Below are positions 1 through 64,000 of a stretch of DNA of 64,000 nucleotides, in pieces. Location of the stretch: NCBI GenBank assembly GCA_023247705.1, contig JAHFFY010000008.1, positions 664 through 64,663 of the forward strand, given 5' to 3'. The notes beneath the pieces are model-generated. The model was not told where the DNA came from. It saw nothing but the letters and a program-made list of their open reading frames with translations, and did no database searches. A program made the translations under genes and the position numbers. This DNA comes from Candidatus Omnitrophota bacterium (GTDB lineage Bacteria > Omnitrophota > Gorgyraeia > Zapsychrales > JAHFFX01). Numbering within the stretch: the stretch's first letter is position 1; every line of letters begins with the position of its first letter.

Positions 1-689
1 AGTTTAGCCGCCCGATCCATACGCAATTGATTTCGATATTGCGCAAAGGTGGTCTTTAATTCCTTTTTAAAAAGACGGCTCAGGTAATGGTAACTAATCC
101 CGCTATCCAAAGAAACCTCTCTCAAGGAAATATTACGATGACAATTTTCTCTAATATATTTCATTGCTTTATTTAGGATGACCTGGCGATGCGTGAGATC
201 GCTTCCCTTAAATTGGCTCAGCAGATTAATTTCGTTTTTGATGATGTAATTGACGAACTGCATTAGCAACCCCGCAATCGAACCCATCTGGGAAACATCC
301 AAACGAAACGATGCGTTTTCACCGGTGAATAAAACTCCGGCCACTTCCTCTTTTAATATCAGCGGGACTAGAATCTTTTTGAATCCAGCGGAACACGTGA
401 AATATTGAGGTTTTCTTTCGTTAACGACCTGATTCAAGAGTTCCGGATTAATTTCTGTGCAATTTTTACAGTTGACCGGGCAGGCGCAGGCCTTGAGATT
501 TAAGGATCTTTTTACTGCAGAAAATTTATTGTTTTTTGAAGAGCCTTTTGGAGAAGAAGCAGATTGGAGCAATGTGCCATCGATTTTACGGATCTGCAAT
601 TCGAGACCGCATAGTTTTTGGAATAAAGCCTGGAATTGTTTTAGGATTTCTGTTTGCTCAAAATATTCTAAGAAATAACCGACTGTCAT
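1..689 (-). CDS. AraC-family transcriptional regulator with N-terminal PocR-like sensor domain (3' end cut by window edge)
   Basis: Minus-strand translation from ATG at 687-689 gives MTVGYFLEYFEQTEILKQF...; the C-terminal part ...MKYIRENCHRNISLREVSLDSGISYHYLSRLFKKELKTTFAQYRNQLRMDRAAKL is a classic AraC HTH. It is absent from the ORF track only because it runs off the window. Confidence 0.6.
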   Translation of the reverse strand, partial: MTVGYFLEYFEQTEILKQFQALFQKLCGLELQIRKIDGTLLQSASSPKGSSKNNKFSAVKRSLNLKACACPVNCKNCTEINPELLNQVVNERKPQYFTCSAGFKKILVPLILKEEVAGVLFTGENASFRLDVSQMGSIAGLLMQFVNYIIKNEINLLSQFKGSDLTHRQVILNKAMKYIRENCHRNISLREVSLDSGISYHYLSRLFKKELKTTFAQYRNQLRMDRAAK

Positions 690-915
690 GATAAATTATT
701 TTTCTATTACGATTCCTAATCTTTCAGACTGACAATCTAAATTCCAGAAACTTTTATTTGATTCCGCATCAAAAATAAATTTGAGGAAACCTTTATACGC
801 TTGACAATGAAATCTGTCAACAGGACAACATACGACAATCTAGGACAGCCCAAGAATTGATCAAATTTATCGACGAGATATTTCGGAGTGAATTAAAAAA
901 GATTTTAAAAAATTA

Positions 916-1824
916 TTAGAATTGCAGAACAATTCTTTGATTTGAAGTTTTCAGCGTGGCAATTAACGGACTTTCGGGAAGGATATTCTTGCGGTCTTTA
1001 TCTATAGAAACGGCGCTATTCAAATCTGATTTTAGCTGATCAATAAACTGCATATGATCCAATGAATAAAAATTATTGAAGATCATTAAAAATTCAACCA
1101 GATATTTAATGGCATTCTTCAAATTATCAAAAACGCCTACCGAAGAAGGGACAGAGGACAAGATCAGAACATCTTCTTCCTTATGAACATAATCTTTATC
1201 ACCTAAAATACTGGAATGGGCAAAACGGGAGCAAAGGCGGAACGTATAGTCGTATTCCTCTAACAATTCATGACCAGCCATCTTCGCCATATCACGGATC
1301 GAATGTCCGGACCAAGTGATGAGCGCTTTATCGGATACGATCTGATATTTCTTTTTAAACTCTTCGACCTTTTCTGAGATGGCCCGGCTTTTCTTATAAA
1401 ATTTTTCTTTGATTTCGTACGAGGCTTTTTTGATGCGCTGTTCTTCTTCGGGTAAGTAACGTTTAAAAATGATCCATTTATACTCCACGAATCTCACCGC
1501 CAGGCTGTCAGCGGTTTTAGGATTGTTCAAAATAAACTTTATAGCGATCATATTTTCAAGCAGACTGCGCAACAGTGTCGCAACATCTTGTCCATATCCT
1601 TTTGCGCACAGCAAAGAAATCGAAGAATATGTTTTGACCGCTCTTACCCAGAAAAACAGAAAGATCCTTTGGGACGGTGTTAAATCGCCTAAGCTCAAAC
1701 CCCGTTCATTAAATTTTTTAGTCAGGAGATCACTGATTCGATAAGCATCTTCCCCTAATTTAAAAAGTTCCGGGTTGTCATTCAGGATTGCTTTCTGGAC
1801 TTCATCCATTGTATTTGTTTGCAC
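916..1824 (-). CDS. Hypothetical alpha-helical protein (302 aa), AT-rich
   Basis: Long ORF with no recognisable catalytic motif; same orientation as the AraC gene. Confidence 0.45.
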   Translation of the reverse strand: MQTNTMDEVQKAILNDNPELFKLGEDAYRISDLLTKKFNERGLSLGDLTPSQRIFLFFWVRAVKTYSSISLLCAKGYGQDVATLLRSLLENMIAIKFILNNPKTADSLAVRFVEYKWIIFKRYLPEEEQRIKKASYEIKEKFYKKSRAISEKVEEFKKKYQIVSDKALITWSGHSIRDMAKMAGHELLEEYDYTFRLCSRFAHSSILGDKDYVHKEEDVLILSSVPSSVGVFDNLKNAIKYLVEFLMIFNNFYSLDHMQFIDQLKSDLNSAVSIDKDRKNILPESPLIATLKTSNQRIVLQF

Positions 1825-1877
1825 CCTATTCAGCAGAAACGTGGTTCCTCAAAGGATCCAATGAATCTGACAAAAGA

Positions 1878-2195
1878 TCAGCGCAGATTATGCGGCGCGT
1901 CGATTTCCTTGTATAAAGTCAGTTCAATCGGTTGTTTGAAATATTCTTTTGTTTTAGCAAGTAAATTCACGATATATATTTTCTTCAGATGCTCATCCAA
2001 TGCCTGACGATTCTGCCATTTCTCGTAAGAAATTAGATGGGTGGGATCATTGGAGGATTGAAAAACGTCATAGCGCAGACACCCCTTTTCTTTACGCGTC
2101 TGCTCTATGATCAAACCTATTTCCTTTTTAACCTTTTCTTCAACATCTTTTCTAACCTTTATGTTCGCGACAACTACGATAGAATCCGGCATCAT
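1878..2195 (-). CDS. Antibiotic-biosynthesis-monooxygenase (ABM) domain protein / putative quinol monooxygenase
   Basis: 105 aa; ferredoxin-like ABM pattern (VVVANIKVR...GCLRYDVFQS...HLISYEKWQNRQALDEHL). Confidence 0.6.
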   Translation of the reverse strand: MMPDSIVVVANIKVRKDVEEKVKKEIGLIIEQTRKEKGCLRYDVFQSSNDPTHLISYEKWQNRQALDEHLKKIYIVNLLAKTKEYFKQPIELTLYKEIDAPHNLR

Positions 2196-2213
2196 GGCCT
2201 CCTCACTTCAGGT

Positions 2214-3152
2214 TTAAATATTTTCTTCCTTGCGCAAATGAACAACGCGCTGAGGAAATGGAATTTCAATCTTATGTTTCTGGAATTCAAGATAGATATT
2301 ATTATTGATTTCAAACAGCAGATCCCAATAATCGGATTGTTTGCACCAAAGTCTTGCATAAAGATTAATACTCGAATCACCGAATTCTTCAATCCCTACT
2401 TTCAAAATTTTATTCAACGAAACAATACGCGGATTGCTTTTAATCATATCTTTCAAAACCTGCTGGGCTTTGACGACATCCGCATGATAGCCGACGCCAA
2501 CTTTAATATCGAGACGTTTGAATGCCGAAAAATTATGAATAATCTCTCCAATAATATGTTTATTCGGAATAACGATGATGGTCTCATCCACGGTCTTTAA
2601 AATCGTTCTGGGCAACGTCATGTCCTCTACCTGTCCGATCTCTCCAGCAACTTCGATGATGTCGCCGACTTTAAAGGGTTTCGTAAAAATCAAGGTAATC
2701 CCTGCCGCATAATTGGATAAAACGCCTTGCAGAGCCAAACTGGTTCCCACGCCAATAACGCTTAAGCCAGCGATAAACGGGGCGATCTCGATGCCAAATT
2801 TACCCAACGCGATAATTCCGGAAAAAATAAAAATAATTAACTTCAAGCCATAAATAAGAAATTTGGATACGGTCACATCCACAAGGTGTTTATCCAAGAA
2901 CTGTCTAAAGACCCTGGCGGCAAACCTTGCCACCATCCAGCCGATTACTAAAACAACAATCCCTCCGAACACCTGAAAACTATACTTAACAATCGCTTCA
3001 ACAATCAGATTAATCAGTTGTTTGGCTGTGGATATAGGAGAAAAGATTTGTTCACTTTTTTCTTCCATGGCGAGGGCAAGGATCGGGAAAAAGGTCAGGA
3101 CAAAACCGGTGGTCAAAAAACATTTCGATAGCCAATGATGTGTTTTTCTCAT
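2214..3152 (-). CDS. mscS: Small-conductance mechanosensitive channel (MscS family)
   Basis: 312 aa; N-terminal TM helices then MscS beta domain (KPFKVGDIIEVAGEIGQVEDMTLPRTILKTVDETIIVIPNKHIIGEIIHNFS). Confidence 0.85.
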   Translation of the reverse strand: MRKTHHWLSKCFLTTGFVLTFFPILALAMEEKSEQIFSPISTAKQLINLIVEAIVKYSFQVFGGIVVLVIGWMVARFAARVFRQFLDKHLVDVTVSKFLIYGLKLIIFIFSGIIALGKFGIEIAPFIAGLSVIGVGTSLALQGVLSNYAAGITLIFTKPFKVGDIIEVAGEIGQVEDMTLPRTILKTVDETIIVIPNKHIIGEIIHNFSAFKRLDIKVGVGYHADVVKAQQVLKDMIKSNPRIVSLNKILKVGIEEFGDSSINLYARLWCKQSDYWDLLFEINNNIYLEFQKHKIEIPFPQRVVHLRKEENI

Positions 3153-3626
3153 AAAAACTCCTAAATTTTAAATCAAATAAAAAGACAAGTTATTCTAGCC
3201 AAAATCAATTCGGTTCGCAACCACTTTTGTCAATACTTGCTTTATGTGTTATACTTTTGCTGAAAATGACCAATGAGAATGTTTCTTGTTCTTTCCCAAA
3301 GAAATAATAAAGTCAAAGGTAAACTACGTCGAAAGCGTAGGGCCCCTAGATCAAATGTCATCTATCTGATCCAGGGCGGTCGTCAAAAATCGATGACCGA
3401 CAAAGCCTCGAACCTAAATCTCGCTAACTAGTACTTTGTCAAACCCATTTTTAATAGTTGATCCCTCTATACTTTGCAGGAAATCAATTATTAAAAACAA
3501 AATTGACAAAGTACTAGCTAGATATGGTTGTCCGGCTGCCGTAATCTTTAATAATAAAGATTCCGTTTAATCATCTTTCAGCCCTTCTTTCGCAGAATAC
3601 CTTTGCGCAATATAAAGGGAAGAAAG

Positions 3627-3884
3627 ATGAAAAAAAATTTTATTATCGCATTGATAACTCTTAGCCTATTAAACGGCGCACCCACTCAGTCCGCGGTTAC
3701 GACTCAAGCCGTTTATAAAATATCGGTGACGATTCCTCCCCATGTGGATATCACCGGATTTGACCCTTTAGAGAAAGAAAAGCCTTCTCTTTCCCCTTCA
3801 GAAAATCAAATTAAAGAAATCACGACCGAAGAGACATTGCGCAATAACTTCCCTATTATATTAAAAACAACGACTATCAAATGA
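3627..3884 (+). CDS. Small secreted hypothetical protein
   Basis: ATG at 3627 preceded by GGGAAG RBS; signal peptide MKKNFIIALITLSLLNGAPTQSA. The ORF track's upstream TTG start at 3603 is less likely. Confidence 0.35.
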   Translation: MKKNFIIALITLSLLNGAPTQSAVTTQAVYKISVTIPPHVDITGFDPLEKEKPSLSPSENQIKEITTEETLRNNFPIILKTTTIK

Positions 3885-3973
3885 AGAATCCGTCAGGAAT
3901 CTTCAGAGCGCCTCGATGGATATCCATCGGGGCGCAGTCCTTATTTGCGTAAATTTCTTAATCTGAAAAAGGA

Positions 3974-6832
3974 TTATCGTTTTAATTTAAGCGGGACATG
4001 GAGAACATAGGTCGTCCCTTCTTCCAGATGGAAGGTATTCGAGATTTTAATTAATGGAAGATATTCCATAGGAAGAGAATTCACATCGATAAAAACGGTG
4101 TGTTGCCCCTCGGAGATATCATTAAAGAAATAAACGCCCTGAAAATCCGTGATGGTTGTTTCCCTATTATCCAGAGATATCTTAATCCGGGGAATGAGGA
4201 CATCCTGGCTGTCCAATTGCCCATTATGATTTTGATCATAATAGACAACCCCATAAATCCCGGAATGCGACGTTAAGGGAAAATTGAATTTTTGCGTCTG
4301 GTGATGGAATATTTCTACATTTTCATACATTGAGGTAGAAACGATATATTTGTCCGGAACTGTTGCAAGATCCAAATCAATCGAAATCTTTTTCGCCCTC
4401 ACCTTCTTCTGATACCATCCGGTATGATCACTCACCACGGTGCTGTTGCCTACTCTGATCGTGACCCCCGATACCCCCGGTTCATCGCGGTCCTGTATTT
4501 TATTTTGGTTCAAATCATTAAAAACCGTTCCCTCAATCGTTCCCACCGGACTCCAGTTAAAAGGCAAATCCCAGGACGAGCGGATCCCCCAGCGGATATC
4601 GGCTTCATTGTAAGCGCTGCGGCTGGGACTCTCGGCCCAGACATTTCTCAAACGGGTATCAATAAAAAACTGGAAATCATCCGTCGGCCGAAAATTAAAA
4701 CCGATATTTCCCGTCAAGCTATCTTCTCCGGCCAGGAAACTCAACAGGCTGTCCGCTTCCTGTTCGTTGCGGTAAAAAAGCCCCATATCCATCATCCAGA
4801 ATTTACTTAATTCTTTGGAATAGTTCAACCCCGTTGAAAACACCTGCGGGTTTAAATGATCCCCGGACAATTTTTCTTCCAGCCAAGAATATTCATAATC
4901 GGCGAAATAGGATAAATTTTTAATGAGCGGGAGACGAAAACCAGCCGTTGCGGAATACCGGTCAAATTCCGAAGAAGGAGATAACGTAAAACGGCTTCTC
5001 TGATAGTTCACCCCGATAAACGTCGATAAATACCGATCGTTTAGAATACGAAACATCTTGGATAAAGTATTATTCAACCTGAAATTCCGATGAGGCGACA
5101 GGACGCCTGGGGTATCTTGATAATAAATAGAACTTCGCCAATTGGAATCTTGGGACAAAGCGACTCCGGCCGAAGTGCTCAAATCGTAATTCAGACTGTC
5201 CGGATGATCCTGGTTAGGCAAAAAATTGTCTTGATATAAATCGAGATTGGAATAAACATCAAAATGAGGACGGGTAAAACTCCAGACAGCGGTTCCTCCC
5301 ACTTCTCCTCGATTGGCAGGAAAATTGGTCACCGTGACAAAATCTTTATCAATGTCTCTAAAATTCAAATTTAATCTGTTTTTCGGTGTCCCAAATTCAG
5401 TCCGTATTAAACCAGCAAAATTATCTTCATCATAGGCGAGTTCACTGGCTAAAAACGCTTTGGCGAATTTATGTTCCGTTACAACCGAATAAGCTCTCTT
5501 TTTTAAATAATCCGCTCGATGTGATCCATACCCTTGAGCATAATTAAGAGAATATTGATGTGAATCATGCGGGAACAAAGTCACCCTGCCTCCCTCAATA
5601 AACGATTCAACCCTTCCAAATGGATCTGAAGCAAGATACCCAAAAAGAAGACTCTCCCTTCCCCATAACACTGTATAATTAATGTTGCGATTAAAAGCTT
5701 CTGCGTTTAGAAGAACTCCTCGAAAATATTTTCCTTCCAAAGTCAAAGGAGAAAAAGCTTGAGAGGCGTCAAATCCTCTTATACTAAAATTTTTAAAATT
5801 CCCGATCTGACCATTCGTCAGGCCGACTGAATATCCTGTCACCTCGGTCGATTCGCCGAACCGGTTAAAAATCGTATACGTATCAAAATTGCCATACGGA
5901 GTATTTCCGGCAATATTGGTTATTTGGGTGAAATGTAGATTCTGCCGTTCGAGATTCGGTAGGTTATTTCCAATATAATAGGAACTCCAGTCCGAGGCAT
6001 AACCGAATCGAAACGGCTCGATCACTTCATATTGCGCGGCCTTTTGTTGCGCTGGCGTCAGAATCTGCGCTGGGAAATTGACATTGACATTAAACGTCCA
6101 TCGTCCCCGCGCATCCCAGACGTGCAGGAACGTGCCGCCTCTCAACAATCCGATGATTTTAATACGATTCGAATCAAGTCGCTCTACACTTATGAATTGC
6201 GGAGAAACCACCAAAAATTTTTCAATATTCTCGCCTTTAAGAGTAACCTCTTGCTGAATTTCCAGGTTTAAAGCCGTATCCGGCTGGGTCAACCAAAGTT
6301 CATCGTTTAAATCAATATCTTTACTTTGAATCGGTGCCGCCGAGACTGCCCCTGGGGATCCCTTCGCCTGAGCCCGAGGCGCTGGCCATTCTCCCATCGT
6401 GGATACGCTGGGGGCTGCTTGCTTTTTTTGTCTTTCTCCTTTTTTCGGGGGAAATAATTTTTGTTTGGTCGTTCCAGTGGTCTCTTCGGTGGGAACTCCG
6501 GGAGGAAATTCTTTCGTTTTTGTCTGAGGAAAAGGTTTTAGCTCAACGATATTGGATTTCAATTCGACAATCGCCACGCGTCCTTCCTGGATCCGCTTGA
6601 CGAAATTGACCCATTGCCTCGGCTCATCCGAGGACGGATTGGCCAAATGAGCTAATTTAAAATACAAAATTGCTTTTTCGTATTGTTCTTGATTGATTGC
6701 GTCCTTACCTAAATCAATCAGCTCTTTAAAAGAAAGGGATTCTTCACCCTGACTATAAGCCGATAAAGAACAAAAAAAGAGAAAAAGAGTACAGACCAAA
6801 ACAATGGAGAAAAATTTTTTTTGCATAATCAC
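3974..6832 (-). CDS. Large outer-membrane protein: signal peptide, TPR-like N-term, Pro-rich linker, T2SS/T3SS-pilN-like domain, beta-barrel, two C-terminal SdrD-B/CNA-B-like domains (usher-like candidate)
   Basis: 952 aa; LVVSPQFISVERLDSNRIKIIGLLRGGTFLHVWDARGRW resembles the CpaC/secretin N-domain; Y/F/N/G/S-rich middle; GTVFNDLNQNKIQDRDEPGVSGVTIRVGN and GVVYYDQNHNGQLDSQDVLIPRIKISL are CNA-B-type repeats; no secretin signature. Confidence 0.6.
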   Translation of the reverse strand: MIMQKKFFSIVLVCTLFLFFCSLSAYSQGEESLSFKELIDLGKDAINQEQYEKAILYFKLAHLANPSSDEPRQWVNFVKRIQEGRVAIVELKSNIVELKPFPQTKTKEFPPGVPTEETTGTTKQKLFPPKKGERQKKQAAPSVSTMGEWPAPRAQAKGSPGAVSAAPIQSKDIDLNDELWLTQPDTALNLEIQQEVTLKGENIEKFLVVSPQFISVERLDSNRIKIIGLLRGGTFLHVWDARGRWTFNVNVNFPAQILTPAQQKAAQYEVIEPFRFGYASDWSSYYIGNNLPNLERQNLHFTQITNIAGNTPYGNFDTYTIFNRFGESTEVTGYSVGLTNGQIGNFKNFSIRGFDASQAFSPLTLEGKYFRGVLLNAEAFNRNINYTVLWGRESLLFGYLASDPFGRVESFIEGGRVTLFPHDSHQYSLNYAQGYGSHRADYLKKRAYSVVTEHKFAKAFLASELAYDEDNFAGLIRTEFGTPKNRLNLNFRDIDKDFVTVTNFPANRGEVGGTAVWSFTRPHFDVYSNLDLYQDNFLPNQDHPDSLNYDLSTSAGVALSQDSNWRSSIYYQDTPGVLSPHRNFRLNNTLSKMFRILNDRYLSTFIGVNYQRSRFTLSPSSEFDRYSATAGFRLPLIKNLSYFADYEYSWLEEKLSGDHLNPQVFSTGLNYSKELSKFWMMDMGLFYRNEQEADSLLSFLAGEDSLTGNIGFNFRPTDDFQFFIDTRLRNVWAESPSRSAYNEADIRWGIRSSWDLPFNWSPVGTIEGTVFNDLNQNKIQDRDEPGVSGVTIRVGNSTVVSDHTGWYQKKVRAKKISIDLDLATVPDKYIVSTSMYENVEIFHHQTQKFNFPLTSHSGIYGVVYYDQNHNGQLDSQDVLIPRIKISLDNRETTITDFQGVYFFNDISEGQHTVFIDVNSLPMEYLPLIKISNTFHLEEGTTYVLHVPLKLKR

Positions 6833-6876
6833 AGCTGTGCAGGTGAGCCTTACGGAATTTCTTTAAAAAATCCAGA

Positions 6877-7683
6877 TCAATCTCTTTCTTCTAGGATCTT
6901 TGTTTCTGATGCGGATGATTTTGTAAAATCGATCTCTTTGACGACCGATTTTCCATCTCCCAGATCAAAGGTAATGACCATCGTATACTTCCCTAAAGAA
7001 AGATCCTGACTGAAATGCGCCCGGAACTTCGTTTTTTCTCGAGGAGGGATATAAAATTTCTCTACCTCGCCCCGGTCGACAACCACCCCATCCTTTCCCA
7101 AAATATAATAAACCCCGTTTGGAGTAATAATGACATCGCCCGTGTTTTCCAATTCTCCAACAACGGTATTTTGTTCAGCTGATAATCGGCCGACCCTGCC
7201 CTTCTTAATACTGTCGGTCGTTTCCAGAAAAAAAAGACTCCCAACGCGCGTGATGATCTGAACTCCATTGATATCTTTCATTTCCTCGGAAAAATTCTCA
7301 AAGAAAAGAACGCCATAATATCCGCCGTGCGCGTCTTCCGGGACTTTGATGGAATAGGAAATCTTCTTTTTAGATTTTGCCGGAAGAACAAAATCCTGCG
7401 GCGTAAAATGGACCCATTTCGCGATGGAGTTATCCATCGAACCGGCCGGCAAGAAATTTTTCTTCCCATCGAAAGGCGGGAGATAAACAAAATCTTCCCA
7501 GTAGGCCCTGACTTTCACATCTTGATCTGACGTATTATTGAGATTAATGATTCCTTGAGCAGAACCACCGGGGGCAACAGAGAACGAGACCTTGCCTTCT
7601 TCAATTAATAACTGAGCAAACACCGTCTGAAGAGGGAACAAAACAACATTAAAGAATAAACCAAGGAGTAAAAATTTTTTCAT
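6877..7683 (-). CDS. Putative PapD-like periplasmic pilus chaperone
   Basis: 268 aa with signal peptide; GIINLNNTSDQDVKVRAYWEDF and GYYGVLFFENFSEE resemble the PapD/CsuC motifs (xIxNxGxxxxxVxVxxW; LFYFNxxEIPP); size fits a two-Ig-domain chaperone. Confidence 0.5.
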   Translation of the reverse strand: MKKFLLLGLFFNVVLFPLQTVFAQLLIEEGKVSFSVAPGGSAQGIINLNNTSDQDVKVRAYWEDFVYLPPFDGKKNFLPAGSMDNSIAKWVHFTPQDFVLPAKSKKKISYSIKVPEDAHGGYYGVLFFENFSEEMKDINGVQIITRVGSLFFLETTDSIKKGRVGRLSAEQNTVVGELENTGDVIITPNGVYYILGKDGVVVDRGEVEKFYIPPREKTKFRAHFSQDLSLGKYTMVITFDLGDGKSVVKEIDFTKSSASETKILEERD

Positions 7684-7759
7684 ATTCTAACTTTAAGAGG
7701 GCAAGTATCCACTTGCCCTCTTCTTTCTATCAATGATTTCTGAACTTTTAACCGACAGA

Positions 7760-8416
7760 TTATGTTGCCGTCGCTGAAATCAACAATGTCCCGGTATAAC
7801 TCCCGGGCTTGTCGGCGTTTGAAAACACCTCTGATCCTGCCGGTTCCGCAGGAACGGCATTGACATCGCCGGTGTTAACACCAAGGTACATTCTAAGCCA
7901 TCCTCCAGAGGTCTCAGTGGACGTGATGGCCTCTCCGCTAATATTCTTGAGCAGTTTTTTGGGCCCATGGTTTCCCATCAAGGCGTCGCTGGTGATATCG
8001 TTTCCATTCTGATCTTTGCCAACAAAAGTGGTTTTGGCGAAGGTAATGGTTGCCTTTGACCCCAAACCGCCGTGTGTTGTTCCAACGTTGGGATGGTTCG
8101 CACTCTCGGTATAAGTGATATTAGCGCTCGGACTCCCGGCTCCACCTGTGGCGACGACATCAATCGCAAAATAATGGTTGGGTAGATAAATATTGATATT
8201 CGGAGTAAAAGTCATCGGATCAAAACTGAGGCTCGATCCAGTAACCGAGGTGAACTGCTTAGTGTTTGTATTGACGGATGAAACGATGATCCCTGCTCCG
8301 GTTGCCGCCGGCACACTCGCCGATACAGTAAACGTCTGATCCACCGCAAAGGTCACTGGAGCTAGCACGAGTAATCCTCCGATCACCAGACCTAAAATCA
8401 TTAATTTCTTTCTCAT
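7760..8416 (-). CDS. Secreted pilin-like subunit (spore-coat-U / Csu-type)
   Basis: 218 aa with signal peptide; alternating-hydrophobic N-terminal strand AVDQTFTVSASV; C-terminus GSYTGTLLISATAT resembles CsuA/B GDYKDTLLVTVNF. Confidence 0.5.
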   Translation of the reverse strand: MRKKLMILGLVIGGLLVLAPVTFAVDQTFTVSASVPAATGAGIIVSSVNTNTKQFTSVTGSSLSFDPMTFTPNINIYLPNHYFAIDVVATGGAGSPSANITYTESANHPNVGTTHGGLGSKATITFAKTTFVGKDQNGNDITSDALMGNHGPKKLLKNISGEAITSTETSGGWLRMYLGVNTGDVNAVPAEPAGSEVFSNADKPGSYTGTLLISATAT

Positions 8417-8534
8417 TTTGTTTCTCCTTTCGTAAGTAGCCAGTGAGATAGTTAAATAATTGTTTCATTCTAAAGACTTCTCACTGTTTTGCAACAACAA
8501 ATACCAGTAAATATCAATAAATTTTATCCCTTCA

Positions 8535-9974
8535 TTAAATTTCATTCAAAGAATACATAAACGCCGCCGTATATTCCCCGGCCTTCAATTCGAGAGACGG
8601 ATCCAGTCTATATAAGACTTTAAACTGGGAAGACTCCCCCTTATTATTAGAGAAGAATACCGGGGCACTTCCTTCCGGGACGGTGCTAAAACCCGCAAAT
8701 TCAATTCGCCCAGGATTATCTTTAAGCAGTTCCACCTTCATCGAAAACAAATCCGGCGCGATATTCTCTCCCGTCTGATTGGTCAAACGCGTCTGAACAT
8801 TTTGGGTCACCATATACGGACGGCCCAGGTTCGAGAACACCCTGACATTAATCTCTTTCATTTGAGGCGTCGTGCCCGGAATGAGACCGGTAAAATGAAC
8901 GCCTCCTTGCGGATAATCCACCTCCATGTTAAAGATCGGTGAAACATCAATTAGAAAATTGACCGGTATAATTTTGGAAAACTGTTCGCTTTCGACGACG
9001 TATCGTATTTGGCCCTGGTAACTGCCCGCTTTGGCATCAACAATTTTGTCTTTCTGAATTTCAAAGTTGATCGCAACTGAATCATTTTCCTCTTGCGAAG
9101 AATACACAAGAGAGCGTTTCTGGATGAATTCATTAAGATTCCCGGAAAATCCACCTCCTTTGTTTGTGGTGACACAGTTAATACTCGCAGGGTCAATGGG
9201 CTCACTCAAATCATTTTGCGGGGGCGTGTCCATTTCCTGAAAAATCCGGATCACCCCTCTATTGCCGGAAAACGAAAACTTAATGAAACCTTGATAATCG
9301 TTGCTTGTGCCCGTCCCCAAACGGATTACGCCTTTTCCTCCGGACGATTCAAGCTCAAAATTTTTATTTTCAGCGATATCCAGGGCGATATCCAAAAAAG
9401 CGTCCTGCAGGGAATTTCCCCCGATCGGTCTGACCGTGTAAATGATTTTCCCTAAAAAATTTCCCCCCTGAGACAACTGGTCTTTGTCGATCCGATAGAT
9501 CACGGTGAATGAATCATCGTCCCCGTTAGGGTTCGAGGTGTAGAGGAGCTCTTCTCCATACGCTAAACTGGTTTCATTTTGGGCATATAACGTTCCCAAA
9601 CTGTTTGAGCCGCTGAGCGTATAATTTTTGATAGCTTCTTGATCAAGGATCGTCCCTTTTTCATTGATCAAGGGGTTTTGAACGCGCTGAAAAACCTGAT
9701 ACTGTTGATGTTCATCCGAGGTAATGCGTAGACGCACTTCTTTGCTCACCACGGCGGAAGCGGAATCGATTGGACCGAAACGCAGACTGTTTCCCCCCTC
9801 CGAAGGATTAACGGACAAATTCATGGCGGCATATAAACTGGTAGGGGCCATCAGAAAGCTGCACAGCAGGATCGCGCAGGCGATGTCCTTTATTTCTCTC
9901 AATGCTAATGATTGATCTGGATTAGATAGAAATATCATGGATATATTATACTCGAAATCGTCTGATAAAAGCAA
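8535..9974 (-). CDS. Secreted protein with two pilin-like (SCPU-type) domains; candidate tip adhesin or major subunit
   Basis: 479 aa; signal-like segment IACAILLCSFLMAPTSLYA; two domain ends of the form AGSYQGQIRYVV and AGEYTAAFMYSLNEI, matching the C-terminal motif of the 218-aa protein. Confidence 0.5.
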   Translation of the reverse strand: MLLSDDFEYNISMIFLSNPDQSLALREIKDIACAILLCSFLMAPTSLYAAMNLSVNPSEGGNSLRFGPIDSASAVVSKEVRLRITSDEHQQYQVFQRVQNPLINEKGTILDQEAIKNYTLSGSNSLGTLYAQNETSLAYGEELLYTSNPNGDDDSFTVIYRIDKDQLSQGGNFLGKIIYTVRPIGGNSLQDAFLDIALDIAENKNFELESSGGKGVIRLGTGTSNDYQGFIKFSFSGNRGVIRIFQEMDTPPQNDLSEPIDPASINCVTTNKGGGFSGNLNEFIQKRSLVYSSQEENDSVAINFEIQKDKIVDAKAGSYQGQIRYVVESEQFSKIIPVNFLIDVSPIFNMEVDYPQGGVHFTGLIPGTTPQMKEINVRVFSNLGRPYMVTQNVQTRLTNQTGENIAPDLFSMKVELLKDNPGRIEFAGFSTVPEGSAPVFFSNNKGESSQFKVLYRLDPSLELKAGEYTAAFMYSLNEI

Positions 9975-10041
9975 AAGAAATTCCGTACCCCCTGTCGGGA
10001 CAACGGATTATTCTTAAATCTCGAAAAAAGGGTATATTCGC

Positions 10042-11319
10042 TTATAAAGGTTTTCGAAAAGGACGGATAATCAAACGTAAACCGCGATCATAGCTGAAAT
10101 AACTCCACGTCCAATTGACAAAAACAACCAAGCGGTTGCGAAACCCCACTAAGGTCATCAAATGGACGAACATCCAGACAAACCAGGCCAATATCCCCTG
10201 GAATTTGACAAACGGAAGCTCAACGACCGCATGATTGCGGCCGACGGTGGCCATAACGCCGAGACTCTGATACTGGAAAGGAATTAATTCTTCGTTACGC
10301 AAAAGTCTGCTGAGGTTGTTCGCCAAGCAACTCCCCTGCTGAATCGCAACCGGGGCCAGCATCGGGTGACCATTTGGATTTTTCGCGGTGACCACCGCAG
10401 CGACATCTCCCAGCGCGAAGATGTTCGCATGGCCTGCGACCCGGTTATAACAATCGACCTTGATACGATTCCCAAACGAGGCTTTTTCCCCAAGCCCCGG
10501 GATCGACGCCCCCGCAACCCCCGCTGCCCAGATCACGCTTTGACTCAATAATTGTTTTCCATTCGAAAAAATAATTTTCTTCCCATCGTAAGACGTAACG
10601 CCGGTGTTGAGCCAAACATTCACATCAAACCGTTTCAGAAATTCTTCCGCCTTGATCGAAGATTGATTAGACATCGCATTCACCAACCGATCGCTTTTTT
10701 CAATGATATGGATCTGCATTTTATTGATGTCCAGTTCCGGATAATCGCGGGGCAGGATATGGTTTTTCAGTTCGCCCAAAGCACCGGCGGTCTCGATGCC
10801 CGTTGGTCCGCCGCCGACCACGACAAAGGTCATCAAACTGTCCCGTTCAGGTAAATCGACCGTCAATAACGCCTTTTCAAAATTCTGCAGCACGAGGCTC
10901 CTTAAATTTAACGCCTCCGGAATGGTTTTCATCGGGACCGCATGGGTCGCAACATCCGTCATGCCGAAAAAATTCGTCCGCGATCCGGTGGCGAGGATGA
11001 GATAATCATACTCGATCTCTCCGATCGAAGTTTCGATCGCGTTGTGCTCAGGATTGATCCTTAAGACCTCAGCCATACGGAAAATAAAATTGTTCTGATG
11101 TTTGAATATTTTGCGGATCGGAAAGGCGATCGAATCCGGCTCCAGGCCTCCGGTCGCCACCTGATACAATAACGGCTGAAACGTATGATAGTTGTTTTTA
11201 TCGAGCAGGACGATTTGAATATCTTCCCGGCTCAATTTCTTGGCAAGTTCAATCCCGCCGAATCCGCCGCCGATGATCACCACTCTGGGCTTGTTGGTGA
11301 CGCTGATATTAACCGGCAT
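10042..11319 (-). CDS. ndh: Type II NADH dehydrogenase (NDH-2)
   Basis: 425 aa; two Rossmann GxGxxG motifs (VVIIGGGFGGIE; FVVVGGGPTGIE). Confidence 0.85.
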   Translation of the reverse strand: MPVNISVTNKPRVVIIGGGFGGIELAKKLSREDIQIVLLDKNNYHTFQPLLYQVATGGLEPDSIAFPIRKIFKHQNNFIFRMAEVLRINPEHNAIETSIGEIEYDYLILATGSRTNFFGMTDVATHAVPMKTIPEALNLRSLVLQNFEKALLTVDLPERDSLMTFVVVGGGPTGIETAGALGELKNHILPRDYPELDINKMQIHIIEKSDRLVNAMSNQSSIKAEEFLKRFDVNVWLNTGVTSYDGKKIIFSNGKQLLSQSVIWAAGVAGASIPGLGEKASFGNRIKVDCYNRVAGHANIFALGDVAAVVTAKNPNGHPMLAPVAIQQGSCLANNLSRLLRNEELIPFQYQSLGVMATVGRNHAVVELPFVKFQGILAWFVWMFVHLMTLVGFRNRLVVFVNWTWSYFSYDRGLRLIIRPFRKPL

Positions 11320-11488
11320 GGATCACTCCTTTTTCGCTGCTTCTTTGGAAAGCGGAAAAAAATCAATTTTATAATATTGTACACGGTTTGAATTCCTTGT
11401 CTAGTCCCCCGACAAACTCATTTTTGAATGGACCCGGAATGAGCGGAAGCCTGAGCGTCAGCAATTTGAAAAGAATAAATTTTAAGAT

Positions 11489-12112
11489 TTAAGCTTTGGA
11501 GGCTATCTTACTCTTCATCATTTCAAAAACAATCGGAAGAAAAGACAGGAAAACAACGATGAGAATCACCCAATGAAGATATTTCTCGATATCCGGGATC
11601 AGAGAACCGACAAAATAACCGGCTAAAACAGTCAAGACCACCCATAAAACACCGCCGAAAATATTATAGAACACAAATTTCCTGTACTCCATCGCGGCCA
11701 CGCCCGCCACAGCGGGTGCGAAGGTCCGCACGAGCGGAACGAACCGGGCTAGGACGATTGTTTTCGGGCCGTACTTGTTGTAAAAGGCCTGAGTTTTCTC
11801 GAGGTGTTTTCGTTTGAAAAAAAACGAATCCTTCTTGGCAAAAAGCAGTTGACCCATCTTACGGCCGATTAAATATCCGACTTGATCTCCGATGACCGCG
11901 CACAACGGAACCAAGGTCAACAACTGGGTCAGGCTCAAATATTTCGCCGCGGCGAATATGCCCGCGGTCACAAGCAGCGAATCCCCGGGCAGAAAAAATC
12001 CGACGAATAATCCTGTTTCCACAAAGACGATGAGACAAATCGTAACTAATCCGCCCCATTCGATGATCCCGCGGACATCATAAAGATTGTGAAAAAATTC
12101 GGATATGCCCAT
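11489..12112 (-). CDS. DedA/SNARE-associated family membrane protein
   Basis: 207 aa; LPGDSLLVTAGIFAA and ARFVPLVRTFAPAVAGVAAM are DedA signatures. Confidence 0.8.
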   Translation of the reverse strand: MGISEFFHNLYDVRGIIEWGGLVTICLIVFVETGLFVGFFLPGDSLLVTAGIFAAAKYLSLTQLLTLVPLCAVIGDQVGYLIGRKMGQLLFAKKDSFFFKRKHLEKTQAFYNKYGPKTIVLARFVPLVRTFAPAVAGVAAMEYRKFVFYNIFGGVLWVVLTVLAGYFVGSLIPDIEKYLHWVILIVVFLSFLPIVFEMMKSKIASKA

Positions 12113-12134
12113 TCTTATCTTTCGTTTGATTCGA

Positions 12135-12231
12135 TTATTGAGCTTTTTCTTTCCGACTCTAAATCTCTCGCTGGCGATACCGACGTTGGTGAGAGATTTA
12201 GAGTTTCGTTTAGTAGAAAGAAGCTCAATAA
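12135..12231. repeat. Palindromic MITE/REP-like element, family A copy 1 (97 bp, TIR TTATTGAGC/GCTCAATAA)
   Basis: Near-perfect inverted arms TTATTGAGCTTTTTCTTTCCGACTCTAAATCTCTC / GAGAGATTTAGAGTTTCGTTTAGTAGAAAGAAGCTCAATAA around loop GCTGGCGATACCGACGTTGGT. Copies at 57408-57504 and 19170-19267. The atpC stop codon (12225-12227) lies in the right arm. Confidence 0.6.
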
Positions 12232-12506
12232 CTGGGATCAGATTTTTCTTCGATGGTTTCCAGGAGGACCGTCACCTTATTCTTCAACACTTCCAGAAAT
12301 CCTTTTCCTTTGGAATGAAAAACGGCATTGGAATCCTTCTCGCCACGAACCACAATTTTTCCCGGCACTAAGGTGGTCATCAGGGGGGCATGTTCAGCGA
12401 GGATCCCTAAATAGCCTATTTCTCCCGGGACGGTGATGGATTCAGCGCTGCCTTTATAAAGCGTTTTTTCCGGAATGAGGATATTAAGAAAAAATGACTT
12501 CTGCAT
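12225..12506 (-). CDS. atpC: ATP synthase F1 epsilon subunit, short form (N-terminal beta-sandwich only)
   Basis: 93 aa; follows atpD; epsilon N-domain pattern; the C-terminal helical hairpin is absent and the stop codon is inside repeat A. Confidence 0.8.
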   Translation of the reverse strand: MQKSFFLNILIPEKTLYKGSAESITVPGEIGYLGILAEHAPLMTTLVPGKIVVRGEKDSNAVFHSKGKGFLEVLKNKVTVLLETIEEKSDPSY

Positions 12507-12511
12507 GGAGA

Positions 12512-13960
<1,449 letters not shown>

Positions 13961-13967
13961 TTATAGT

Positions 13968-14078
13968 TTCCGAGTTAGCGAGTTTAACGGGTTCACGAGT
14001 TGATTGGCCCGTCGCTCAATTCGAGAACGGTCTAATAAAGAACTCGCAAAACTCGTCAACTCCGAAACTCGCGAACTC
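13968..14078. repeat. CGAGTT/AACTCG-motif palindromic element, family B copy 1 (atpG-atpD spacer)
   Basis: Left half rich in GAGTT (CCGAGTTAGCGAGTTTAACGGGTTCACGAGTTGA); right half is the reverse complement (AACTCGCAAAACTCGTCAACTCCGAAACTCGCGAACTC). Related copy at 59331-59412. Confidence 0.45.
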
Positions 14079-14083
14079 TAGAT

Positions 14084-14956
14084 CTAATTCTTCAACGCCT
14101 CCGCCCCGGAAATAATTTCAATCAACTCCTTGGTGATCGCCGCTTGCCTGGCGCGGTTGCGCAATAACGTATATTTCGCGATCAAATCTGTGGCGTTCTG
14201 TGTCGCTTTGTCCATCGCCGTCATCCGCGCGCCGTGTTCACCGGCGGAATTTTCCAGCAGCGTATAATAAATCTTATAATAAAAAAACGTCTGGACCAAA
14301 GACTGCAGAAGCTCTTCCTGTCCCGGTTCCAAAATATAATCGGAGGCCGTCGCCCCTCCTTGATCCAACAGCTCAGATGACTGGATCGGCAGGATTTTTT
14401 CGATGGCCGGCACTTGCGAAAGCGGATTATTGAATCGATTGAATGCAATATACACCTCATCACAATTTCCGGAACAAAATGCCTCGCGAAGATCATCCGC
14501 CATTCTTCTCGTCGCCATAAAATCGAATTTGGTCGCCAGGCCTTCATAATTCTTTTTAATCGCCAAATGGTTTCGAAAGGCCATCCACCCCCGCTTGCCG
14601 CAACAGATCATCTCAATGTGTTCATAACGCCCTTTCATCTCCTTGAGCCAGTTAAAAATTTTTTTTATCAGATTATTATTAAACCCGCCGCATAATCCTT
14701 TATCAGATGAGATAACAACGATCAGTAATTTCTTAACCGGATACCGCGCAAACAAGAGCGGATGGGACGTTGAATCGACGGAAGCGCTGAGCCGGGCGAT
14801 CAATCCGGTCAGTTCCCGCGCGTAATGTTTGGCATTGATCTGTTTGTGATGGATCTGGCGTAATTTGCTCGCCGACACCAATTTCATCGTGCGCGTCATC
14901 TTTTTGGTGTTCGCGAGGCTCTTTAACTTCGCTTTGTATTCTTTGATGGTTGGCAT
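14084..14956 (-). CDS. atpG: ATP synthase F1 gamma subunit
   Basis: 290 aa; N-terminus MPTIKEYKAKLKSLANTKKMTRTMKLVSASKLRQ; ends with TAG-I-TAG double stop. Confidence 0.95.
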   Translation of the reverse strand: MPTIKEYKAKLKSLANTKKMTRTMKLVSASKLRQIHHKQINAKHYARELTGLIARLSASVDSTSHPLLFARYPVKKLLIVVISSDKGLCGGFNNNLIKKIFNWLKEMKGRYEHIEMICCGKRGWMAFRNHLAIKKNYEGLATKFDFMATRRMADDLREAFCSGNCDEVYIAFNRFNNPLSQVPAIEKILPIQSSELLDQGGATASDYILEPGQEELLQSLVQTFFYYKIYYTLLENSAGEHGARMTAMDKATQNATDLIAKYTLLRNRARQAAITKELIEIISGAEALKN

Positions 14957-15022
14957 GGGGTGAAAAAAATGTTAGATGTTAGATGCTGGCTGTTAGACGC
15001 ATCTAACGATTATCAATAATTC

Positions 15023-16582
15023 CTATCCCAACGACTGAAACGTCCTCTTGAAATCCGTCAGGAGCTTATTCAATTCTTGTTTGACCGGTTCGGTCAACGC
15101 CTTTTCTTTATAAAAAAGTTTGACAAACTCGGCGTACGTCGAATCCAGCGCCTCAAACAGTTTGGCTTCAAAATCCGGGATCTTCTTGACTGCAATATCA
15201 TCCAGATAACCGTTGGTGCCCGCAAAAATAATCACCACCTGTTTGACGACCGCCAGCGGAACATGGATCCCTTGTTTGATAACCACCATCAAACGCTGAC
15301 CGCGTTCCAGTTGCCGTCGGGTAGCCGCGTCCAAATCGCTGGCGAATTGCGAAAAGGCCGCCAGTTCACGGTACTGCGCCAGATCCAGACGCAAGGTCCC
15401 GGCGGTTTGTTTCATCGCCTTGATCTGGGCATCGCCGCCGACACGCGAAACGGAAATCCCCGGGTTGATGGCCGGACGCTGACCGGCGTTAAACAAATCG
15501 GATTCCAAAAAAATCTGACCATCGGTGATCGAAATAACGTTCGTAGGAATGTACCCGGAAACGTCGCCGGCCTGGGTTTCGATAATCGGCAACGATGTCA
15601 AACTGCCCCCGCCTTTTTTGCTGTTCATTTTGGCGGAGCGTTCCAACAGACGGCTGTGCAGATAAAAGATATCGCCCGGATACGCCTCTCTTCCCGGTGG
15701 ACGGCGCAAAAGCAACGACAACTGACGGTACGACTGGGCCTGTTTGCTCAAATCATCATAAATAATCAAGGCATGCCGGCCGCTGTCGCGGTAAAACTCG
15801 GCCATCGCAGTGGCGGAATAGGCGGCCAAAAACTGCATCGGCGCCGGATCAGAGGCAGTCGCCGCCACAATCGTCGTGTATTCCATGGCCCCATATTTTT
15901 TTAATGTCTCATAAATCTCAACGACGGTCGAACGTTTTTGTCCGATCGCCACATAAAAGCAGTAAACGCTTTCGCCGCGCTGGTTGATGATCGTGTCGAT
16001 CGCCAGGGCCGTCTTGCCGGTCTTGCGGTCGCCGATAATCAGCTCGCGCTGTCCGCGACCGATCGGCGTCAACGCATCGATAACTTTGATTCCGGTCTGT
16101 AAAGGTTCATGCACATCCTGGCGTTCAATAATGCCGGGGGCCTTCGATTCAATCGGACGAAATTCCTTGGCCTGAATCGGCGCGTTTCCATCGATGGTCA
16201 CTCCCAACGCGTCCACGATCCGGCCCAACAAACATTCTCCGACCGGAACCGATGCCAAGCGCTGGGTCCGTTTCACCTGGTCGCCTTCCTTAACGCTGAA
16301 ATCCTCGCCGAAGACCGCAACCCCGACGTTGTCTTCCTCCAGGTTCATGGCCATACCGATGACCCCGCTCTCAAACTCAACCAACTCCCCCGCCATGACC
16401 TGAGCGAGACCATAAACCCGCGCAATCCCGTCGCTCATGCTTAACACCGTTCCGACCTCATAACTGGTGGCCCGGGTTTCAAAGTCTCCTAATTGTTTTT
16501 TGATAATGGCTGAAATTTCTGAGGGTTTAATATCCATAGGGCCCTGGCTCTCCTTCCAAAAAAATCGCTCTCGCGTGATCAT
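15023..16582 (-). CDS. atpA: ATP synthase F1 alpha subunit
   Basis: 519 aa; Walker A GDRKTGKT; alpha-subunit similarity. Confidence 0.97.
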
Positions 16583-16691
16583 TCACCAGCGATTTTCGCA
16601 ACCCACCTGCTTTCTTTTCGAAGAAAACAAGGGGGGAATGATTATATACTTTTCCAAAATTCTTATACAGCAAAAAACAACCCGATGACGC

Positions 16692-17249
16692 TCACCTCTT
16701 CATCACCGACAACTCAAATACCTCCAACTGATGTTTGATCGTGAAATCATAAATCAGATCGCCCACCGCGATTTTAAATCCGCCTAACAATTGGGAATCA
16801 ATCTGAAAAAACGGCTGAATGTCCTTTTTGAAATAAGCTTTTAGTTTGCTGCTGATCTGCTGGACCTGTTCCGGTTTTAAAGGACACACACTGGCGATCT
16901 TCACGTTCATGATCCCGGTTTTTTGCAGATAAAAATTTTCGAATCCTTCAGCGATGGCCGGGAATTGAGAAAGCCGTCGACGCTTGATCAAAAAATTCAG
17001 GAAAGCATAGGTCAAAGGATTCATTTTTGTCTTGAAGGCTTCCTCGATAATTTGCTGCTGTTTGTTTTCCGGGATGATGGGATTCTTCAAAAACCCGGCC
17101 AACTCCGGACTCGCCTTGACGGCCGCCAAAAGAGATTTCAAATCCTCATAGACCTCTTTCAAAGCGCCCTTGTCCTGGGCCAAATCAAATAACGCCTGGG
17201 CGTAACGCGGCGCGGATTTCGTTTTCATTGGATGGATTCCGGTTTCCAA
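16692..17249 (-). CDS. atpH: ATP synthase delta (OSCP) subunit
   Basis: 185 aa; position and delta-like N-terminus (RYAQALFDLAQDKG). Confidence 0.85.
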   Translation of the reverse strand: METGIHPMKTKSAPRYAQALFDLAQDKGALKEVYEDLKSLLAAVKASPELAGFLKNPIIPENKQQQIIEEAFKTKMNPLTYAFLNFLIKRRRLSQFPAIAEGFENFYLQKTGIMNVKIASVCPLKPEQVQQISSKLKAYFKKDIQPFFQIDSQLLGGFKIAVGDLIYDFTIKHQLEVFELSVMKR

Positions 17250-17788
17250 TCTTTAATAAACTGGTCGATTAGTTTCTGCTGTTTGGATTCGTCCAGGTTT
17301 TCCTTGAGGATTTTCTGGGCCAAACCGACCGCCCAATGAACGCTTTCCTGGCGCAGCGTAATTTGCGCCTTTTCAATTATCTTCTTAATTTCCTGGTTGG
17401 CGTTCGTGAGCATGATCTGGGCTTCTTCTTTGGCCTGATGTTCGATCACCTTGGCCGCTTCAACGGCTGCCTTGCGCGAACGTTCGACAATTATTTTGGC
17501 CTGTTCATCCGCCTCTTTGATCATCTGGCGGCTCGCCTCCTGAACCTTTTGCAATTCTTCTTTGGCTTTCTTGGCATCATCTAAAGACTGACGGATCGTA
17601 TTCTCCCGCGCTTCTAATACCGCAAGGATCGGCTTCCAGGCAAACTTATAAAGGATCGCCAACAAAATAAAAAACGTGACATACGATAAGACCGCGATCG
17701 TACTATCGGGACTCATCAGCCCGCCCTGCGCTGCACCGGCGTGGCCTTCCTGCGCATCGACTTCAATTGTTTCGGCGTAAGCGAACAT
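17225..17788 (-). CDS. atpF: ATP synthase Fo subunit b
   Basis: 187 aa; single N-terminal TM then long charged coiled-coil; position between c and delta. Confidence 0.85.
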   Translation of the reverse strand: MFAYAETIEVDAQEGHAGAAQGGLMSPDSTIAVLSYVTFFILLAILYKFAWKPILAVLEARENTIRQSLDDAKKAKEELQKVQEASRQMIKEADEQAKIIVERSRKAAVEAAKVIEHQAKEEAQIMLTNANQEIKKIIEKAQITLRQESVHWAVGLAQKILKENLDESKQQKLIDQFIKDWKPESIQ

Positions 17789-17871
17789 AAATAAACGTTA
17801 AACTCCTTTAGCATCAATGAATGGATAGAATCAGTTCCGGTTTTCGGAAAAAGACTCTCTTCATCTTAAAA

Positions 17872-18099
17872 TTATTTAAGCGCCATGAAACAGATCACCG
17901 CGGCAAAAAGCGCAACCCCTTCGATCAAGGCGGCCGCGACCAACATCGCCGTCTGGATTTTACCGGCCATCTCCGGCTGACGGGCCATGGCCGTCAAAGC
18001 GCTGGCCGCGAGTTGTCCGACACCGATCCCGACACCAATGGCGACCAACCCCGCCCCGACAGCGGCAAAACTTCCATGAAATACTTGACTTGCTTCCAT
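17872..18099 (-). CDS. atpE: ATP synthase Fo subunit c
   Basis: 75 aa; two TM helices with conserved MARQPE loop and carboxylate helix (AALIEGVALFAAV). Confidence 0.9.
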   Translation of the reverse strand: MEASQVFHGSFAAVGAGLVAIGVGIGVGQLAASALTAMARQPEMAGKIQTAMLVAAALIEGVALFAAVICFMALK

Positions 18100-18170
18100 G
18101 TGACCTCTCTTTCTTGTTATTCTTTTGATCTAACCGATCACCTTAAAAACGGTTTAATTATTTTTCCAGA

Positions 18171-18932
18171 TCAATGCTCCGGATGATACATCTGCCCGAT
18201 GAAAAGGGCAGAGAGCAACGTAAAAATATACGCCTGCAAAAAAGAAACAAACACTTCCAGAAGCGAAATAAAGACCGCCAAAAAAACCACCGGCAAGGCA
18301 ACGAGTCCCAAAATCACAACCAGACTCAAAATCGCCAGGATCACAATGTGTCCGGCAAGCATATTGGCAAAAAGACGGATCATCAACGCGAACGCCTTGA
18401 TGAAAACCCCCATAAATTCAATCGGTGTTAAAATCAACAAAACCGGCAACGGCACGCCCGATGGGACAAAAATTTTGATAAAGTGTACAAACCCATTCTT
18501 GTAGATTGATCCCAAGATCATAAAAGACAAGACCGACAGCGCCAGCCCGCAAGTCAGGCTGACGTTCGAGGTAACCGTTGGAAAAACCGGGATCAATCCC
18601 AGCAGATTAGACATCAGGATAAAAAAGAAATACGTGCAAAAAAGCGGCGTCATTTTCCGGCCGTCTTCGGGGCCCAGGCAGGCGATCGAAATTTCATCAC
18701 GGATAAAAACGACGAACATCTCCAGCAGATTGGTCATTCCGGTCGGGACGCCGGCCGTTTTCTTATAGACAAACCCGAAGATAAAAATCAGCAGACAACT
18801 GACAACGAGAAGAAACAACGTGTGGACGGTCAGAAAAGAAGGCAAATGGACCGCAGGAAGAAAAGGAGCAGGATGCCAGGCATGAGAATTTTGCAGATGT
18901 TTAATAATATATTTTGCGGGATCAAATTCCAT
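18171..18932 (-). CDS. atpB: ATP synthase Fo subunit a
   Basis: 253 aa; polytopic; conserved RLFANMLAGH motif. Confidence 0.9.
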   Translation of the reverse strand: MEFDPAKYIIKHLQNSHAWHPAPFLPAVHLPSFLTVHTLFLLVVSCLLIFIFGFVYKKTAGVPTGMTNLLEMFVVFIRDEISIACLGPEDGRKMTPLFCTYFFFILMSNLLGLIPVFPTVTSNVSLTCGLALSVLSFMILGSIYKNGFVHFIKIFVPSGVPLPVLLILTPIEFMGVFIKAFALMIRLFANMLAGHIVILAILSLVVILGLVALPVVFLAVFISLLEVFVSFLQAYIFTLLSALFIGQMYHPEH

Positions 18933-18970
18933 AAAAATAAATTCGTTATTGAGCTTTTCTTTCCCCTATT

Positions 18971-19186
18971 CTAAGGATCTTTCTTGGGCCGAGAATCATG
19001 ATCTCCTTTGCTTAATAACTTCCACGCCTCATAACCGCAATACAACAACCCCACAAACATACCGATCAACGTCCAGTATTCGGTTCCTTTGCGTTGATCG
19101 ATCCAATAACCGATACCGGAAAAAACAATCATCCCGCTGACCAGATTAAAACCAAAGGAAATCGCATTATTATTGAGCTTTCCCAT
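18971..19186 (-). CDS. AtpZ/AtpI-like small membrane protein preceding atpB
   Basis: 71 aa; two TM helices; operon position. The start codon and first six codons are encoded by the terminal arm of a family-A repeat (19170-19267). Confidence 0.55.
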   Translation of the reverse strand: MGKLNNNAISFGFNLVSGMIVFSGIGYWIDQRKGTEYWTLIGMFVGLLYCGYEAWKLLSKGDHDSRPKKDP

Positions 19187-19267
19187 TTAAATTCCAAATC
19201 TCCCTCTTGTCATGTGAACGCTGTCGGGAGATTTAGAGTTCTGCTTACTTAAAAAGAAGCTCAATAA
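19170..19267. repeat. Palindromic element family A copy 3 (diverged), overlapping the atpZ-like start codon
   Basis: TTATTGAGCTTTCCCATTTAAATTCCAAATCTCCC...GGGAGATTTAGAGTTCTGCTTACTTAAAAAGAAGCTCAATAA; same termini and length class as copies 1 and 2. Confidence 0.5.
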
Positions 19268-19428
19268 GCCTTTCCTTTCCAGGTCCCAATCGCCCCTGCC
19301 TCTCTTCAATCTTATTGGTCTTTTTCTTTAAAAAGTGGCCTTATAATATCATAAGAATTTGAAAGTCAAAATAAAAAATATTAAATCAAACACCATGTCC
19401 CAAGAGAGGGGAAATTGTTGATTCTGAA

Positions 19429-20193
19429 TTAAATAAAGAGAAAAATAACCGCAACTACGATCCGGTAAACCCCAAACCAGGTAAAGTTATGTTGTTTGAT
19501 GAAATGCAGCAAAAATTTGATACTGAAGATCGCCACGACAAACGATACGATAAATCCGACCAACAATAATTTGAATTGCGATACCGAAAATTCATGGGCG
19601 TGTTTGATCAGATCCAACCCCGTGGCCGCCAGCATGGTCGGCGCGGCCAATAAAAAGGAAAACTCTACGATCACGGTCCGTTTGATGCCGATCGCCAATC
19701 CCCCCAGGATCGTCGCGGCGGAACGGGAAACCCCGGGGACCATCGCCAGAGATTGAAACAACCCGACCATAAAAGCTTTGGGGTAAGAAATTTTTTCCAG
19801 CTCCCGGACTGCATCCTTCCGTTCATGATAAAAAAATTCGAACACAATAATAATGACACCGCCAATTAAAAGCGACCACAACACCACCTGGATGTTTTCC
19901 ATCAGGATGTGTTTGATCATCTTGTAAAGGACTAATCCCATCACCGCGGTTGGGACAAAGGCGACACACACCCGGCTTAAGATTTTCCGGTTCAGGATAA
20001 ATTTCTGCCAATACAAAACAACGACCGACAAAATTGCGCCCAACTGAATGGAGATATCGAATGTCTTCAGATATTCGGTTGATGGCAAACTTAATAACTT
20101 GGAAGTTAACAACAAATGCCCGGTTGAGGACACCGGCAAGAATTCGGTGCCCCCTTCCACCAGGCCCAACACGACCGTATCAAGCATATTCAT
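19429..20193 (-). CDS. uppP: Undecaprenyl-diphosphate phosphatase (BacA/UppP)
   Basis: 254 aa; polytopic; LPVSSTGHLLL near the N-terminus is the UppP motif. Confidence 0.9.
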   Translation of the reverse strand: MNMLDTVVLGLVEGGTEFLPVSSTGHLLLTSKLLSLPSTEYLKTFDISIQLGAILSVVVLYWQKFILNRKILSRVCVAFVPTAVMGLVLYKMIKHILMENIQVVLWSLLIGGVIIIVFEFFYHERKDAVRELEKISYPKAFMVGLFQSLAMVPGVSRSAATILGGLAIGIKRTVIVEFSFLLAAPTMLAATGLDLIKHAHEFSVSQFKLLLVGFIVSFVVAIFSIKFLLHFIKQHNFTWFGVYRIVVAVIFLFI

Positions 20194-20219
20194 CTTTTAT
20201 TTCGCTCCGTTTAGTCTTT

Positions 20220-20552
20220 TTAATTTAATCCAAACAGCGATTTACTATACACATGAATAGCCAGAGCTGCAAGCGGCAAGGCATATTTTCCCTCAAGGCA
20301 TATTTTCCGGGCATATTTTCTCACTTGGAAAATCCAGACAAAAACAACACCCAAAGACAAATAGCGCATCGGTATTTCCGTATTTTCTCCTGTTCTTCCA
20401 TCCGTTGGGTTCAGGAAGGAGTCCTTCATCACAATCATATGCCGGGGGACTGCAACCGCCATCGTACAGCCGATCCCTAGATAAAAAATCGGTATCAAAA
20501 ATCCAAGAATCCAGACGATTCCGCCCAGAATTGGCGGCAGGCTTCGATTCAT
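20220..20552 (-). CDS. Hypothetical membrane protein (110 aa)
   Basis: Hydrophobic; 4-bp ATGA overlap with the upstream ArsR-like ORF. Confidence 0.35.
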   Translation of the reverse strand: MNRSLPPILGGIVWILGFLIPIFYLGIGCTMAVAVPRHMIVMKDSFLNPTDGRTGENTEIPMRYLSLGVVFVWIFQVRKYARKICLEGKYALPLAALAIHVYSKSLFGLN

Positions 20553-20734
20553 TCGTAGACTTTATCCAAACTTTTCTGTTGAACAGTGATCTGATGCTCG
20601 CGGCCCGTGATCTTGCGCTTCACGAATCCAGATTGTTCTAAAATACGAATGGGCTTGAAGATGGTGAAGAAAGATATGTCAAAACGTTCGGTGAGTTCGG
20701 AAACTTTGCGGGGCGCTTTCGTGACCAGTTCCAA
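20549..20734 (-). CDS. ArsR/SmtB-like winged-helix regulator, short or N-terminally truncated
   Basis: 61 aa; SELTERFDIS....IRILEQSGFVKRKITGREHQITV fits the ArsR HTH-wing pattern, but the ORF starts at TTG directly after an in-frame TAG and lacks helix 1. Confidence 0.35.
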   Translation of the reverse strand: MELVTKAPRKVSELTERFDISFFTIFKPIRILEQSGFVKRKITGREHQITVQQKSLDKVYE

Positions 20735-20805
20735 AATCTACCGGCGGTTGGCATCGGCCAGTACATAAAAAATATGACTCAACCCGTGTTGCACTTCATG
20801 GTTGA

Positions 20806-22596
20806 ATGTGGGTATTTAATCATACGGTTAAATATTACTGCAAAAAATTCTCTATCAAAATTATTGTTTCTTTTTTGCTTCCTGTTATGATGATTTTCAT
20901 AATGTTATCCAAACCAAAAATTAAGCCAATCCTATGCATAGCAATCATGTTGATTGGTCTTTCCGTTTTGGCGCAGGCCCAACAGACGGACGTTGATCAA
21001 GCCATCCGGGAGATTAATCGTCCCTTAAGCGAAGAAATAAAAGAAAAGCTAAAACCATCCCTCCTGAAGCCACCCGAAATTTTTCCACCCCCTCAGCCAA
21101 AACCGGACGAAGGACCCCGTTTTTCTATCAAAAAAATAAAACTGACCGGTATAGAAAGTTTTTCGCCGGATCACTTTGACGCTATAAAAAAAAGTTACGA
21201 AGAGCGAGACGTATCATTCGCGGAATTGAATAATCTTACCAAAGAAATTGCGCAGGAATATTTGCGACACGGAATTTTAGCCACCTGTTTTATCCCCCAG
21301 CAGAAAATCCAAGATGGGATATTCGCAATCCAAGTGGTGGAAGCCAGAATGGGAGTCCTGCATATCAACGAACATAAATATTTTAAACAAAACCGAATCA
21401 ATTATTATTGGAAACTGCGTAAAGAGGAAATTGTAAAATATCCGACCATATTGCAAAGCCTCTCGCTCATCAATAAAAATCCGGACCGGGAAGCCAAAGC
21501 GATTTTCCACAAAGGAACTCAGCCGAAAACAACCGATGTGACCCTTGATGTCAAGACAAATTTTCCCATGCACTTTAGCTACGGTCTGGATAACGAAGGC
21601 GTGACATCAACTGGAAAGAATAGAATGAATCTCGGAGTCCGACACAATAATTTTATAGGGTTAGACGATACTTTATTAAGCGGATATCTTTTCGGCAAGG
21701 ATTTTAACGGTATTTATACTTACCATTCTATCCCGATCACGAATTTTGGGACTACACTGGTTTACGGACATAGCTATAGCAAAGCAGCTCCTAAAAAGGA
21801 ATTTGAAGCCTCCGGTATCCATGCCATGGCCAGAGACATTACGGTCGCCCTTCATCAGGATCTATTTAGGGAAGGCCAACCGGCTGGAGAAGTTCATCTT
21901 GAATTGGATGCCAAAGACAATACAACCATAGAAAATTCCGGGACCACGATCCGTGACCGACTACGGGTGATCCGCCTGGGTTTTGATCTGCTCTCGAGAA
22001 AATTCAATCAAGCGACTTATCTGATTACCGAGATCTCTCAAGGCATCAACGGGCTGGGTGCAAGAAGATTAAATTCATTCTCAAGCCGGGAAGCAGAGAA
22101 TGTCTTTACTAAACTGAATGTAACCTTCCAGTTCAGACACCCCCTCCTATTCGGCCTGCAAGGGAATACTCAAATCAAAGGACAAGTGGCCTCCACTCGG
22201 CTCACACCGGAAGAAGGATTTTACTTAGGCGGGATCTCTTCGGTGAGAGGTTACCCTTCGGGTGACTTTTTAGCCGACGATGCGCTGCAGACCAATACGG
22301 AGTTGCTGCTCCCTGCTTTTTTTATTCCCGACTCTTTGCCGATGCCTTTTTCAAAAAAATCCTTTAAAGATAATGTGACGTTCATCACTTTCTTGGATTA
22401 CGGTTGGGGGAATAAACGTGATCACCTGACCAATGAAAAGGATACGGCTAATTTAATGAGCACCGGGGCAGGATTACGCATTCTGATTTTGGATAAAGCC
22501 ATCTTACGGCTGGAATGGGGGTTTCCCATTGGTGATGCAACGATCACCGAAGGAGGGAATTCCCGCTTTCACTTCTCGATTGATTTCGAAATGTAG
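20806..22596 (+). CDS. Two-partner secretion outer-membrane transporter (TpsB; ShlB/FhaC/HecB family)
   Basis: 596 aa; signal peptide; POTRA (FSIKKIKLTGIESFSPDHFDAI...GIFAIQVVEARMGVLHINEHKY); beta-barrel with conserved L6 motif SSVRGYPSGDF. Confidence 0.8.
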   Translation: MWVFNHTVKYYCKKFSIKIIVSFLLPVMMIFIMLSKPKIKPILCIAIMLIGLSVLAQAQQTDVDQAIREINRPLSEEIKEKLKPSLLKPPEIFPPPQPKPDEGPRFSIKKIKLTGIESFSPDHFDAIKKSYEERDVSFAELNNLTKEIAQEYLRHGILATCFIPQQKIQDGIFAIQVVEARMGVLHINEHKYFKQNRINYYWKLRKEEIVKYPTILQSLSLINKNPDREAKAIFHKGTQPKTTDVTLDVKTNFPMHFSYGLDNEGVTSTGKNRMNLGVRHNNFIGLDDTLLSGYLFGKDFNGIYTYHSIPITNFGTTLVYGHSYSKAAPKKEFEASGIHAMARDITVALHQDLFREGQPAGEVHLELDAKDNTTIENSGTTIRDRLRVIRLGFDLLSRKFNQATYLITEISQGINGLGARRLNSFSSREAENVFTKLNVTFQFRHPLLFGLQGNTQIKGQVASTRLTPEEGFYLGGISSVRGYPSGDFLADDALQTNTELLLPAFFIPDSLPMPFSKKSFKDNVTFITFLDYGWGNKRDHLTNEKDTANLMSTGAGLRILILDKAILRLEWGFPIGDATITEGGNSRFHFSIDFEM

Positions 22597-22820
22597 AAAA
22601 ACTTCTTAGAAATTATTCCTATTGGTCTTTTCTTTACTAAAGGATCTATGGAAGTCCAATATAAAAACCTTTTCTCTCCAGAAAAAAAACCTAATATTGA
22701 CCCTCTGATATCCGTTAGTCGTAAAAAGGTCAATCAATTAAGAACTATTTTTTGTCGTCATTACAATGACGACAACCATCAACCCGCGAACGCGATAACC
22801 CTTCGATTCTATTCTGTTTT

Positions 22821-25800
22821 CTATTTGGATGTCTTATCTAAAGAAGTTGCGACCGCGGGAACGGTGGATTGCATCTCGGAAGGAAATGTTGTTTCGCTAA
22901 AAAAAATTTCTTCTGGAGGAGCTATTATTGCTGATGTAAAAACTGGAGACAGTATTTTCTGAGGCGATGATGTTTCAAGCGCCAATGCGATTCCGAATGG
23001 AAACGGTGTGTTAGCAGGAGATCCGGTTTCGTTGGTCACTCTTGGCGCATTAAACCCGGAAGATGTATCCAAGGTATTCCACGTCAAAGGAACCCATAAC
23101 TTTTTAAATCTTTCTTTAGACCGCCCTCTCTTACCCCGAGGTTGAGGAAACTCCCTGGGATCAAGGGTGATGGGCGGAGGTTCTTCCACAGGCAGCAATC
23201 CGATTGTTTGATCAAGAGAGGTCTGATCAAATGTGATTTGATTAACATTTGTTTCATCAACGCTTGTTTTAACATCTGGATCTTCTTGAGGAGGAATCTG
23301 TTCTTCGGTGGAAAAAAGCCAGTGCTGGTTGCCCAGGGAATCTAAACAGCCAACGTCACATCGGATATCGTTAAGACTAAGCACATGAGAATCCTTGATA
23401 TCCAAATTCGCAACGGTGATTGGACCGAGCGGTAGAAGATTCCAAGCCTGTCCTGCGGAACTGGAACGCAATGACAATCGGGTTAAGGCACTTTCTCCTT
23501 TCAGCGTTAATGCGCCTTTGATCATTTGTGTTTTGCCCTGATCAAAGATCAACACCTCCGGGCCGGTCGCTATCTTCGTTAGGTTGTTAAATACCGAGGA
23601 GCCTAAAATGATTTGATCCCCTCCATTGAAAATGACCTGACCGGTCGCGCTGAATTTCCCGCTATTGGACCAGTCTCCTGCCAAGAAAATTGTTTTTCCA
23701 TTATCCGAAAAGGTCGCGTTAGAATCAATTGTAAAATCCCCCTTAATGTAGGTGTCAGCAGCGATGATCCATGAACCGCTGCCACTCAACGTTAGATGAT
23801 AATAGTGATTCCCAGCGGCCAATTGAGTATATTTTTTAGTTCCCACATATTGCCAGGTCCCCGAATCATCGTCATTTCCCGCGCTTAATATCACTTTTTC
23901 ATTGCCATCCAGGCGAATGGTCGTATCAACGGCGACCGTGTCCGCTACACTCAGATTGTTTCCATTCAAACTCAATATCCCAGAATTGACACTCAACCGA
24001 CCATTGATCGTTGTTGCTTTCGCTAATTGCACCACATCATTACTGTCAGTGGTATTGATCTTCAAATTAAAAAAATTCGTGCTGCCAAAATCATGTAATA
24101 TAAATGTGTCCGCTGAGAGGTCTCCATCACCCGTATATTCCACCAAACCCGAGTCGATATCCAGATTAGTCACCTTGGTTAAGGTTTCATTGCCTCTAAG
24201 ACGAAACGTTCCCTCATTGGAAACCGCAACAGCCGAAGAAAATTGCAGATTATTTCCGGCCAGGGAAAAAACATTATTGGCATTGATGGTTAATGCGGTC
24301 AACTTCACGGCCGACCCAAGCGTTCTTGTTACACCGGACCCGCCAATCACGAGGTGGCCTAAATCCTGCTTTGTTGAATGGTTATCCGTGAGGATCCCAG
24401 TTCCTTGCAAGATTAAATTCTTCCCACCCGTGGCTTTCTTAAATGTGGTTTGGGGATCCAGGCTGAATCCCTTGGCGATCATAAGAGTGATTGTCTCTTG
24501 CTCTAATGTTCCGGTCCCTAATAAATTGAGATCCCCCTTGACATCGATCACGCTGTCTCCGCCGTTAAGTGTTCCCGCAATCGACAGGTCATTCGTCGTC
24601 AGAGTCATGGCACCGGTCCTTAAAGTCACGCTTTTAGAAATAACCGTTGATCCGAAAGACGTAATGTCATTGTTGGCGGTATAGATTGGGTTCTTCGACT
24701 CACTCGAACGGTTAAAGGTCAGAGAACCAACACCGATAATACCGCGCAAATCACTGTTCTTGGAAGACGAGAGAATCAGATGATAACCATTTCCCACGAT
24801 CGAAGACCCCTTGTTCATGGTCAATTGACCAACGCCCTTGCCGACACTGTCGGCAATCAACGCTGTGTCCCCGATCAAGGTGATGACGGCTTCCTTGCTA
24901 ATATCGATACTCCCAGGATCCGCAATCGTTCCACTATATTTTCCAGTAGATAAATTGACAAATCCATCCCAATTTTCAACAAACGCCCGATCGACTTGAT
25001 AGATGCCGCCAATATCAAAAGCTGCCCCATATTCATTCAGTGCTTCAGCGATCAGGGATCCGTGGCTGACAATTGTTCCCCCGGCCTTTAAATCAATTGT
25101 TCCTCCTTCAGCAGAAATCGTCCCGGTCGACTGAATATCCCCCGAGGCCACCAAGTCAATCCGTCCGTCCTCTGCGTTGATCGCGCAATCGGCGCGAACA
25201 ATCCCGTCCAAATTGATTGTGTCGGCAAACACAGCCGGCAGGCTTTCGGCAGATAAAATCACAACTCCACCCTTAGCCTCAATGGTCCCGGAATGCTTGA
25301 TTTGATCCGCAATCAGATGGCCTTCCCTATCATATATCGTGGAAGCCGTCTTCTCCTCTAACGCAACCGCGATCAATCCTTCGCCAGAAATATCTAAACG
25401 CACTGTATCCCCCGCTGCTAAAACGACTTTACCTAAAGAAACGACAATCGTTCCCGTATTTGATATCCCTCCGGCGATCAAAGCGCCAAAACCGCCCTCC
25501 TGTAAGTTAATCGTTCCTTCATTAAGCAATAAACGATCTAATTGATCTTCGGAAAATTTCTTAAACAAAAAATTTTCGTTTAAAAAATCTTGGTTGGCAA
25601 TCTCCCGGGTTGAAATGATCAGACGATCAGCGTTAATCCGCGCCTGAGGGCCGATATAAATACCATTGGGGTTGGTCAAAATAAAAAGCCCATGAGTGGT
25701 CAGATCTCCTAAAATCTCACTGAGGCTATTCCCTGAAACCCGATTCAATATTTTACTTTCGGAAGAAGGAAGGGTCACGATCACGGATTCATGGGGATTA

Positions 25801-25997
25801 ATATTAAACGATGAATATTGAACGATCGTGTTCTCCGAGGCATGAATCGTCATGGTATTTTGATCAACTTGAATTTGAGCCGCCCCTGAGATCACTTCTT
25901 CAATCTGAGGCAGAGCATACACCTGCCCTGACCAAGATGTTAATAAAACAATGCTGGCGAGCGAGCGTTTCAATTTTTTAAAATGATGATTTCCCAT
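22821..25997 (-). CDS. TpsA exoprotein with N-terminal TPS (haemagglutination-activity) domain, beta-helical repeats and Pro/Ser/Thr-rich C-terminus
   Basis: 1058 aa; signal peptide; TPS-domain motifs NRVSGNSLSEILGDL and TNPNGIYIGPQARI; repetitive G/T/S/N/D-rich beta-helix region. Confidence 0.8.
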   Translation of the reverse strand: MGNHHFKKLKRSLASIVLLTSWSGQVYALPQIEEVISGAAQIQVDQNTMTIHASENTIVQYSSFNINPHESVIVTLPSSESKILNRVSGNSLSEILGDLTTHGLFILTNPNGIYIGPQARINADRLIISTREIANQDFLNENFLFKKFSEDQLDRLLLNEGTINLQEGGFGALIAGGISNTGTIVVSLGKVVLAAGDTVRLDISGEGLIAVALEEKTASTIYDREGHLIADQIKHSGTIEAKGGVVILSAESLPAVFADTINLDGIVRADCAINAEDGRIDLVASGDIQSTGTISAEGGTIDLKAGGTIVSHGSLIAEALNEYGAAFDIGGIYQVDRAFVENWDGFVNLSTGKYSGTIADPGSIDISKEAVITLIGDTALIADSVGKGVGQLTMNKGSSIVGNGYHLILSSSKNSDLRGIIGVGSLTFNRSSESKNPIYTANNDITSFGSTVISKSVTLRTGAMTLTTNDLSIAGTLNGGDSVIDVKGDLNLLGTGTLEQETITLMIAKGFSLDPQTTFKKATGGKNLILQGTGILTDNHSTKQDLGHLVIGGSGVTRTLGSAVKLTALTINANNVFSLAGNNLQFSSAVAVSNEGTFRLRGNETLTKVTNLDIDSGLVEYTGDGDLSADTFILHDFGSTNFFNLKINTTDSNDVVQLAKATTINGRLSVNSGILSLNGNNLSVADTVAVDTTIRLDGNEKVILSAGNDDDSGTWQYVGTKKYTQLAAGNHYYHLTLSGSGSWIIAADTYIKGDFTIDSNATFSDNGKTIFLAGDWSNSGKFSATGQVIFNGGDQIILGSSVFNNLTKIATGPEVLIFDQGKTQMIKGALTLKGESALTRLSLRSSSAGQAWNLLPLGPITVANLDIKDSHVLSLNDIRCDVGCLDSLGNQHWLFSTEEQIPPQEDPDVKTSVDETNVNQITFDQTSLDQTIGLLPVEEPPPITLDPREFPQPRGKRGRSKERFKKLWVPLTWNTLDTSSGFNAPRVTNETGSPANTPFPFGIALALETSSPQKILSPVFTSAIIAPPEEIFFSETTFPSEMQSTVPAVATSLDKTSK

Positions 25998-26267
25998 ACT
26001 CTATGCAAAAAAAACAAAATGCAAATTATAACTTCCCGCTATTCTTTGTAAAGGGGAAGACCAATAAAAATAACTTTTTAGGATGAAATTATAGCTTATT
26101 TTTGCTTTCTTTCTTAGGATATTGCATTTTTTTTATAGTCCTATTTTCTTGCTCCCTTCTCTAAATTATTGAGCCTCCTTCCATTAAACAAAAAGAAAAA
26201 TTCAATAAGGTGAAAAATATTGTATTTTTATCTTAAGGACAAACTTCTTAAGTTATAATGAATTAAA

Positions 26268-27047
26268 ATGGATCAAAACACAATAATCTTCTGGACATTC
26301 TGGACCGGGATCATCAGCGCGTTGGCAACCGGCTTAGGCGCGATTCCCGTCCACTTTGTCAAATCCACCTCTAATATTATTAAATCTTTGGCCGGCTCAA
26401 TCGCGGCAGGCATGATGATCTCGGCATCCGTCTTTTCTCTCGCCCAGGAAGGGATCGCGCTTAAGTCCCGCTGGCCTTTGGCCCCCTACATCGTCATCCT
26501 AGGATTATTGCTGGGGGCGGCGTTTTTCTGGTTGATCGAAAAATATTCCGAGACCCACGACATCCATTTCGGAGAGATCGAAAAAGGGATCACCAAAAAA
26601 GGTTTTCTCATTTTTATCGCGATGTTTATTCACTCGATCCCGGAAGGCATCGCCATCGGGGTCGGGTTCGCGACCGGGAATTTCAGTTTCGGATTGATCA
26701 TGGCCGTGGCAATCGCCGTCCACAATATTCCGGAAGGGATCGCCATTTCTCTTCCCTTGCATAACGAAGGCGTCTCCACCAAAAAATGCGCCCTGCTGTC
26801 GATCCTCTCCAGTATCCCGCAACCGATTATGGCGGTTCCCTCGGCGATCTTGACCTGGCTTTTTGAGCCCTTGCTTCCTCTGGGGTTGGGGATCGCGGGC
26901 GGCGCGATGATCTACATCGTTATGGCGGAATTAATTCCGGATGCGCTTAAAGAAGGGGGAAAGACATTAACCGCCTGGGGGGTCATGTTGGGGTTGTGCG
27001 GGATGCTTCTCATTACGAACTTGCTCAATTTATTGCAGCATCCCTGA
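26268..27047 (+). CDS. zupT: ZIP-family zinc transporter (ZupT-like)
   Basis: 259 aa; two HSIPEGIAIG / HNIPEGIAIS metal-binding motifs. Confidence 0.85.
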   Translation: MDQNTIIFWTFWTGIISALATGLGAIPVHFVKSTSNIIKSLAGSIAAGMMISASVFSLAQEGIALKSRWPLAPYIVILGLLLGAAFFWLIEKYSETHDIHFGEIEKGITKKGFLIFIAMFIHSIPEGIAIGVGFATGNFSFGLIMAVAIAVHNIPEGIAISLPLHNEGVSTKKCALLSILSSIPQPIMAVPSAILTWLFEPLLPLGLGIAGGAMIYIVMAELIPDALKEGGKTLTAWGVMLGLCGMLLITNLLNLLQHP

Positions 27048-27281
27048 TCTTGTTCTAACGGAAACAAATCGAAACCGTTTGACCTTCTTCCCATCAATCA
27101 CAATCTCTTCCAGAAACATTTTCTTGGGACGGACCCACAACAAATTTTTTCCGAATTTTGTTTTGTACAAGGCTTGGTAAACCACCATTTCTTCCAGGGT
27201 CTCGCTGTGACGGGCTTCTGCAATCACCTGGTAAAATTTTCCTTTATAATGCCGATAACGGCCTAATTGAATTTTTTTCAT
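27030..27281 (-). CDS. DUF1653 domain protein
   Basis: Likely start at MKKIQLGRYRHYKGKFYQV (ATG 27279-27281); YRHYKG...EEMVVYQALY...WVRP pattern. Confidence 0.55.
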   Translation of the reverse strand: MKKIQLGRYRHYKGKFYQVIAEARHSETLEEMVVYQALYKTKFGKNLLWVRPKKMFLEEIVIDGKKVKRFRFVSVRTRSGMLQ

Positions 27282-27289
27282 AAAAAAAT

Positions 27290-27817
27290 TTAAGTCTTGG
27301 GGCGCGCAGATTTTTGTTGTTTCAGCAAAACAAATAACGCCGCGCAATAAACACATACCGCTATCACAAAACTCACAACCGTATATCCCAGAAAAACCGC
27401 ACCGATCGTCCGCAACACCGCCGCATCCGTAAATCTCGACCAGTCACTCAACCGGTACCAATGATAACCTTCAAATGCCTTTTGGAATCCCGTTTGTAAT
27501 GCCTGCCAGTCGTTGCCGGTCAGCCACGCCCCGATTTTCAAGGAAATGACGAACGTCACGACGCTTAGCCAGGTATTGGTCAAAATACTTCCCAGCAAAG
27601 CAGCCGCTTTATTGACCCGAAGAATAAATGCAGCAACGAGCGCGGTGGCCGGACCCAACCCCGGCCAATTGCCTAAAAAAACGCCGATGCCCAGACCGAT
27701 CGCTTTGCGTTGTGGAGAATCATCGATTTCTATTAGCTGACGATAAATGGAAATAAAAAATTGTTTGATTTTTTCGACCAACGCATCCCTCACGTTCTCA
27801 AGGCGAGAAAAACTCAA
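27290..27817 (-). CDS. DUF2062 domain membrane protein
   Basis: 175 aa; SPQRKAIGLGIGVFLGNWPGLGPATALVAAFIL pattern. Confidence 0.55.
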   Translation of the reverse strand: MSFSRLENVRDALVEKIKQFFISIYRQLIEIDDSPQRKAIGLGIGVFLGNWPGLGPATALVAAFILRVNKAAALLGSILTNTWLSVVTFVISLKIGAWLTGNDWQALQTGFQKAFEGYHWYRLSDWSRFTDAAVLRTIGAVFLGYTVVSFVIAVCVYCAALFVLLKQQKSARPKT

Positions 27818-29016
27818 TGATCCATGCCCAACGACTCTCGATCAAAACTTTTGGTTAAAAAATATGCGTAAAGAACGGCCATTGCGTCGATGTCATTGGA
27901 AGTCGGATTATCATATTCACAAATTAATTCGTACTGATGATTTTTGAACACGGGGATCCCCTTCGCGCTGGAATAACACTGTGATTCAGCCACCCCGATC
28001 CGTTGATTGTAATTCTTAACCCGGCTCTTGAAGATTCTTTTTCCGGTCGTCACATCGCGCAATTCAAGCGATTTTGCATAGGCATGGACATGAATAGAGA
28101 TATGATGTACGGTGGTGTCGTAAGGCAGTTCCAATCCTTTCGCAAGAATATAACGGTATTGATGCCGGCCGGGCGGAACAAACCAATGATAACTGTCTTG
28201 CTGTCCCTCTTTATTAGTCAGGACATTTCTTTCCGTCGATTGAACGGGTTGAGCCGATTCGAGCTCTGCGTCCACATCCTCACCCATACTATGACAGGAT
28301 GATTTTCTTTGGTCGGATAAAGAAACAGGAACCCGTATCGTCAGACAGCGTCGGAAGACCGGCTTAACTGGCACGACCAGTTCTTTATCCCGGAGGAAAT
28401 TAAAAGTGGCTTTGGTCTTTACGCTAAAAGGTTTGGCCATCGGATTGTTATTGATCACCATCGAATGAAAGATAAAAGGCTCATCCGAAGAAATAGGCAA
28501 TCCGAAATTGGGAGGCAAATCAACCTCCGTCCTTCCCTGGATCAATGTGACGAATTTATAATCTTGATTGGCGAGATTAGGCCCGAAGGCTTTATTCCGC
28601 TTGCGGATATCAAAGGTGTCCGGATTGAATTTGAGGTGACTGTGGCATAAATATTCCTGAGATTTCGGGGCATTCGTCACCGAATCCACGACCTCGACTT
28701 TAAACCCGGTCAACCATAATAACTCCGGCTTCTCGCTTTCTGTAAATGAAACCTGCTGATTATCAACCAATCCGGTCATCGACTGGTACACACGATCAAT
28801 GGTCTGCGGCTTGGAGAATACCGTGATTTGATGCTGGATATTTTGGGGAGGTTGACGGTGTTGTGCAGATTGCGCTGCCGAAGCGAGAATTGTTCCCAGA
28901 CAAATCAGGCAAAACAAAACAAAGGTAAGATAAAATTTTTGTCTGATCGATGGCATAGTCATCATGTTATCTAAAATATAACTCAGACCATTTTTCCCGA
29001 AACAATTATTGTTCAT
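27814..29016 (-). CDS. Hypothetical secreted/anchored protein (400 aa)
   Basis: N-terminal hydrophobic segment FYLTFVLFCLICLGTILASAAQSAQ; no recognisable domain. Confidence 0.45.
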   Translation of the reverse strand: MNNNCFGKNGLSYILDNMMTMPSIRQKFYLTFVLFCLICLGTILASAAQSAQHRQPPQNIQHQITVFSKPQTIDRVYQSMTGLVDNQQVSFTESEKPELLWLTGFKVEVVDSVTNAPKSQEYLCHSHLKFNPDTFDIRKRNKAFGPNLANQDYKFVTLIQGRTEVDLPPNFGLPISSDEPFIFHSMVINNNPMAKPFSVKTKATFNFLRDKELVVPVKPVFRRCLTIRVPVSLSDQRKSSCHSMGEDVDAELESAQPVQSTERNVLTNKEGQQDSYHWFVPPGRHQYRYILAKGLELPYDTTVHHISIHVHAYAKSLELRDVTTGKRIFKSRVKNYNQRIGVAESQCYSSAKGIPVFKNHQYELICEYDNPTSNDIDAMAVLYAYFLTKSFDRESLGMDH

Positions 29017-29582
29017 TGTTTGGGATTCTCCTTGATGCGATAACCAACGAGCGATTGATCATCCATCTTGACTTCTTCCAGTTCAAAAATTTTCTTGAGC
29101 AAGAAAAAATAGGGATATTCTCCGCCGACAACCACCCACCGGGCATGGTCATCATAAAACAGCTTGTCCTGAATCGCCGTCCGGTCAATCACCCAGCCTT
29201 TTTTCTCTTTATATAAAAAAACCGGCCCTAAATTCTTGAGGTCAGGAAAATAAATAACCGCAAAATCCCCCTCGCTGTAAACCTGAAAAGGCCGATCGAA
29301 CATCTTTGCCGAATCTTTAAATTTGGGGTCAACCAAAATCCTTTTCCCCTTTTTGCGCCATTGCGCATCGAAAAGCGGCAAATCATAACAATACATTCCA
29401 TCCTTCACCAATGCTAACTCCAATGAAAATGACGCCTCCGGGGTCGCCTGCGGCACGTACTCTTTTTTTAATTCTTGATAATAAATCTCTTCGGGGGTGT
29501 CAGCAAAGGCAAAGAGACTCATCCCCTGGATAAAAAGAACCAACAGAGCCTGCCCCATCCAAAAACGTTTTATGTTCATCAT
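29013..29582 (-). CDS. Hypothetical secreted protein (189 aa)
   Basis: Signal peptide MMNIKRFWMGQALLVLFIQGMSLFAFA; 4-bp overlap with the downstream gene. Confidence 0.45.
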   Translation of the reverse strand: MMNIKRFWMGQALLVLFIQGMSLFAFADTPEEIYYQELKKEYVPQATPEASFSLELALVKDGMYCYDLPLFDAQWRKKGKRILVDPKFKDSAKMFDRPFQVYSEGDFAVIYFPDLKNLGPVFLYKEKKGWVIDRTAIQDKLFYDDHARWVVVGGEYPYFFLLKKIFELEEVKMDDQSLVGYRIKENPKQ

Positions 29583-29722
29583 GGATCTCTACTTTCTTGT
29601 TTTCTTATTTTTTAAGTTACTTTGCATGTCAGAATTTTTTTTTATGTTATAATATCTCGATTTTATTTGAACGTGGACTTCATTTAATCTATTGGCCATT
29701 CAAATTATTGAGGAGAGAACCC

Positions 29723-30121
29723 ATGAACAAGACCAAACCCTCTCTCGGATTACATTACCTCCCATTATTCATTTTTCTAATAAGCGGATTCATCGCTTCC
29801 TGTACGAGCAATCATTTCACGGTTGAAGAAATGGAGTCCGGGAATAAATATATCACCGTTGAAAATATCCTGAAAATTAAAAAAGGCTTTTCCACCCAAG
29901 ATGAGGTTGAAGCTATTTTCGGGAAACCCGATTCAACCGCCACCGACCCCGCCACCCAAAACATGACCTGGACTTATATCTACACCAAAACCAAACAGAA
30001 TAGTTTTGAGCACGCCCCTTTTCTGATCGATCAAACAGATCTCGAAATCACGTTTAACCCTGAGGGGATTGTTAAAGAATACACCCAGACCGTTTCGAAT
30101 CGCTTAAAGGCAGAACGATAA
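29723..30121 (+). CDS. Small lipoprotein, BamE/SmpA-OmlA-like
   Basis: ATG 29723 after GAGGAGAG RBS; lipobox FIASC; ...STQDEVEAIFGKPDS...NMTWTYIY...ITFNPEGIVKEY resembles BamE. Confidence 0.45.
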   Translation: MNKTKPSLGLHYLPLFIFLISGFIASCTSNHFTVEEMESGNKYITVENILKIKKGFSTQDEVEAIFGKPDSTATDPATQNMTWTYIYTKTKQNSFEHAPFLIDQTDLEITFNPEGIVKEYTQTVSNRLKAER

Positions 30122-30137
30122 TCCAACGATCAGAAAA

Positions 30138-30569
30138 TTATCTTCCTTTGACCATTTCCGTGGCGACATTATTATGGCTGGCCAAGACCCGCCATTTGCC
30201 GTCTTTCTTCCGCCAGGTCATGGTATAACGTCGGACCGAACGGCCGGCGCCATCCACACTCTTTTCGATCGTAAAAAGATAATACTGAATAATGGCGATA
30301 TTGTCGAAGACCCCGCAGCTGATCGGACTGATGTAATGAATGGGAAATTTGGTCGTCTCGCTCCAAAACCCGACCCATTTCGAAAGCCACTTTTTATCCA
30401 GCATCAGAGGACTTTCATGACCAAAGCCTCTGAATTCAGGATCGATGTAATCCAAAAATTCATTCAATTTAGCCTGAATCAACATCTCCCAATGATGTTC
30501 CAGGCAGGCCCAAACTTCCTTTTGGGCGGCTGACCATTCTTCAGGACTTGGGGATAACGATTGCGGCAT
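30138..30569 (-). CDS. NTF2-like / SnoaL-like (DUF4440-type) protein
   Basis: 143 aa; ...RYTMTWRKKDGKWRVLASHNN is the typical C-terminal strand pattern of NTF2-like folds. Confidence 0.5.
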   Translation of the reverse strand: MPQSLSPSPEEWSAAQKEVWACLEHHWEMLIQAKLNEFLDYIDPEFRGFGHESPLMLDKKWLSKWVGFWSETTKFPIHYISPISCGVFDNIAIIQYYLFTIEKSVDGAGRSVRRYTMTWRKKDGKWRVLASHNNVATEMVKGR

Positions 30570-30609
30570 AAAAAACCTCCTTCAGTGATTCGTTGGATAT
30601 TATTAATTA

Positions 30610-30712
30610 GGTGATCCGGTTATCAGGGGATCAGGGACTAGGAATCCGAGATCAGGGATCTGGGACATTAAAAATATGATCCGGATTATCTATCCCCGGA
30701 TTTCCTGATCAC
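30610..30712. repeat. GATC-dense imperfect palindrome between two minus-strand genes
   Basis: GGTGATCCGG...GATCAGGG...GATCAGGGATCTGGG...TGATCCGG...CCTGATCACC: six GATC sites in ~100 bp; outer arms GGTGATC/GATCACC. Confidence 0.4.
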
Positions 30713-30744
30713 CCCACGGATTGTTTTCTTCAATCTCCTTGCGA

Positions 30745-31710
30745 CTACGAAACACCCACCCACCGTTCCAAATCGCAGCCGTCGGAACTAAGTTCGAAAA
30801 TACCGATCCGCGTTCCGTCGCCATAAAGTTTTCCGGTCGCCGGATCGCGGGCGACGCGGGTGATCCATTCATACCCGAGATCAAAATTTTTTTTCGTAAA
30901 CCATTTTTGCGGCATCACATTCACGGTCCCAAAGGCAGGCCGAATCTCAAAGATCGCGTAGGCGGCGTTTTCTTCAGGATACGGGACCGCCAGAAGAATT
31001 TCATCGAGCGTTTCAAATTCTTTTGGGAAACGGAAATGGTGCAACCCTTCCTGCAATGTCCCGGGAACCAATATCGATGAAACCGGATTAGCCAACGAAT
31101 AATACGGTTCCTTCGAGTTCCGAAAATTCGCAGGGAGATCCTCCAGATGAAAGACCGGCATTTTATCCGGATCAAAACACAATAATTGAATCTGGTCTTT
31201 TTTGGAAAACCATAATCCCAGATAATGCGGCGATACCGCGAAGGCGCGCGTATACGCGTTAAGCGCCAAGATAAAATTCTGCGGTTCGTTTTGTCGGGAC
31301 AATGTCACCAAGAAAGAATGTCTTCCATTCGTTCCATGAAACGTCCAGACATAATGATGTTTGGAGGCGCCTTTGATCGTGGGGAACGTCTGCCAGTACC
31401 ACGGGGCCGGCCCGATGGCATTATTAATGACGGTCTGAACCGAGGCGCTGACATTGGCCTTTTTAAAAAAATGCCGCGGAGCGGCAAAGTAGATCTTGCG
31501 CAAGACCAGATAAAGCGAAATCATCAAGACAAAAAAAACAACCAAAGCGATTTTGCCCTGGACCGGTGCTTCTTTAAACCATAACGTTAATTGATTAACA
31601 ACCAGGATCAAACAGAAGGTCGAGAAAAGATAAATCAATTTTCTGAACAAAAAAAAATTTTTGATATACAAATGTTCTTCTTTGAATTTTTTGAGGAATT
31701 GCAGGTTCAT
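30745..31710 (-). CDS. Hypothetical membrane-anchored protein (321 aa)
   Basis: Two N-terminal TM helices then a soluble domain; no recognisable motif. Confidence 0.5.
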   Translation of the reverse strand: MNLQFLKKFKEEHLYIKNFFLFRKLIYLFSTFCLILVVNQLTLWFKEAPVQGKIALVVFFVLMISLYLVLRKIYFAAPRHFFKKANVSASVQTVINNAIGPAPWYWQTFPTIKGASKHHYVWTFHGTNGRHSFLVTLSRQNEPQNFILALNAYTRAFAVSPHYLGLWFSKKDQIQLLCFDPDKMPVFHLEDLPANFRNSKEPYYSLANPVSSILVPGTLQEGLHHFRFPKEFETLDEILLAVPYPEENAAYAIFEIRPAFGTVNVMPQKWFTKKNFDLGYEWITRVARDPATGKLYGDGTRIGIFELSSDGCDLERWVGVS

Positions 31711-31821
31711 CCGCCGGATTTATCCAAAAGGTTATTATTGGGCCGCATTGTTCATCATCATATTACATCTCCCTGAAAAAGCAATTTCAATTTGGCTTTC
31801 GCCAATCAAACATGTTTTCTT

Positions 31822-32208
31822 CTAGTTCAACTGCGCGATGAGAAAGCCCAAACGGAACACAGCAAACCCGATCACCACACTCAACAGAATATACAGCAAT
31901 GCGCTCCCCGCGGCCCCCGCCTTGTTCAACTCATCCGTCTCTAGAATAAACGTCGAGAAGGTCGTAAAGGCCCCGCAAAACCCGGTCATGAGAAACAATT
32001 TCAAGTCACTGCCCAATAAAAATTTCTTTTCGGCCAGGCCTGCCAAAAGACCGATGATAAAACATCCCAACCCATTGACGACCAAGGTGCCGTAAGGAAA
32101 AACCGGTCCGGCAATACGGGTGATCCATCCGGCCAAAAGATACCGTGCGATCGTCCCCAAAGTCCCGCCGGTCATCAGACAAAACAATTTATTCCATCCC
32201 ATCTTCAA
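31822..32208 (-). CDS. crcB: Fluoride channel CrcB/Fluc
   Basis: 128 aa; four TM helices; GTLGTIARY and GFCGAFTTFSTF motifs. Confidence 0.85.
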   Translation of the reverse strand: MKMGWNKLFCLMTGGTLGTIARYLLAGWITRIAGPVFPYGTLVVNGLGCFIIGLLAGLAEKKFLLGSDLKLFLMTGFCGAFTTFSTFILETDELNKAGAAGSALLYILLSVVIGFAVFRLGFLIAQLN

Positions 32209-32591
32209 CCAACCTTTCGGGGTGCAATCAACGCGGCGCTGAAATACAACAAGAGCCCCAATCCGCCCGCAAAGATCAAAACGACAAAGATGATCCGGAA
32301 GATGACCGGATCCAGATTAAAAAATTCGCCCAAGCCCCCGCAGACCCCGGCGATCTTGCGGTCCCGGTCGGACAAATAAAACCGTTTATGCGCAACGACC
32401 GCGACCGTTCCCTCGTTTTCAGGGACCACCATCCACATCACGAAATAAACCAAAATCCCGATTCCCCCTAAAACAGCAACCAGGACAAACGCAATCCGGA
32501 GGATGACCGGGTCCATTTGAAAATATTCTGCCAACCCCCCGCAGACCCCGGCGATTTTACGTTCTTGTTTGGATCGGTAGAGTTTTTTCAT
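32205..32591 (-). CDS. Tandem PspC-domain membrane protein
   Basis: Two repeats KIAGVCGGLAEYF...DPVILRIAFVL / KIAGVCGGLGEFF...DPVIFRIIFVV; overlaps crcB by 4 bp. Confidence 0.75.
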   Translation of the reverse strand: MKKLYRSKQERKIAGVCGGLAEYFQMDPVILRIAFVLVAVLGGIGILVYFVMWMVVPENEGTVAVVAHKRFYLSDRDRKIAGVCGGLGEFFNLDPVIFRIIFVVLIFAGGLGLLLYFSAALIAPRKVG

Positions 32592-32594
32592 AGA

Positions 32595-33356
32595 TCAAGA
32601 ATGTATTCTTTCTTGCATTTCTTGACGACTGGTTGTATAGCAAATCTTCGCAATAGACTCATTCTCTAGCTTTTTTTGGTTAGCTAATGACGGATCAAAT
32701 GATACTAAATTATATTTATCCCTTTTTTGAGCACTTCCATATTTAATCCCATCATATCCTTTAGCTTTCAATAACTCTGCTACATATTGAGTTGGGATGT
32801 ATGAACAATTGTCATCAGGGATGTTGGGCACAGAAAAATACATATTTAACCCCCACCACAATAACCCCTCTTCCTCCGCAATTGTTATTGCATTGTTTTT
32901 TTTCTTCTTTATATATTCCTCTAAAGAGAACGTATCGGTAAAAATATCAACTATTGCTATATCTCGCTTTAATTCAAACAAAGCAAGAGTTAACGAAGCT
33001 CCTATATATGGACGAGTCTCCGCTATAGCTGTATCTTGATCCTCGGCTAAATACAAATGAGAGATCCCTTTAGGATTTGCCCTACCATCAAGAGATTTTT
33101 CTCTTGGAGGAGCGTTCATTTCTGCTGATGTTAAAAGATCTCCTTTAATTACATTGTTTTCTAGTTTAGGACCATGCCCGATCCTTGCTCTCCAAAACTG
33201 TGTTTTTTTATTAATGATTTGTCTTCTATTTTTTGCCGAGTCAGCAATTGTTATTACAAAATTGTCTAATTCTGGATTTAAGATAAATCTATTATTATTT
33301 ATTAAGTAATTGAATAATTTCTCTAGATTCTCAAATGAATTTTCTGATAAAACCAT
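32595..33356 (-). CDS. RES-domain protein (putative NAD+-targeting toxin), orphan, very AT-rich
   Basis: 253 aa; FWRARIG...GRANPKGISHLYLAEDQDTAIAETRPY matches the RES R/E core (GGRWNxxGxxxLYxAxxxxxAxxE); C-terminal SYIPTQYVAELLKAKGYDGIKYGSAQKRDKYNLVSFDP matches the Ser motif. GC by eye ~32% versus ~52% in flanks. Confidence 0.6.
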   Translation of the reverse strand: MVLSENSFENLEKLFNYLINNNRFILNPELDNFVITIADSAKNRRQIINKKTQFWRARIGHGPKLENNVIKGDLLTSAEMNAPPREKSLDGRANPKGISHLYLAEDQDTAIAETRPYIGASLTLALFELKRDIAIVDIFTDTFSLEEYIKKKKNNAITIAEEEGLLWWGLNMYFSVPNIPDDNCSYIPTQYVAELLKAKGYDGIKYGSAQKRDKYNLVSFDPSLANQKKLENESIAKICYTTSRQEMQERIHS

Positions 33357-33543
33357 ATCGTTTTCTCCTGAAAACTTTAGATAACAATTTCAGATTAAAT
33401 ATCCTCCCAGGATTAGCCCAATTATTTACGCCTTTCCTCTAAAATAACCTTGCTCAAAGATAGATCACGGATAACAAGAGGTTTGACGGTTCTTTTCCAA
33501 GCAGGTTGTTTTTGGGAAGAGGTTTTCATATTTTGTCTATTTT

Positions 33544-34548
33544 TCATTTTCCCCCCACCCCCAATAAATCTACGACCTTCCCTACCTTGCGCCTACAAGC
33601 GGTTTTGTAAATGAGGTCCGCGACGGCGACATCCTGGATCGCCAGGCCGGTTGAATCGAAGACCGTCACTTCTTCCTGGGAAATCCGTCCGGACTTCTTT
33701 CCGGCGACGATCTCGCCTAACTGCGCGTAAATATCCGCCCGGGATAAAAGACCCAAACTGACAGGGACATTGATTTCTCCACTGTGCGCAGCCTGGGCCC
33801 AATCGTCCACCACCACTTTGGCGTCGCGCAGGATCTTCGGATCGAGTTCCTGTTTGCCAGCGGCGTCGGCGCCGATCGCGTTGATGTGCGTGCCTTTCTT
33901 GATCCATTCGCGCCGGACAATCGGCGCGCGCGAAGGGGTCGAGGTCACAATGATGTCGGCCTCTTGCACGCACGATGCGATCGTGGCGGAGGCGCTCATG
34001 ATTTCACGGGGGCGTCGCATCTCTTTGATAAACCGTTTCACTTCGCCTTCCGACTTGCCCCAGACGTTCACTTCCCTGATTTTAAAAATCTGCCGCAGCG
34101 CCGCGAGCTGGCTGTGGCCTTGAATGCCGCAGCCGATGAGCGCGACACGTGAAGAATCTTTGCGGGCCAGATATTTCGCGGCCACCCCGCTGGCAGCGCC
34201 GGTACGCAGGGTCGTCGCGTATGTCCCGTCCATAATGCTTAAAGGAAATCCTGTTTGTGGATCACTCAAAATAATGACCGCCATCACCGCCGGAAGATTA
34301 TATTTGGCGTTCCCGGGATGCGCGTTCACCCATTTCAGACTGCATTTATTTAATCTGGAAAGATACACCGGCATGGCGCGGAAATCACCGTCAAATTTCT
34401 CCAGCTCCAGGTAAATCTTTGGTGGCATCTGCGCGTGTCCCAGCCCGTATTCCCTAAAAGCCGCTTCAACGGCCGGGATCGCCTTTTTCATATCGATGAG
34501 TGTTTGAATGGTTTTCTTGTCAAGGATAAGCGTTTGGAATTTTTTCAT
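33544..34548 (-). CDS. Ornithine cyclodeaminase / mu-crystallin family protein
   Basis: 334 aa; Rossmann VALIGCGIQGHSQLAAL and overall OCD-family similarity. Confidence 0.8.
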   Translation of the reverse strand: MKKFQTLILDKKTIQTLIDMKKAIPAVEAAFREYGLGHAQMPPKIYLELEKFDGDFRAMPVYLSRLNKCSLKWVNAHPGNAKYNLPAVMAVIILSDPQTGFPLSIMDGTYATTLRTGAASGVAAKYLARKDSSRVALIGCGIQGHSQLAALRQIFKIREVNVWGKSEGEVKRFIKEMRRPREIMSASATIASCVQEADIIVTSTPSRAPIVRREWIKKGTHINAIGADAAGKQELDPKILRDAKVVVDDWAQAAHSGEINVPVSLGLLSRADIYAQLGEIVAGKKSGRISQEEVTVFDSTGLAIQDVAVADLIYKTACRRKVGKVVDLLGVGGK

Positions 34549-34876
34549 GGTTTATTGGATTGCTTGAAAGTTATTCTGTTAGGACTTTCGCGTTTGGCGA
34601 TCTGCTTCGTTGCCGCCTCCGGTGCTCGCTCAACGTACTTCTGTGTATCGCTTCGCTCCTCGGCAGCGCCTCGCATCTCATCCAAACGCGAAAGTCCTGT
34701 CTGTTTTTTCAGACAGTTCATTTTATCCCAGAGTGCATGGCACTTCAACTTAAGAATTATAAAAGAACTCCGATCCTTTGGATTTCTTTCCTGACTTATC
34801 ACTTGATAACCAGAGCAATTTATTGTCTAATGAATGTGATTTTTTTTAATCATCCTCATAAAGGAATTTACAAAGC

Positions 34877-35824
34877 ATGAAATCGTCCGTTGACGAAGTC
34901 AGTCGTCTCATGAAGAAGGCCAATGACAACCTCGCTTTGGTTGTTAAAGGCAAACCGGAGAAAATCGAGCTGGTTATCCTAGCCCTGGTCGCCGGAGGGC
35001 ATATCCTGATCGAAGACATCCCGGGCGTTGGAAAAACCACCTTGGCCAAGGCCCTGGCCAAAACGATCGATGGGACATTCAACCGCATTCAATTCACGCC
35101 GGATCTTCTACCGACCGACATCACCGGGATCAATATCTTTCGACAAACCGACAATCATTTTTCGTTTCACCCCGGACCGGTCTTTGCCAACATTGTACTC
35201 GCGGATGAAATCAACCGCGCCTCACCGCGTACCCAGTCCGCGCTTCTGGAGGCCATGGGAGAAGAACACGTCACGGTCGATGGCACGTGTCATCCGCTCC
35301 CCTCTGCGTTCATTGTCCTAGCGACCCAAAATCCGATCGAATATCACGGCACTTATCCGCTGCCCGAGGCCCAACTCGACCGCTTCATGCTACAGATCGA
35401 CATGGGATATCTGCCTCAGGAAGACGAACAAAATCTCCTCATCAATCGCACCCGGGAGGAACCGGTTGAAAAAATTTCGTCGGTCCTGTCTTTGGCCGCG
35501 CTCAAAGAATTAAAATCCTTTGTCGACACGATCCTCCTGGAGGAATCGATCAGCCAATATATGCTGGACATCGTTCAGGCGACCCGGCATCATCCGCAAT
35601 TACGGTTAGGTGTTTCGACCCGGGGAACACTTTTATACGCAAGGATGGTCCGCGCGCGGGCGATGCTTCATCAACGCGATTATGTGATCCCCGAGGATGT
35701 CAAACGGCTGGCGGTCCCGGTGTTGGCCCACCGGATCCTGCTCGATACGAAATCGCAATACGAAGGATCCTCCCGGTCCGAGATCATTGCGCAGATTATT
35801 GAAAACATCAAAATTCCCAAATAA
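34877..35824 (+). CDS. MoxR-family AAA+ ATPase
   Basis: 315 aa; Walker A GVGKTTLAKALAKTIDGTFNRIQFTPDLLPTDITG and MoxR C-terminal region. Confidence 0.9.
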   Translation: MKSSVDEVSRLMKKANDNLALVVKGKPEKIELVILALVAGGHILIEDIPGVGKTTLAKALAKTIDGTFNRIQFTPDLLPTDITGINIFRQTDNHFSFHPGPVFANIVLADEINRASPRTQSALLEAMGEEHVTVDGTCHPLPSAFIVLATQNPIEYHGTYPLPEAQLDRFMLQIDMGYLPQEDEQNLLINRTREEPVEKISSVLSLAALKELKSFVDTILLEESISQYMLDIVQATRHHPQLRLGVSTRGTLLYARMVRARAMLHQRDYVIPEDVKRLAVPVLAHRILLDTKSQYEGSSRSEIIAQIIENIKIPK

Positions 35825-35903
35825 GAGGGACGTAAGACATAAGATGTGAGACGTAAATAACGCGTCTAACATCCCTCGTCCTTCGTAAAAAAATTTACAA
35901 ACC

Positions 35904-37151
35904 ATGCCCAAACGACGATGGTCATTCTTCCTGCCGGCGCAGGACCATTTCTTTATCAAAAGACTCCTGATTCACATCAATGTCTGTTTCCCCGACTCCG
36001 GTAAAATTCTTTTGAGCACGTTATTGATCGGCGCTTCGATTGCAGCTCCGGGATTACATCTGATTGCGTATCTTCTTCCTTGTTTTATCTTCACTTTGTT
36101 CGTCACCGCGGTGGGGTTCTCGATTTTTTTCCGTCCTCGCGTGAGTGTCTTGCGCCAGCTGTCTTCGACACCGGCCGTTGGAGAATATCTGATTTACCGG
36201 ATCATCGTGACCAATATCGGGAAAAGACCGATTAAAAATCTAACGGTCCTAGAAGGGATCCTCCCCTTCGGTCTTTACAACGTCTTCGACCACGCAAAGA
36301 TCGACAACACGATCGGCTGCCTTCTGCCAAAAGAAAGCACCTCGCTTCGCCTGGTGATTCACTGCAAATTCCGCGGGGTGTATCAACTCTCGACGATTTG
36401 GGTCGCCAGCAGTTTTCCCTCGGGTCTGTTTCGCTGGCCGGTGCGCCTAAAAAAAACAGACAAACTGACCGTCTACCCGAACTTTATCTCCCAGACCGAA
36501 TTCAAGATTCCCTTCCACCAAATTTATCAGCCCGGAGGGATCGCGGTCAGTTCGCACATCGGAGCTTCGAATGAATTTCTCAACACCCGCGAATACCGTC
36601 ACGGAGACCGCCTGAAAGATATTCACTGGGTCTCCTCGGCCCGCAGCGGCAAACTCATCGTCAAAGAATATGTGGATGAATATTTCGTGCGCATCGGACT
36701 TTTTCTGGACACCGCTTTTTCAAAAGGCGAAGAACCGCATTCCTTTGAAAAAAGAATTTCCATGGCCGCTGGGATCGCCGATGCCATTGCCCGGAAAGAA
36801 TATATTATCGATCTCTTTGCCGCTGGTGAGGACTTATATCATTTTCAAATCGGACGAGCGATGGCACACCTGGAAAATCTGCTCGAACTTCTCTCCTGTC
36901 TGGAAGACACCAAAAAAGTGGACATCAAACGGCTTCAAAATAATTTAATGCGCCACACCCGCGAGATCTCGGCGATGGTCATGATCTTTCACGATTGGGA
37001 TCAAGCACGCTCGCAGCTTTGCCGGAGTCTGGAACATCTAGGGATCAGCCTGCGCGTGATTGTGGTCAGGGATAAATCCCTGACGCTTGCACCCGACCGA
37101 AAACTCGTGATCATCTCGGCAAAAAAGCGAGGCATGGAAAAAATCGAATGA
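35904..37151 (+). CDS. DUF58 (vWA-like) protein, MoxR partner
   Basis: 415 aa; TREYRHGDRLKDIHWVSSARSGKLIVKEYVDE is the DUF58 signature; N-terminal TM helices. Confidence 0.8.
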   Translation: MPKRRWSFFLPAQDHFFIKRLLIHINVCFPDSGKILLSTLLIGASIAAPGLHLIAYLLPCFIFTLFVTAVGFSIFFRPRVSVLRQLSSTPAVGEYLIYRIIVTNIGKRPIKNLTVLEGILPFGLYNVFDHAKIDNTIGCLLPKESTSLRLVIHCKFRGVYQLSTIWVASSFPSGLFRWPVRLKKTDKLTVYPNFISQTEFKIPFHQIYQPGGIAVSSHIGASNEFLNTREYRHGDRLKDIHWVSSARSGKLIVKEYVDEYFVRIGLFLDTAFSKGEEPHSFEKRISMAAGIADAIARKEYIIDLFAAGEDLYHFQIGRAMAHLENLLELLSCLEDTKKVDIKRLQNNLMRHTREISAMVMIFHDWDQARSQLCRSLEHLGISLRVIVVRDKSLTLAPDRKLVIISAKKRGMEKIE

Positions 37152-37160
37152 TTTTTTTTC

Positions 37161-37220
37161 TTTATGGAACCCACCGAGCATGCCCGTGGTACAAGTAGAG
37201 GGATTGACCTTCCCTCTACT
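37161..37220. repeat. Repeat family E copy 1, overlapping the annotated start of the transglutaminase-like gene
   Basis: TTTATGGAACCCACCGAGCATGCCCGTGGTACAAGTAGAGGGAT... recurs at 62834-62975 (TTTATGGAACCCACCGGGCATGCCCGT...CCGTGGTACAAGTCGAGGGAT) with a ~100-bp internal insertion. Confidence 0.45.
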
Positions 37221-39242
37221 AATAAGAAGGAAAAGGTCAATCAGACTGAGACATTGGCGAACGAGGCCCCATCATCTATGGAAATACTCTTAACCGTACT
37301 CTCCGCCTGGGCGGTCTACGGGCTGTGTCAGCACGACGCGCTTCTTCCTTTCTTGGGAACGGTCATCGCGTTGATTTCGTTTTTTAGACGCCCTGTGGTC
37401 AAACTCGAACGAACAATGCGCTGGCTTACCCTTGTTGGAATGGCGCTGCTTTTAGGATGGCTTTGGCGCAGCCTTCTTGTGGAGGACCGGTCGGATTTCG
37501 GATTGATCGGGATCATGCAAACGACATTGGTTTTCCTGTCGATCTTCGTGTGGTTCCAGCATCACTACTCCTATCGGTCATACGCTTTAAGATGGATGTC
37601 CTGGATGATCGTCGCACTTTCGATCGATGTTCGGTTTGAGCGGGTCTCGTACGCGATGTTTTGGATCTTTTGTCTTTTGAATATCTCTTTTATCCTGATC
37701 AAAGCGCTTATGGCATCGGAAAATCTCGGCGAACCCAAAAATCAAAAACGGAAGTTCAAAATCATCTTTTCCCGGTTCTGTTATTTCACTGTGTTTCTCT
37801 CGATCTCCTTTGGCTTATTCGTGGGACTGGTGCGTTTTGTGCAGTTAAGCGACAAGGCCTTCATGCGTTTTATCCAGGATTATTTTCTGCTTTATCCGCA
37901 TCAGTTGTTGGAATTCGGTCAGACCCTCGATCTGCGCAGCCCCGGATACAGCGGACGGGACATCCGCCCGATTTTTGAAATCGACCGCAAGAACACCAAT
38001 CAACTTTATCTCGTCACCCAGATCTTTGAACAATATCAAAACGGACGATGGGAAAAATCGCCCGAAGGGCCCAAACATCCTCTCTCCAATATCCTGCCGC
38101 CGGAACAGGAAAAACTCAATCTGGTTTTATTCGATCAGTTGAAAGGAATCCTGCCCGCCCCCTCCCGGGTGGATGCAGTCCGAAATCACAACCAAATGTT
38201 CGAACAGGACAACAACGGCATCATCACCTCTCCTGATCCCATCATCCTTAAAGCGACTTTTGCGATGGACAGTCATACCGCACCCGCCATTCCAATCACC
38301 TCAGATCAAAAAAGAGCGTTAACGCAACTGTCGCCCTCGCTGCAAACACATCTCAAACCATACCTGGAGCGGATCGTCGGACAGGAATCAGACCCGCTGA
38401 AGGTCGCTCAAACCATCGAATTCTTTTTCCGGAAAAATTTTCAATACTCACTGGATATCAATTACGGGGCGGATGAAAAAGGGTTGCTGGGGATGCTCAA
38501 AGACCGCAAACCAGCTTACTGTTCCTATTTTGCCTCGGCGATGATCCTGATGCTGCGCGAACGCAATATCCCCGCCCGTCTTAAAGGAGGATTTTTTCTC
38601 TCGGAGACCATCAATCATGGTAAACAATTTCTGGCCCGCGTGCGCGACGCCCATGCCTGGGTTGAGGTGCTGGTGCCGGTTGAAGAAAAAAACGGATTTT
38701 ACCATTGGGTCGATTTCGATCCGACACCGGCGGCTGCCCGGTGGGGAGCCATCAACCAGGGCGATCCTTTGAACCCGCTGACCGACTGGTTGTGGCGTTC
38801 ACAGCGGCGCATGCGGGCGGAACTGGTCTCCATCGATGCACCACAGATGACGACACATGTTCTGTTTTTATTTCTTATCTTTATTTTCCTTAAAAATTAC
38901 AAAGATCTCTTGCAAGGATTGAACATGTTCAAACGGCATCCGAAAACGACGGTGAGCGCCTCAGCTACGGACACTCAAAACTGCCTTGCCATCTATCAAT
39001 CCTTTGAAGCCATCCTGCAAAACAAATTCGGAATCCGCAGGCAATCCCATCAGACCGACGAAGAATTTCTCATGGATCTACGCGAACGCAACCTGATGTC
39101 CGTTGAAACGATATCATTCATCGGGTCGTTTATTAAACAATACCACGCCGTGCGGTTTGGAAAAAAAACTTATCGTCGTCTGGAGGATTATGTTCAGGCG
39201 CTGGATGGAAAGATCAAACATGGAAAAAAATCACGGACGTAG
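37164..39242 (+). CDS. Transglutaminase-like superfamily membrane protein (Cys-His-Asp core), third gene of MoxR operon
   Basis: 692 aa; several TM helices; KPAYCSYFASAMILMLR (Cys), RDAHAWVEV (His), WVDFDPTP (Asp). The first 38 codons are repeat-encoded, so the true start is probably MEILLTV at ~37278. Confidence 0.75.
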   Translation: MEPTEHARGTSRGIDLPSTNKKEKVNQTETLANEAPSSMEILLTVLSAWAVYGLCQHDALLPFLGTVIALISFFRRPVVKLERTMRWLTLVGMALLLGWLWRSLLVEDRSDFGLIGIMQTTLVFLSIFVWFQHHYSYRSYALRWMSWMIVALSIDVRFERVSYAMFWIFCLLNISFILIKALMASENLGEPKNQKRKFKIIFSRFCYFTVFLSISFGLFVGLVRFVQLSDKAFMRFIQDYFLLYPHQLLEFGQTLDLRSPGYSGRDIRPIFEIDRKNTNQLYLVTQIFEQYQNGRWEKSPEGPKHPLSNILPPEQEKLNLVLFDQLKGILPAPSRVDAVRNHNQMFEQDNNGIITSPDPIILKATFAMDSHTAPAIPITSDQKRALTQLSPSLQTHLKPYLERIVGQESDPLKVAQTIEFFFRKNFQYSLDINYGADEKGLLGMLKDRKPAYCSYFASAMILMLRERNIPARLKGGFFLSETINHGKQFLARVRDAHAWVEVLVPVEEKNGFYHWVDFDPTPAAARWGAINQGDPLNPLTDWLWRSQRRMRAELVSIDAPQMTTHVLFLFLIFIFLKNYKDLLQGLNMFKRHPKTTVSASATDTQNCLAIYQSFEAILQNKFGIRRQSHQTDEEFLMDLRERNLMSVETISFIGSFIKQYHAVRFGKKTYRRLEDYVQALDGKIKHGKKSRT

Positions 39243-39443
39243 CCAACCGTACGCTAACCTCATCGCAGTGACCGCGGCCGCAGAGCTTCCGATGACGCTG
39301 ATTCCGATCTGAATAATACGATTTTGGATATGCCTCACGAGAAGGACAACGAAAACAAAAATCGAACCCGCCATGATCACCAAAGCCACTGATAAAAAAA
39401 ATCCCGTACCGTATCCAACGGCTGCTTCTGTCTGAAGACTTGA

Positions 39444-40559
39444 TCAATACTCCGCCTGAAAAATCAAACTTCCTTTCTCATCATATTCCTTCACGTCGAC
39501 CGGGACATTGTTGTGATAACGGACCACACTTTTGAGCGTTCCGTCCGGATAATATTTTTTGGAAACCCCGTGGGGCTTATTGTTGCGGTACATGGTCTCC
39601 CAGTTGATCTGTCCGTTTGGAAAATATTCACGGCTGATTCCCTGGAGCAGACCATTCTGAGTGTTCCATTCCTCCCACGTCTGACCGTTCTCAAAATATG
39701 TTTTGTCAACGCCGTCAAAGGGTTGCCCGTCCGCTTTTAATCGCTTTCCTTCGCGGTAGAGGACATCTTCCATCAGTACCCCGCTCTCATAGTAGGCTTT
39801 TAAACTGCCGTCCGGTTCGTCATTTTTATAATGCGCGACCCGCTTCAATCGGCCCGACTCGTAATACTCGTTCGTTTCGCCCTCAAGCTTGTCTTCCTTG
39901 TAAAATCCCCCCCAGCGCAACTGGCCGTTTTCGAAATAGACTTTATAATTTCCCTCGATCTTGCCGTCTTGATAGGCTAAATCTGCTTCCAATCCGCCGT
40001 TGTAAAAAAATTTTTTAAATGACCCATTGGATTTTTGATCGGTGAAATCCCCGATCCAGCGCACGTTTCCGTTCTGATAAAACCCCCGGCATACACTGTA
40101 GGTTGTTCCATTCGTTGAGACCTCCTGGCAAAAAGAGGACGGTCCCGAATATTCTCCGGTATGATCGGGGTGCTGCCCCTTTTCCTTCACGACATAAAAG
40201 ACGGCAAACAGAACAATCATGACCGGCAGAATCACGATCGGAAGATTATTCTCTTTTTGGACAGGCACACGAATCTCTTCGTCTTTCAGTGATGATCTGA
40301 CCGCCATCGCTTCCAGTTCATTGACCTCTGCTGGATCAACCTCTTCCTCTAGTATCCGCAGGACGTCTTTCGCTCGTTCAACATCGGATTCCTGAACAAG
40401 CAATCGGACGTTTCCCATGCCCAGCGTCAGGTGATGCCGAAATCCGCCGGCATCATCCGCGGAGACGATCGCTTCAATGCCGCTGTCTTTGAGCAATCCC
40501 TGCGCCATTTGCGCGTCGTGCTTGGCGAAAAAAACTTTGATCACAATGAGATTAGGCAT
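39444..40559 (-). CDS. MORN-repeat (YwqK-like) protein with N-terminal DUF2007-like domain and one TM
   Basis: 371 aa; repeated YxENGQLxxxGxYKxxKxxG units. Confidence 0.65.
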   Translation of the reverse strand: MPNLIVIKVFFAKHDAQMAQGLLKDSGIEAIVSADDAGGFRHHLTLGMGNVRLLVQESDVERAKDVLRILEEEVDPAEVNELEAMAVRSSLKDEEIRVPVQKENNLPIVILPVMIVLFAVFYVVKEKGQHPDHTGEYSGPSSFCQEVSTNGTTYSVCRGFYQNGNVRWIGDFTDQKSNGSFKKFFYNGGLEADLAYQDGKIEGNYKVYFENGQLRWGGFYKEDKLEGETNEYYESGRLKRVAHYKNDEPDGSLKAYYESGVLMEDVLYREGKRLKADGQPFDGVDKTYFENGQTWEEWNTQNGLLQGISREYFPNGQINWETMYRNNKPHGVSKKYYPDGTLKSVVRYHNNVPVDVKEYDEKGSLIFQAEY

Positions 40560-40625
40560 GAAAAATCCCTACAGCTCATCCCCTCGTCTTGAAAAACACT
40601 GATATTTTGTTGCGGTTGATTTTAT

Positions 40626-41105
40626 TTAGCTCTTCCCGGCGGCTGCGGCATTGTTTGCAGCGGGAGGTGCGGCCTGTACGGATTCGGATACCAGACGCGC
40701 ATTCACTTTCAGCGTCTTGTCCGCTTTGACCAACAGACCTTTGTTGGCAAGCCGTTTGTATCCCGGCTTTGTGACTTCAACGAAATAACTGCCGGCGACC
40801 ACATGAGGGATATTATATTCTCCCTGATCGTTGGTTGTGACCTCGTATTTGTTCGCGTCATTTCGAAAGATCATTTTGACTCCACTTAAAGGATTTTTGG
40901 TGATTTTATCGATCGCCATTCCCATCAAAACACCCTGACCGGTTGGGGACGGGTTCGCGGCGGCATTGGCCTCCGTGGGTTTCGCTTTCGATTTTCTGGC
41001 CGCCAGTGCCGGTTTCAAACCGACACCGCTCAGTGAAGCGCCGACCGCGAAGGTGGTCAGCACAATCACCCCTAACGTTCTTGAAAAATAAAATTTGCTT
41101 ATCAC
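40626..41105 (-). CDS. Secreted carboxypeptidase-regulatory-like domain protein
   Basis: 159 aa with signal peptide; GVKMIFRNDANKYEVTTNDQGEYNIPHVVAGSYFVEVTKPGYK pattern. Confidence 0.5.
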   Translation of the reverse strand: MISKFYFSRTLGVIVLTTFAVGASLSGVGLKPALAARKSKAKPTEANAAANPSPTGQGVLMGMAIDKITKNPLSGVKMIFRNDANKYEVTTNDQGEYNIPHVVAGSYFVEVTKPGYKRLANKGLLVKADKTLKVNARLVSESVQAAPPAANNAAAAGKS

Positions 41106-41138
41106 GTTCCCCTCCTTATTGATAAAAAAAACTGATTA

Positions 41139-41212
41139 CCGGTGCCCCAGGGTCCCAGTCGCCAGGACCCCAGAAAAAAAACTGGGACGCAGGGGACTGG
41201 GGCACCGGGACC
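41139..41212. repeat. GC-rich imperfect palindrome with A8/T8 loop, directly downstream of the PCP_red-like gene
   Basis: CCGGTGCCCCAGGGTCCCAGTCGCCAGGACCCCAG-AAAAAAAA-CTGGGACGCAGGGGACTGGGGCACCGG. Confidence 0.35.
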
Positions 41213-41226
41213 CCTTCCCTTAATAT

Positions 41227-41538
41227 TTACTTTGCATGTCCATACTTAACATAATCGATTCTCAAATCTTCCATATCGCATTTCATCGGACCGTGAAATC
41301 CAAACGGGGTTTCGGCGAAAAAGGCATCGATCATATCTTTTTCTTCCACAACCGTCCGGTTGGAATCCTTGACGATCTTTTCGGCCCTCTGCCCGACTTT
41401 CTTCTCGGCGATACTGCGCAGAAAGACCGGAATTTTCGCGATCATCTGGTCGAATTGTTTCTTGGTCGCCGGATCCCAGGCCGCTTGCGCTTCCGGGGTT
41501 GATCCTGAGGATTCGATTTTTTGGGATGCGTCCATCAC
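41227..41538 (-). CDS. PCP_red-like small protein (Pfam PF08369; protochlorophyllide-reductase C-terminal-like domain, stand-alone)
   Basis: 103 aa; WDPATKKQFDQMIAKIPVFLRSIAEKKVGQRAEKIVKDSNRTVVEEKDMIDAF pattern. Confidence 0.45.
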   Translation of the reverse strand: MMDASQKIESSGSTPEAQAAWDPATKKQFDQMIAKIPVFLRSIAEKKVGQRAEKIVKDSNRTVVEEKDMIDAFFAETPFGFHGPMKCDMEDLRIDYVKYGHAK

Positions 41539-41589
41539 ATAGGCTCCGTTTTGGGTTCGCTCATGATACCGCTCAACGCAAAAGTTCCT

Positions 41590-41919
41590 TCAATATCCTT
41601 TACGCGCGGCATAGGTGAAACAAAAAAAATATTTTCTCCATGATTCATCCGTTGATTTATACTCGTTCGATCCGAAAAAATAATCAACAAGCGTTTCTCT
41701 CACCCGAGCGATTTCTTTCAGCCGGGGAAATCCTTTGAGCTCCGCCAAGGTCAAATCGATCAATTCCAGGGCACGCTCGGCGGCCCGCTTAGAATAATCA
41801 GTGTTCTTGGAACGCCAATTCATGGCCCGTTCGACTTCCCCTCCGATATGAGCCATTTGCTCAACGAAAGAAAATTCCTTCCAGCGTCCTTTTGCAAGTT
41901 CTTTGTGCTGATAATTCAT
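41590..41919 (-). CDS. Hypothetical protein (109 aa), distal member of an overlapping two-gene module
   Basis: 4-bp overlap with the upstream 113-aa ORF; helical; no assignable family. Confidence 0.45.
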   Translation of the reverse strand: MNYQHKELAKGRWKEFSFVEQMAHIGGEVERAMNWRSKNTDYSKRAAERALELIDLTLAELKGFPRLKEIARVRETLVDYFFGSNEYKSTDESWRKYFFCFTYAARKGY

Positions 41920-42257
41920 TGATCGATCCTCTTTTCAACAACAGCAACGATCTTCTTTCGGGTTGCTTCACTGTCCACGCCGCGGCTGTGATTGTCGTGA
42001 GAAGGACGCAGGTTGATCATCGCATCAAATTCAATAAAAGCCTCACCCTGCGCATTCGGATAAAGATTGATTCCCCAAAGATTTTTTTGCAAAGATCCTT
42101 CCTCCAGCAATAACGCTTCCAAATCGGAATGAAGCTCCGCATCAACTGCAATCCATTCCTTATCAATATCCACGACCGCCTTCACCAAATTTCCAAAGAT
42201 GACTGCAGATATCGCTTGGAGTTCTTGGCGCGTTAATTTTCCGGTGATTATTTTCAT
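41916..42257 (-). CDS. Hypothetical protein (113 aa), proximal member of an overlapping two-gene module
   Basis: LVKAVVDIDKEWIAVDAELHSDLEALLLEEGSLQKNLWGINLYP...; no assignable family. Confidence 0.45.
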   Translation of the reverse strand: MKIITGKLTRQELQAISAVIFGNLVKAVVDIDKEWIAVDAELHSDLEALLLEEGSLQKNLWGINLYPNAQGEAFIEFDAMINLRPSHDNHSRGVDSEATRKKIVAVVEKRIDQ

Positions 42258-42347
42258 GATCCTAGACTCTGAAACGCTACCGATTGGCTTATTATGTTCA
42301 TGACTTCAACACCTGTCAAGAAAGAGTTCTCGCTTCTTAATACGCGC

Positions 42348-43451
42348 TCAGATGACCGTCATCCGCCAGCAGCGGTGGACCTGGCGGTTGCGGTAATCTT
42401 CGGGAATGGTGTCGGGGGTCAGCTCGGTCAGATCTTTCACCGGAAGCCCTTCCAGTTGCGGTTCGAAACGCTGATGATTCGTCGAGAACAGCAGCACCCC
42501 GCCCCGGGCCATCACCTTCAACACATCCCGGATCAGGGCAGGATGATCACGATTGATATCAAACGCCTTGTTCTCTTGTTTGTCTTGAAAAAATGACGGC
42601 GGATCAACCAAGGCCAACGCGAAACGTTTCCCTTGGCGTGAGATTTGTTCCAAAAATTTTCCGGCGTCCGATTGAACAAAATGATGTTGCGGTCCCGATA
42701 ATCCGTTTAACGATAAATTGTCTTTGGCCCACTGCGTGTACATCTCGGAACGGTCAACGGTCACAGTCGAACACGCGCCCCCGGCCGCCGCCGCACACGT
42801 AAACGAACCCGTGTAAGAAAACAAATTTAAAAAATCTTTTCCCTTACTCATCTGCCGCACGATCATCCGCGTGTCGCGGTGGTCCGAAAACAACCCCGTG
42901 TCGAGAAAGTCATCCAGGTTGACCCAAAAATAAAGGTCCCGCTCTCTGACCTGAAACCGTTTGCCTTTGGAGGCGAGCTTTTTGTAACGCGGGCCGTCCT
43001 GCGTTTTGGTTTGGCGCCGCCGTAGATGAATGTTACGTAAAGGAATATTCAACGCCTCGGCCGCGGCCCTGGCGATGTGGGGAAGATATTCGGGTCCGGT
43101 TTGCAGACGGATATATTCGGCCACCACGATATGCCCCGCGTACCAGTCCACCACCGCCCGGACTTCCTTAATATCCCAGTCATACAAACGGAAGCAATCG
43201 ATCCCCTCGCGTTTGAATTTGCGCGACAGATGCCGGAACCGTTTGCGGATCCGGTTCGCCAGCATCACGGCATGTTCTCGAGTTTTCTCGGGTGTGACGA
43301 AGCCTTTGGGGATCGGTGGTTGGGAATGGTGTTGGGAAATAAAATGTTTTGGTTTTGAATAATTTTTCATAAGATCATACTCTTGCAAACAAAATAAAAA
43401 TATTATGCCATAACGTTTATTAGAAGCCATTTCATAACCCCTTTTCACCAC
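42348..43451 (-). CDS. Class I SAM-dependent rRNA methyltransferase (COG1092; RlmI/RlmK-like)
   Basis: 367 aa; FLNLFSYTGSFTCAAAAGGA...VTVDRS SAM-binding region; ALVDPPSF catalytic motif; CFRLYDWDIKE N-domain. Confidence 0.75.
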   Translation of the reverse strand: MVKRGYEMASNKRYGIIFLFCLQEYDLMKNYSKPKHFISQHHSQPPIPKGFVTPEKTREHAVMLANRIRKRFRHLSRKFKREGIDCFRLYDWDIKEVRAVVDWYAGHIVVAEYIRLQTGPEYLPHIARAAAEALNIPLRNIHLRRRQTKTQDGPRYKKLASKGKRFQVRERDLYFWVNLDDFLDTGLFSDHRDTRMIVRQMSKGKDFLNLFSYTGSFTCAAAAGGACSTVTVDRSEMYTQWAKDNLSLNGLSGPQHHFVQSDAGKFLEQISRQGKRFALALVDPPSFFQDKQENKAFDINRDHPALIRDVLKVMARGGVLLFSTNHQRFEPQLEGLPVKDLTELTPDTIPEDYRNRQVHRCWRMTVI

Positions 43452-43623
43452 GTCAACCTCGTCAATGAGAAGGCCCGTTTTCGAGGTTGTAAAATGACTT
43501 CTAATAAAAAGGAATTATAAACACGACCGTAGGGAAACACAAACAAAAAACAAACGGCAGCGTTTTTCGCGCCCCGTCTTCACTCTTCATCCGACAAGAC
43601 AACCGAGACAAACGTTTTGCCGT

Positions 43624-43806
43624 TTATTTGATCTTGGGAATCGGCACCAGCGTGATCCCAGAGCAATCGCTGCATTCTCCCTCGGTGCGATGGAATTGAT
43701 TTAGACATCGCGGACAATCCGATAAACTTTGAGCATCCGAGGAAAATCGATCTGCATCTAAAATGGCTGGATCGCATTCAATATTTTTTAAAAACCCATT
43801 GGTCAC
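43624..43806 (-). CDS. Possible small zinc-ribbon protein (CPRC...CSDC)
   Basis: 60 aa, GTG start, weak RBS; four Cys in CxxC...CxxC arrangement. Confidence 0.3.
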   Translation of the reverse strand: MTNGFLKNIECDPAILDADRFSSDAQSLSDCPRCLNQFHRTEGECSDCSGITLVPIPKIK

Positions 43807-43899
43807 ATCGATTAATAAAGCGGGGTTAATCGGGGACCAAACACTATTTCAAAAATAGTTTGTCCCTGATTTATTTTACAAATTTCTCTGTATCTTTTG

Positions 43900-44412
43900 T
43901 TAATCCTTCCGGAGGGCTTCCCGGTAAGCCGCCGGCGAATACCCGCGGACCTTTTTTCCGTTGATGACCGCCAACGGCACAGCCAGGTCGCCGTCCAGTT
44001 TGATCTTTCGCTGGGCCGCGCTTTTGTTTTTCTCGATATCGTATTCCTTAAATGAAATTCCATGGGATTGCAGAAACTTCCGGGCCTGGGTGCAGTAAGG
44101 ACACCATTTCGTGACATACAATTCCACTTTTGCATGCTGATCGAGTTGGGCGTCGGCTTCGTTTTCTGGCGATTCAACAGACGGTGTTTGATCACTGCCA
44201 CCTTCCTGGCTTGACCGGGTTTCCTCAAACGTCGGAACCGTTTTCACTTCTCCCACAGCCTCGGAGGCGCGCGGGGCCCGGTCAGAAAAGTGTTTCACGC
44301 CTTTTTGATCCACCCACATGTGAATCTCAGCGAAGCCACCCTGCGCCGCGAAAAAAATGAAAACCGCTAAAAAAAACAAAATGATAATACGCCGTCGTAC
44401 CAATTTCATCAT
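43900..44412 (-). CDS. Secreted DUF4124 + glutaredoxin-domain protein
   Basis: 170 aa; signal peptide; HMWVDQKGVKHFSD (DUF4124); YVTKWCPYCTQARKFLQSHGISFKEYDI (Grx CPYC). Confidence 0.7.
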   Translation of the reverse strand: MMKLVRRRIIILFFLAVFIFFAAQGGFAEIHMWVDQKGVKHFSDRAPRASEAVGEVKTVPTFEETRSSQEGGSDQTPSVESPENEADAQLDQHAKVELYVTKWCPYCTQARKFLQSHGISFKEYDIEKNKSAAQRKIKLDGDLAVPLAVINGKKVRGYSPAAYREALRKD

Positions 44413-44508
44413 TGATCCTTCAATCTATTTTCGCAAGGAAACGTGATCATCATTCGGGAAACATCATACTTATCCTGAATGACATATCGCATTCCCGGAA
44501 TCCTTCCC

Positions 44509-44694
44509 TCACACAGATGTCTGTATATACTCAATCTTACCGATCGGAACGATCTTGGTCACGTTTCCAACGGACACGGTAATGCAGTCCGATTGGACTT
44601 TGTCCAGCTGGTAGCACATCGGCTCTTCGTTTTCGACCTTGATCAAAAGTTTCTGACCGGCGTACGAATTGAGATTGCTGATAAAATCACTCAT
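44509..44694 (-). CDS. Small hypothetical protein (61 aa)
   Basis: ATG with GGAGGG RBS 8 nt upstream; 8-bp overlap with the upstream ORF. Confidence 0.4.
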   Translation of the reverse strand: MSDFISNLNSYAGQKLLIKVENEEPMCYQLDKVQSDCITVSVGNVTKIVPIGKIEYIQTSV

Positions 44695-46278
44695 GGCGGC
44701 CCTCCTGTGCGGTCTTTAAAGTGTTGGCTTTTCCTGCGGTTAAATTTTCTAAAATGAAAATCCCTCCCCGGTGAAATTGCAGTTCAAACCCCTGACGGAT
44801 GAGATATTTTATCAGAAATCGGCTATTTACAATAAAAAACCTCGGCCGGTAGATTCGAATGAGATCATCGAAATTCTTTTCGCTCGAAGCCAGGCCCCGG
44901 GGTAAAGCAATGACCGGACGGTCATACACGCAGGAGTCCTGGTTGAACTCCGAGGCGATCAGATCCTCGGGCCCCGCATGTTCCCTGATCCATTGGACCG
45001 CGTCGTGGCGGTCAGCGATGTAAGATAAATTAAACCGCGAATCGGCGGCGGTAAATAATGTCAAAAAATTGACAACCGTCATCCGCAGTTGCCAAACCAC
45101 GGCAATCACCAGGACAACACCCAGCAACCATTGGGCTGTGTTTTTCTGCGCAACAATCTTCGCTACCCCCTCGCCCACCGCCCAAAACCCGACCGCCCCC
45201 CAAAACAAATACGGGATCAACGCGTAACGGAACGCGTCGGTCTCGTTTTTAAAATACCAGAGATTCACTGTGTAGCAGAATAAAACTCCTAATCTCTGCC
45301 AGAACAAAACAGCCGTCCAAGGGTCCCGTTGTTTCCGATCCGCCAGTACGTACACCGGAACCAGCACCAGCGAAAAACACGCCAGGCCCAGCGATTCAAA
45401 CGTCGCGGCCACATGACTCTTGATGACCTCCAGAATATCTCCGGGTAAATATTCTTCCATCCCTCAAAGACCAAAACCGGAAAACGATTCTGCAAATGAC
45501 TCCCCGTATACGCCGAGGAGAGCGAAAATGTTTTGGAGGAACTAAAATATCCCGGGTAAATCATATGATATTTCATCAGCGAAATCATTTCGTACGGTAA
45601 GACGATCAAACCAAAGCCTGCCGCCAGCTTCTAGCAGCGCCGCAAGGAATCGGCATTGATCCCGTGAAGAAAAAAGACCGCGATCAAAAACCCCGCGCCA
45701 TTGTAGATCGTCGCGGCCCGAGTCAAAAAAGCCAATGCCAGGATCCCTCCGATCAAAAATTCTCTTCCGGATGATTGCAGAAAAAGAACGGTCGCCAACA
45801 AAATCAAGCACAAATGCCATTGCTCCGACCAGGGCGTAAACGCCGCGAAGATAAACGATTTTGAAAACGTGAAAAAAACCGTCCAAAGAAACGCGGTCCA
45901 TTCCTGGACCTTGATCCTCAGGATCGCGTAAAACAAAAGCCCGTTGATCGAACTTAAAAGCAAATTGAAAAAATAAACGGCGGCAATCCCTTTAAAGGCA
46001 ATGAGCATCGCGGCGAAGAAAGGAAACAACGGCGCTTTAAACGCGAACGCGGAGAAATACGGGGTCAAAAAACTCAGATGCACGTTGTAAGAAATGTTAA
46101 ACCCTTTGCCGTGGGCAAAATTCGTGGCGATGTTGAGATATTCGCAGGCGTCCGCGGTCAAGACCCTGACCTGACTGAACGGATCATTGACGATCAAAAT
46201 CGACAGAGGAATCAAAACAGCGAACGCGATGTCCCACTGGGAGATGGTGTGAATGGATTTCGTGTTCGGATTATTCAT
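44687..46278 (-). pseudogene. Disrupted GT-C-fold (ArnT/PMT-like, GT39/GT83-type) membrane glycosyltransferase: in-frame TAG plus one frameshift
   Basis: Fragments 45631-46278 (N-terminal TM domain with DACEYLNIA motif), 45289-45609 (same frame as the first, separated by a single TAG at 45631-45633) and 44687-45460 (C-terminal part, reached only by a 1-nt frame change near 45460-45470). Architecture parallels the intact paralog 61093-62808. Confidence 0.5.
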
Positions 46279-46417
46279 CGAAAATTAATTTTGTAAATGC
46301 TCACGGTCATCGTCGTTGCGCGCTATCAAGATTAAACAATGACAGCGCGCAATGAAGACCGGATCCCCGGACAACCTAATCACCGGATGACCGATGATTT
46401 CACTGCTCCTGCCTGCC

Positions 46418-46909
46418 TCACGGCAGCTTCTGTGCCTCTTCTTTAAATTCTTTGATCAAGTCCTTCATCTCTTCGGTCGCCTCGCTCCCGTAACCTTTCA
46501 ACGTCTCGACCTCCCGTGCCGCGGCCTGGACATACGCCTCTCCTAAATATTCGCGGGCCTCGGGAAAACGCGGACGCAGCCGCAGGGCTTTTTGATAATT
46601 TTCGATCGCATGATCAAGATCGCCGGTCTTGCGCTGGGTGAAGGCGAGCATGTTGAGAACATCAGGGTTCGTTGGTTCACGGCTGTAGGCCTGTTTGAAA
46701 TATTCCAAGGCGCCTTTGTAATCTCCGGCATGGGAGGCGGCCTTGCCTAAATCGTACAAACTTTTTTCCGGCGCGGCCGGCGCTTCTGCGGCCGATGGCT
46801 GGGTTATGGGGTTCGGGCTGGGGGAAGAATCAGACGGACGGCAGATTAAAAAAATTGATCCAACCACAACGGGACCAACGATCATCCAATGATTTTTTAA
46901 CATATTCAT
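46418..46909 (-). CDS. Secreted TPR-repeat protein
   Basis: 163 aa; signal peptide; three TPR units (GDYKGALEYFKQAY..., NMLAFTQRKTGDLDHAIENYQKAL...). Confidence 0.65.
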   Translation of the reverse strand: MNMLKNHWMIVGPVVVGSIFLICRPSDSSPSPNPITQPSAAEAPAAPEKSLYDLGKAASHAGDYKGALEYFKQAYSREPTNPDVLNMLAFTQRKTGDLDHAIENYQKALRLRPRFPEAREYLGEAYVQAAAREVETLKGYGSEATEEMKDLIKEFKEEAQKLP

Positions 46910-46988
46910 CCTCCTCCGTTATTTATTAAAATATTATGCCCCCTTCAGATGGGCCGGGGGATTAAAAATGCGTGGCGTTTAGATCAAC

Positions 46989-47363
46989 CTACGCCTTGGA
47001 AACGACCTCCACCTTCCAGGTTTTATTGACCCAAAGACCGACGATCTCATGGCCGCTCCAGAGACGTTTGAGGCGTTTGACGGCGATGCGGATTTGTTGG
47101 TGGTGGATATTTTTCTTGACGGGGTTCCCGCGGCAATCGTAGTGACCGATGACAAAAAGCCGGGTGGAATGATTGACGTTGATCGACACGTTGATGCTGC
47201 GCTGGATTTCGCTGATATCTTTCTGTTTGGATAAAACACCATCCATCCCCGCCTCGGTGATCACATCCACAAAATCCACGGAATAATTTTCTTTGATCCA
47301 GTTCAAAACAGGCAACTGCACCCGCCCGTCCATGCAATTCAAACAAGTCGCGCGTGTCTCCAT
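46989..47363 (-). CDS. Small protein with beta-carbonic-anhydrase-like zinc-ligand motifs (CxDxR ... HxxC)
   Basis: 124 aa; CMDGR at residues 11-15 and HYDCRG at 73-78, spacing as in beta-CAs, but far shorter than a beta-CA. Confidence 0.4.
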   Translation of the reverse strand: METRATCLNCMDGRVQLPVLNWIKENYSVDFVDVITEAGMDGVLSKQKDISEIQRSINVSINVNHSTRLFVIGHYDCRGNPVKKNIHHQQIRIAVKRLKRLWSGHEIVGLWVNKTWKVEVVSKA

Positions 47364-47424
47364 CGTCCGTTATTCTATCTAAATTTCTTGGTCATGCAAC
47401 GAGAAGTTTTGTGATTTTAAGGAC

Positions 47425-47462
47425 ATAAAAAAGCCATCTTTGTTTCAAGATGGTTTTTTTAC
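47425..47462 (-). terminator. Rho-independent terminator (hairpin flanked by A/T runs; bidirectional in form)
   Basis: AAAAAAGCCATCTTTGTTTCAAGATGGTTTTTTT; on the minus strand it reads as a hairpin followed by a U-run. Confidence 0.55.
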
Positions 47463-47621
47463 AATAACTTTTTAAATGATTCAATTACAACAAAGGTTTC
47501 AGCTCAACAGTCACCACCGGTGAACTCGCAATCGCTGAGGCACTAGCAATTTGGGGACTCGCACTTCCCGCGGCCACAAAAGTCGTGATTGAGACCGGAA
47601 CGCCGATTTCATTTTGACTGG

Positions 47622-48092
47622 TCAGATCCACTGAGGTTTGCCAAATTTTGGTATTACCGAAATAAGAACATTAACCGAATGATTGTCCACCACCCAGGTC
47701 GCACCGATAAATGCCTGCCCCCCTCTGGAACCAACAGCGCTACCGGTTTGGGTAAATGTGATTTTGGAGATGTAATAATGCTCGGGCGCTTCAATGACAA
47801 AACTAATCGTGTACATGGTTGATCTCGGGGTAAAGGCTGCGGTTGAGGCCACACAACCTCTGGACCAGTAAACCACTCCGCCTAAGCCGGAATCAACGGG
47901 GCCGACGTCCATGTTAATACCGATTTTTAATTGATTGGGGTTGATTGGATCAGGGGCGGTGAGCGAGGAATCATAACATCGTGAAGCCAGGGCGTCGCTA
48001 ATATTAGTGAAGGCGACCTGCTGGGCGTTTGCCGAAACTGTTCCCCATAAAAACGCGACTCCCGCCAGTAAAATCTTTGCGCAAAATCTCAT
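47622..48092 (-). CDS. Secreted hypothetical protein
   Basis: Likely start MRFCAKILLAGVAFLWGTVSANAQ (ATG 48090-48092). A protein-like -1 frame continues 45 codons past the stop to just before the terminator, so a frameshift is possible. Confidence 0.5.
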   Translation of the reverse strand: MRFCAKILLAGVAFLWGTVSANAQQVAFTNISDALASRCYDSSLTAPDPINPNQLKIGINMDVGPVDSGLGGVVYWSRGCVASTAAFTPRSTMYTISFVIEAPEHYYISKITFTQTGSAVGSRGGQAFIGATWVVDNHSVNVLISVIPKFGKPQWI

Positions 48093-48258
48093 TTTTTTAC
48101 TCCTTTCATACCAAAGTTGTAGGGTTGAATTAAAATACTCTGCAAATATATCATGAAAAGCGGGACGCGCCATTTTTTTTGAGAGGCTTTAAGAATTTGT
48201 CATCGGTTGTGCGGGAAATGGGGTTGGCCCCGTTTCCTCTGATCTCTCTGTAAAAAAA

Positions 48259-48621
48259 TCATTGATCATCTTTGTCCAAATGAAAATGATGCAAAAATCG
48301 GTGTAAAAGCGGCGTAAACAGGATCGCGAGAGATGAATAAAAACCCACCGCACTCAACAGCGCAAAAACAGCCGTGAAAAATTTTCCGGAATCAGTTTGC
48401 AGGTTACCCTGGAGGCCTAAACCGGTCATGATCATGACCGCATTCACCAAAGCATCGACCCAAGATTGGTGTTCAAAATAATAATAACCCAAAGTTCCCG
48501 CAAAAATGGTTATAGACACAATAACCATCGAAAAAATAAAACTGTTCAACATCCTCTTTAGAAACAGGTCATACGGCAGGACAGGTTGGCGCCGATGTTC
48601 AAAAATAAATCGTTTGGGCAT
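48259..48621 (-). CDS. Small 2-TM membrane protein, possibly ion-channel-like
   Basis: 120 aa; two TM helices flanking MTGLGLQGN. Confidence 0.4.
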   Translation of the reverse strand: MPKRFIFEHRRQPVLPYDLFLKRMLNSFIFSMVIVSITIFAGTLGYYYFEHQSWVDALVNAVMIMTGLGLQGNLQTDSGKFFTAVFALLSAVGFYSSLAILFTPLLHRFLHHFHLDKDDQ

Positions 48622-48717
48622 GAAATTGATTTTATCTTAAAAAATCGGGACAGACACTAATTTTCTTTTGAAAAATAGGGTTTGTCCCGCATTACCGATG
48701 AAAGTTTGAAACAAGGC

Positions 48718-49434
48718 CTATTGATTCTTCCTCGGATGGACCGGCTTCGCGGCACATTTTTGTTGAAAACTTTTATAAAGTTCCATTTTCCAGACATGCT
48801 TCTCTTGTTTTAAAAGCTCGTAACTCTCCCGCGTCAGGTCAGCCACAAAATAGGTATCGTAATCGCCCCAGTTGTTCACTTCGTAATTTCTTATGCCGGA
48901 ACCCAGCGGCTTGATGATCCGGTCGAGCGCGAACTGCCGCATTTGGGCTTGCCAGGCTGGCAGGTCTGGATTGGCAGAACCTTCTCGAATCTTGCAGATC
49001 ACCATAATCTTGGAATAGGGATGGTTCTGAAATTCTTCCCCAATTTCTTTGTCTCTCGCCGTCATTTCATCCAGAACGGCTTGACGTTCCCGGTGGACCT
49101 TCGCTTTTAAATCTGCGGCCTTTTGAAAACCCCAGACCAAAGGAACCGCCAAAACCAGCAGCGCCGGAAAAATGATTTTTTCACTCCCCCATCTTAACCG
49201 GCGCAGAGTCAGGGGAACGAGAAAATAGGAAATAATCGCGCCCAAAAGAATCAGCGCCGGTCCCACGATCATGCCGAAAAACATTCCCAGTCCGGTGTAA
49301 TCACAATCCACCGAACCACACGCCGAGACCTGGATTAAAATCGCGATTCCCGATCCGAACAAAAAAATACCGAATAATGCGCCGATGAGACAGCAATAGC
49401 CGAAAATTCGATCTGCGGGTGAAGTCGTGTTCAT
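48718..49434 (-). CDS. Hypothetical membrane protein (238 aa)
   Basis: Three N-terminal TM helices, then a soluble domain. Confidence 0.5.
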   Translation of the reverse strand: MNTTSPADRIFGYCCLIGALFGIFLFGSGIAILIQVSACGSVDCDYTGLGMFFGMIVGPALILLGAIISYFLVPLTLRRLRWGSEKIIFPALLVLAVPLVWGFQKAADLKAKVHRERQAVLDEMTARDKEIGEEFQNHPYSKIMVICKIREGSANPDLPAWQAQMRQFALDRIIKPLGSGIRNYEVNNWGDYDTYFVADLTRESYELLKQEKHVWKMELYKSFQQKCAAKPVHPRKNQ

Positions 49435-49472
49435 AAAGGATTATATTGTTTTTTTGATGAAAAAAAACTTTT

Positions 49473-49706
49473 TTAATAATTAAAAAAATCTTTCAGCGTA
49501 AAAGTCTCGGTGGGCTTAAGCGTTTGAAACGCCTCCAGGATTTTGGACTGCGCATTTGCCGTCAACCGCCGGCCCTTGCGTCCTTTCTGGACCATCTTGA
49601 AGGTCAACTGCTTAGTCGAGGCCTTCACCAAATCCGCGCTGGTCACCCCCAGGCGGGTCATGAGCGTATCTAAAGGTTGGGGGCCGAAGTCGGATTGCAT
49701 GAGCAA
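49473..49706 (-). CDS. Small hypothetical protein, possibly DNA-binding (HTH-like LMTRLGVTSADLVKAS)
   Basis: 77 aa; basic; lies in the AT-rich islet. Confidence 0.35.
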   Translation of the reverse strand: MLMQSDFGPQPLDTLMTRLGVTSADLVKASTKQLTFKMVQKGRKGRRLTANAQSKILEAFQTLKPTETFTLKDFFNY

Positions 49707-49771
49707 GATCTCTATTACTAGGAACAGAGACTAATTTCCTTTTGAAAAATGGTGTCCTTATTTAATTTCCC

Positions 49772-50938
49772 CTAATTAATAGTAGAGTATACCAGCCCCT
49801 CACAATAACTAATTTTTAATTCCTCATCGTTCAAATTTCTTAAACTCTCAAAATCTGCTCGGTCTTTTACAAATTCAACAATTCGTTCACGGGGCGTATT
49901 TTTGTAGCTTTCATAAAAGAAATCAAACAAATCAATAAGGTCTTTTGCTTTCCGTCCTTGCCGGAGAGGAACGCCCAAAAATGTATCCGGTTGCCTGCGG
50001 TAGGCAATTAATTCTTCATCGGTCATTGGATTTGTGCAATGCACCCGTTCCCCCGTTACAGTACGATATACTCCCCATATTTTCTTTTCATGCCCCGACA
50101 CTGTGGCCGTTTCTAAAATCGCCTCTACGTTTTGACCTTCCTTATCAGGAATCAAATATTTTTGTCCAATAATTAGCCGTGGTGGCATATCTTTACCGGC
50201 AAAAGCGAATTCAGGATATTCTCCGTCAAACGTTGATGGAATTTCTTCATGCTCACATACTGATCTAACCAAATCAAACATATCAATATGTTTTTCCCGT
50301 GCCTTCAATGCTTCACGCAAACTTGTAAACTGAAAATCGAGACTGAATTCTGGAATCTTAAAGCCATGTGCAAATCCAGCCTTATGCTCAGAAATTCCCT
50401 CTAAATCATATTCAAAAGGATGATTGGTAACAAAAAGATATGCCTTCTGATCTTCTTTCCATGAAGATTCCTTCTGTTTAATCCCTGCAACAATATCCGG
50501 CATTTTTCTCAAAAAATCAGGAACGTTGATATCCACAAAAACGATTCTTTCATGTTTCGCTTGTTTAATTAAAGCATCCCCTATTTGCTTACTAATCCCT
50601 ATATTGTCTTTATGGGGCTGTCGTACTTTTGCCTCTATAGAATATTTTCTACCAGTTTTGGGAGATACCGCTGTAAATTCACAATGAGTAGTCCGGCTAT
50701 CTTCTTCGTTTTCTATCTCCAAACTAAAACCAGCTTTAATAAATTCGGTGGCAACGTATGTTTCATACTGCGCACCGCGAAAATTATTTTTATCTTTCAG
50801 TCTTCCTAATAAACGATCCTGAATCTTTACGTTATGCCCCAAAAGATACAAATTATAGGAAAGATTCATGATCGCAGAAACAGCACCAGACATCGGCGCA
50901 TCATTTATAGACCCATCAACGCTTTGATGCTGTTGCAT
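49772..50938 (-). CDS. Hypothetical protein (388 aa); in the same frame as the upstream SEC-C ORF across a single TAG
   Basis: AT-rich; an open 25-codon in-frame bridge (GQGEFAKPFEDRHPLIQWNEQAHKY) links it to 51014-51319. Confidence 0.5.
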   Translation of the reverse strand: MQQHQSVDGSINDAPMSGAVSAIMNLSYNLYLLGHNVKIQDRLLGRLKDKNNFRGAQYETYVATEFIKAGFSLEIENEEDSRTTHCEFTAVSPKTGRKYSIEAKVRQPHKDNIGISKQIGDALIKQAKHERIVFVDINVPDFLRKMPDIVAGIKQKESSWKEDQKAYLFVTNHPFEYDLEGISEHKAGFAHGFKIPEFSLDFQFTSLREALKAREKHIDMFDLVRSVCEHEEIPSTFDGEYPEFAFAGKDMPPRLIIGQKYLIPDKEGQNVEAILETATVSGHEKKIWGVYRTVTGERVHCTNPMTDEELIAYRRQPDTFLGVPLRQGRKAKDLIDLFDFFYESYKNTPRERIVEFVKDRADFESLRNLNDEELKISYCEGLVYSTIN

Positions 50939-51013
50939 GTATTTATGCGCTTGTTCATTCCATTGAATCAGCGGATGCCGATCTTCAAACGGCTTGGCAA
51001 ATTCTCCTTGTCC

Positions 51014-51319
51014 CTAATCTTTTCCAAAGACTGAGCGAATATATTCAAACAAAAAATCATGAAACGTCTTCCATTTCTGTGAATAATACATCCTGTTACC
51101 AACAGCAACCATGCGATAGCCCTTAAACTCAAGCGATATTATTGACCTGCCTAACCCTTGTTGTTTTTCTACCTGCATTTGTTTTGCTTTTTGTCGTTCA
51201 AATTGCAAACGAACATCGTCGGGAATCATATCAGATTTACCGTAACAGCATTTTTTATACTTTTTCCCACTACCGCAAGAACAGGGGTCATTTCTTCCAA
51301 CTTTTTTCATTGGTCTCAA
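51014..51319 (-). CDS. SEC-C motif domain protein
   Basis: 101 aa; [18 protein letters not shown] is the SEC-C metal-binding motif. Confidence 0.55.
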
Positions 51320-51475
51320 TTCTCACTAAACGCCTGAAGAATTCCAAGAACGCATATCGAATTCACAATAATAAGTCGGGACATGTCCGATCTATTATGA
51401 TCTTCTTTCCCAATTCAACGGAAGTCCAGCCATTGCGTTAGGTCTTCTCTTCGCCCAAAAGTCTTTACCGGTCGA

Positions 51476-51880
51476 CTAAAACACCCGGGAGACTGTGGTC
51501 ATGTGTCCGGATGAATTTTCGGCCATGGCCGAAAATCTGACCTGCGCGGTTCGAATTTTCATACCGCGATCAGAACGGACACGATAACCAACAGCCAGTA
51601 TCATATCAAGATTATAAAAATCAACATTCCTAGAAACCTGTCTTGAACCCTCAGTTTGAACTATTAGGAATTTCCGAATAGTTGCCGTACCTTTAAGCTC
51701 GCCTTCATCGATAATATTCTTAATATGCTCATTAACAGTCGGCACAGAAACTTGAAATAACTCGGCTATCATTTTCTGGGTAAGCCATGCCGTTTCGTTT
51801 TCAAGACGCACTTCCAGCTTTATTTTTCCATCCTCAGTTTGATAAAGAATCATTCCTGATGTTCCGGTTGCTTCATTCAT
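51476..51880 (-). CDS. RhuM-family (Virulence_RhuM) protein, C-terminally truncated fragment
   Basis: MILYQTEDGKIKLEVRLENETAWLTQKMIAELFQVSVPTVNEHIKNIIDEGEL...FYNLDMILAVGYRVRSDRG matches the RhuM N-terminus; full-length RhuM is ~330 aa but this ORF stops at 134 aa. Confidence 0.55.
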   Translation of the reverse strand: MNEATGTSGMILYQTEDGKIKLEVRLENETAWLTQKMIAELFQVSVPTVNEHIKNIIDEGELKGTATIRKFLIVQTEGSRQVSRNVDFYNLDMILAVGYRVRSDRGMKIRTAQVRFSAMAENSSGHMTTVSRVF

Positions 51881-51944
51881 CGATAAAACCTCCCGACATG
51901 AACCTGAAATTTATTCTAAAAAAATCTCCCGGGCAAACGAAAGA

Positions 51945-52694
51945 CTATCCTTTTTTTCCTGAGCCGGCTTTCAATTCCTTCTGGGCCGTTTCCAGCCACT
52001 GTTTATGTTCTTGACGGTAAAACGGCGGTGAGATTTTACAATTTTTAATGATGGCGGCGAATATTTTTTGGGCCTCATCCGTTCTTCCCAGACTTTTGAG
52101 AAACAGGGCGTGGCGGCAGCGGGCCTCTTCCCCGACATAAGACTGGCTCAAGGTTTCGTACTCCTTGAGAGCGGCTTCCTTCTCTCCCAATTTTTGTAAA
52201 ACCACCGCGTACAAAAGATGGTCTTCCTGGCGGCTGAATTTTTGCGGGGCGCGGTCCAGGCTCAAAAGGGTCTCTTTGGATTTAAGGTAATCCTCCTGGC
52301 AAAAAAAAGACTGGGCCATTAAACTCAACACCTCCGGGTCATCGCCATGCCAGCCGTCCCGGCACACTTTCAGCGTTTCGGTGGCCTGGGGATACTGCCG
52401 GCAATCCATATAGGCGCGGGCCAGGGCGAGACGGTTTTTTACGGAATCGCACAGGTCGAGTTCTTCTTTGAGTTGGGTGATCTTGTGGCTGGGGACCACG
52501 ACCCCCTGCACGGCGGTCGTAAGATCGTCTACAGTGCCGCGCAGGTCCGGCAAGACCTCCACGATCAAATACACCGCACAGCCCACAAAAGAAAAAACCA
52601 GGATGATCCACAGCCATTGACTCCGTCCGGTTTTGTAAGCGTGCACCGCGCAGACAATTTGTAAAAGGATGGAGATCGAGAGAGGAAGATACAT
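51945..52694 (-). CDS. Membrane-anchored PLDc_N-like + TPR protein
   Basis: 249 aa; ILLQIVCAVHAYKTGRSQWLWIILVFSFVGCAVYLIV (PLD-nuclease N-terminal-type TM hairpin) followed by TPR-like helices. Confidence 0.55.
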   Translation of the reverse strand: MYLPLSISILLQIVCAVHAYKTGRSQWLWIILVFSFVGCAVYLIVEVLPDLRGTVDDLTTAVQGVVVPSHKITQLKEELDLCDSVKNRLALARAYMDCRQYPQATETLKVCRDGWHGDDPEVLSLMAQSFFCQEDYLKSKETLLSLDRAPQKFSRQEDHLLYAVVLQKLGEKEAALKEYETLSQSYVGEEARCRHALFLKSLGRTDEAQKIFAAIIKNCKISPPFYRQEHKQWLETAQKELKAGSGKKG

Positions 52695-52978
52695 GATATT
52701 ATTGGGGGTAGTTCATTTTATTTTTAAAAACGGGGGTCAAGTTGATCTTCTAAACAATACGAAACTTTTGTCACGTTACCACACTTCCCCGGTCCAGTCA
52801 AGAAACCGTCAACTTCTATTGGAAAAACCTCCTCAACACCCGGTGTTGAGGAGGTCCATCTGCCCAAATGATCTGTTGACTTTTAAACATTTTTGGCTAT
52901 AATTTCTTCATTCCTCATCAGCAAATTTTATCCCACTCCATAACAATAATGGGATGTGATCTTTAGATAAAAACTTAT

Positions 52979-53051
52979 TCCCCTGTAGCTCAGTCGGTAG
53001 AGCGGTTGGCTGTTAACCAATAGGTCCGAGGTTCGAGCCCTCGCGGGGGAG
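52979..53051 (+). tRNA. tRNA-Asn (anticodon GUU)
   Basis: Cloverleaf by hand: acceptor TCCCCTG/CGGGGGA, D-arm GCTC-AGTCGGTA-GAGC, anticodon arm GTTGG-CTGTTAA-CCAAT, variable AGGTC, T-arm CGAGG-TTCGAGC-CCTCG, discriminator G; CCA not encoded. Confidence 0.9.
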
Positions 53052-53065
53052 TTTTTCAGGACACA

Positions 53066-53106
53066 AAAGCCCTTCGGCTATATCGTTGAAGGGCTTTCTT
53101 TCTGTT
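53066..53106 (+). terminator. Rho-independent terminator after tRNA-Asn
   Basis: AAAGCCCTTCGGCTATATCGTTGAAGGGCTTT followed by CTTTCTGTT. Confidence 0.6.
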
Positions 53107-53151
53107 GGGTAAAAGAGTCACGTCATTTATGAGCTTACCCCCATTAAGCAA

Positions 53152-54129
53152 GTGACATCGGTTAAACAAAGCGCGGCCGAGTACCATAGGTTAATTGTAC
53201 GAATCGGAGGTAAAGTGAACATGTCGCTGAAAGCTATTATTAAAAAAATGATGCATAGTCCGACACTCAACCCATTTATTAGAGGGGGTATAAAGTTATT
53301 TCGTTCAGAGAAACTAAATGATTTTTTGATGTACCGAGTGCCCATTTTGGGGAAGTTCTCATTAAAAGTGACGAATAGCAAAAAATTGATTCTTAAATCC
53401 AGCGGGAATGACGCCATAGCTATAAAGCTCTATTGGAAAGGAATGGACGGGTTTGAACCAGAGACATTTCCTCTTTTTCGAAGCCTTTTGAAGCATTCAA
53501 AAACTTTTTTTGATATCGGGGCAAATATCGGAATTTATTCGTTGGTCGCAGCCGTTGAAAACCCTCAAATACAAGTCCATGCCTTTGAACCATCCCCCTT
53601 GCCGTTAAAAAGCTTTAAGGAAAATCTGAATCTGAATAATCTAAAAAATATAAAGATCCACTCGACCGCAATTACGAATTATGACGGAGAAATAAAACTA
53701 TTTATCCCAGCCTCACGCAGTATCCCGACATCTTCCTCAACTCGTCATGGTTTTAGAGAAAATTGCAAGGAAATTACTGTCCCGGCCGGAAAATTAGACT
53801 CTTTTGTTGAGAATAATAATATTGGGAATCTGGATTTAATTAAAATTGATACGGAAGGAACCGAGCATCTTGTTTTTGGGGGAGCAAGTAATGTTCTGGC
53901 GAACCATAGACCAATTATAATTTGTGAGGTCTTGAAGGGCCTAACGGAAACCCCGCTTCAAGCTGTTTTCGATAAGAATGAATACCGCTCTGTTTGGATT
54001 TCCGGTGAAGGATTAATTGAGAAAAGCATTGAAGGTGATCCCTTCTATGAATTTAATAATTTTTTGTTTATTCCAAAAGAAAGATTTAATTTTTTCAAGA
54101 ATATCAATCGCATGACAAATTATTCATGA
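53152..54129 (+). CDS. FkbM-family methyltransferase, AT-rich
   Basis: 325 aa; FDIGANIGIYSLVAAV...VHAFEPSP is the FkbM SAM-binding region. Lies on the 3' side of tRNA-Asn; the true start may be internal (MSLKAII). Confidence 0.7.
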   Translation: MTSVKQSAAEYHRLIVRIGGKVNMSLKAIIKKMMHSPTLNPFIRGGIKLFRSEKLNDFLMYRVPILGKFSLKVTNSKKLILKSSGNDAIAIKLYWKGMDGFEPETFPLFRSLLKHSKTFFDIGANIGIYSLVAAVENPQIQVHAFEPSPLPLKSFKENLNLNNLKNIKIHSTAITNYDGEIKLFIPASRSIPTSSSTRHGFRENCKEITVPAGKLDSFVENNNIGNLDLIKIDTEGTEHLVFGGASNVLANHRPIIICEVLKGLTETPLQAVFDKNEYRSVWISGEGLIEKSIEGDPFYEFNNFLFIPKERFNFFKNINRMTNYS

Positions 54130-54375
54130 TCAAGACGTCATCACGAAAACTTAAATAAAGCCAGTTGCAAAACTCGTCCACAATATCCAATTATTGCATG
54201 GGTTTCACTTGCGATGGACTGATCCAGATATTGATCTACATCTCGGCTCACTTAAAAATATCGAAAAATACTGTTTAGTTTACGTCTAACACTTGTCAGT
54301 TTTGTTCAAAAAAGACATCCTGATTAAAGCGGCATGCCTTTTTTAATTGATCGGCTTCGAAACGAAAACTCTTTC

Positions 54376-54975
54376 CTACTCAATCGGCCGGCGCGAGGCG
54401 AGTGACATGCTGAGAGTGGACATGTCCGCGTACTCCAGCGAACTGCCAACCGGAATGCCCAGCCCAATGCGGCTGACTTTGACCCCTGAGAGTTTCAGCT
54501 CGCGGGTCAGGTACAGGGCAGTGGTTTCTCCTTCGGTGTCGGGGTCGGTGGCGATGACGATTTCCTTGATCTGGTCGCCGTTCACCCGCTTCATCAAATG
54601 CTGGATCTTCAGGTCATCCGGCCCTTTTCCGTCCGCCGGGGAAATCACTCCCAAGAGCACATGATAAACGCCGTGATACGTCCCGGTGCGCTCAATTGCC
54701 AGAACATCCTTGGGATCTTCGACGACACAAATTGTGGTTTGATCCCGTGTCTGGTCGGTGCACACCAGACACGCCTCGGTCTCACTTAAATTATTGCAGG
54801 TCCGACAAAACATCAACCCTTCCCTCACCCGCACGATCGCCTGCGCGATTGCGCCGGCCTCTTCTTTGGGATTGTTCAAAAACCAAAATACCATACGCTC
54901 AGCACTCCTGCGCCCGACGCCGGGAAGCTTGACTAATTGTTCGATTAAATTTTCGATGATTTTAGGATAGCTCAT
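54376..54975 (-). CDS. recR: Recombination protein RecR
   Basis: 199 aa; HhH LPGVGRRSAERM; C4 zinc finger CRTCNNLSETEACLVC; Toprim TICVVEDPKDVLAIERTG. Confidence 0.95.
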   Translation of the reverse strand: MSYPKIIENLIEQLVKLPGVGRRSAERMVFWFLNNPKEEAGAIAQAIVRVREGLMFCRTCNNLSETEACLVCTDQTRDQTTICVVEDPKDVLAIERTGTYHGVYHVLLGVISPADGKGPDDLKIQHLMKRVNGDQIKEIVIATDPDTEGETTALYLTRELKLSGVKVSRIGLGIPVGSSLEYADMSTLSMSLASRRPIE

Positions 54976-55182
54976 AACTCAGAACATAACCGTCCCTCTT
55001 AGCGAAAAAAAATATTTAAAAAAATTTCGTCATGGCAAACCATCCTCACTTCATCGTTCGGGTGAATCTATTCCATAATATTTTGTTCTATCATTTCCAT
55101 TTATAGGAAATGTCGGACAAATTTCGTTCGTCAGAGATTGCTTCGTCCTCAAGATCAAACAACGATGGCCGCAATGACAAAT

Positions 55183-56871
55183 TTATTCATTATGCCATTT
55201 ATTGACAATCTTCCCTTTAAATGTCTCCAGCGCACTCTTGACGATGGGCCCGTGCTCCTGTCCCGGCGGCGCTGCGGCCGCTGCCCCAGCGAGGAATTTC
55301 ATCTGAACGCTGATGCGCGTTTTTAATTTTTCATAAAAAACCCTCTCAATCAAACGCAACGTCGCTGTTTCTTCCAATGATTCCTTCTGAAACACCGCGT
55401 CTTTGGGAAAACCGACGGTCAGGGTTGTTCCATTGAATTGAACCGGAGAACCTTCCTGCAGATAGGTCGCAACCGACATCGTTTCCCGGCTGACCGCGTG
55501 GGTCAGCGCGCTCCATCCGCGCTTGATGCGCTCCAAATCCAGCGGCTCGCCAGGCTCTTGTTCTAATAAAATCTCCTGGCCCGCGGAAGGTTCGGGGCGG
55601 TACGTTGATTCCAGGGCCAGGTCGACCTCGCCTTTTTCATTGCGGATCATGCTTGGTTGAGCGCCGATGGGTTTCGGCGCGGGGGTCAGCGGGGCTTTCG
55701 TCACGGGTGCTTGCGGCCAGGACGCCGCGGAGGTCTGCGCGGACTTCGGCGCGGCAGTTTCCGTCCCAACGCCCTTTTTTTGCGACGTGTACGTCAGTTT
55801 GGCAAACGCGATCTCAAGCGGCATCCGCAGCGATTCCATGACCCGGGCCATGTCCTGCGCTTCGATCAGCATCGCGATCGCGTTTAAAATTTCGCTTAAT
55901 GAAAATTTTTCCGACTGAGTCAGGAGCGCTTCTTTGGTGCTGATCGGATAATCAACGAGTTTGCCGAGTGTCTTCCCACCGACTTTCATCACCATCAAAT
56001 GCCTGAAATGTTCGGTCACATCCCGGCTCAACTGTTTGACGTCTTTGCCCTGATCAATGATTTTTTCAAACACCGTCAACGCCGCCGCGCAATCCTTGCG
56101 GGCCAGGCAGTCCACCAACTCAAACAACCATTCCGTTTCAACCAATCCCAGCATCGAAAAGACATCTTTCGCCTCAATCGACCGTTCGCTCAAAGCGCTC
56201 ATCTGATCGAGAATGCTCAGCGCGTCGCGGAAACTTCCCTGGGCCGCCTTCGCGATCGCGAACAAGGCGTCCTGTTCGATCTGAACGCTTTCGCGTTTGG
56301 CCAGATCATCGAGCAGCTTGACGATCGTGGGGATCGCCACCCGTTTGAAATCGAAACGCTGGCAGCGGGAGATGATCGTCGATGGAACTTTGTTGGGAGA
56401 GGTCGTGGCAAAAATAAATTTGGCGTGCTCGGGCGGCTCTTCCAAAGTTTTCAGTAACGCGTTGAAGGCCTCCATGGTCAGCATGTGAACTTCATCAACG
56501 ATATAAATTTTATAACGACCGTAACTGGGCGCGAACTTGACGTTCTCGCGCAAGGTACGGATCTCATCGATGCCGCGGTTGGACGCGCCGTCGATCTCGA
56601 TCACATCGAAACTGTTCGCCTGGGTAATCTCGCGGCAGGACGGGCACTGGTTGCAGGGTTCCAAAGTCGGCCCCTCCTGGCAATTCAAGGATTTGGCAAA
56701 AATCCTGGCGCAGGATGTTTTACCAACGCCGCGCGGCCCGCAAAACAAATACGCATGCGCGATCCGGTTGGAGGTGATCGCGCTGCCCAAAATTTCGGTG
56801 ATATGTTCCTGTCCGATGACATCGGCGAATTTTTGCGGACGGTATTTTCGGGCTAAGACGATATAGGACAT
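55183..56871 (-). CDS. dnaX: DNA polymerase III subunits gamma/tau
   Basis: 562 aa; Walker A GPRGVGKTS; zinc module CNQCPSCREI; Pro-rich tau linker. Confidence 0.95.
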   Translation of the reverse strand: MSYIVLARKYRPQKFADVIGQEHITEILGSAITSNRIAHAYLFCGPRGVGKTSCARIFAKSLNCQEGPTLEPCNQCPSCREITQANSFDVIEIDGASNRGIDEIRTLRENVKFAPSYGRYKIYIVDEVHMLTMEAFNALLKTLEEPPEHAKFIFATTSPNKVPSTIISRCQRFDFKRVAIPTIVKLLDDLAKRESVQIEQDALFAIAKAAQGSFRDALSILDQMSALSERSIEAKDVFSMLGLVETEWLFELVDCLARKDCAAALTVFEKIIDQGKDVKQLSRDVTEHFRHLMVMKVGGKTLGKLVDYPISTKEALLTQSEKFSLSEILNAIAMLIEAQDMARVMESLRMPLEIAFAKLTYTSQKKGVGTETAAPKSAQTSAASWPQAPVTKAPLTPAPKPIGAQPSMIRNEKGEVDLALESTYRPEPSAGQEILLEQEPGEPLDLERIKRGWSALTHAVSRETMSVATYLQEGSPVQFNGTTLTVGFPKDAVFQKESLEETATLRLIERVFYEKLKTRISVQMKFLAGAAAAAPPGQEHGPIVKSALETFKGKIVNKWHNE

Positions 56872-57107
56872 AATTTTAGTTTAAGAATAGTCTTGAGTTC
56901 TCAACAGAAGATATTCTAACATAGCAATGGGGTTTTGAGCGGAGAAAAAAATAATAGTACGATTATTCAAACCCGGATTTCAGAATTCGAAAACCCTCCC
57001 CCCTTCGTCATTACGAGTCATCGTTGATGAAGTGTGAGGACGAAGCAATGACGCGGGGCAGACGGATTTCGGACTTCGGATTTTATATTCAAATCTACCA
57101 CCCCTTC

Positions 57108-57404
57108 TCACAAAAACTGTATCTGCGAATCGCTGATCTCCACATCCGGACACGACGCGACGAGCTCCGTAATGCTTTGCAGACACGCATCGATATGCCG
57201 GTTATCATCCCCGATCATCACGATCCCCAGTGTGGCCAGCTGCCATTTGTCTTTTTCATCCAGTTCGCTCAAAGAAACATTAAACCGTTTGCGGATGCGG
57301 TCTTTAATGCTGCGCAGGACCATCCGTTTGTCCTTGAGCGATTGCGCCGATGGAATACGCAAGACGAGATATAAAACGGCGATATGGACTGTGAAGTCTT
57401 TCAT
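57108..57404 (-). CDS. DUF503 (YlxP-like) protein
   Basis: 98 aa; AQSLKDKRMVLRSIKDRIRKRFNVSLSELDEKDKWQLATLGIVMIGDD pattern. Confidence 0.65.
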   Translation of the reverse strand: MKDFTVHIAVLYLVLRIPSAQSLKDKRMVLRSIKDRIRKRFNVSLSELDEKDKWQLATLGIVMIGDDNRHIDACLQSITELVASCPDVEISDSQIQFL

Positions 57405-57407
57405 TGT

Positions 57408-57504
57408 TTATTGAGCTTTTCCTTTCCAACTCTAAATCTCTCGCTGGCGATACCGACATGGACGAAAGATTTAGAGTTTCGTTGAGTAGAAAGAAGCTTA
57501 CTAA
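57408..57504. repeat. Palindromic element family A copy 2 (97 bp)
   Basis: TTATTGAGCTTTTCCTTTCCAACTCTAAATCTCTC-GCTGGCGATACCGACATGGAC-GAAAGATTTAGAGTTTCGTTGAGTAGAAAGAAGCTTACTAA. It abuts the DUF503 start codon and contains the yfcH-like stop codon (57501-57503). Confidence 0.6.
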
Positions 57505-58418
57505 GATTTAAAATAGGTTGCCAATGTCTTTGCCAAATCAGGATACACAAAACGATAATCGCTTTGTTTTAACCGCGCGGGAATGACCGCGGCGCTGTCT
57601 AAAAGAAGCTTTTGGCCCATTTCACCGAACAGGATCTTCACTCCGATCGCGGGAACTGGAAATACCGTCGGGCGGCGCAATACCCGTCCTAGAACCGCGG
57701 TGAATTCTTTGTTTGAAACCGGCTGCGGCGCCACCACATTGACCGGCCCGCGCAACGATTCTTCTTTGATGCAATGCACAATGACATTCGGGATTTCATC
57801 GATCGCCACCCAGCTCATCATCTGCTGACCCGACCCCAAACAACCGCCCAATCCCAATCGAAAAATCGGCAGCATCTTGGCCATCGCGCCGCCTCGTGGA
57901 CTGATAATCATTCCCATCCGCATATGAATAACCCTAATGCCTTTTCTAAGCGCCGGTTCAGCAGCCCCTTCCCAGTCGCGGCAGACTTTCGCCAGAAATC
58001 CTTCACCGGCGGGCTTGGCCTCATCCAACCGTTCGTCAACAGGACGGTTGCCGTAAAACCCGACCGCCGACGCGCAGACTAACACCATTGGAGATTGCTT
58101 GAGGCGATTAAGTGTCTCGCACAACAATTGTGTTCCCGCGACACGGCTATCATAAATTTCTTTTTTATACGCGCTTGACCAGCGTTTCGCCGCGATATTC
58201 GCGCCGGCCAGATGGATCACGACCTCATGGCCTTCCAGACCGTTCGTGTCGATTGTTCCCTTCTTGATATTCCAGAAAACACAATCCGCGGCCTTTACAT
58301 TCGCCGAAGATCCCTCGTGCACCACACGGGTCACCCGGTGGCCTTCGCTTTGAAAAAAATTGATCAGCGTTGCCCCGACCATTCCGCTCGCGCCCGTGAC
58401 CGCGATCCGCAAGGACAT
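57501..58418 (-). CDS. TIGR01777/YfcH-family NAD-dependent epimerase/dehydratase (SDR39U1) with DUF1731 C-terminus
   Basis: 305 aa; IAVTGASGMVGATLINFF Rossmann; C-terminal LGEMGQKLLLDSAAVIPARLKQSDYRFVYPDL. Confidence 0.85.
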   Translation of the reverse strand: MSLRIAVTGASGMVGATLINFFQSEGHRVTRVVHEGSSANVKAADCVFWNIKKGTIDTNGLEGHEVVIHLAGANIAAKRWSSAYKKEIYDSRVAGTQLLCETLNRLKQSPMVLVCASAVGFYGNRPVDERLDEAKPAGEGFLAKVCRDWEGAAEPALRKGIRVIHMRMGMIISPRGGAMAKMLPIFRLGLGGCLGSGQQMMSWVAIDEIPNVIVHCIKEESLRGPVNVVAPQPVSNKEFTAVLGRVLRRPTVFPVPAIGVKILFGEMGQKLLLDSAAVIPARLKQSDYRFVYPDLAKTLATYFKS

Positions 58419-58420
58419 CT

Positions 58421-59317
58421 TTATCTCCCTTTTAAACCAAAAACGTTACGCCACCCCAAGGCGAAAAATTCATGAACCCCGCGCAAAAACTTTTCATCCA
58501 TAAAGACCACATAAAAACTTAAAATCACCAACGAAAAATAAATCAGCTGGTGCATCGTGAAGGCGACGAGCAATTGAAAGCCCAATCCCCACCAAAACGC
58601 GACCTTGCGGAAGGATTTGATCCCGAAACTAAGCGGCGCCATTAATTCAAACACCAAGGCGCTGCACTGCATGATGGGCCAGCTCCACAACGGAAATACC
58701 CGCACCATCCACGCGCCGAAGTCCGTCAGATAAGTCCCCTGGATCTGCGACCACAAAACATATCCGGATTTAAGCCACTCCCCGTAAACCGCCTTGCTCC
58801 ACCCGGCGGAAAAATAACAGATGATGATCGTCAACTGTAAAATCCTCACCGGCCAGGCGGATTGATATTGGTCGTTGACGTTTCGTTTTCCGATCGTCCA
58901 GTAATAACCGTTGGGCACAAGGGCCAGGATCAGCAACGAAACAATCGAAAGTTTATTGATCACAAACGCCGAAACCTGGTCGGCCAGGGTCACGTACAAA
59001 AAACATCCCCACACGATCCACAACATCAAACGCAACTGCCAGCCCACGATCACCGCGGCCATGGCCGCGAAAAAGACCGCGCCGAACAAAAACAAAAACC
59101 GCATCGGCAACAGTGAAACAGCGAAGGTGTGATACGGCAAATTCCCCGGCGCGATATGAAACCCCACCTGGGTCAACCACTCCGGCGCGTACATCCAGCG
59201 CGCCTGGACATACAGCACAACGCAGATCATTGAGACCACGCGAAACGTATCAAAACGGATTCGGTCGATGGGGGCGAACCAAAAATTGAGAAAGTTATTC
59301 CAAAAAAATTTTTGCAT
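58421..59317 (-). CDS. HTTM-domain (vitamin K-dependent gamma-carboxylase-like) membrane protein
   Basis: Likely start MQKFFWNNFLNFWFAPIDRIRFDTFRVV (ATG 59315-59317); FxxPIDxxxxxxFR is the HTTM N-terminal motif. The ORF track's upstream extension runs into repeat B2. Confidence 0.55.
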   Translation of the reverse strand: MQKFFWNNFLNFWFAPIDRIRFDTFRVVSMICVVLYVQARWMYAPEWLTQVGFHIAPGNLPYHTFAVSLLPMRFLFLFGAVFFAAMAAVIVGWQLRLMLWIVWGCFLYVTLADQVSAFVINKLSIVSLLILALVPNGYYWTIGKRNVNDQYQSAWPVRILQLTIIICYFSAGWSKAVYGEWLKSGYVLWSQIQGTYLTDFGAWMVRVFPLWSWPIMQCSALVFELMAPLSFGIKSFRKVAFWWGLGFQLLVAFTMHQLIYFSLVILSFYVVFMDEKFLRGVHEFFALGWRNVFGLKGR

Positions 59318-59330
59318 ATTTATGAAATCA

Positions 59331-59412
59331 GTTTGCGAGTTGTCGAGTTCTACGCGTTGGATTTGCTTGAAAAACTCGTTAAACTCGCAAACCCCGTTAA
59401 CTCGACAACTCC
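59331..59412. repeat. CGAGTT/AACTCG-motif palindromic element, family B copy 2
   Basis: GTTTGCGAGTTGTCGAGTT...AACTCGTTAAACTCGCAAAC...AACTCGACAACTC; shares GCGAGTTTAACG / AACTCGCAAA motifs with 13968-14078. Confidence 0.45.
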
Positions 59413-59972
59413 TAACGAACCGCATGCGTCGACAACACATCAATCTGGTCTTCCCGGAACGAACCCAATCCGATCAATTTCCAATGACCTTGCGGCGGTT
59501 TTTGGGAATCAACCACGTACAATCCGGCGACAAACCGGACTTCCACCGGTGCGGGACTTTTAGGATATAGTTTACGAAAACGCTGCGCGACCCATTGCGC
59601 CAATTGCGCCCGGGTGTCTTGGGTCTTGCGCTCGTAGTCGACGATGTTCGTGCCGAAATACAGGATCTCAAAAAATCGGGTCCGATAGCCGAACGTCTTG
59701 AGACGAAAATATTCTTTTTCCGGCAGCGTGCGCCAGGCGGTTTCTCCTTCCAGCCGGACCTGGATGTAAGGCATCGCCCACACCGGCACGCTGTGGGTAA
59801 AAAGATTGCCGATACTCTGTAAATAGCGGACAAACGAAGGAAACAATTGGATTTTCTTTAACGTCAAACCCGTGTAGAGGGTTGGGAGCGTCCAACACAA
59901 AAGAAAAAAAACGCACAAGCAAAGGTCCTTTGGTGTGGGACGGACTGCCGGTTGGCCTTGATTGTTTTTCAT
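59412..59972 (-). CDS. Hypothetical membrane protein (186 aa)
   Basis: One N-terminal TM; no recognisable family. Confidence 0.4.
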   Translation of the reverse strand: MKNNQGQPAVRPTPKDLCLCVFFLLCWTLPTLYTGLTLKKIQLFPSFVRYLQSIGNLFTHSVPVWAMPYIQVRLEGETAWRTLPEKEYFRLKTFGYRTRFFEILYFGTNIVDYERKTQDTRAQLAQWVAQRFRKLYPKSPAPVEVRFVAGLYVVDSQKPPQGHWKLIGLGSFREDQIDVLSTHAVR

Positions 59973-59992
59973 AACGGAATGGATTAGAAATT

Positions 59993-61060
59993 TTATTTAA
60001 CCAATCCCAGATTTTTGCTTAACGGTTTTTGCCGCAGTTTCCAGATGATCCCGTCGACAATGTAATGATGAAAATTGATCGTCTGATAAACGATCATCGC
60101 CAACGGCAGAGTCGTTTTAAAAAACCCGATGACATGATCTATGGAATTATAAACGACCGTTGAGATCGCCAGGCAGACCGCGTAATAGATCACGACATTC
60201 TTGGTCTGGCTGATCGTGGAGAGAAACCGGTGATGGGGATCGATGCCGTTTTTAAAACGGTTGTTGTTGAACATCCAGACCAGGACCACATACTGCGCGT
60301 TGTGCCAGACATTCAGGCACAACCAGCCATAATTGATATCGCTGATCAAAATATAGCCGGCGGTAAAAACAACGATGTGCGAAATCATGTACAGGCTGTA
60401 TCCCAGACGGAACCGCCCTTGTTTCAAATCAATAAACTGCTGGATGAGCCACCAGAAAAGAATAACGACACAGAAATTCAACAAAATCTTCACCGCCCAA
60501 AAGGGCACCGGGAGCACGCGCAATTCCATCCCCAAAAATATCCCCGGATTTTGATAAGACCTCCAGGCGATGCCAGCCAACGGTAGTCCATAAATCACCA
60601 GTTGTTCAAGGAGGGCATTGTCCTGCGGCCCGAGGTTTGTCTTGCGCCGGTAAATCCGCGCGATCCCGAAACTCTGACGGGTGTAATGAAACCATTGCCA
60701 GTACAAATACGTGGTCGCCAAAATCCACGGCCCCAGGAATAATGCCGCCGCCACGGTAAAGACCACAATGATCCACGGAAGCCAGACAATCAAAAATTTA
60801 TTTTCTTTAAAACTCTCCAGATCAAATGTCAGCCGGGTGAACGTCGCGACCACGTGGTGATATCCCAGAACCCAGAGGTCCAAAAAAAGGATCGTCGGAA
60901 ACATCCGCGGATCCCGGACGCAAATCCAGGCGGAGACAACCGACAGAAAAGCAATCGCGACAATAAAAATCATGTCGAACCCCAGTCCCCGGATCCAACC
61001 AAACGGATTCACCTGAGGACTTAACTTTAACATGCCGTCCTTCCCGACCTGATGCTCCAT
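59993..61060 (-). CDS. Hypothetical polytopic membrane protein (355 aa)
   Basis: 8-10 predicted TM helices, W/Y/F-rich. Confidence 0.5.
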   Translation of the reverse strand: MEHQVGKDGMLKLSPQVNPFGWIRGLGFDMIFIVAIAFLSVVSAWICVRDPRMFPTILFLDLWVLGYHHVVATFTRLTFDLESFKENKFLIVWLPWIIVVFTVAAALFLGPWILATTYLYWQWFHYTRQSFGIARIYRRKTNLGPQDNALLEQLVIYGLPLAGIAWRSYQNPGIFLGMELRVLPVPFWAVKILLNFCVVILFWWLIQQFIDLKQGRFRLGYSLYMISHIVVFTAGYILISDINYGWLCLNVWHNAQYVVLVWMFNNNRFKNGIDPHHRFLSTISQTKNVVIYYAVCLAISTVVYNSIDHVIGFFKTTLPLAMIVYQTINFHHYIVDGIIWKLRQKPLSKNLGLVK

Positions 61061-61092
61061 CTACCACTCCTTAAAAAACCATCCGCCGATTT

Positions 61093-62808
61093 TCATTGCA
61101 CTGAGTTTTCGGGTATTCGATAAATCTCAAATCGTCCGATCTTCTGTTCAAATTGATAATGCCCTTTGACGTAGGCCATGATCGCCTTGGACCAGACCGT
61201 GTGACGTTTGTCGTTGGTCCGTTCGATGATTAGCTTCACTGGTGCAGTCTTGAGTTGTTCCATGACCGCCCTGAAATCCTCTTCGCTCTGGATCCCCTGT
61301 TCGGTGCTGAAAAAGCGGAACGGATTTTTCCGGGCGCTCAAAAAATATAATTCCGCGTTGTTGGGCACGGCGAAAATTTGGTCCGTTGACAGCGTCTCTT
61401 CTTCGATCAACCGGATCAGCGGCCGGTAAACCGCCAAGTCCGCCGGATCAATCCACAGGTGATTGCGCGACAGGGCGTAACCGGCGAACGCGAACGGGAT
61501 CCGCTCCCCTTTGATAAAATCCCTAAACAAAGGCTGTCCGGCGTGAAAATACAGCCCCACCCCGCACAGAACGGAAAACACAAACCCGATGAGATATTTG
61601 GCTTGGCTATTTCGTTCGCAAAAAATCCATAGGATCCCCAGCATCGCGCAGGAGATCGTAAAAAAAAGATAACTATTGACCTGGTTATGCAGCGATACGA
61701 TCGAATAAAAAATAGCGATCAGTGGAATCGCGTAAACCTTTTCTTTTCTCTCCGGAGAAAACAGCACAAAACGGAACAAAAGAAAAAAATTAAAAACCGA
61801 CATGAGCGGGATCAAGACCCAGTAAAAACCGTTGAGCACATCCGCAAGTGATTTCCATTGAAAAAGATTTAATAGCCCGCTGGCAATCAGGTATCCGTAA
61901 CTCTCCGTGCTCAAAAATTCCTGTTTGGAAACAACCAGCACCGCACGCACCCCGGACTGCTCGATCCACGCCCACAGCGATCCGTGGATCATATGATAAA
62001 CAAGGATGGGCAAAATTGCAAGAACGGCCCCTCCAATCAATCCCTTGAGGATAGCGAAAAATTTTAGGTTGGGGATCCGGACATTCAACCAGGCCCACAA
62101 CAAAATCAGCAACGGCCAGATCCCGAACAAAATGAAACCGATCGGGTTTGTTGTTTTGTTTAGATAAAACGCCAATGCCCCGAACATCACGATGATCAAT
62201 AGACGGGCCCAGGAGAACTGATCATCGTCTTCCTGCGATTGGTCTTCGAGTAACAAATAGACAACCACCCCCATCGCTAAAAGGATCCCGGACAACTGCC
62301 GGAATAGATACGTCAGCATCAAAAAAATTCCTATGACAAAACGACGGCCTTGGACCTTGGGCGGGACAACAGTCAAAAAACAAACGGTGACGATGGTCAA
62401 AAACAAACAATACCAATGATGATTGGGGTCAAGAAACTGAAAAACACCCAGGCTTGTGGGCAAAAGGGACGCGATCAGCCCGAAAGAACTTTGGAACCGG
62501 ACAAATACAAGAAAAAGCAGACCGCTTTGAATCAAGGTGATCGCCATCAAAGGAAAACGCAGACTGACAAAATCCTTGCCGAATAATTCAAAGGCCCAGG
62601 CGTTGATGAAATTTAAATAGCCGGGATGAAAATCAACGATATCCTTTTCAAAGACCTCTCCCTCGGCCATCCGGTCGGCGATATGGGCGAAGGTACCGGA
62701 ATCCTGCGGCCACCAAAACCGATTATAAAAATGGCTGATCAAAAGGACATGAATAATCACCATCAGAACAAAGCCTAAAATTTTGGGTAACGCATGACTT
62801 GTTTTCAA
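61093..62808 (-). CDS. GT-C-fold membrane glycosyltransferase (ArnT/PMT-like, GT39/GT83-type), intact
   Basis: 571 aa; N-terminal DSGTFAHIADRM-type motif in the first loop; ~11 TM helices; soluble C-terminal domain. Confidence 0.55.
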   Translation of the reverse strand: MKTSHALPKILGFVLMVIIHVLLISHFYNRFWWPQDSGTFAHIADRMAEGEVFEKDIVDFHPGYLNFINAWAFELFGKDFVSLRFPLMAITLIQSGLLFLVFVRFQSSFGLIASLLPTSLGVFQFLDPNHHWYCLFLTIVTVCFLTVVPPKVQGRRFVIGIFLMLTYLFRQLSGILLAMGVVVYLLLEDQSQEDDDQFSWARLLIIVMFGALAFYLNKTTNPIGFILFGIWPLLILLWAWLNVRIPNLKFFAILKGLIGGAVLAILPILVYHMIHGSLWAWIEQSGVRAVLVVSKQEFLSTESYGYLIASGLLNLFQWKSLADVLNGFYWVLIPLMSVFNFFLLFRFVLFSPERKEKVYAIPLIAIFYSIVSLHNQVNSYLFFTISCAMLGILWIFCERNSQAKYLIGFVFSVLCGVGLYFHAGQPLFRDFIKGERIPFAFAGYALSRNHLWIDPADLAVYRPLIRLIEEETLSTDQIFAVPNNAELYFLSARKNPFRFFSTEQGIQSEEDFRAVMEQLKTAPVKLIIERTNDKRHTVWSKAIMAYVKGHYQFEQKIGRFEIYRIPENSVQ

Positions 62809-62833
62809 AACAAAAACCTTAACCTAATTTGTG

Positions 62834-62975
62834 TTTATGGAACCCACCGGGCATGCCCGTAAGACCTTGGTTTGCCCTTCGGGATTTTTACAATGCGTCC
62901 CTCTTATGAGAGGGTTCCATCCCCAGCCATGCTCCCACGGCCATGGCCGTGGTACAAGTCGAGGGATGGCATTTT
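62834..62975. repeat. Repeat family E copy 2 (with ~100-bp internal insertion and nested perfect palindromes)
   Basis: Shares both ends with 37161-37220; contains GGGCATGCCC and CACGGCCATGGCCGTG perfect palindromes and the ATGGAACCC/GGGTTCCAT inverted pair. Confidence 0.45.
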
Positions 62976-62988
62976 TCTGGATTAAGGG

Positions 62989-63945
62989 CTATAACGCAAA
63001 ATTCATCCGCAGATCCGATTGCCGTTGCTCTTCATCATCGATATAAATCCGGTAAAAATTCTGGTCATCGCCCGGACCGCTGCGATAAATGACCAGATTG
63101 TACAATCCCGGACGGGTGTTAATCAAGGGCGTAAATGAAAATTTTATGACCACTCCTTTTTCATTCGCAGTGATGGCCCGAGAAGGAACCGGCTGTGACA
63201 TGTAATTTTTTCCAACAGGGATCCAGGATTTCCCGTCCTTGTCCAACGTATAGACATACGCGATCAAACTATCCTGCGGATCCCCCACTTTATAAATACG
63301 CATCGCAATGTTTTGAATCGCAGTCTCGATCCATTCTTTTCTCCCGGCGTACAGATAAAGCCGTTCTTTCGTCCCGATATTCCTGATCCCATCCGACAGG
63401 AATTTTTGATCCTCCTGGGCTGATTGCACAACCGCATTAAAATCCTGACGCAACATCGCGGTATCCAGCAGCCATACTTTTTCTTTAGCGGGATTTCGCC
63501 GGGCAAACTGATCCAAAATCAAGGCCCGGTAGGAGAGGATCTCTTCTTCCTGCATCCACAGACCGCTTGAGGCCAGCGTTGGAAACGAGGCGACGGCGTA
63601 CTTGGATAATTTTTTGCTACGGATCAAGGCGTTCAAATAAATATCCAGATCAAAGTCAGCATAGTCGCTGGTCATGGCCAGATAAAGCGAATCGCCGCTC
63701 ACCGGCGGCACAACAATATAGCCGTCCTTCGCCTGCAGAATATTGTCGATCGAATCGATTTGGGCTGTTTGCAGAAACCCCGGGTTCAAACACGCGATCA
63801 GATATTTTTTGAGCGGATGATGACCGTAGGTATAAACGTGCCGTATCTCTTTCTTCATCAATTCCCGGGATAAAAAGGTCGTGGCCATCCGGGATGGATA
63901 AACATCGTTTAAAAACGTGTAGCCATTGCAAAAGACATGGATCAA
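62989..63945 (-). CDS. Hypothetical protein (318 aa)
   Basis: Long ORF starting at TTG/internal ATG; no recognisable family. Confidence 0.45.
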   Translation of the reverse strand: MIHVFCNGYTFLNDVYPSRMATTFLSRELMKKEIRHVYTYGHHPLKKYLIACLNPGFLQTAQIDSIDNILQAKDGYIVVPPVSGDSLYLAMTSDYADFDLDIYLNALIRSKKLSKYAVASFPTLASSGLWMQEEEILSYRALILDQFARRNPAKEKVWLLDTAMLRQDFNAVVQSAQEDQKFLSDGIRNIGTKERLYLYAGRKEWIETAIQNIAMRIYKVGDPQDSLIAYVYTLDKDGKSWIPVGKNYMSQPVPSRAITANEKGVVIKFSFTPLINTRPGLYNLVIYRSGPGDDQNFYRIYIDDEEQRQSDLRMNFAL

Positions 63946-64000
63946 GCCGACGATCGATAATAAAAAAATGGAAGCGCCTTTAATCCAGACCGAAAGCTTC

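What the first reader, a model, noticed from the sequence alone, without database searches (positions are those of the whole stretch)
49473..51900. Decayed AT-rich islet: SEC-C-domain gene split by a single in-frame TAG, flanked by a RhuM fragment and a small HTH-like ORF
ORFs 51014-51319 (SEC-C motif [18 protein letters not shown]) and 49772-50938 (388 aa) are in the same frame. A stop-free 25-codon bridge links them across one TAG (51014-51016), consistent with one ~515-aa gene carrying a nonsense mutation. Alternatively they are two adjacent genes, since 25 stop-free codons is not itself significant. Upstream is a 134-aa ORF matching the first ~100 residues of RhuM-family proteins, which are frequent in R-M/defence islands, but truncated. 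Downstream is a 77-aa HTH-like ORF. The block is AT-rich relative to flanks. It looks like a remnant mobile or defence island. The 388-aa part contains a possible ExK (SIEAKV) nuclease-like motif.
Basis: partly seen in the sequence, partly recalled or inferred. Interest (0 to 1): 0.55.

Follow-up and report, generated by a model that had tools for sequence, protein, structure and literature searches.

The report
Broken nuclease gene in decayed islet
A 2.2-kb AT-rich patch in an Omnitrophota genome holds two dead genes: the front third of a RhuM gene, and a full-length gene of a widespread, unstudied zinc-knuckle plus predicted-nuclease family knocked out by one TGG-to-TAG change. This is ordinary gene decay; only the family itself is of some interest.

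Summary
On the minus strand, 51310-49772 is one 512-codon frame with a single internal stop (TAG, 51016-51014); other frames carry 16-61 stops. More than 1000 homologues are single 516-550-aa proteins that cover the whole fused sequence. The TAG aligns to a nearly invariant Trp, so the change was TGG>TAG. Two other metagenome assemblies carry the same TAG, and TAG ends 18 of 64 long ORFs in the window, so it is neither an error nor recoding. The gene is a recent pseudogene: only four other deviations, all conservative, occur at 88 otherwise invariant columns.

The family has about 950 clusters at 50% identity across many phyla. It has an N-terminal SEC-C zinc knuckle, then a predicted PD-(D/E)xK-type nuclease core (E183, E211, E226-A-K228, invariant in the 24 aligned sequences). 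It has no conserved partner gene and is usually lower in G+C than its flanks. The two closest relatives sit beside a LexA/S24-methyltransferase fusion that the window lacks.

The upstream 134-aa ORF is a truncated RhuM. The 77-aa ORF is a conserved, GC-normal small gene and not part of the islet. No HTH was detected in it.

Verdict: an ordinary decayed islet. Low interest.

The parts
49772..51310 (-). Pseudogene of a SEC-C / predicted PD-(D/E)xK nuclease family: 512 codons, one internal TAG, otherwise intact.
51014..51016 (-). The inactivating stop codon TAG (codon 99). It aligns to a nearly invariant Trp in the motif GKEWG, so the change was TGG>TAG.
   Evidence: alignment; the same TAG is present in assemblies L001 and L092.
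51242..51295 (-). SEC-C zinc-binding motif ([18 protein letters not shown], residues 6-23).
   Evidence: PF02810, 31.1 bits, cut-off 20.4. (matches the SecA and YchJ C-terminal peptides in PDB).
51017..51310 (-). N-terminal fragment (98 codons from the ATG) that can still be translated: SEC-C motif, linker helix and part of the conserved N-domain ([17 protein letters not shown]).
50939..51013 (-). 25-codon 'bridge' between the TAG and the next ATG. It is conserved coding sequence, not a spacer.
   Evidence: aligns to homologues (GQAEFAKPFKERHPLIQW...).
50525..50782 (-). Predicted nuclease core (residues 177-262), alpha-beta-beta-beta-alpha-beta. It carries E183 (50762-50764), E211 (50678-50680), E226-A-K228 (50627-50635), Q242 and D260.
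   Evidence: predicted topology, pLDDT 80. (weak fold hits to HindIII, Hjc, Cas4, DdmD and viral PD-(D/E)xK proteins). (coordinates).
51548..51880 (-). RhuM-family N-terminal 111 codons (winged-helix-like part plus the first 46 positions of the Pfam RhuM domain).
51476..51547 (-). 23 unrelated codons plus the stop that close the truncated RhuM ORF. The stretch contains a perfect 20-bp palindrome (51516-51535).
51311..51475 (.). Spacer between the RhuM remnant and the SEC-C gene. It has no similarity to the conserved upstream promoter region of the closest relatives, so a junction of past rearrangement lies in 51311-51547.
49473..49706 (-). Conserved small gene (75-77 aa), G+C 51.7%. It is a flank of the islet, not a part of it.
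51945..52694 (-). TPR-repeat membrane protein gene, G+C about 52%. It forms the other flank of the islet.

Best explanation
Window 49772-51944 is a small remnant of horizontally acquired, defence-type cargo in a Candidatus Omnitrophota genome. It holds two dead genes.

(1) The 5' third of a RhuM-family gene. Its remaining ~220 or more codons have been deleted.

(2) A complete gene of a large, uncharacterised single-gene family, inactivated by one G>A transition (TGG Trp99 > TAG). Because the rest of the frame is intact and keeps every invariant residue, the knock-out is recent. Shown.

Inferred: the intact protein is a Mg2+-dependent DNA endonuclease. Its core has the PD-(D/E)xK layout, with E183 on the first helix, E211 at strand 2 and E226-x-K228 on strand 3. 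An N-terminal SEC-C zinc knuckle and flanking N- and C-terminal domains would provide target or trigger recognition.

Inferred: the family acts alone, as a restriction-like or abortive-infection-like defence nuclease.

Shown for two loci, inferred as regulation: in the nearest relatives the gene is transcribed divergently from a LexA-type S24 repressor fused to a DNA methyltransferase, across a conserved promoter region.

Speculative: the window copy has lost that partner and promoter. Losing a regulating or protecting partner would favour inactivation of a nuclease, which is what the nonsense codon achieves.
For: One gene, one stop:
- 512 codons with a single TAG, against 16-61 stops in the other frames.
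- More than 1000 homologues are single 516-550-aa proteins covering 99-100% of the fused query.
- 81 of 87 loci have one spanning ORF.
- The TAG aligns to Trp, which is at least 90% conserved.

Not an error and not recoding:
- The same TAG is in L001 (99.73% identical, 9 substitutions and 1 indel, another assembly) and in L092.
- TAG terminates 18 of 64 long ORFs, including those annotated here as ATP synthase and recR genes.
- The only tRNA in the window is tRNA-Asn.

Recent inactivation:
- There are only 4 other deviations, all conservative, at 88 columns that are invariant in the other 23 sequences.

Nuclease core:
- E183, H209, E211, E226, A227, K228, Q242 and D260 are invariant.
- The predicted fold is alpha-beta-beta-beta-alpha-beta, with pLDDT 80 and pTM 0.80.
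- Named fold matches are repeatedly PD-(D/E)xK enzymes: HindIII (prob 0.96), DdmD, Hjc, Cas4-type proteins, PspGI, FokI and MspJI, and viral 'PD(D/E)XK endonuclease' (prob 0.98), VRR-NUC and RecU.

Horizontal, stand-alone character:
- 948 clusters at E<=1e-30, found in Omnitrophota, Elusimicrobiota, Planctomycetota, Nitrospirota, many Proteobacteria and plasmids.
- 112 different Pfam families occur among 144 immediate neighbours, and none occurs in more than 4.
- The gene is lower in G+C than its flanks in 41 of 46 loci.
- Neighbours include R-M genes, toxin-antitoxin pairs, recombinases, transposases, CBASS cyclase and Lamassu LmuB.

LexA/S24-MTase partner and conserved intergenic region in L005 and L008, absent from the window.

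RhuM truncation.

Host phylum: the ATP synthase beta subunit is 82-85% identical to the Omnitrophica/Omnitrophota proteins, the only named organisms among the 120 listed hits.
Against: The nuclease assignment is not statistically secure.
- No Foldseek hit reaches E<=0.001, and TM-scores are only 0.25-0.4.
- The top PDB hits are yeast acetyl-CoA carboxylase central domains.
- Profile searches against PDB sequences and Pfam find only the SEC-C motif.
- hhalign against two neighbouring known-type nucleases found nothing.

A defence role is inferred from context only, and that context is mixed. Many neighbours are housekeeping genes such as Hsp70, EF-Tu and NadA. No PADLOC model covers the body of the protein.

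The 'lost partner, then inactivated' order of events cannot be shown. Most family members have no methyltransferase or S24 neighbour, so the family does not in general need one.

The 388-aa downstream ORF begins with an ATG and could in principle still be made.
Confidence: 0.8

Rival explanations
1. The two ORFs are a functional split gene: a 98-aa SEC-C/N-domain protein and a 388-aa nuclease protein that work as two subunits.
For: Both pieces remain open and keep all invariant residues. The second piece starts with an ATG. The same arrangement is seen in three assemblies. Some family members lack the SEC-C motif altogether, for example P0066 and P0094.
Against: No homologue is split here: 81 of 87 loci have one ORF, and the exceptions are mostly contig ends or the same strain. 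The break falls inside a conserved domain at a nearly invariant Trp. The 25 codons between the TAG and the ATG, which include invariant K106, H112 and W117, would be lost from both products. Members that lack SEC-C still keep the N-domain that the 388-aa piece lacks. No Shine-Dalgarno-like sequence precedes the ATG at 50938 (by eye).
Confidence: 0.06
2. The TAG is a sequencing or assembly error, and the gene is intact in the organism.
For: It is a single-base difference from TGG. The sequence comes from a metagenome-assembled genome.
Against: The identical TAG is in two other assemblies (ENA ERZ27280021 and ERZ27276474). One of them differs from the window at 10 other positions, so it is not the same consensus. 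No intact allele closer than 72% identity exists among 5.8 billion clustered proteins.
Confidence: 0.03
3. The TAG is decoded (suppressor tRNA, pyrrolysine or programmed read-through), so a full-length protein is made.
For: The frame is perfectly preserved on both sides of the stop.
Against: TAG is the terminator of 18 of 64 long ORFs in the window, including conserved housekeeping genes. No tRNA with a CUA anticodon was found in the window. Homologues have Trp, not a stop, at this site. No read-through signal is known for this context.
Confidence: 0.02
4. The family is not a nuclease. The conserved E...E...ExK residues serve another role (for example metal or ligand binding in a sensor or regulator), and the gene is not a defence gene.
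For: No significant sequence or fold match to any nuclease was found. Many neighbours are housekeeping genes. SEC-C motifs elsewhere mediate SecB, ribosome or metal binding rather than nucleic-acid cleavage (background knowledge; PDB names).
Against: The order, spacing and strand positions of the invariant acidic and Lys residues match the PD-(D/E)xK template. Named fold hits in two independent libraries are dominated by such nucleases. The patchy, low-G+C, recombinase- and R-M-associated distribution fits mobile defence cargo.
Confidence: 0.3

Closest known systems
Rugutis (single-gene Abi-like antiphage system of lactococcal plasmids; PMC11381338, PMC12184496, PMC13064643)
   Same: The SEC-C motif lies at the very N-terminus, followed by a body with no recognisable domain and no significant PDB match. 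It acts as a single gene and is carried on mobile DNA.
   Different: Rugutis is 359 aa and found in Firmicutes; this family is 516-550 aa and mostly found in Gram-negative phyla. I could not obtain the Rugutis sequence, so homology is untested. tblastn of the window protein against 72,556 plasmids found no Lactococcus hit. No nuclease motif has been reported for Rugutis.
PD-(D/E)xK restriction-endonuclease-fold enzymes (e.g. HindIII, PDB 2E52/3A4K)
   Same: Both have a predicted alpha-beta-beta-beta-alpha-beta core, an acidic residue on helix 1, an acidic residue at strand 2 and (D/E)-x-K on strand 3. From memory, the HindIII catalytic residues have the same layout, with a D-A-K triad. HindIII is the best named fold hit (prob 0.96).
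   Different: There is no significant sequence similarity, and fold scores are weak (E>=0.01, TM 0.25-0.36). Most family members have no adjacent cognate methyltransferase (2 of 144 immediate neighbours). The family also has extra SEC-C, N-terminal and C-terminal domains.
RhuM family (Pfam PF13310; PADLOC candidate PDC-S05/S23)
   Same: The 134-aa ORF matches residues 1-111 at E down to 3e-46. RhuM proteins are recurrent in R-M and defence loci (PMC3710099).
   Different: Only 46 of 252 Pfam positions are present. The putative effector part is deleted and replaced by 23 unrelated codons.
SEC-C motif proteins SecA, YecA and YchJ
   Same: All share the CxCxSGx8C(C/H) zinc-binding knuckle.
   Different: In those proteins the motif is C-terminal and attached to translocation or UPF0225 domains. 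Here it is N-terminal and attached to a nuclease-like body. Nothing beyond the ~20 residues is similar.

Membership tests
SEC-C motif (PF02810) | Cys-x-Cys...Cys-(Cys/His) zinc knuckle scoring above Pfam's gathering threshold | tested here: met
   31.1 bits against a cut-off of 20.4, residues 6-23. 22 of 24 aligned family members also match.
PD-(D/E)xK nuclease superfamily | Core alpha-beta-beta-beta-alpha-beta topology | tested here: met
   AlphaFold2 model of residues 140-335, pLDDT 80.3. In full-length numbering: helix 177-192, strands 196-198, 212-215 and 222-229, helix 240-247, strand 254-260. This is a prediction only.
PD-(D/E)xK nuclease superfamily | Conserved acidic residue at strand 2 and (D/E)-x-K on strand 3, usually with a Glu on helix 1 | tested here: met
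   E183, E211 and E226-A-K228 are invariant in 24 sequences with 48-72% identity to the window's sequence, and sit on the expected elements.
PD-(D/E)xK nuclease superfamily | Statistically significant sequence or structure similarity to an established member | tested here: inconclusive
   Best named hits are HindIII (E=0.025, prob 0.96) and a viral PD(D/E)XK protein (E=0.059, prob 0.98); none reaches E<=0.001. Pfam gives only 2 of 24 members weakly hitting DUF4143 (E=0.053). hhalign against Mrr_cat and PDDEXK_11 proteins was negative.
PD-(D/E)xK nuclease superfamily | Metal-dependent phosphodiester cleavage | not testable with these tools
   Needs biochemistry on an intact homologue.
RhuM family (PF13310) | Match above the gathering score | tested here: met
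   54.3 bits against a cut-off of 33.7. PADLOC PDC-S05 at E=3e-46.
RhuM family (PF13310) | Complete RhuM domain | tested here: not met
   Only profile positions 1-46 of 252 are matched. No remnant of the rest exists in any frame within 48000-54000.
Rugutis antiphage system | N-terminal SEC-C motif on a single-gene system | tested here: met
   The motif is at residues 6-23. No conserved neighbour was found in 84 loci.
Rugutis antiphage system | Sequence or fold homology of the body to Rugutis | not tested
   No Rugutis sequence was available; the paper has no held supplements. No Lactococcus plasmid hit by tblastn.
Type II restriction-modification system | Cognate DNA methyltransferase encoded next to the nuclease | tested here: not met
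   None in the window. Only 2 of 144 immediate neighbours across the family are N6_N4 methyltransferases, those of L005 and L008.

The most novel reading that the evidence does not exclude
The intact family (about 950 clusters at 50% identity, many phyla) is an undescribed single-gene antiphage or anti-plasmid nuclease. An N-terminal SEC-C zinc knuckle and flanking domains would sense a trigger and license a PD-(D/E)xK core. It may be a distant, longer relative of Rugutis. In one lineage it would be wired to a LexA-type S24 repressor-methyltransferase fusion, making it DNA-damage responsive. The window copy would then be a recently disarmed example.
Probability: 0.35. Interest if true: 0.55.

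Novelty: new member of a known kind. Interest (0 to 1): 0.25.

Why it matters
For this genome, it means two annotation fixes. The 98-aa and 388-aa calls should be merged and flagged as one pseudogene, and the 134-aa ORF should be flagged as a RhuM fragment.

More broadly, the work delimits a large, unnamed protein family that public annotation labels only 'SEC-C domain-containing' or 'hypothetical'. The family has a testable catalytic motif (E183, E211, E226-x-K228) and a defined set of intact homologues to express. If it proves to be a defence nuclease, it would add a single-gene system. It might also give a first mechanistic handle on SEC-C-headed defence proteins such as Rugutis.

Tried and rejected
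- Pfam, NCBIfam, PADLOC and PHROGs on the fused protein found only the SEC-C motif. Scanning all 24 aligned members against Pfam added only two weak DUF4143 hits.
- A profile search of PDB sequences found only SEC-C peptides and noise.
- Foldseek with the full-length model was dominated by yeast acetyl-CoA carboxylase central domains at poor TM-scores. I regard these as non-informative alpha/beta similarity. A core-only model gave the same top hits plus many nucleases.
- hhalign of the family profile against a neighbouring Mrr_cat protein and a PDDEXK_11 protein found nothing.
- A search for a conserved partner gene (all-against-all clustering of 884 neighbour ORFs, then Pfam and PADLOC census of 144 immediate neighbours) found none.
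- A search for synteny or an 'empty site' failed. The flanks of L008 and L009 are unrelated to the window. Homologues of the 77-aa gene sit in unrelated housekeeping contexts. No island-free relative was found.
- Flanking direct repeats or att-like sites around the islet were not convincing; only short two-copy matches appeared. The tRNA-Asn at 52978-53052 is separated from the islet by the TPR gene.
- A remnant of the S24-methyltransferase partner in the window was not found.
- The promoter/terminator scan gave counts no different from shuffles.
- Rfam on 48000-53300 found only the tRNA.
- Attempts to reach Rugutis by tblastn against plasmids gave no Lactococcus hits, and a 26-aa SEC-C query returned nothing.
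- Literature searches for this family turned up nothing beyond Rugutis and general RhuM context.
Full report
**1. The observation**

On the minus strand, the ORFs 51014-51319 (101 codons from a TTG, 98 from the ATG at 51310) and 49772-50938 (388 codons) lie in the same frame. One TAG at 51016-51014 and 25 stop-free codons separate them. Read from the ATG at 51310 to the terminator at 49772-49774, the frame has 512 codons and one internal stop. The other five frames of the same 1.5 kb contain 16-61 stops, and base composition predicts about 39. So the open frame is not a chance feature. The SEC-C motif (residues 6-23) passes Pfam's curated threshold.

**2. One gene or two**

A search with the fused sequence returned more than 1000 proteins. 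Apart from the window's own 388-aa fragment, the 119 others listed are single proteins. Nearly all are 497-575 aa, cover 92-100% of the query and are 47-71% identical over the BLASTP alignment.

In an alignment of 24 of them (A1), the TAG falls on a Trp that is conserved in at least 90% of sequences (motif GKEWG). The '25-codon bridge' aligns residue for residue with homologues, including the invariant K106, H112 and W117. TGG>TAG is a single G>A transition.

Among 87 loci fetched from genomes and metagenomes, 81 have one uninterrupted ORF across the match. The exceptions are the window's own strain, contig ends, two unexamined loci and a locus with a second paralogue.

**3. Error or recoding?**

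Two other public assemblies carry the same structure with the same TAG.
- L001 (ENA ERZ27280021) is 99.73% identical over 3.7 kb but differs at nine substitutions and one indel, so it is not a copy of the same consensus.
- L092 (ENA ERZ27276474) is identical over 2.0 kb.

No intact allele closer than 72% identity was found. TAG is an ordinary terminator in this genome: 18 of 64 long non-overlapping ORFs end in TAG, including those I annotated as ATP synthase alpha and gamma and recR. The only tRNA in the window is tRNA-Asn. The host is a Candidatus Omnitrophota bacterium, since its ATP synthase beta subunit is 82-85% identical to the Omnitrophica/Omnitrophota proteins, the only named organisms among the 120 listed hits.

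**4. Age of the lesion**

At 88 alignment columns where the other 23 sequences are identical, the window copy deviates five times: the stop itself and four conservative changes (I>L, I>V, F>L, L>V). Close relatives show 0-2 deviations and distant ones 6-8. With no frameshift and no second stop, the inactivation is recent.

**5. What the protein family is**

No curated family covers anything beyond the SEC-C motif (Pfam, NCBIfam, PADLOC, PHROGs), and neither does any PDB sequence.

The alignment shows a block of invariant residues: Y182-E183, H209-x-E211-F, E226-A-K228, Q242 and D260. AlphaFold2 models place them as follows (whole protein pLDDT 74; residues 140-335 pLDDT 80 and pTM 0.80).
- E183 lies on a helix (177-192).
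- That helix is followed by three strands (196-198, 212-215, 222-229), with E211 at the start of the second strand and E226-x-K228 on the third.
- A helix (240-247) and a fourth strand (254-260) complete the core.

This is the order and spacing of the PD-(D/E)xK restriction-endonuclease fold, which is established knowledge of that superfamily.

Foldseek gives no significant hit (all E>0.001). The top PDB hits are yeast acetyl-CoA carboxylase central domains, which I consider uninformative. The named nucleic-acid enzymes that do recur are almost all PD-(D/E)xK proteins:
- In PDB: HindIII (prob 0.96), DdmD, Hjc, Cas4-type proteins, PspGI, FokI and MspJI.
- In the viral library: 'PD(D/E)XK endonuclease domain' (prob 0.98), restriction endonuclease, VRR-NUC, RecU and Holliday-junction resolvase.

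Direct profile comparisons with a Mrr_cat protein and a PDDEXK_11 protein were negative. I therefore rate 'nuclease' as likely (about 0.6-0.7) but not proven.

**6. Distribution and context of the family**

An exhaustive profile search finds 948 clusters (50% identity) at E<=1e-30 and 1981 at E<=1e-10. Members occur in:
- Omnitrophota, Elusimicrobiota, Planctomycetota, Nitrospirota and Thermodesulfobacteriota;
- Alpha-, Beta- and Gammaproteobacteria, including cultured Pandoraea, Paraburkholderia, Cupriavidus, Bradyrhizobium and Pseudomonas;
- a few Actinobacteria;
- eight plasmids, one next to a type I R-M operon and an integrase;
- only three of 2.9 million viral contigs.

There is no conserved partner. 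Clustering 884 neighbouring ORFs gives no cluster present in more than five loci; those that recur are DNA methyltransferases and ABC-type ATPases (one cluster each), tyrosine recombinases and serine recombinases. The 144 immediate neighbours carry 112 different Pfam families, none in more than four proteins. These include S24/LexA, N6_N4 methyltransferase, transposases, HEPN, Schlafen-AlbA2, SMODS cyclase and LmuB, but also housekeeping genes. The gene is lower in G+C than its flanks in 41 of 46 loci, by 5.4 points on average. DNA similarity between the window and relatives stops exactly at the coding region. Together these mark a stand-alone, horizontally moving gene that is often, though not always, found in defence or mobile neighbourhoods.

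**7. A lineage-specific partner that the window lacks**

In the two closest relatives with usable context (L005 and L008, 71-72% identical), the gene is divergently transcribed from a fusion protein. The fusion comprises a LexA DNA-binding domain, an S24 peptidase and an N6/N4 DNA methyltransferase.

The ~100-bp intergenic region is almost identical in the two loci, with TTGACT-17-TATACT flanked by an inverted CTTGACTT/AAGTCAAG. The LexA/S24 halves are 71-77% identical, while the methyltransferase halves are unrelated. S24 genes also lie next to or near the gene in L002, L039 and L087.

The window has neither this gene nor this intergenic sequence; similarity starts at the start codon. A plausible but unproven scenario is that rearrangement removed the regulator and protector, after which a nonsense mutation in the nuclease was tolerated or favoured.

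**8. The RhuM remnant**

The ORF 51476-51880 matches RhuM-family models over residues 1-111 (PADLOC PDC-S05, E=3e-46; Pfam PF13310 positions 1-46 of 252). It is 50% identical to the first 112 residues of a 476-aa RhuM next to an Elusimicrobia family member. Homology ends at 51548. After that come 23 unrelated codons, and no other RhuM-like segment exists in any frame. A perfect 20-bp palindrome (51516-51535) lies just past the break.

RhuM proteins have been proposed as toxin-like components of R-M and defence loci (PMC3710099). RhuM is within 6 kb of the SEC-C gene in only 3 of the 94 loci then held, so the two are fellow travellers, not a system.

**9. The 77-aa ORF**

This ORF is a real gene. 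Forty-eight homologues other than the window's own protein, 61-107 aa and 47-74% identical, exist in metagenomes. It has 51.7% G+C, like the host flanks. In other genomes it sits among housekeeping genes, with no SEC-C or RhuM neighbour. No HTH or other family matched it. It is the islet's flank, not part of it. The AT-rich islet proper is about 49772-51944 (39% G+C), bounded by this gene and by a TPR membrane-protein gene.

**10. Comparison with what is known**

The nearest described thing by architecture is Rugutis, a 359-aa single-gene Abi-like system from lactococcal plasmids. It has an N-terminal SEC-C motif and an otherwise unmatched fold, and it is triggered by a phage large terminase (PMC11381338, PMC12184496, PMC13064643). 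I could not obtain its sequence, and plasmid tblastn found no Lactococcus relative. So this is a resemblance, not a demonstrated relationship.

By predicted chemistry, the family resembles solitary PD-(D/E)xK nucleases. It fails the type II R-M criterion of an adjacent methyltransferase in nearly all loci.

**11. Verdict**

As biology of this window, it is ordinary: a small decayed patch of acquired DNA with one truncated and one nonsense-inactivated gene. The residual interest lies in the intact family, which is large, unnamed, probably a nuclease and possibly a defence gene. Interest 0.25; novelty: new member of a known kind.

Noticed in passing
window 49708-49755 and 48634-48681: A 48-nt element occurs twice at 77% identity, each copy ending 7-12 nt upstream of a minus-strand start codon (the 75/77-aa gene and ORF 48259-48621). 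Its 28-nt core TTTTCAAAAGRAAATTAGTSTCTGTYCC occurs only at these two sites, with 0 expected by chance. There is no Rfam match. It may be a shared promoter or 5'-UTR element.
   Followed up: partly
window 51516-51535: A perfect 20-bp palindrome, TTTTCGGCCATGGCCGAAAA, lies 12 nt beyond the point where RhuM homology breaks off. It may mark the deletion or recombination junction.
   Followed up: no
L005 1-1593 and L008 8107-10000: In both loci a LexA-HTH / S24 peptidase / N6_N4 DNA methyltransferase fusion gene is divergent from the SEC-C nuclease-like gene. The ~100-bp intergenic promoter region is nearly identical in the two loci, although the methyltransferase halves are unrelated. This may be a DNA-damage-responsive control module exchanged between methyltransferases.
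   Followed up: partly
L092 1-777 (ENA ERZ27276474) vs window 52570 onward: This contig is 100% identical to the window from 52569 down to 50541, but its first 777 bases do not match the window. They encode a different neighbour, and the TPR protein is called as 205 aa instead of 249 aa. It is either a strain-level structural variant or a chimeric contig.
   Followed up: no
L019 7343-8287 and 10091-11572: A Brocadiaceae MAG carries a second, partial and divergent paralogue (33% identity, residues 31-320) 1.8 kb upstream of its full-length family member.
   Followed up: no
window 52978-53052: The only tRNA gene in the window, tRNA-Asn (GTT), sits between the TPR gene and another AT-rich stretch (53150-54250, 36-42% G+C) that holds a 325-aa ORF. 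The tRNA could be an old integration site for variable DNA on either side.
   Followed up: no
plasmid hits H3-H5 (e.g. L095 3836-5269, Agrobacterium pAt1D1609b): 'SEC-C domain-containing' proteins on Rhizobiaceae plasmids match only residues ~31-372 of the family (33-35% identity). One examined example, on Agrobacterium pAt1D1609b, is 477 aa, with a tail the query does not match. So the SEC-C + N-domain + core module combines with different tails.
   Followed up: partly
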